From assembly GCA_000004985.1 (NCBI GenBank), contig GG738993.1: 7,485 nucleotides of DNA. One strand, written 5' to 3'. Shown in pieces: positions 1 through 7,485 of this stretch. Made by a program: the position numbers and the translations under genes. The stretch's first letter is position 1. Each line of letters opens with the position of its first letter. This stretch comes from Naegleria gruberi. Taxonomy: Eukaryota. The notes under the pieces are model-generated. The model searched no databases. It was not told the DNA's origin and worked only from the letters and a program-made list of their open reading frames with translations.

Positions 1-165
1 AAAAAGTTGCGACTTTGTGTGGACACACATGGATATTGAGCGATTATAATGATTATAGCGGAACGAATCTGAAGATTTTTCATGTTACATTCATCTCTAA
101 ACATTATCCGAAAGCAAACTAAAAAAAATCCGAAACTGATGACCTAGTTTCTTCTTATCATCATC

Positions 166-305
166 ATGAAATTAATTTATTATATACTCTTCCTACTTTT
201 TCTACTAACTTTCTCTAATTGTTCTTCTTCCTTCGACTTTCGAATATTTTCTCTTCCGAAAATTCAAAAGTATAATACCAAAGATATCCAACAACAAGTA
301 ACGAA
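166..305 (+). CDS. 5' exon fragment of the receptor-like kinase gene: signal peptide and start of ectodomain (MKLIYYILFLLFLLTFSNC|SSSFDF...), interrupted by an assembly gap
   Basis: ATG at 166 is followed by a classic h-region (LIYYILFLLFLLTF) and a small-residue cleavage context (SNC-SSS). Open frame runs to the N-run. The ORF-track frame differs from the downstream main ORF, but the 50-N gap is a placeholder of unknown true length, so phase cannot be compared. Confidence 0.55.
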
Positions 306-355
306 NNNNNNNNNNNNNNNNNNNNNNNNNNNNNNNNNNNNNNNNNNNNNNNNNN
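306..355. other. assembly gap (50 N)
   Basis: Run of exactly 50 N. Confidence 0.95.
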
Positions 356-356
356 C

Positions 357-2926
357 GTTGTGGATGTTCATATTGAAAGAAATATTTCTCGTTCGGACTG
401 TGCTTCGTTTCTGCAAGTTGAATTATTCGAAAGTAAGAATAATTTGCAATATTTGCAATTGTATTTAAGATTTATTGGAAACGGCAATGGAATTGATTGT
501 GATAACCAAGGATTCTTTGCATTTACTATTAATTCATCAAAAGTTACAAGATTAGTCCAATTTCAAAATGTCACCTTTCAATCGGTTCAATTATTTGGTG
601 AATTACTTATATTTAGAGATGTTAACTTTGATGGTGGAGTTACTGTTTATGAAAATGCAATAGTTATGTGGAAAGTAAATGGTGAACTACCTATTGGAAA
701 GATTTCAATAGAAGAAAGTCGATGGAGATCAATTCTATTGGTGGATTCGAATTTTGCAGTCGAATCTTTGAATTATTTGGAGAAGGTAACTTCATTGTGG
801 ATTATTAGAGTGGCATTTAAATTGAATAACGTATTCCAATTGGTGAATATTGATGATTTGATATTGGAACATGTTAAATTCATGCCAGAAATTTATGATA
901 ATCGAATTTACAAATCTCCATTTGTATCCTTACGATTTATCAAATATGTAGTATTATTTAGAACTGAAATTGATGGATTTTCATATCAAACTGCTTTGAG
1001 TATTGAATATTCTGTTAATGTATTGATTTCATACTCATCCTTTTCGAATAATCATGTAAATTCCAAAGATTCCAATACGAATATACTCCTAGCAAAGGGA
1101 CTCAATCAATTACATGTTCTATATTGTAACTTTTTCAATAATATTGCAGAGTATGGTTCTGTTTTTGAAATTACTGGAATAAGTTCTCTATTAATTAGTA
1201 TGAATTCATTTCACAATAATACTATTGCTAATAGTGCTTTATATTTGGGAAGATATGTCGATACACACTATAGCTATGTGAGGATTCAGAATTCGATATT
1301 TACCGATAACAAAAGTTATTCGAAGGGAGGTGCACTAACCATTGACAAGTTATCCTCAGAACCTAATTTAAGCATTGAAGTTTATGGATGTTCCTTTTCT
1401 GAAAATAGTGGTGAATTTGGTGGTGCTATTCATTCATTTTCCAAATTATTGGTCACTGGAGGAATGTTTTATTCCAATACAGCAGTTCAACAGGGAGGTG
1501 CTATCTTTGCCAAGGATGGCCTCTCTCTTAGAAGCACATATTTTATTAATAATTCAGTAATTGATACAAGTCTAACCTATTGTACAGATAATAATTGTAT
1601 TGGTAGTGGAGGAGCTGTTTCGTTTCTCGTTGAAAATGGATCAGATTCATCCCTAGTGATATTCAGAAGCTCTTTCGATGGTAACACAGCCACTAGAGGA
1701 GGTGGTATTAGTATTAGCAGACCCGATGAGTTGAGTATTGAAGGTAATACTTTTAAAGATTGCAAAGCTGATTTTGCTGGAGGAGCACTTTTCATTAGCT
1801 CAATACTTAATCAAACATTTTCTAGCTCGCTAATTGAAAGTAACGAATTTTCAAATAATCAAGGATTGACTTATGGGGATGATATGAGTTCAATAGTTTA
1901 CACAGTCAATTGGAAATACTCAATTGATGGAAAACAGTATAATTATTTAGATTCGAATGGAATCAAAATTTATCCTGGGCAGGTATTCTCACTTTTTCCT
2001 GAAGCTTTTGACATTTTTGACCAATACATTCCAGTATTGAAGGAAACAAGTGAATTAGGCATCAAAAATAGTGATAAATTCCAATTAGAAAGACAAGGTT
2101 ATTCATTCGGTAACATATTCATTTCCGTTATCAATCAAACAGATTTTGACTCAACAAAATTGACATTGGTGAGCGCGTTTAGTGTTACCATTTCTGAAAT
2201 TCCAATTATTGTTGAACCATGCCCTTCTGATACAAGTTTAAAGCCAGCCAATTATGGAAAATCTTATGATTTCATTTGTCAGCAAAAGCCATCCTATGAT
2301 TATGTTATTGCTGTGGCTGTAACTCTAACCGTACTCACATTATCATTCTCTGTGGGAATGGTAGCAGTTTGTACCTATTTATGTGTTAAAATAACTCGAA
2401 AAGTTAATTATTGGGTTAAAAGAGATAAAGCAGAAAAGGACATTGAGAAGAGATTGTTGGAAAACGAAATAACCTACATGGAGGATCATTCTCTACAAAC
2501 TGTCAACAGTACAGGATCTGGTAAGAGACAACAAGTGTCCTTCATCATTAGTATCGATCAGATATTTCCAGAAAAGAAGATTGGAGAAGGTGGATCAGGA
2601 GTTGTCTATTTGGGAAAGTGGCATCACCATCCTGTTGCTATCAAATGTTTGAAAATTGAAGACACTGCCAATTCTGATGAAATTGAAAAGGAAGCTGCAA
2701 TGTTATGTCGATTGAGACATCCTAATATTGTGCTATTTTATGGTGTTTCACTAACACAACACAAGCAATACCTCGTAGTTGAATATTTGGAAAGAGGAAG
2801 CTTGGAAAAGTATATTCAAGATATGAAACGTCAAGAAATATCAGTAACCTTCTCTGAAAAGTTGAAACTCTTAATTGACATTGCATGTGGAATGGTTTAT
2901 TTACACAGTTTGAAAATAATTCATAG
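357..2926 (+). CDS. receptor-like protein kinase, main exon: ectodomain with Pmp-type beta-helix repeats, single TM, juxtamembrane segment and kinase N-lobe up to catalytic-loop HR
   Basis: 856-codon open frame (track 360..2930) that is open back to the N-run, so there is no true start here. Several NxS/T sequons (NISR, NSSK, NVTF, NNTI, NKSY, NLSI, NNSV, NGSD, NQTF, NQTD). About 10 repeats of FxxN followed about 10-15 aa later by GGA[ILV] (GGALTIDK, GGAIHSFS, GGAIFAKD, GGAVSFLV, GGGISISR, GGALFISS). Hydrophobic 28-aa stretch then a basic stop-transfer (KITRKVNYWVKRDK). Kinase motifs IGEGGSGVVYLGKW, VAIKCLK, LVVEYLERGSLEKY, HR. The frame ends AG|GTAAGT at 2926/2927. Confidence 0.85.
1041..1890 (+). 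repeat. coding region for about 10 tandem about 25-aa Pmp-type (Chlamydia polymorphic membrane protein-like) FxxN/GGA[IL] repeats; parallel beta-helix signature
   Basis: FSNN 1041-1052, FFNN, FHNN, FTDN...GGALTI (GGA at 1326-1334), FSEN...GGAIHS, FYSN...GGAIFA, FINN...GGAVSF, FDGN...GGGISI, FKDC...GGALFI, FSNN 1848-1859. Spacing is regular. Confidence 0.75.
2304..2388 (+). other. transmembrane helix coding segment (VIAVAVTLTVLTLSFSVGMVAVCTYLCV)
   Basis: 28 consecutive hydrophobic or small residues, followed by K/R-rich residues on the cytoplasmic side. Lies between the glycosylated ectodomain and the kinase domain. Confidence 0.8.
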
Positions 2927-2975
2927 GTAAGTGTGTTCATATTAAGAATATTAGAATTTTACCAATGAAAATTAG
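2927..2975 (+). other. spliceosomal intron (49 nt, GTAAGT...ATTAG), phase 2, splitting the kinase catalytic loop HR|DLKPANIL
   Basis: The exon ends ...CAT AG | gtaagtgtgttc. After ...aaaattag the base A2976 completes AGA (Arg), and GAT TTG AAA CCT GCC AAT ATT TTG follows, giving the canonical HRDLKPxN motif. Unspliced, the frame hits TAA at 2928. Confidence 0.85.
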
Positions 2976-3019
2976 AGATTTGAAACCTGCCAATATTTTG
3001 ATGGATGCCAACTGGACTG
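2976..3019 (+). CDS. receptor-like kinase, next exon (R-DLKPANILMDANWT...), runs into assembly gap
   Basis: In phase with the upstream exon after splicing. Catalytic loop DLKPANIL, typical of Ser/Thr and TKL kinases. Truncated by the N-run at 3020. Confidence 0.8.
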
Positions 3020-5225
3020 NNNNNNNNNNNNNNNNNNNNNNNNNNNNNNNNNNNNNNNNNNNNNNNNNNNNNNNNNNNNNNNNNNNNNNNNNNNNNNNNN
3101 NNNNNNNNNNNNNNNNNNNNNNNNNNNNNNNNNNNNNNNNNNNNNNNNNNNNNNNNNNNNNNNNNNNNNNNNNNNNNNNNNNNNNNNNNNNNNNNNNNNN
3201 NNNNNNNNNNNNNNNNNNNNNNNNNNNNNNNNNNNNNNNNNNNNNNNNNNNNNNNNNNNNNNNNNNNNNNNNNNNNNNNNNNNNNNNNNNNNNNNNNNNN
3301 NNNNNNNNNNNNNNNNNNNNNNNNNNNNNNNNNNNNNNNNNNNNNNNNNNNNNNNNNNNNNNNNNNNNNNNNNNNNNNNNNNNNNNNNNNNNNNNNNNNN
3401 NNNNNNNNNNNNNNNNNNNNNNNNNNNNNNNNNNNNNNNNNNNNNNNNNNNNNNNNNNNNNNNNNNNNNNNNNNNNNNNNNNNNNNNNNNNNNNNNNNNN
3501 NNNNNNNNNNNNNNNNNNNNNNNNNNNNNNNNNNNNNNNNNNNNNNNNNNNNNNNNNNNNNNNNNNNNNNNNNNNNNNNNNNNNNNNNNNNNNNNNNNNN
3601 NNNNNNNNNNNNNNNNNNNNNNNNNNNNNNNNNNNNNNNNNNNNNNNNNNNNNNNNNNNNNNNNNNNNNNNNNNNNNNNNNNNNNNNNNNNNNNNNNNNN
3701 NNNNNNNNNNNNNNNNNNNNNNNNNNNNNNNNNNNNNNNNNNNNNNNNNNNNNNNNNNNNNNNNNNNNNNNNNNNNNNNNNNNNNNNNNNNNNNNNNNNN
3801 NNNNNNNNNNNNNNNNNNNNNNNNNNNNNNNNNNNNNNNNNNNNNNNNNNNNNNNNNNNNNNNNNNNNNNNNNNNNNNNNNNNNNNNNNNNNNNNNNNNN
3901 NNNNNNNNNNNNNNNNNNNNNNNNNNNNNNNNNNNNNNNNNNNNNNNNNNNNNNNNNNNNNNNNNNNNNNNNNNNNNNNNNNNNNNNNNNNNNNNNNNNN
4001 NNNNNNNNNNNNNNNNNNNNNNNNNNNNNNNNNNNNNNNNNNNNNNNNNNNNNNNNNNNNNNNNNNNNNNNNNNNNNNNNNNNNNNNNNNNNNNNNNNNN
4101 NNNNNNNNNNNNNNNNNNNNNNNNNNNNNNNNNNNNNNNNNNNNNNNNNNNNNNNNNNNNNNNNNNNNNNNNNNNNNNNNNNNNNNNNNNNNNNNNNNNN
4201 NNNNNNNNNNNNNNNNNNNNNNNNNNNNNNNNNNNNNNNNNNNNNNNNNNNNNNNNNNNNNNNNNNNNNNNNNNNNNNNNNNNNNNNNNNNNNNNNNNNN
4301 NNNNNNNNNNNNNNNNNNNNNNNNNNNNNNNNNNNNNNNNNNNNNNNNNNNNNNNNNNNNNNNNNNNNNNNNNNNNNNNNNNNNNNNNNNNNNNNNNNNN
4401 NNNNNNNNNNNNNNNNNNNNNNNNNNNNNNNNNNNNNNNNNNNNNNNNNNNNNNNNNNNNNNNNNNNNNNNNNNNNNNNNNNNNNNNNNNNNNNNNNNNN
4501 NNNNNNNNNNNNNNNNNNNNNNNNNNNNNNNNNNNNNNNNNNNNNNNNNNNNNNNNNNNNNNNNNNNNNNNNNNNNNNNNNNNNNNNNNNNNNNNNNNNN
4601 NNNNNNNNNNNNNNNNNNNNNNNNNNNNNNNNNNNNNNNNNNNNNNNNNNNNNNNNNNNNNNNNNNNNNNNNNNNNNNNNNNNNNNNNNNNNNNNNNNNN
4701 NNNNNNNNNNNNNNNNNNNNNNNNNNNNNNNNNNNNNNNNNNNNNNNNNNNNNNNNNNNNNNNNNNNNNNNNNNNNNNNNNNNNNNNNNNNNNNNNNNNN
4801 NNNNNNNNNNNNNNNNNNNNNNNNNNNNNNNNNNNNNNNNNNNNNNNNNNNNNNNNNNNNNNNNNNNNNNNNNNNNNNNNNNNNNNNNNNNNNNNNNNNN
4901 NNNNNNNNNNNNNNNNNNNNNNNNNNNNNNNNNNNNNNNNNNNNNNNNNNNNNNNNNNNNNNNNNNNNNNNNNNNNNNNNNNNNNNNNNNNNNNNNNNNN
5001 NNNNNNNNNNNNNNNNNNNNNNNNNNNNNNNNNNNNNNNNNNNNNNNNNNNNNNNNNNNNNNNNNNNNNNNNNNNNNNNNNNNNNNNNNNNNNNNNNNNN
5101 NNNNNNNNNNNNNNNNNNNNNNNNNNNNNNNNNNNNNNNNNNNNNNNNNNNNNNNNNNNNNNNNNNNNNNNNNNNNNNNNNNNNNNNNNNNNNNNNNNNN
5201 NNNNNNNNNNNNNNNNNNNNNNNNN
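3020..5225. other. assembly gap or masked region (2206 N)
   Basis: Uninterrupted N-run. The ORF-track entries 2965..5238 and 3005..5287 are artefacts of translating N as X. Confidence 0.95.
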
Positions 5226-5281
5226 ATTTTGCTTTTGATGATAAAGGAAGATGTGATATTGATTTATTTTTTTATTTTAAA

Positions 5282-5332
5282 CCCTAATGACGGAAATAAG
5301 TGGTAGTTTGCAAAAAATCGAGGGGTAAAATC
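5282..5332. repeat. intergenic composite motif, copy A: CCCTAATGACGG (5282-5293), GAAATAAGTGGTAGTTTG, TTGCAAAAAATCGAGGGGTAAAATC (5308-5332). Related half-sites GTGAGGGGTTGATTTGCAA (5390-5408) and TTGAGGACTTGAATTTT (5412-5428).
   Basis: Blocks shared with 6906-7008 (see the finding). GC-rich islands in AT-rich spacer. Confidence 0.5.
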
Positions 5333-5336
5333 AGGT

Positions 5337-5360
5337 ACCACTATCTGAACAGTGGTTTTT
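5337..5360 (+). other. 6-bp perfect hairpin (ACCACT-atctgaac-AGTGGT) followed directly by TTTTT
   Basis: The stem and T5 are read directly. It lies in the convergent 3' intergenic space between the kinase gene and the minus-strand gene. Confidence 0.3.
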
Positions 5361-5449
5361 ATCAAATCCAGACCTGGCTTTTTGAAAAAGTGAGGGGTTG
5401 ATTTGCAATAAATTGAGGACTTGAATTTTTTACAATCATAACCTAAACT

Positions 5450-5455
5450 TTTATT
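5450..5455 (-). promoter_or_regulatory. AATAAA polyadenylation signal of the minus-strand gene
   Basis: The + strand TTTATT at 5450-5455 lies 6 nt downstream, in the minus sense, of the TGA at 5463-5461. Confidence 0.4.
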
Positions 5456-5460
5456 AAGAG

Positions 5461-5647
5461 TCAACTTAGCAGAATGGAATGGTTGGAAAAATGACCAAGA
5501 CCAAATGAATCAACAAATGAAAATGCGAGGTCTTTGAGGTTAGTAATTGGCTCCGTGAAAGTGTGAGTAAATTTCCCATCCACGTAATTATCCAAAATAG
5601 CAGATACAGTATTGTTCTTCTCAATAAAACTTGTGATTATTACACGT
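5461..5647 (-). CDS. last coding exon of minus-strand gene (...RVIITSFIEKNNTVSAILDNYVDGKFTHTFTEPITNLKDLAFSFVDSFGLGHFSNHSILLS*)
   Basis: 60 sense codons stay open in the phase fixed by the upstream exon, then TGA at 5463-5461. On the minus strand AATAAA lies at 5455-5450, 6 nt after the stop. Acceptor atattttag at 5650-5648. Confidence 0.6.
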
Positions 5648-5686
5648 CTAAAATATTAGTTGCAATTTAGTTATGAAACCACTTAC
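5648..5686 (-). other. intron (39 nt; GTAAGT...TTTTAG) of minus-strand gene
   Basis: Minus-strand GTAAGT at 5686-5681 and TAG acceptor at 5650-5648. Splicing keeps a 93-codon frame open across exons 2 and 3. Confidence 0.6.
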
Positions 5687-5784
5687 TTTCCACTGCTAGT
5701 AAAAGCATATTGAGATTGATTTAAGTGAAAAATCCATTGATTTGACACTAACAATGTTCCCTGAAACAGTCTTGACCACCAAAT
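5687..5784 (-). CDS. internal exon (98 nt; IWWSRLFQGTLLVSNQWIFHLNQSQYAFTSSGK) of minus-strand gene
   Basis: Only one of three frames is open. It is bounded by a ccctttcag acceptor (AG at 5786-5785) and a GTAAGT donor (5686-5681). The phase matches both flanking exons. Confidence 0.55.
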
Positions 5785-5884
5785 CTGAAAGGGATGTATT
5801 AATACGGAAATCCTAAAGATATCAATAAATTAATTAATTTAAATACTTACATGATTCTTATCGATTAGTCGTAGAATTAAATAC
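5785..5884 (-). other. intron (100 nt; donor AAG|GTATTT at 5884, acceptor TTTCAG at 5785) of minus-strand gene
   Basis: A donor at 5884-5883 skips the in-frame TAA at 5860-5858 and keeps the frame. An internal GTAAGT at 5850-5845 is an alternative donor that would instead end the protein at ...KVFNSTTNR*. Confidence 0.45.
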
Positions 5885-6340
5885 CTTTGCCATTTTGCCA
5901 AAGTTGAGCACATATTTCAACAGAGCATCTTTAGTTTTACATAATAAATGATCTTTGGGAAGCAATTCTCCTAATAATTTCAATAACAATCCAATCTTTG
6001 ATGTTGCAATCTCGAAAAATACAATAATAAAGAGAATAATTGTTATTGCTGTAACAACATTCACCGCCTACCCCTTATACAATGATTCGTCAACAATACT
6101 ACTACTATTGTCATTTAAATCAAATCCTCCCAATTCTCCAAAACTGAAACTCTCTTGCTCATGAAAAATTACTTCTTGTTGTCCAGATTTCAAACTTGAT
6201 TCATCTATTTCCAATTTCCAATTTCCAGTTAATAATTGTTCCTTTGTTACATTTTTGCTAATATCTTCATAGTCTCTTTTACAACCTTCTTGATACGTTT
6301 TCGTTCTCTGTATGTTTTTGTGTATTGAATGTTTTTCTTC
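5885..6340 (-). CDS. 5'-ward exon of minus-strand gene. 151 codons in one frame, interrupted by a single in-frame TAG at 6070-6068. Includes the hydrophobic segment VVTAITIILFIIVFFEIATSKIGLLLKLL. The 5' end and start codon are not resolved.
   Basis: Minus-strand frame: EEKHSIHKNIQRTKTYQEGCKRDYEDISKNVTKEQLLTGNWKLEIDESSLKSGQQEVIFHEQESFSFGELGGFDLNDNSSSIVDESLYKG-TAG-AVNVVTAITIILFIIVFFEIATSKIGLLLKLLGELLPKDHLLCKTKDALLKYVLNFGKMAK. The frame is closed upstream by TAA at 6343-6341. An ATG at 6359-6357 is in another frame. The purine-rich coding strand is the minus strand. Confidence 0.45.
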
Positions 6341-6430
6341 TTAACGCTTTTTGATTCATTTTTAATGTTTCATAAATGATAGACTTCTTAATTTAGAAAT
6401 TCTTCTTTCCAATAAAAGTGCTTTCTGTAG

Positions 6431-6648
6431 ATGGTGTTGGAGCCAAGATTAGATTTGAAGAGGTTGTTATTTCAGATAAAATCAATGAAGGAGAACACCT
6501 TGACATTCAGTTGGTAGAGGATATTTGCTTGACTTTTCAAAATGAGTGTCTCTTCAGTGAAATCAAGGACAAGATCAAAGACTATTTGAGTTCAGCTTTG
6601 AAAAAGAGAAGAGTCGAATTGAAGTTGAATAGTGTTTGTGACTTGTAA
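6431..6648 (+). CDS. terminal coding exon with no ATG (...VDGVGAKIRFEEVVISDKINEGEHLDIQLVEDICLTFQNECLFSEIKDKIKDYLSSALKKRRVELKLNSVCDL*) of an unidentified small gene
   Basis: 84-codon open frame with coding-like purine-rich composition and codon usage like the kinase gene. No in-frame ATG. The acceptor-like site ttcttctttccaataaaagtgctttctgtag ends at 6430. TAA at 6646-6648, then AATAAA at 6688-6693 and a GT-rich element at 6699-6718. No upstream partner exon was found. Confidence 0.4.
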
Positions 6649-6687
6649 ATTGGTGTGATGAGTGTGATGTGACAATTCTAAAAATTG

Positions 6688-6718
6688 AATAAACCAAATT
6701 TGTGTGCTATGGTGTGTT
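6688..6718 (+). promoter_or_regulatory. putative polyadenylation signal AATAAA plus a downstream GU-rich element for the 6431-6648 exon
   Basis: AATAAA lies 40 nt after the TAA. tttgtgtgctatggtgtgtt lies just downstream. Confidence 0.4.
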
Positions 6719-6905
6719 AGCCATTTAGGAATTGAATTTTGGTGGTCTGTTGTTTTTCGGAATGAGGTAGTTGTTTTTCAAAAGTAGCCGCCCTCTATTC
6801 TTTTTTCGAAAAATCAACTCCCGAATTTAATAAAACTTAATAGTTAAATACAGGGTACAATTTATGAAAAACACCAACCCTGTTGTTTAGCTGTGTGATT
6901 CTGAT

Positions 6906-7008
6906 GAAATGTGGTAGAAGATTTGTGTCAAAGTAGGACCTAAATTCATTTTTTTTTTGCTCAGGTTGGTGGTTTTTTGCGGTTCAGGGGTAAATCCCGT
7001 CATTAGGG
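6906..7008. repeat. intergenic composite motif, copy B: GAAATGTGGTAGAAGATTTG (6906-6925), TTTTTTGCGGTTCAGGGGTAAATC (6973-6996), CCGTCATTAGGG (6997-7008). Lies immediately upstream of the CPSF1 start.
   Basis: The 12-mer CCGTCATTAGGG is the exact reverse complement of 5282-5293. Both copies carry the (C/G)AGGGGTAAA(A)TC and GAAAT..GTGGTAG..TTTG blocks. Confidence 0.5.
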
Positions 7009-7051
7009 AAATAAATTTTAATAAAAATAAATTAAAAAAATTTCCAATACA

Positions 7052-7485
7052 ATGTTCGCGTGCTACAAACAGCTTCATCCTCCAACAGCTGTGTCATTCT
7101 GTTTGAAGGCACGATTTACATCAGCTAATGATGAAAATCTGATCATTGTTAAAAACAACATTATGGAGGTTTATTTAATCAAACCGAATACATCCAATAT
7201 TGTTCTTGTAAAAGTTTTTGAATTATTTGGAGTAATTGATTCTATAATTGCTGTTTGTCTTCAGGGTATGAAAAAGGAAATGCTTTTAATTAACTTTGAA
7301 GATGAAGCAAAAGTATCTGTTGTGGAGTTTGATGAGAAGAGGAGTGATCTTAAAACTTTATCTTTGCATTATCTCGAAGATGACTTTTTGAGAGAAGGTA
7401 AAGCTAGATTCTTTCACAATCAACCAATTATTTTGGATCCACAAAATAGATTTGCTACAGTAATTATTTGCGACTCTAAATTAGT
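7052..7485 (+). CDS. CPSF1: cleavage and polyadenylation specificity factor 160 kDa subunit (CPSF1) homolog, N-terminal beta-propeller region; the CDS continues past the window end
   Basis: ATG at 7052, then 144 codons open to the window end. The translation [43 protein letters not shown]...[45 protein letters not shown] matches the conserved N-terminus of metazoan CPSF1, recalled from memory as MYAVYKQAHPPTGLEF...[38 protein letters not shown]. The weaker relatives DDB1 and SF3B3 belong to the same family. Confidence 0.8.
   Translation, partial: [144 protein letters not shown]

What the first reader, a model, noticed from the sequence alone, without database searches (positions are those of the whole stretch)
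166..3019. Receptor-like TKL Ser/Thr kinase whose ectodomain is a Chlamydia-Pmp-type beta-helix repeat array
The architecture is read directly from the translation. A signal peptide is followed by a Cys-poor, heavily N-glycosylatable domain of about 10 FxxN...GGA[ILV] repeats. That is the signature of polymorphic-membrane-protein and autotransporter-like parallel beta-helices. One TM helix follows, then a kinase domain with an HRDLKPANIL catalytic loop, which is the Ser/Thr or TKL type rather than the Tyr type HRDLAARN. A Pmp-type passenger domain used as the sensor module of a eukaryotic transmembrane kinase is an unusual domain combination. It suggests either a lineage-specific receptor family or an old lateral domain acquisition. 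Gene families of this kind are typically expanded and involved in surface recognition, so the ligand is unknown and could be anything from cell-cell contact cues to microbial surfaces.
Basis: partly seen in the sequence, partly recalled or inferred. Interest (0 to 1): 0.65.

Follow-up and report, generated by a model that had tools for sequence, protein, structure and literature searches.

The report
Naegleria beta-helix receptor-like kinase gene
This is a gap-broken gene of the amoeba Naegleria gruberi. It encodes a membrane-spanning signalling kinase whose outside part is a bacterial-adhesin-style (Pmp-repeat) beta-helix. It belongs to a small Naegleria family that I could not find described in the papers I could search.

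Summary
The window is a whole 7,485-bp Naegleria gruberi scaffold, and the gene is NAEGRDRAFT_76450 (XP_002668634). It is annotated only as a truncated 754-aa "predicted protein".

An 857-codon open frame (357-2926) continues across a 49-nt GT-AG intron and encodes, in order:
- an N-terminal beta-rich region
- an Ig-like beta-sandwich
- one TM helix
- an invariant juxtamembrane helix
- the N-lobe and catalytic loop (HRDLKPANIL) of a TKL-type kinase

Assembly gaps cut the link to the signal-peptide exon (306-355) and the rest of the kinase (3020-5225).

Complete homologues with the same layout exist. There are two N. gruberi paralogues, one N. fowleri protein and four environmental contigs. Where enough of the ectodomain is present they pass Pfam's Chlam_PMP cut-off, and where the C-lobe is present the kinase motifs are intact.

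The family is small, not expanded. Sequons are not enriched. A lateral origin cannot be decided. Beta-helix plus kinase also occurs in other unidentified organisms. I found no literature on the family.

Verdict: real. It is a new ectodomain variant of protist receptor-like kinases, of moderate interest.

The parts
166..305 (+). Putative first exon: start codon, signal peptide (hydrophobic core aa 3-16, ...FSNC/SSS) and the first residues of the ectodomain
   Evidence: The link to the main ORF is inferred only: same strand, adjacent, and homologues start with a signal peptide. There is no significant similarity, and the 50-N gap breaks the frame relation.
306..355 (.). Assembly gap (50 N). It probably hides about 90-100 codons of the N-terminal ectodomain, an intron, or both.
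   Evidence: Homologues have 140-155 residues upstream of the aligned point, whereas this gene has 46.
357..998 (+). N-terminal ectodomain region (aa 1-214). It is beta-rich, poorly conserved and modelled at low confidence. It is probably the irregular first coils or cap of the solenoid.
   Evidence: AF2 pLDDT 24-84 with short strands. Alignment with family members is weak.
999..1886 (+). Right-handed parallel beta-helix built of Pmp-type repeats (aa 215-510). The six canonical FxxN...GGA[ILV] coils lie at nt 1299-1796.
1902..2291 (+). Membrane-proximal Ig-like beta-sandwich (aa 516-645). It is family-specific, with conserved W519, PGQ (540-542) and two invariant Cys (C622, C641).
2301..2387 (+). 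Single transmembrane helix (YVIAVAVTLTVLTLSFSVGMVAVCTYLCV)
   Evidence: It gives the highest hydropathy window in the protein. AF2 models it as one continuous helix together with the juxtamembrane segment.
2409..2462 (+). Juxtamembrane helix YWVKRDKAEKDIEKRLLE. It is the most conserved non-kinase motif of the family (W686, R689, E693, K694, E697, R699, L700, E702 invariant).
   Evidence: (alignment A2). The helix is predicted.
2571..2926 (+). Kinase domain, N-lobe to the first part of the catalytic loop. Contains GEGGSG (from nt 2583), the VAIK lysine K763 (nt 2643-2645), the alpha-C Glu, and H856 plus the first two bases of R857.
   Evidence: Pfam PK_Tyr_Ser-Thr 1.2e-30 and Pkinase 7.8e-29. 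Nearest solved chains are the Src/Abl ancestor, CTR1 and RAF.
2927..2975 (+). 49-nt intron (AG|GTAAGT...AG) splitting the Arg codon of HRD
   Evidence: It is the only GT/AG pair that restores IIHRDLKPANIL. The same intron position occurs in homologue L001. It is absent in L004.
2976..3019 (+). Start of the next exon: (R)DLKPANILMDANWT, cut by the gap
3020..5225 (.). Assembly gap (2,206 N). It must contain the remaining roughly 225 codons of the kinase (DFG, APE, CW...RP) and the 3' end of the gene.
   Evidence: Homologues continue for 225-330 residues.

Best explanation
The locus is one gene, N. gruberi NAEGRDRAFT_76450, for a type-I single-pass receptor-like protein kinase.

Shown:
- The extracellular part is a rigid right-handed parallel beta-helix made of Pmp-type FxxN/GGA coils.
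- The helix sits on an Ig-like beta-sandwich.
- A single TM helix runs straight into a strongly conserved charged juxtamembrane helix (YWxxRDxAEKDxEKRLLE).
- This is followed by a TKL-group kinase domain.

Inferred mechanism:
- The beta-helix face binds an extracellular surface ligand. The most likely ligand is a glycan or a surface protein on bacterial prey, on other cells or on the substratum. All close structural matches are polysaccharide-binding enzymes or adhesins, and Pmp repeats mediate adhesion in Chlamydia.
- Binding clusters or re-orients receptor molecules through the stalk, TM and juxtamembrane helix.
- The kinase domains then trans-phosphorylate and signal to the cytoplasm. Plausible targets are the actin and phagocytic machinery, as for Entamoeba TMKs.

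The gene is one of a small Naegleria-type family. Its database model is truncated only because of two assembly gaps and an unmodelled intron.
For: Identity and source: (100% to XP_002668634, contig length 7,485).

Eukaryotic gene:
- GC is 32%.
- There is a GT-AG intron at a position conserved in L001.
- The neighbouring gene is an RSE1/DDB1/CPSF1 propeller.

Beta-helix:
- AF2 model.
- Foldseek hits are all beta-helices.
- Motif statistics.
- PF02415 is present in every ectodomain hit and is above the cut-off in paralogues.

Stalk, TM and juxtamembrane region.

Kinase:
-.
- Complete homologues keep VAIK, HRD, DFG, APE-like and CW...RP motifs.

Same collinear architecture:
- N. gruberi XP_002673827 and XP_002674570.
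- N. fowleri XP_044567378.
- Contigs L001 and L004, and fragment P0059.

Adhesive role of the Pmp motifs and their identity with beta-helix coils: PMC2997323, PMC11166332, PMC10715098.

Protist TMKs have lineage-specific ectodomains: PMC10463195.

Entamoeba TMKs act in phagocytosis and proliferation: PMC2880585.
Against: - No expression, localisation, ligand or kinase-activity data exist for any member.
- The window copy lacks the visible C-lobe (gap), so its own catalytic competence is unproven.
- The signal-peptide exon is not provably joined.
- The window protein's own Chlam_PMP score is sub-threshold (13.6 versus 20.6 bits).
- Trichomonad Pmp-like proteins localised to internal compartments rather than the surface (PMC6701047), so plasma-membrane residence is not guaranteed.
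- The ligand class is a guess from fold analogies.
Confidence: 0.75

Rival explanations
1. The protein is a lumenal sensor of endomembranes or phagosomes rather than a cell-surface receptor. It resides on vesicles with the beta-helix facing the lumen, where it contacts ingested bacteria, and its kinase regulates phagosome maturation.
For: The topology is identical for either location. Trichomonad Pmp-TMD proteins tagged with HA were found on internal compartments (PMC6701047, read). From my own knowledge, not checked here, Dictyostelium VSK3 is a vesicle-resident TM TKL kinase that acts in phagosome maturation.
Against: There are no localisation data. No endocytic or retention motif was examined. 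Entamoeba EhTMKB1-9 is at the cell surface (PMC2880585).
Confidence: 0.15
2. The protein is an adhesin or structural surface protein with a vestigial kinase (pseudokinase). In this case the window copy is a decaying paralogue on an unplaced scaffold.
For: The C-lobe cannot be seen (gap 3020-5225). The scaffold is small and unplaced. The ectodomain is diverging fast, with only 30-33% identity to named relatives.
Against: - An 857-codon ORF stays open in 32% GC DNA (log10 P about -31).
- GxGxxG, the VAIK Lys, the alpha-C Glu and HRDLKPAN are all intact.
- The kinase part is the best-conserved part of the family, and all catalytic motifs are intact in complete homologues.
Confidence: 0.07
3. The architecture is an annotation or assembly chimera, or bacterial contamination. 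In this case a bacterial Pmp gene has been joined artificially to a eukaryotic kinase.
For: Apart from the family, ectodomain hits are mostly prokaryotic metagenome proteins. The scaffold contains two gaps.
Against: - There is no gap between the ectodomain and the kinase: one uninterrupted ORF runs 357-2926 through the TM segment.
- Base composition is uniform at about 30-35% GC.
- The same fusion is seen in independent assemblies of N. gruberi and N. fowleri and in several metagenomes.
Confidence: 0.01

Closest known systems
Naegleria paralogues and orthologues: N. gruberi NAEGRDRAFT_80827 (XP_002673827, 1,213 aa), NAEGRDRAFT_70310 (XP_002674570, 1,103 aa), N. fowleri FDP41_011595 (XP_044567378, 1,272 aa). 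All are database entries without a described function.
   Same: They are collinear over the whole length: Pmp beta-helix, Ig-like stalk with CP...C, TM, YWxxRDxAEKDxEKRLLE helix and TKL kinase.
   Different: They are only 30-33% identical overall, and the N-terminal ectodomain is barely alignable. They are complete, whereas the window copy is cut by gaps. Environmental contigs L004 (58% over TM-kinase), L001 (44-47%) and P0059 (43%) are closer.
Chlamydial polymorphic membrane proteins (Pmp; type V autotransporters)
   Same: Repeated FxxN and GGA[ILV] tetrapeptides form the coils of a right-handed beta-helix with an adhesive surface role (PMC11166332, PMC10715098, PMC2997323).
   Different: This protein has no Pmp middle domain and no autotransporter beta-barrel, since there is no PF03797 hit. 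It is anchored instead by a eukaryotic TM helix and carries a kinase. It has far fewer canonical repeats.
Trichomonad Pmp-like surface proteins (e.g. TVAG_249300)
   Same: These are eukaryotic type-I membrane proteins in which Pmp repeats are followed by a single TM domain that replaces the bacterial autotransporter module (PMC6701047).
   Different: Trichomonad proteins have a short cytoplasmic tail with endocytic motifs and an ATPITK motif. Here there is no ATPITK, and the tail is a roughly 500-residue juxtamembrane plus kinase module.
Entamoeba histolytica transmembrane kinases (EhTMK families A-F, e.g. EhTMKB1-9, PATMK)
   Same: [quoted passage not shown] They have roles in proliferation, adhesion and phagocytosis (PMC2880585).
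   Different: The Entamoeba ectodomains are CXXC-rich repeats related to the Gal/GalNAc lectin Igl. Here there is no CXXC motif and the ectodomain is a beta-helix. Entamoeba has about 90 genes; Naegleria has a handful.
Raf-like/MLK-type TKL kinases (Arabidopsis CTR1, human TNNI3K, ZAK, TAK1, Dictyostelium Roco4)
   Same: These are the best solved-structure matches to the family's kinase domain (E 4.6e-42 to 2.5e-29). They share the HRDLKxxN loop and the CW...RP subdomain XI.
   Different: They are cytosolic kinases without an ectodomain or TM helix. The family also has a 30-60-residue insert in the C-lobe.
Unidentified beta-helix kinases P0203 (SRR6483236) and P0210 (SRR29268118), and bacterial-type P0216
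   Same: They combine Pmp or Beta_helix repeats with a Hanks-type kinase. P0203 and P0210 also have the signal peptide, ectodomain, TM and kinase order.
   Different: - DNA composition differs (56% and 46% GC).
- They have no Ig-like stalk or juxtamembrane motif.
- Their kinases are no closer to the family than plant Raf-like kinases are (102-107 versus 137-158 bits).
- P0216 has the kinase at the N-terminus.
- These are probably independent fusions.

Membership tests
Chlam_PMP repeat proteins (Pfam PF02415 / TIGR01376) | Multiple FxxN and GGA[ILV] tetrapeptide repeats at coil spacing | tested here: met
   There are 6 GG[AG][ILV] motifs at 25-38-residue spacing, 12 FxxN motifs and 5 pairs. None of 20,000 shuffles reaches 6 motifs or 5 pairs.
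Chlam_PMP repeat proteins (Pfam PF02415 / TIGR01376) | Score above the curated HMM cut-off | tested here: not met
   The window protein scores 13.6 bits against a 20.6 cut-off (Pfam) and 14 against 15 (TIGR01376). Its paralogues and the N. fowleri sequence do pass, at 24.8, 34, 35.4 and 41.2 bits. All 26 non-self ectodomain hits carry PF02415.
Chlam_PMP repeat proteins (Pfam PF02415 / TIGR01376) | [quoted passage not shown] | tested here: met
Chlamydial Pmp autotransporters (type Va secretion) | C-terminal autotransporter beta-barrel (PF03797) and Pmp middle domain | tested here: not met
   There is no such Pfam hit at E<=1. The C-terminus is an Ig-like domain, a TM helix and a kinase instead.
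Eukaryotic protein kinase superfamily, TKL group | Pkinase / PK_Tyr_Ser-Thr domain with GxGxxG, VAIK Lys, alpha-C Glu and an HRDLKxxN catalytic loop | tested here: met
   PF07714 1.2e-30 and PF00069 7.8e-29. The motifs were read.
Eukaryotic protein kinase superfamily, TKL group | Nearest characterised relatives are TKL kinases | tested here: met
   The full kinase of paralogue P0030 matches CTR1, TNNI3K, ZAK, TAK1, Roco4, RIPK4, MLK4 and B-Raf. The window N-lobe alone gives a mix of the Src/Abl ancestor, CTR1 and RAF.
Eukaryotic protein kinase superfamily, TKL group | DFG, APE and subdomain XI (CW...RP) intact | not testable with these tools
   These lie in the 2,206-N gap (3020-5225). They are intact in homologues P0030, P0176, L001 and L004.
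Type-I receptor-like kinase | Cleavable N-terminal signal peptide on the same polypeptide | tested here: inconclusive
   A good candidate exon lies at 166-305. It is separated by a 50-N gap, lies in a different frame and has no significant similarity to homologue N-termini.
Type-I receptor-like kinase | Single TM helix between the ectodomain and a C-terminal kinase in one ORF | tested here: met
   One ORF runs 357-2926. The TM helix is at aa 649-677.
Type-I receptor-like kinase | Ligand-dependent activation at the cell surface | not testable with these tools
   No experimental data exist, and nothing was found in the literature.
Entamoeba-type TMKs | CXXC-rich (Igl/VSP-like) ectodomain | tested here: not met
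   The 648 ectodomain residues contain no CXXC motif and 9 Cys.
Trichomonad Pmp-like proteins | Pmp repeats, ATPITK motif, TMD and a short tail with endocytic motifs | tested here: not met
   The repeats and TMD are present. ATPITK is absent, and the tail is a kinase. The definition is from PMC6701047.

The most novel reading that the evidence does not exclude
This Naegleria family would be a pattern-recognition-type receptor system of a free-living or pathogenic amoeba. A beta-helix module of ultimately bacterial origin was captured and wired to a TKL kinase. It detects glycans or surface proteins of bacterial prey, and in N. fowleri of host cells, and triggers adhesion or phagocytosis. Unrelated eukaryotes (P0203, P0210) would have arrived at the same solution independently.
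Probability: 0.12. Interest if true: 0.7.

Novelty: new variant of a known kind. Interest (0 to 1): 0.4.

Why it matters
Receptor kinases of protists are poorly charted. About 40% of the non-kinase regions of protist transmembrane kinases have no Pfam annotation, and those that are annotated are mostly lineage-specific (PMC10463195). Naegleria was not in that survey.

This family adds a sensor type, a Pmp-style beta-helix on an Ig-like stalk, that I did not find described for any receptor kinase in the literature I could search. It therefore gives a concrete candidate for how Naegleria might sense surfaces or prey. Naegleria includes the brain-eating N. fowleri, which has a member (FDP41_011595).

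The result also corrects a truncated database gene model. It further shows that the link between Pmp repeats and eukaryotic membrane anchoring, known from trichomonads, extends to a signalling receptor. The practical impact is modest until a ligand or phenotype is known.

Tried and rejected
- Pfam and NCBIfam on the window protein alone gave only sub-threshold Pmp hits. This was resolved through homologues and structure.
- The first word-indexed homologue search found no Naegleria paralogue. The exhaustive search did.
- The afdb50 fold library was unavailable, so no predicted-structure neighbours or organism names could be obtained.
- Exon 1 showed no significant similarity to the N-terminus of homologue L001.
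- The encoding contigs of P0030 and P0184 were not on record. I therefore could not check whether N. gruberi NAEGRDRAFT_30678 is a fourth member with an unannotated ectodomain. It is a 320-aa kinase-only model scoring 273 bits to the family kinase.
- Cluster names for the ten best non-family Pmp hits gave mixed or no taxa, so no donor lineage could be named.
- Eight literature searches found nothing on Naegleria Pmp-kinases. The cross-kingdom TMK survey lacks Naegleria, and its supplements were not held.
- The contamination or chimera idea was rejected (see rival explanations).
- The 'heavily glycosylated' claim was rejected.
Full report
**Source and state of the sequence.** The ectodomain translation is 100% identical to "predicted protein [Naegleria gruberi]" (P0001 = EFC35890 / XP_002668634, NAEGRDRAFT_76450). 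The longest contig for that protein is 7,485 bp, which is exactly the window. The window is therefore a complete small scaffold of the N. gruberi assembly. It contains two N runs, 306-355 (50 N) and 3020-5225 (2,206 N). GC outside the gaps is 32%. The database model has 754 aa. It starts at an internal Met (MWKVNG) and ends at ...IIHR because it reads into an intron, so it is truncated at both ends.

**Checking the observation.** The ORF listing gives a 46-codon ORF piece from ATG166 and a long frame to 2930.
- The long frame is open from the gap edge at 357.
- With donor AG|GTAAGT at 2927 and acceptor AG at 2975, it continues as ...SLKIIHR-DLKPANILMDANWT up to the second gap. This is the only GT/AG combination that restores a kinase catalytic loop.
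- An 857-codon open frame in DNA of this composition has log10 P of about -31.
- Exon 1 encodes a textbook signal peptide (MKLIYYILFLLFLLTFSNCSSS). It is in another frame, is separated by the 50-N gap, and has no significant similarity to the N-terminus of a complete homologue (E=5.1). Its assignment is positional inference.
- Homologues carry 140-155 residues before the first aligned position, against 46 here. The gap therefore probably hides about 90-100 codons, an intron, or both.

**Repeats.**
- GG[AG][ILV] occurs 6 times (aa 324, 355, 380, 418, 448, 475, spacing 25-38) against 0.077 expected. None of 20,000 shuffles reaches 6.
- FxxN occurs 12 times against 4.1 expected (8 of 20,000 shuffles reach 12).
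- FxxN followed within 30 residues by GGA occurs 5 times against 0.013 expected.
- The ectodomain is Cys-poor (9 of 648 residues, no CXXC).
- It is not enriched in N-x-S/T sequons: 10 observed against 9.1 expected from composition.

**Is the ectodomain Pmp-type and a beta-helix?**
- On its own the protein misses the curated cut-offs: Chlam_PMP 13.6 versus 20.6 bits, and TIGR01376 14 versus 15.
- All 26 non-self hits of a word-indexed search carry PF02415 (E from 5.6e-24 to 8.6e-4).
- An exhaustive phmmer search of 1.84 billion representatives gives 1,891 hits at E<=1e-3.
- The family members score above threshold, at 24.8-41.2 bits.
- An AF2 model built on the hit alignment has mean pLDDT 62, but residues about 210-500 are mostly above 85 and form regular strand triplets.
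- Foldseek against PDB returns only right-handed parallel beta-helices, at weak E-values.
The fold is a beta-solenoid, and the homology is to Pmp-repeat proteins.

- Between the helix and the membrane lies a 130-residue domain (aa 516-645) that is shared only with family members.
- A second AF2 run on the family alignment models this domain confidently (pLDDT 84) as a beta-sandwich, followed by one long helix that comprises the TM segment and the juxtamembrane region.
- The juxtamembrane stretch YWVKRDKAEKDIEKRLLE (nt 2409-2462) is the most conserved non-kinase element of the family. W686, R689, E693, K694, E697, R699, L700 and E702 are invariant. In the stalk, W519, PGQ 540-542, C622-P623 and C641 are also invariant.

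**Kinase.**
- Pfam gives PK_Tyr_Ser-Thr 1.2e-30 and Pkinase 7.8e-29 over aa 739-869, matching only the first half of the models.
- The visible part has GEGGSG, VAIK, the alpha-C Glu and HRDLKPAN.
- Its nearest solved chains are a Src/Abl ancestor, CTR1, BMX/ABL and RAF.
- The full kinase of paralogue P0030 matches TKL-group kinases best: CTR1 4.6e-42, then TNNI3K, ZAK/MLT, TAK1, Roco4, RIPK4, MLK4 and B-Raf.
- Complete homologues keep DFG, an APE-like motif and the CW...RP of subdomain XI.
- "TKL-type" is supported for the family. For the window copy, the C-lobe is simply not in the assembly.

**The family.** Collinear matches over the whole ectodomain are the following.
- N. gruberi NAEGRDRAFT_80827 (P0030, 1,213 aa). 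It is complete, with signal peptide, Pmp helix, stalk, TM and kinase.
- N. gruberi NAEGRDRAFT_70310 (P0034, 1,103 aa).
- N. fowleri FDP41_011595 (P0176, 1,272 aa; P0028 is a metagenome copy).
- ENA fragments P0059 and P0065.
- P0065 sits on a 6-kb metagenome contig (L001, GC 33%) next to a Ras-family gene. With its flanking ORFs it makes a complete gene with a signal peptide. It has an intron at exactly the same place in the HRD codons as the window gene.
- L004 (ENA ERZ4903137) carries the closest relative, P0183, which is 58% identical over TM-kinase. It has Pmp repeats, the stalk and an uninterrupted complete kinase.
- Identity of the window protein to the named relatives is only 30-33%. 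The N-terminal third of the ectodomain is barely alignable.
- Of the 180 proteins in hand at that point (the 150 best Pmp-type representatives plus earlier hits and cluster members), only family members contain a kinase.
- The family is thus real and so far Naegleria-type. It is small: three confirmed N. gruberi genes. A fourth is possible, NAEGRDRAFT_30678, a 320-aa kinase-only model whose locus I could not retrieve.

**Is the combination unique?** It is not. A profile search with the family alignment found three other proteins that combine Pmp or Beta_helix repeats with a kinase.
- P0203 (2,142 aa, from SRR6483236 and several metagenomes) has a signal peptide, Pmp repeats, a Cys-rich EGF-like stalk, a TM helix and a TKL-like kinase.
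- P0210 (1,637 aa, SRR29268118) has Beta_helix repeats, a TM helix and a kinase.
- P0216 has the bacterial arrangement: kinase at the N-terminus and Pmp repeats at the C-terminus.
- Their DNA is 56% and 46% GC. They lack the family stalk and juxtamembrane motif. Their kinases are no closer to the family than plant Raf-like kinases are (102-107 versus 137-158 bits).
- I read these as independent fusions, but I could not identify the organisms.

**Origin of the beta-helix.** Non-family similarity is confined to the repeat region. The nearest clusters come from a planctomycete MAG, methanogen MAGs, Methanobrevibacter, the green algae Bryopsis and Caulerpa, and a sponge. The same problem is described for trichomonad Pmps, where identity is restricted to the repeat motifs and precludes phylogeny (PMC6701047). 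Lateral acquisition is possible but cannot be tested here.

**Mechanism.**
- Shown: the domain order and the folds.
- Inferred: type-I topology with the beta-helix outside. The rigid helix-plus-Ig-stalk acts as a binding platform, and ligand-driven clustering is transmitted by the TM and juxtamembrane helix to a TKL kinase that trans-phosphorylates.
- The ligand class is a guess, a glycan or surface protein of prey or other cells. It rests on two things: the structural neighbours are polysaccharide-acting enzymes and adhesins, and Pmp repeats have an adhesive role (PMC2997323).
- The closest functional analogues are the Entamoeba TMKs. They have the same topology with a tyrosine-kinase-like domain and roles in proliferation, adhesion and phagocytosis, but CXXC-rich ectodomains (PMC2880585).
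- The closest structural analogues for the outside part are the trichomonad Pmp-like proteins, which have Pmp repeats and a TMD but only a short tail (PMC6701047).
- A vesicle or phagosome-lumen location is the main rival.

**Literature and novelty.** None of the eight searches found a description of Pmp-ectodomain kinases in Naegleria or elsewhere. The cross-kingdom TMK survey does not include Naegleria. It stresses that protist TMK ectodomains are largely lineage-specific and about 40% unannotated (PMC10463195). The proteins themselves are already in public databases as uncharacterised predictions. I therefore rate this as a new ectodomain variant of a known kind, protist single-pass receptor-like TKL kinases. 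It is real and correctly read by the first stage, and of moderate interest (0.4).

**Other things in the window.**
- 7052-7485(+) starts a gene for an RSE1/DDB1/CPSF1-type first beta-propeller (PF10433, 1.3e-13).
- A 36-nt imperfect inverted repeat with a perfect 12-nt core (CCCTAATGACGG / CCGTCATTAGGG) brackets 5258-7032.
- ORF fragments on the minus strand (5461-6214) and a 76-aa ORF (6418-6648, +) have no Pfam match.

Noticed in passing
window 7052-7485 (+): Start of a neighbouring gene. Its first 144 codons match the RSE1/DDB1/CPSF1 first beta-propeller (PF10433, E 1.3e-13). It runs off the end of the scaffold.
   Followed up: partly
window 5258-5293 and 6997-7032: A 36-nt imperfect inverted repeat (72% complementary) with a perfect 12-nt core, CCCTAATGACGG / CCGTCATTAGGG, lies 1.7 kb apart. 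It brackets unannotatable ORF fragments. It could be the ends of a mobile or foldback element.
   Followed up: no
window 5461-6214 (-) and 6418-6648 (+): Several short ORF pieces lie here (44-76 aa; for example MEIDESSLKSGQQEV... on the minus strand and MLSVDGVGAKIRFEEV... on the plus strand). They look like exons of small genes, but those scanned have no Pfam match.
   Followed up: partly
L002 2001-8429 (P0203, SRR6483236) and L003 63-4976 (P0210, SRR29268118): Two large proteins from unidentified, more GC-rich organisms also combine a Pmp or Beta_helix ectodomain, one TM helix and a TKL-like kinase. They lack the Naegleria stalk and juxtamembrane motifs. These are probably independent inventions of the same architecture.
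   Followed up: partly
L001 2801-2803 and L004 965-973: In both environmental homologues the ectodomain reading frame is interrupted by an in-frame stop, and the coding sequence resumes immediately afterwards. In L001 the break falls within a GGxIY coil. In L004 it falls within the stalk. These are most likely very short unrecognised introns. The HRD-codon intron is shared by the window and L001 but is absent in L004.
   Followed up: partly
P0184 (N. gruberi NAEGRDRAFT_30678, 320 aa, on a 707-kb scaffold): This is a kinase-only gene model. Its kinase is 51% identical to the window's and scores 273 bits to the family kinase. It may be a fourth family member with an unannotated upstream ectodomain. 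The locus could not be retrieved.
   Followed up: partly

What the first reader, a model, noticed from the sequence alone, without database searches (positions are those of the whole stretch)
5268..5335. Composite GC-rich motif set shared between two intergenic regions with one block inverted
Copy A (5282-5332) and copy B (6906-7008) share three blocks. Block 1 is GAAAT(aa)GTGGTAG(...)TTTG. Block 2 is TTGC...(C/G)AGGGGTAAA(A)TC. Block 3 is the exact 12-mer CCGTCATTAGGG, which sits 3' of the others in B but is inverted and 5' in A (CCCTAATGACGG at 5282). Copy A also has two further GAGGGGT or GAGGACT half-sites with TTGCAAA or TTTGCAA arms in inverted orientation (5308-5332 versus 5390-5408). 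These are islands of G/C in AT-rich spacer. One lies right upstream of the CPSF1 ATG and the other sits between two convergent 3' ends. That pattern fits a modular cis-regulatory or insulator element bound by one factor (core about GGGGTAAATC) or the eroded ends of a small dispersed repeat such as a MITE or foldback element. A lone shared 12-mer could be chance in 5 kb. The co-occurrence of three blocks within about 50-100 nt in both places makes it much less likely by chance.
Basis: seen in the sequence. Interest (0 to 1): 0.5.

Follow-up and report, generated by a model that had tools for sequence, protein, structure and literature searches.

The report
Two ends of one transposon
The two "motif copies" are the left and right ends of a single 1.7-kb mobile DNA element in Naegleria gruberi, bounded by perfect 12-base inverted repeats and landed just upstream of the CPSF1 gene; this is an ordinary transposon insertion, not a regulatory module.

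Summary
The window is a whole 7,485-bp Naegleria gruberi scaffold, and its N runs are assembly gaps. The reported sequences are all present: CCCTAATGACGG at 5282-5293, its reverse complement at 6997-7008, AGGGGTAAA at 5321 and 6986, and GTGGTAG at 5300 and 6911.

Inside the window the evidence is only marginal. The 12-mer alone has p~0.17. Gapped alignments of the flanks are not significant.

Two contigs from one environmental sequencing run (L003 and L004) settled the question. They are 98-99% identical to the window from the first base of the left 12-mer to the last base of the right 12-mer. They are unrelated immediately outside on both sides and carry different neighbouring genes.

So 5282-7008 is one discrete 1,727-bp unit with perfect 12-bp terminal inverted repeats. 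A second matching 8-mer, GCAAAAAA, sits at positions 29-36 from both ends (p~0.001).

No transposase or other known domain is detectable inside. The internal ORFs carry frame-breaking indels in one copy, and the few substitutions seen in ORF translations all change an amino acid. I read it as a non-autonomous TIR DNA transposon inserted 43 bp upstream of the CPSF1 ATG.

Target-site duplication and superfamily are unresolved. The cis-regulatory reading is not supported. Interest is modest.

The parts
5282..7008 (.). Whole mobile element, 1,727 bp
   Evidence: It is 99.2% identical to L004 (396-2096) and 97.8% identical to L003 (1-1683). Identity starts and stops exactly at these coordinates. 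The flanks match nothing but themselves.
5282..5293 (+). Left terminal inverted repeat, CCCTAATGACGG
   Evidence: It is the exact reverse complement of 6997-7008. It is also the left homology boundary against L004.
6997..7008 (+). Right terminal inverted repeat, CCGTCATTAGGG
   Evidence: Exact match shown. It is the right homology boundary against L003.
5310..5317 (+). Subterminal box GCAAAAAA, positions 29-36 from the left end
   Evidence: It is the in-register inverted match to 6973-6980. The shuffle test for an in-register run of 8 gives p = 0.00135.
6973..6980 (-). Subterminal box GCAAAAAA (reads TTTTTTGC on the + strand), positions 29-36 from the right end
5293..5332 (+).
   Evidence: The words are shared with the right end in direct orientation, and their significance is borderline. 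GTGGTAG reads GCGGTAG in L004.
6906..6996 (+). TTGCGGTTCAGGGGTAAATC), in the right subterminal region
5279..5281 (.). AAA directly left of the element, a possible 3-bp target-site duplication
   Evidence: Read from the sequence. It matches 7009-7011. This is weak evidence because the flanks are AT-rich.
7009..7011 (.). AAA directly right of the element, a possible 3-bp target-site duplication
   Evidence: Read from the sequence. The unpaired flanks of L004 (GTA) and L003 (AAT) do not match each other.
5461..6358 (-). Internal ORF-like, intron-like region on the minus strand, with no recognisable domain
   Evidence: Searches show moderate coding potential at 5946-6216. Pfam, NCBIfam and PDB sequence searches found nothing. 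An in-frame TAG at 6068-6070 is present in all three copies. L003 has 9-nt and 1-nt deletions here.
6418..6648 (+). Internal 76-codon ORF with no in-frame ATG
   Evidence: Among 1.84 billion representative proteins, the only relative is the same ORF in L003. That copy is frameshifted by a 2-nt deletion at 6610-6611.
7052..7485 (+). Flanking host gene: the N-terminal part of CPSF1/DDB1-type beta-propeller protein, whose ATG lies 43 bp after the element
   Evidence: Pfam PF10433, E = 1.3e-13. It is not part of the element, and L003 has a PfkB-like ORF in this position instead.

Best explanation
Window 5282-7008 is one copy of a 1,727-bp class II (cut-and-paste type) DNA transposon of Naegleria gruberi. 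It looks non-autonomous.

Its ends are perfect 12-bp terminal inverted repeats, CCCTAATGACGG ... CCGTCATTAGGG. A second inverted box, GCAAAAAA, lies at positions 29-36 from each terminus. The finding's 'copy A' and 'copy B' are the left and right terminal and subterminal regions of this single element. This explains why the 12-mer is inverted and lies on the outer side of each block set.

This copy sits in an AT-rich spacer 43 bp upstream of the CPSF1 start codon.

**Shown here.**
- The unit is discrete.
- The boundaries are the same in three copies or variants with different flanks.
- The termini form a two-part inverted repeat.
- No domain is detectable inside.
- The internal ORFs are not conserved as coding sequence.

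**Inferred, not shown.**
- A transposase encoded elsewhere in the genome binds the 12-bp termini (and perhaps the 29-36 box and the G-rich subterminal words GGGGT and GTGGT), then excises and reinserts the element.
The data do not decide between these.
For: **Origin of the window.** One search shows the window is a complete N. gruberi scaffold (P0001, 100% identity, longest contig 7,485 bp).

**Finding the other copies.** In one search the internal ORF found a 99%-identical ORF, P0068. Searches then retrieved L003 (ENA assembly ERZ929261) and L004 (Logan contig). Both come from sequencing run ERR1078381.

**Boundaries.**
- The three-way alignment is 97.8-99.2% identical from window 5282 to 7008.
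- No similarity exists immediately outside either end.
- Left flanks: window TTTATTTTAAA|CCC against L004 AAAAAGTGTA|CCC.
- Right flanks: window GGG|AAATAAATTTT followed by CPSF1, against L003 GGG|AATAATAATG followed by the 3' end of a minus-strand PfkB-like ORF.
- By BLAST, each flank matches only itself.

**Terminal structure.** The inverted 12-mer is exact. An in-register 8-mer lies at positions 29-36 of both ends, p = 0.00135.

**No known coding content.** No Pfam, NCBIfam or PDB sequence match was found for the internal ORFs.

**No coding conservation between copies.**
- The 9-nt and 12-nt deletions in L003 keep the reading frame.
- The 1-nt and 2-nt deletions in L003 break it.
- Comparing the ORF translations by eye, every substitution I could place in an ORF-like frame changes an amino acid.

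**At least two variants in one sample.** L003 and L004 come from the same run but differ by several indels.
Against: - No target-site duplication is established. The window copy has only AAA/AAA in AT-rich DNA. The L004 left flank (GTA) and the L003 right flank (AAT) do not match, though they may belong to different loci.
- No transposase or autonomous partner was found.
- Copy number in the N. gruberi genome could not be measured, because N. gruberi scaffolds were not retrievable.
- Only three copies or variants, from two sources, were seen.
- No superfamily can be assigned from the termini.
- At 1.7 kb with moderately positive coding potential at 5946-6216, the interior could still be an unrecognised gene rather than decayed sequence.
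Confidence: 0.8

Rival explanations
1. The 1.7-kb block was moved or duplicated by a process that is not transposase-mediated. Candidates are segmental duplication, ectopic recombination, or a site-specific recombination cassette that uses the 12-mer as its site. Alternatively, two independent rearrangement breakpoints happen to fall at the 12-mers.
For: - No clear target-site duplication and no transposase were found.
- Only three copies or variants were seen.
Against: - Both homology breakpoints coincide, to within 1-2 nt, with the outer ends of a perfect inverted 12-mer.
- An in-register second inverted box sits at positions 29-36. This architecture is the signature of TIR elements and is not expected from random breakpoints.
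- 99% identity extends through non-coding parts of the block, with zero similarity outside.
Confidence: 0.1
2. One reading: A and B are modular cis-regulatory or insulator sites bound by one factor (core about GGGGTAAATC, plus the 12-mer). They act on CPSF1 and on a neighbouring gene.
For: - B lies 45-145 nt upstream of the CPSF1 ATG.
- GGGGT and GTGGT words are concentrated in A and B.
- The co-occurrence of words has p about 0.01-0.06 given the 12-mer.
Against: - The same ends occur beside the 3' ends of unrelated ORFs in L003 and L004. Their position next to CPSF1 is therefore an accident of insertion.
- The motifs are absent from the kinase upstream region and from the 6215-6420 region of the window.
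- They are absent from 11.7 kb of L001 and from the region upstream of a distant CPSF1 orthologue (L002).
- The flanks show no significant gapped similarity.
- Block 1 varies between copies: GCGGTAG in L004.
Confidence: 0.04
3. A and B are two separate, eroded copies of a small dispersed repeat such as a MITE or foldback element.
For: Shared short words, one of them inverted.
Against: - The words are not collinear, and gapped alignment of A against B is at the shuffle mean.
- Neither region has its own inverted ends.
- The entire interval between them travels with them at 98-99% identity.
Confidence: 0.03
4. A and/or B encode small structured RNAs, such as snoRNA-like or Pol III transcripts ending in T runs.
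For: - A hairpin followed by T5 at 5337-5361.
- A weak, non-canonical C/D-like arrangement (AUGACGG ... CUGA) in A.
Against: - No Rfam match even at E = 10, and no tRNA.
- Folding z-scores range from -0.8 to +0.5.
- A C/D scan gives equally good candidates inside coding sequence.
Confidence: 0.02

Closest known systems
Non-autonomous TIR (class II) DNA transposons, e.g. Ds elements of the Ac/Ds system
   Same: - A discrete unit with short perfect terminal inverted repeats.
- Subterminal short sequence repeats.
- No transposase of its own.
- Identical ends in copies at different loci.
- Internal sequence that evolves without coding constraint.
   Different: - The termini (CCCTAATGACGG) do not fit the hAT YARNG ends, and there is no 8-bp target-site duplication.
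- The autonomous partner and the superfamily are unknown.
PIF/Harbinger (with Tourist-like derivatives) and other superfamilies with 3-bp target duplications (CACTA, Zator, Academ); comparison drawn from my own knowledge of these families
   Same: - A possible 3-bp duplication (AAA/AAA) flanks the window copy.
- The terminal repeats are short, 12-14 bp.
- Insertion is into AT-rich DNA.
   Different: - AAA is not the TWA target typical of PIF/Harbinger.
- The termini are not CACTA.
- The duplication is not confirmed in a second copy.
- No DDE or Myb-like ORF is present.
piggyBac-like elements; comparison drawn from my own knowledge of the family
   Same: - The termini begin CCCT... and end ...AGGG (piggyBac: CCCTAGAAAGATA).
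- The terminal repeat is about 12-13 bp, with a further internal repeat a short distance inside.
- A TTAA lies 1 nt from the left end (TTAA-A-CCC).
   Different: - There is no TTAA directly at either junction. The right flank is AAAT, so the defining TTAA duplication is not met.
- No piggyBac transposase domain is present.
MITEs
   Same: - Non-autonomous, bounded by terminal inverted repeats.
- Found close to genes, in AT-rich spacers.
   Different: - At 1,727 bp it is well above the usual MITE size of under about 800 bp.
- High copy number has not been shown.

Membership tests
TIR (class II) DNA transposon | Terminal inverted repeats at the exact ends of the unit | tested here: met
   Perfect 12-bp inverted repeat at 5282-5293 / 6997-7008, plus an in-register 8-mer at positions 29-36.
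TIR (class II) DNA transposon | Same unit with the same boundaries in different genomic contexts | tested here: met
   Window, L003 and L004 are 98-99% identical inside 5282-7008 and unrelated outside, with different neighbouring ORFs.
TIR (class II) DNA transposon | Target-site duplication of fixed length flanking each copy | tested here: inconclusive
   The window copy has AAA/AAA, but only in AT-rich DNA. L004-left (GTA) and L003-right (AAT) do not match and may come from different loci.
TIR (class II) DNA transposon | Multiple copies within one genome | not testable with these tools
   N. gruberi scaffolds could not be retrieved. Two variants do coexist in run ERR1078381.
Autonomous DNA transposon | Encodes a transposase (DDE/RNase H-like or other) | tested here: not met
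   No Pfam, NCBIfam or PDB sequence hit for any internal ORF. The ORFs are frameshifted between copies.
MITE | Small size (under about 800 bp) and high copy number | tested here: not met
   The unit is 1,727 bp. Copy number was not measurable.
piggyBac superfamily | TTAA target-site duplication directly flanking CCC...GGG termini | tested here: not met
   The junctions read TTTTAAA|CCC and GGG|AAATAAA in the window, and GTGTA|CCC and GGG|AATAAT in L004 and L003.
PIF/Harbinger superfamily | 3-bp TWA target-site duplication, with DDE transposase and Myb-like ORFs in autonomous members | tested here: inconclusive
   A 3-bp AAA duplication is possible but is not TWA. The element has no such ORFs, though non-autonomous members would lack them anyway.
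Cis-regulatory or insulator module | Recurs at comparable positions relative to genes, independently of surrounding sequence | tested here: not met
   It recurs only as part of the whole 1.7-kb unit. In L003 and L004 it lies next to 3' ends of genes. It is absent from the other promoters examined.
Structured non-coding RNA | Match to a known family, or a stable or conserved secondary structure | tested here: not met
   Rfam gave no match, no tRNA was found, and folding z-scores are about 0.

The most novel reading that the evidence does not exclude
The element belongs to a TIR transposon lineage of Heterolobosea that has not been described. It would have a two-part end (a 12-bp terminus plus a GCAAAAAA box at positions 29-36) recognised by a transposase still to be identified. 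Its internal ORF-like genes would be functional cargo rather than decayed sequence. The copy 43 bp upstream of CPSF1 would be a hemizygous insertion that both reshapes that gene's promoter and explains why this locus was assembled as a separate small scaffold.
Probability: 0.12. Interest if true: 0.45.

Novelty: new member of a known kind. Interest (0 to 1): 0.3.

Why it matters
- It replaces a speculative regulatory motif with a concrete, testable object: a mobile element with defined ends in Naegleria gruberi, an organism whose transposons are little studied in the literature I could search.
- The 12-bp termini and the 29-36 box are a ready probe for counting copies, finding the autonomous partner and assigning a superfamily.
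- The insertion lies 43 bp from the start codon of CPSF1. This would be a natural case for asking how compact Naegleria promoters tolerate insertions.
- The insertion may also explain a redundant small scaffold in the reference assembly.
- The ORF-like sequences at 5461-6648 should not be annotated as ordinary host genes without further evidence.
- None of this is surprising in kind.

Tried and rejected
- **Known RNA families.** Rfam at E <= 10 and ARAGORN found nothing in A or B.
- **RNA folding.** Both strands of A and B give z-scores from -0.8 to +0.5.
- **C/D snoRNA scan.** It found only non-canonical candidates, and equally good ones lie inside coding sequence.
- **tRNA-like A-box/B-box reading** of GTGGTAG and GGTTCA...ATCC. 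Rejected because the spacings do not fit and no tRNA was found.
- **Telomere-box reading of TTAGGG.** Weakened, because the candidate N. gruberi telomere repeat is TTTGGG (PMC3622300).
- **Promoter-element reading** (12-mer, then an AT-rich tract, then the ATG). The outward flanks are not similar (p = 0.74), and the other copies abut 3' ends.
- **Poly(A) or downstream-element reading.** N. gruberi uses AAUAAA with cleavage 15-20 nt downstream (PMC11529991). This places A and B outside the putative mRNAs, but it does not explain the inverted 12-mer.
- **Retrieving N. gruberi scaffolds** through P0001, P0039 and P0040 failed.
- **CPSF1 N-terminus as a protein query** found no homologue.
- **The single metagenome scan** returned only a distant CPSF1 orthologue (48% identity, L002) with no motif upstream.
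- **Scans with the element ends** found nothing in viral contigs or in bacterial/archaeal genome contigs.
- **Literature searches** for the motif strings, for Naegleria promoter motifs or transposons, and for the sample accession gave nothing relevant.
- **Superfamily assignment.** Target-duplication lengths of 2-10 bp were checked by eye; only 2-3 bp (AA/AAA) fits the window copy.

Full report
**1. Where the window comes from.**

The kinase ORF of the window is 100% identical to a 'predicted protein [Naegleria gruberi]' whose longest contig is 7,485 bp (P0001). The window is therefore a complete small N. gruberi scaffold. The N runs at 306-355 and 3020-5225 are assembly gaps.

The readable genes are:
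- A transmembrane kinase with a PMP-repeat ectodomain, on the + strand from 166 into the large gap.
- An ORF-like, intron-containing region on the minus strand, about 6358 to 5461.
- A 76-codon + strand ORF at 6418-6648 with no in-frame ATG.
- The N-terminus of a CPSF1/DDB1-type beta-propeller protein, starting at 7052 (Pfam PF10433).

**2. The observation.**

- CCCTAATGACGG at 5282-5293 and its exact reverse complement at 6997-7008.
- AGGGGTAAA at 5321 and 6986.
- GTGGTAG at 5300 and 6911.
- GAGGGGT at 5320 and 5392, and TTTGCAA at 5307 and 5402.

Two contextual statements do not hold:
- 'Between two convergent 3' ends' cannot be known, because the 2.2-kb gap ends 57 nt to the left of copy A.
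- The TTGCAAA/GAGGGGT 'arms' are permuted, not inverted.

**3. Is it more than chance, judged from the window alone?**

Only marginally.
- An exact repeat as informative as the 12-mer appears in 17% of dinucleotide shuffles. The window even holds a more informative 16-mer shared by two coding regions in different frames, which looks like chance.
- The 12-mer plus two further words within 130 nt appears in 2-3% of shuffles.
- Conditional on the 12-mer, the additional words have p = 0.008-0.06, depending on flank length.
- Gapped local alignments of A against B, and of inner or outward flanks in either orientation, are not above shuffles.
- The shared words are not collinear.

No RNA explanation stands:
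- Rfam gives nothing at E <= 10, and there is no tRNA.
- Folding z-scores are between -0.8 and +0.5.
- A C/D-box scan gives nothing better than it finds inside coding sequence.

**4. The decisive evidence.**

N. gruberi scaffolds could not be retrieved. A search of the internal 76-codon ORF against 1.84 billion representative proteins then found one near-identical ORF, P0068. Its contig is L003 (1,975 nt, ENA assembly ERZ929261). A Logan contig carrying the window's exact ORF is L004 (2,096 nt). Both come from the same sequencing run, ERR1078381.

A three-way alignment and BLAST show the following:
- The window is 99.2% identical to L004 and 97.8% identical to L003 over the interval that starts at the first C of CCCTAATGACGG (window 5282, L004 396) and ends at the last G of CCGTCATTAGGG (window 7008, L003 1683).
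- Immediately outside, on both sides, there is no similarity.
- To the left, the window has an AT-rich spacer (...TTTATTTTAAA|). L004 has the 3' end of a + strand ORF and a 46-nt spacer (...AAAAAGTGTA|).
- To the right, the window has 43 nt of AT-rich spacer and then the CPSF1 ATG. L003 has |AATAATAATG... and then the 3' end of a minus-strand PfkB-like ORF.
- Each flank matches only itself.

So 5282-7008 is a discrete 1,727-bp unit found in different genomic contexts, and the two 12-mers are its exact ends.

**5. Anatomy of the ends.**

I read both ends inward in the same register. Positions 1-12 are identical, and positions 29-36 are identical again (GCAAAAAA: 5310-5317, and 6973-6980 on the other strand). 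An in-register run of 8 beyond the terminus has p = 0.00135 by shuffling. Beyond that the two ends are unrelated.

It is on the same strand at both ends, which means it has opposite orientation relative to the two termini. Block 1 (GTGGTAG) lies at positions 19-25 from the left end and 92-98 from the right end.

GTGGT and GGGGT words are concentrated in the two subterminal regions. Whether they are transposase-binding repeats or coincidence cannot be decided. In L004 the left GTGGTAG reads GCGGTAG.

**6. Content of the element.**

- None of the internal ORF-like stretches matches Pfam, NCBIfam or any PDB sequence.
- The 76-codon ORF has no relative among 1.84 billion representatives apart from its own copy.
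- L003 carries 9-nt, 1-nt, 12-nt and 2-nt deletions relative to the window. The 1-nt deletion falls in the minus-strand ORF-like region. The 2-nt deletion frameshifts the + ORF.
- Comparing the ORF translations by eye, every substitution I could place in an ORF-like frame changes an amino acid.
- An in-frame TAG at 6068-6070 is shared by all three copies.
- The interior therefore shows no sign of purifying selection. I found no NCBI protein model for it, although the kinase model P0001 is in the same database.

**7. Interpretation.**

A unit with perfect short terminal inverted repeats, a second in-register inverted box, identical boundaries in copies with different flanks, and no transposase is best explained as a non-autonomous TIR DNA transposon. 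It would be mobilised in trans by a transposase that recognises its termini.

The unit, its ends and its occurrence in different contexts are shown. The transposase, the cut-and-paste mechanism and the role of the subterminal words are inferred.

The target-site duplication is unresolved. The window copy is flanked by AAA/AAA, which is weak evidence in AT-rich DNA. L004-left (GTA) and L003-right (AAT) do not match. However, L003 and L004 differ by several indels and may be two different copies.

The termini resemble piggyBac ends in starting CCCT and ending AGGG, but TTAA is not at the junctions. A 3-bp duplication would fit PIF/Harbinger, CACTA, Zator or Academ, but AAA is not TWA and the ends are not CACTA. 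I do not assign a superfamily.

**8.

The position of 'copy B' just upstream of CPSF1 reflects where this copy landed. It is not a conserved regulatory arrangement, for four reasons:
- In L003 the same end abuts the 3' end of a PfkB-like ORF.
- The motifs are absent from the other upstream regions of the window.
- They are absent from 11.7 kb of a related amoeba contig, L001.
- They are absent from the region upstream of a distant CPSF1 orthologue, L002.

But A and B are the two intact ends of one element, not two eroded copies of a small one.

**9. Limits.**

- Copy number in the genome, the autonomous partner, the duplication length and an empty site could not be obtained with the available collections.
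- A non-transposase route, such as segmental duplication or a recombination cassette, keeps about 10% probability.
- The element may already be listed in a repeat library that I could not consult.

**10. Verdict.**

Its non-randomness is established by external copies rather than by statistics within the window. It is an ordinary kind of object: a new member of a known kind, of modest interest. The side points worth keeping are the insertion next to an essential gene and a caution about annotating the internal ORFs as host genes.

Noticed in passing
window 2470-3019 (kinase domain exons): The kinase fragment is 100% identical to P0039, a partial N. gruberi protein recorded on a 695,587-bp scaffold. 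The 7.5-kb window scaffold may therefore be a redundant haplotig or duplicate. It may have been assembled separately because of the transposon insertion.
   Followed up: partly
window 357-2330 (kinase ectodomain); L001 7080-10034: The receptor-type kinase has an ectodomain of Chlamydia-PMP-type repeats. Apart from one amoeba orthologue (60% identity in the kinase domain, Logan contig from SRR29240419), its nearest relatives in the protein search are bacterial and archaeal proteins. This is an unusual domain combination for a eukaryotic kinase.
   Followed up: no
window 767-782 and 7217-7232: An exact 16-mer, TTTGAATTATTTGGAG, is shared by the kinase and CPSF1 coding regions in different reading frames. 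It is more 'informative' than the 12-mer yet looks like chance, which is a useful caution for repeat-based findings in this window.
   Followed up: yes
window 6068-6070 (minus strand); L003 754-756: An in-frame TAG splits the otherwise open minus-strand reading frame 6214->5858. It is present in the window, L003 and L004. It is either a very short intron or evidence that the ORF is not functional.
   Followed up: partly
window 5337-5361: A hairpin, ACCACT-N8-AGTGGT, is followed by T5 in the left subterminal region. AGTGGT occurs three times in 5299-5357 (twice on the + strand, once on the minus strand), which allows alternative pairings.
   Followed up: partly
window 6653-6672; 5826-5841; 6802-6813: A GT-rich tandem, GTGTGATGAGTGTGATGTGA, lies just after the + ORF stop and before an AATAAA at 6688. 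There are also perfect palindromes TAAATTAATTAATTTA and TTTTTCGAAAAA inside the element.
   Followed up: no
L003 versus L004 (same run, ERR1078381): Two variants of the element coexist in one environmental sample. Relative to L004, L003 has 9-, 1-, 12-, 2- and 1-nt deletions. This means either two genomic copies or two haplotypes of a Naegleria closely related to NEG-M.
   Followed up: partly
window 19-34: A short palindrome, GTGTG-GA-CACAC, lies in the 165-nt region upstream of the kinase ATG. The element's motifs do not occur there.
   Followed up: no

What the first reader, a model, noticed from the sequence alone, without database searches (positions are those of the whole stretch)
6068..6070. 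Single in-frame TAG inside an otherwise continuous 160-codon minus-strand reading frame
On the minus strand the same frame is open from 6340 to 5861. The only interruption is one TAG at 6070-6068, in the context ...SLYKG-TAG-AVNVVTAITIILFIIVFFEIATSK.... With the splice pattern that keeps phase (donor at 5884), the same frame continues for 93 more codons through two canonical introns to TGA 5463. A chance 69-codon open frame in AT-rich DNA that lies exactly in frame after a real stop is improbable (about 1%). The TAG is therefore more likely a draft-assembly base error, a very recent pseudogenising mutation or a read-through stop than a true gene end. A G at +4 (TAG G) is not a classic leaky context, so an error or a pseudogene is favoured.
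Basis: seen in the sequence. Interest (0 to 1): 0.5.

Follow-up and report, generated by a model that had tools for sequence, protein, structure and literature searches.

The report
Inherited stop codon in transposon-borne ORF relic
The in-frame TAG is a real base triplet, not a sequencing error, and it lies in a decayed, start-less reading frame carried by a 1.7-kb inverted-repeat-bounded mobile element of the amoeba Naegleria gruberi, which makes it an ordinary relic and not a broken host gene.

Summary
On the minus strand the frame is open from 6340 to 5861, and TAG 6070-6068 is the only stop. A 69-codon in-frame continuation arises by chance about 0.2-1% of the time.

The window is a whole 7,485-bp Naegleria gruberi scaffold. 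The TAG lies inside a 1,727-bp segment (5282-7008) bounded by perfect 12-nt inverted repeats (CCCTAATGACGG). Two contigs from an unrelated metagenome run (ERR1078381) carry the same segment at 99.2% and 97.5% identity. Their similarity to the window stops exactly at the inverted repeats, and their flanking genes are different. I read this as a mobile or repeated element.

All three copies have TAG at this site, so a draft base error is excluded. The stop also predates the divergence of the copies.

All three copies lack an ATG in the upstream 90 codons. Differences between copies in the candidate exons are 8 non-synonymous or nonsense against 2 synonymous. One copy has a nonsense codon in a downstream exon and another has a frameshift.

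No homolog, Pfam domain or solved structure matches any part. The best reading is a decayed ORF in a non-autonomous transposon-like element. A 259-nt intron that begins at the TAG, or two small genes, remain possible. Interest is low.

The parts
5282..7008 (.). 1,727-bp repeated or mobile element that contains the whole finding
   Evidence: L001 matches window 6981->5281 at 99.18% and L002 matches 7031->5302 at 97.5%. In alignment A2 the similarity ends exactly at the two 12-mers and the flanks beyond them are unrelated.
5282..5293 (+). terminal inverted repeat CCCTAATGACGG, left end. A conserved GCAAAAAA lies 16 nt further inward at both ends.
   Evidence: 2 matches in the window against 0.10 expected by chance.
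6997..7008 (-). terminal inverted repeat CCCTAATGACGG, right end, 43 nt upstream of ATG 7052 of the RSE1/DDB1/CPSF1-family gene
   Evidence: Pfam PF10433 hit on the neighbouring gene.
6071..6340 (-). U: the 90 open codons upstream of the TAG, with no ATG. Only 6256-6071 looks coding.
   Evidence: Codon log-likelihood ratio (LLR) of U core is 0.353 per codon, z = 4.35 against stop-free shuffles. The 5' 28 codons score -0.11. P0023, a 50-aa gene call from the metagenome copy, ends at the same residue.
6068..6070 (-). the in-frame TAG (context AAG GGG TAG GCG)
   Evidence: It is TAG in the window, L001 and L002.
5861..6067 (-). D: the 69 open codons after the TAG, comprising a TM-like stretch AVNVVTAITIILFIIVFFEIATS plus an amphipathic tail, ending at TAA 5860-5858
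   Evidence: Stop-free in 0.22% of shuffles. Codon LLR is 0.026 per codon (z = 1.95, p = 0.033), which falls between real coding windows (mean 0.136, minimum 0.024) and long wrong-frame ORFs (-0.07 to -0.14). Only 5 of 400 stop-free shuffles reach its hydropathy. AlphaFold2 from the single sequence gives two helices at pLDDT 72. There is one F->C difference in the other copies.
   Evidence: The donor is weak, and a GTAAGT lies at 5850 inside it.
5813..6071 (-). alternative 259-nt intron (GG|GTAGGC...ATCTTTAG). It would remove the TAG and D and join U in frame to ISVLIHPFQ+E3.
   Evidence: The mean N. gruberi intron is 203 bp (PMC8296547).
5687..5784 (-). E3: candidate exon IWWSRLFQGTLLVSNQWIFHLNQSQYAFTSSG(K)
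   Evidence: Codon LLR is 0.121. CAA->TAA nonsense at 5739 in L001.
5648..5686 (-). 39-nt GTAAGT...TTTTAG intron between E3 and E4. It preserves the frame and contains stops.
   Evidence: It carries 2 substitutions in the other copies.
5461..5647 (-). E4: candidate last exon ending at TGA 5463-5461, with AATAAA at 5455-5450 eight nt later
   Evidence: Codon LLR is -0.061. L002 has a 1-nt deletion (frameshift) and a 9-nt deletion, and there are 4 non-synonymous and 1 synonymous differences.
6253..6270 (-). ATG 6270-6268 (MKILAK, out of frame) followed by the A5 run 6257-6253. One extra A would join this ATG to U (MKILAKNVTKEQLL...).
   Evidence: Read from the sequence. The A5 run is identical in all three copies, so the frame offset is real.
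6397..6648 (+). divergent plus-strand ORF of 83 codons inside the element, with no in-frame ATG
   Evidence: Codon LLR is 0.225, z = 3.9. There are no substitutions in L001, a 1-nt insertion upstream at 6411 in L001 and L002, and a 2-nt deletion in L002. It has no Pfam hit or homolog. AlphaFold2 pLDDT is 65.7.

Best explanation
The window is a small Naegleria gruberi scaffold. Positions 5282-7008 are one copy of a 1,727-bp element bounded by perfect 12-nt terminal inverted repeats. It is most likely a non-autonomous (transposase-less) DNA-transposon-like repeat.

The 160-codon frame lies wholly inside this element. I read it as the relic of a formerly continuous ORF: an acidic N-terminal part followed by a single transmembrane-like helix. 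That ORF was disabled by the TAG and by loss of an in-frame start before the sequenced copies diverged.

The relic is now copied passively with the element and drifts neutrally. No protein spanning the TAG is made.

Shown here: the TAG is real and shared between copies; the segment is bounded by inverted repeats and sits in different genomic contexts; there is no ATG; differences between copies show no purifying selection.

Inferred: the element moves by transposition, and the parts on either side of the TAG were once one coding sequence.
For: - The kinase ORF is 100% identical to a Naegleria gruberi predicted protein whose longest contig is 7,485 bp.
- P0023, a 50-aa gene call from run ERR1078381, is 98% identical to U and ends at the residue before the TAG.
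- Its contigs L001 and L002 align to the window at 99.2% and 97.5%. The alignment ends exactly at CCCTAATGACGG/CCGTCATTAGGG.
- The flanks differ. L002 is flanked by the C-terminus of a PfkB-like kinase gene and L001 by the C-terminus of a trypsin-like protease gene. The window copy is flanked by the promoter of an RSE1/DDB1/CPSF1-family gene.
- The 12-mer occurs twice, inverted, against 0.10 expected.
- TAG, the A5 run and the absence of an ATG are identical in all three copies.
- Differences in U, D, E3 and E4 are 8 non-synonymous or nonsense against 2 synonymous. The neutral expectation is 80% non-synonymous. By my own binomial estimate, this outcome has a probability of about 0.02 if omega is 0.2 or lower.
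- L001 has a nonsense codon in E3 and L002 has a frameshift in E4.
- For an ancestral continuous ORF: D is stop-free in only 0.22% of shuffles, has above-null codon bias (p = 0.033) and has a hydrophobic 19-mer reached by 5 of 400 stop-free shuffles. U core is clearly coding-like (z = 4.35).
- No transposase, Pfam domain, PDB relative or any homolog was found.
Against: - Only three copies were seen, two of them from one metagenome run. Metagenome contigs of repeats can be chimeric or collapsed.
- A target-site duplication is not established. TTT/TTT flanks the window copy, and the L001 and L002 ends do not match each other.
- No autonomous partner or transposase is known, so transposition is inferred only from the inverted repeats and the differing flanks.
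- No copy has a sense codon at the TAG position, so the 'once continuous' step is statistical only. D's codon score is borderline.
- U and D stay open in all three copies, although they carry only 3 substitutions in total.
- I could not look at transcripts.
Confidence: 0.55

Rival explanations
1. An expressed element-borne gene in which the TAG is never read. A 259-nt GT-AG intron begins at the G before the TAG (GG|GTAGGC, 6071) and ends at AG 5814-5813. It joins U in frame to ISVLIHPFQ-IWWSRL... (E3), then the 39-nt intron, then E4. The 69-codon frame D is intronic and open by chance.
For: - The splice keeps the frame and yields ...SLYKG|ISVLIHPFQIWWSRL... through to TGA 5463-5461.
- A length of 259 nt is ordinary for N. 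gruberi, where the mean intron is 203 bp (PMC8296547).
- The only minus-strand AATAAA after U is at 5455, just after the E4 stop. This suggests one transcription unit.
- The E3-E4 junction has a textbook GTAAGT...TTTTAG intron that preserves the frame.
Against: - It needs a 0.2-1% coincidence for D to be open in frame. D also has a TM-like profile and mild codon bias.
- The donor GTAGGC is off consensus, whereas every clear intron in the window uses GTAAGT.
- The start codon is still missing.
- The ISVLIHPFQ extension scores -0.38 per codon.
- E3 has a nonsense codon in L001 and E4 a frameshift in L002.
- There are no homologs or domains.
Confidence: 0.15
2. The TAG is the native end of a short ORF (U, about 50-70 aa). 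D is open by chance. A separate small gene (E3+E4) starts at ATG 5913 with the 66-nt GTAAGT intron 5850-5785, or at ATG 5893 with the reader's 100-nt intron.
For: - Prodigal-type gene calling on the metagenome copy gives exactly this 50-aa product ending at the TAG.
- ATG 5913 plus donor GTAAGT 5850 plus acceptor CCCTTTCAG 5785 is a clean in-frame model.
- Long spurious ORFs of 59-77 codons do occur in this genome.
Against: - It needs the same 0.2-1% coincidence for D.
- U has no ATG in any copy.
- There is no AATAAA between the TAG and 5455.
- Only about 155-175 nt would separate the two genes.
- The 21-codon first exon from ATG 5913 scores -0.23 per codon.
- E3 and E4 are disrupted in L001 and L002.
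Confidence: 0.17
3. The TAG is a base-calling or assembly error in a low-coverage draft scaffold, and the true codon is a sense codon.
For: The scaffold is small and has two N gaps, at 306-355 and 3020-5225.
Against: Both independently sequenced copies have the identical GGGGTAGGCGG while differing at 13 or more other sites. An error that recreated the family's own state is implausible.
Confidence: 0.02
4. Programmed read-through or recoding of the TAG yields a U-X-D membrane protein.
For: The frame is open on both sides of the TAG in all three copies.
Against: - G at +4 and GCG GTG downstream do not fit any leaky context I know of (my own knowledge, not tested here).
- The 96 nt around the TAG (5 nt before it, 88 nt after) fold no better than shuffles (z = -0.71).
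- The 856-codon kinase ORF contains no in-frame stop, so the standard code is in use.
- There is no start codon.
- Differences between copies are neutral in pattern.
Confidence: 0.03
5. None of the minus-strand frames was ever coding, and all of the open frames are chance products of composition.
For: - There are no homologs at all.
- There is no ATG.
- Differences between copies are neutral in pattern.
- E4 and the 5' part of U score like non-coding sequence.
Against: - U core scores above every cross-validated real coding window (0.353 against a maximum of 0.26-0.39; z = 4.35).
- The frame-preserving GTAAGT intron between two open frames is a further coincidence.
Confidence: 0.08

Closest known systems
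Non-autonomous TIR (class II) DNA transposons that carry decayed internal ORFs
   Same: It has perfect 12-nt terminal inverted repeats and a conserved subterminal 8-mer at both ends. Near-identical copies (97.5-99.2%) sit in different flanking contexts. Insertions lie in AT-rich intergenic DNA close to gene ends. The internal ORFs lack a start codon, carry stops or frameshifts, and drift neutrally.
   Different: No transposase or autonomous partner is identified, and the superfamily is unknown. The target-site duplication is unproven. Copy number in N. gruberi itself could not be measured with these tools.
piggyBac-like elements
   Same: The repeat starts 5'-CCCTA... and ends ...TAGGG-3', as I recall for piggyBac termini (from memory, not tested here).
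   Different: No TTAA flanks any of the four ends observed. In minus-strand orientation the window copy reads TTT|CCC...GGG|TTT, L002 reads ATT|CCC and L001 reads GGG|TAC. No DDE_Tnp_1_7-type transposase was found.
Unitary or nonsense-mutation pseudogenes of host genes
   Same: An in-frame stop splits an otherwise open, partly coding-like frame.
   Different: The stop is shared by all copies of a repeat and is not a recent lesion at a single host locus. There is no intact paralog or ortholog to define the parent gene.

Membership tests
TIR DNA transposon (class II), non-autonomous | Terminal inverted repeats at both ends | tested here: met
   Perfect 12-nt CCCTAATGACGG at 5282-5293 (+) and 6997-7008 (-). 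This is 2 matches against 0.10 expected.
TIR DNA transposon (class II), non-autonomous | Multiple copies whose similarity ends at the repeats and whose flanks differ | tested here: met
   The window, L001 and L002 are 97.5-99.2% identical inside the repeats. Outside them the flanks are unrelated and carry different genes. All non-window copies come from one metagenome run.
TIR DNA transposon (class II), non-autonomous | Target-site duplication of fixed length | tested here: inconclusive
   The window copy has AAA|element|AAA on the plus strand, which could be a 3-bp duplication in AT-rich DNA. L001 and L002 each show one end only, and those ends do not match each other.
TIR DNA transposon (class II), non-autonomous | A transposase, either encoded or supplied by a related autonomous element with the same ends | tested here: not met
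   No ORF has a Pfam transposase hit. There are no homologs. No other sequences with these ends were found in JGI metagenomes or IMG/VR. The N. gruberi genome itself could not be searched.
piggyBac superfamily | TTAA target-site duplication | tested here: not met
   None of the four observed ends abuts TTAA.
Programmed stop-codon read-through gene | Leaky stop context and/or a stimulatory downstream RNA structure, plus purifying selection on the extension | tested here: not met
   The context is TAG-G. The fold z-score is -0.71. The only difference in D is non-synonymous, and the overall count of 8 to 2 is neutral.
Protein-coding gene of N. gruberi (spliced model U-D-E3-E4) | In-frame ATG, an uninterrupted spliced ORF and conservation | tested here: not met
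   There is no ATG in U. The TAG is present in all copies. E3 has a nonsense codon in L001 and E4 a frameshift in L002. There is no annotated N. gruberi protein or any homolog.

The most novel reading that the evidence does not exclude
The element could be the first seen member of an undescribed TIR transposon family in Heterolobosea. In that case its two divergent orphan ORFs (U/D on the minus strand and 6397-6648 on the plus strand) would be functional cargo. One example would be a small single-pass membrane protein made by an unusual route, such as a non-AUG start with the TAG either removed as part of a 5' splice site or read through. The shared TAG would then be a maintained feature and not a lesion.
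Probability: 0.05. Interest if true: 0.5.

Novelty: new member of a known kind. Interest (0 to 1): 0.2.

Why it matters
For annotation, this locus should be masked or labelled as a repeat-borne ORF relic. It should not be 'repaired' into a 250-aa gene, and the TAG should not be treated as an assembly error.

It also shows how to test the 'in-frame stop equals draft error' hypothesis without raw reads. Near-identical copies recovered from public metagenome assemblies serve as independent sequencing of the same family.

The element itself is a small addition to the poorly catalogued mobile DNA of Naegleria. It has 12-nt inverted repeats, lies 43 nt upstream of a CPSF1/DDB1-family gene, and is 99% identical to copies in an environmental sample.

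Tried and rejected
- Pfam scans of every conceptual product (U, D, D+E3+E4, U+E3+E4, the ATG-5913 model and the plus ORF) gave nothing below E = 0.1.
- A PDB sequence search gave only one weak hit, E = 0.025, with no passing stretch.
- Two word-indexed protein searches, with the 246-aa read-through product and with a 385-aa composite of all candidate exons plus the plus ORF, gave no hit even at E <= 10.
I therefore sent only U, which led to P0023. The second hit, P0024 (E = 9e-4), is a repetitive 1,744-aa protein and was dismissed as compositional.
- Exact look-ups of P0001 and of the window's own 48-aa TTG-start product found nothing. The 76-aa plus ORF retrieved only the same Logan contig.
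- Scans for the element ends and for the TAG-spanning sequence in JGI metagenomes and IMG/VR returned zero matches.
- Rfam and tRNA scans found nothing.
- I considered a reassigned genetic code. I rejected it because the 856-codon kinase ORF has no in-frame stop.
- I noticed a second in-frame TAG on the plus strand (ATG 6376...TAG 6394...ORF). I rejected it because a 1-nt insertion in L001 and L002 breaks that frame.
- A 25-28-nt mini-intron joining ATG 6359 to U is too short compared with the 38-49-nt introns seen here.
- I first took the inverted 12-mers for two copies of a short repeat. Alignment beyond the 12-mer and the GCAAAAAA was poor, and the metagenome copies then showed that they are the element's ends.
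- AlphaFold2 from single sequences gave the plus ORF pLDDT 65.7 and D pLDDT 72 as two helices. These are too weak or too generic to use, so I ran no fold search.
- The bacterial promoter and terminator scan is irrelevant to this organism.
- A literature search for PRJEB11402 found no paper.

Full report
**1. Observation.** The window is AT-rich (about 30-35% GC) and has two N gaps, at 306-355 and 3020-5225. On the minus strand, the frame with codon starts at 6340, 6337 and so on reads 90 sense codons (6340-6071). TAG follows at 6070-6068, then 69 sense codons (6067-5861), then TAA at 5860-5858. The preceding stop is TAA 6343-6341. The coordinates and the quoted peptide are correct.

In this report I call the upstream part U and the downstream part D. 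E3 and E4 are the two candidate exons further downstream.

How unlikely is D by chance?
- Only 0.22% of shuffles of its own 207 nt are stop-free.
- In the window, 1.1% of all stop-to-stop ORFs reach 69 codons.
- The other two minus frames have 4-5 stops over the same span.

One caution applies: wrong frames of the real kinase gene also hold five open stretches of 59-77 codons.

**2. Organism and code.** The 856-codon ORF at 360-2930 is 100% identical to a 'predicted protein [Naegleria gruberi]' whose longest contig is 7,485 bp. The window is therefore an entire small scaffold of the N. gruberi draft. That ORF contains no stop of any kind, so the standard code is in use. Published N. gruberi statistics are 33% GC, 1.7 exons per gene and a mean intron of 203 bp (PMC8296547).

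**3. Anatomy of the candidate gene.** U contains no ATG. ATG 6359 (MNQKALRRK...RRL*) and ATG 6270 (MKILAKM*) are in other frames. One extra A in the A5 run at 6257-6253 would join ATG 6270 to U.

I trained a codon log-likelihood ratio (LLR) on the 998 reliable codons of the window. Scores per codon were:

| Segment | Coordinates | LLR per codon | z or p against stop-free shuffles |
|---|---|---|---|
| U core | 6256-6071 | 0.353 | z = 4.35 |
| 5' 28 codons of U | 6340-6257 | -0.11 | not coding-like |
| D | 6067-5861 | 0.026 | z = 1.95, p = 0.033 |
| E3 | 5784-5689 | 0.121 | z = 2.19 |
| E4 | 5646-5464 | -0.061 | z = 1.40 |

For comparison, cross-validated real coding windows of 69 codons have a mean of 0.136, an sd of 0.072 and a minimum of 0.024. 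Long wrong-frame ORFs score -0.07 to -0.14. D is therefore intermediate.

D begins with a TM-like stretch (AVNVVTAITIILFIIVFF). Only 5 of 400 stop-free shuffles reach its hydropathy. AlphaFold2 from the single sequence gives two helices at pLDDT 72, which fits but is not diagnostic.

- donor AAG|GTATTT at 5884 and acceptor AG at 5786-5785, giving a 100-nt intron;
- E3;
- a 39-nt GTAAGT...TTTTAG intron;
- E4, ending at TGA 5463-5461.

That continuation is 94 codons.

Other models are equally legal:
- A 259-nt intron whose donor overlaps the TAG itself (GG|GTAGGC at 6071, ending at AG 5814-5813) joins U directly to ISVLIHPFQ+E3 in frame.
- The only consensus GTAAGT donors on this strand are at 5850 and 5686. 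The one at 5850 fits a separate small gene that starts at ATG 5913.

The only minus-strand AATAAA after U lies 8 nt beyond the E4 stop.

**4. Homology.** No candidate product has a Pfam domain or a solved-structure relative. Two word-indexed searches of 5.8 billion proteins found nothing, not even an annotated N. gruberi model. The exhaustive HMMER search accepted only contiguous window ORFs, so I submitted U. It returned P0023, a 50-aa protein that is 98% identical and ends exactly at the residue before the TAG. P0023 comes from Logan and ENA assemblies of run ERR1078381.

**5. The decisive comparison.** P0023 is encoded on contigs L001 (2,096 nt) and L002 (1,975 nt). L001 matches window 6981->5281 at 99.18%, with 13 mismatches and 1 gap. 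L002 matches 7031->5302 at 97.5%.

In the three-way alignment (A2) similarity ends exactly at two inverted 12-mers: CCCTAATGACGG at 5282-5293 (+) and at 6997-7008 (-). These had already been noticed, and their count is 2 against 0.10 expected.

Beyond the 12-mers the flanks are unrelated:
- L002 continues into the C-terminus of a PfkB-like sugar kinase gene (...LDETGAGDTF...).
- L001 continues into the C-terminus of a trypsin-like protease gene on the other strand.
- The window copy lies between a 56-nt stub next to the assembly gap and the promoter of an RSE1/DDB1/CPSF1-family gene (ATG 7052; PF10433).

A segment of fixed length, bounded by terminal inverted repeats and found nearly identical in different contexts, is the signature of a mobile or repeated element. 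Here it is 1,727 bp long and has no recognisable transposase, so it appears to be non-autonomous. Its location next to an assembly gap on a tiny scaffold fits a repeat.

**6. What the copies say about the TAG.** All three copies read ...AAG GGG TAG GCG GTG.... A base-calling error in the draft is therefore excluded, and the stop predates the divergence of the copies. The A5 run and the lack of an ATG are also shared, so the start defect is real too.

Differences between copies in U, D, E3 and E4 are:
- eight non-synonymous or nonsense: W->L, S->N, F->C, Q->stop at 5739 in L001, R->S, S->F, T->A and A->T;
- two synonymous.

The neutral expectation for these codons is 80% non-synonymous. With omega at 0.2 or lower, such an excess would have a probability of about 0.02 by my own binomial estimate. 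L002 additionally has a 1-nt deletion (a frameshift) and a 9-nt deletion in E4, plus a 12-nt deletion in the 5' part of U.

The minus-strand ORF segments are, if anything, more diverged than the rest of the element outside the plus-strand ORF: 10 differences in 756 nt against 4 in about 720 nt. Nothing indicates selection on any protein encoded here.

**7. Interpretation.** The best-supported reading is that the 160-codon frame is a decayed ORF carried by a non-autonomous, TIR-bounded element. U, and probably D, descend from real coding sequence. The evidence for that is the codon bias, the 0.2-1% improbability of D being open in frame, and the TM-like profile. The ORF lost function through the TAG and the missing start before the present copies arose, and it now drifts.

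The 'draft error' option is wrong. The 'very recent mutation' option is wrong in timing, and the single 250-codon spliced gene is unsupported. I cannot exclude that the TAG is never in an exon (the 259-nt intron model), or that it is the natural end of a short ORF followed by a second small gene. Both need the D coincidence, and both inherit the missing start. Read-through has no support: the context is TAG-G and the fold z-score is -0.71.

**8. Comparison with known systems.** It behaves like a non-autonomous class II transposon. Two defining features are met: the inverted repeats, and multiple copies with different flanks. The target-site duplication is inconclusive (AAA/AAA at the window copy). 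A transposase or autonomous partner is not found.

The termini begin CCCTA..., as piggyBac ends do (from memory). However, no end abuts TTAA, so piggyBac membership fails. I could not search the N. gruberi genome, Repbase or transcripts. Further scans of JGI metagenomes and IMG/VR found no more copies.

**9. Verdict.** The interest score is 0.2. The modest new item is the element itself.

Noticed in passing
window 6397-6648 (+): An 83-codon plus-strand ORF lies divergent from U. It has clear coding-like codon bias (LLR 0.225, z = 3.9) but no in-frame ATG. ATG 6431 is off by one base, and ATG 6376 is separated from it by TAG 6394-6396. It is identical in L001 and has a 2-nt deletion in L002. 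It has no Pfam hit or homolog, and AlphaFold2 gives pLDDT 65.7.
   Followed up: partly
window 166-3019 (+): This is a receptor-like kinase gene. It has a signal peptide, an ectodomain of Chlamydia-type polymorphic membrane protein repeats (GGAI motifs), a TM segment and a TKL-type kinase domain split by a 49-nt GTAAGT intron (2927-2975). The best non-self hits of the ectodomain are proteins, mostly unnamed, whose precomputed Pfam domains are PF02415 and PF03797 (PMP-repeat and autotransporter families; E down to 1e-30). This suggests a bacterial origin for the ectodomain. The annotated protein P0001 is 754 aa, whereas the ORF is 856 codons. The 50-N gap at 306-355 breaks the 5' end.
   Followed up: no
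window 6997-7052: The right end of the element sits only 43 nt upstream of the ATG (7052) of an RSE1/DDB1/CPSF1 first-beta-propeller gene (PF10433, E = 1e-13). The insertion is therefore in that gene's promoter or 5' UTR.
   Followed up: no
window 5258-5281, 7009-7032; L002 267-292: Three of the four observed flanks just outside the inverted repeats are T-rich with a TTTATTTTT-like motif. This suggests a preference for AT-rich targets. The flanks are not part of the element, because identity drops from 99% to patchy there.
   Followed up: partly
window 5337-5356: A hairpin (ACCACTATCTGAACAGTGGT, 6-8 bp stem by strand as scanned) lies in the subterminal part of the element, followed by a T-run on the plus strand. 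It is conserved in all copies. Its function is unknown.
   Followed up: no
window 5282-5287 and 7003-7008: The inverted repeats begin with CCCTAA / end with TTAGGG, which is the common eukaryotic telomere-repeat hexamer. This is probably coincidence.
   Followed up: no
window 2927-2975, 5648-5686, 5813-5850: All clear or candidate introns here that have a GTAAGT donor are very short (49, 39 and 38 nt), compared with the published N. gruberi mean of 203 bp.
   Followed up: no
L002 (alignment A2 columns 984-995; window 6325-6314): L002 has a 12-nt deletion flanked by the direct repeat ATACA, and a 9-nt deletion in E4. These look like replication-slippage deletions in one copy, or like assembly collapse of several copies.
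   Followed up: no
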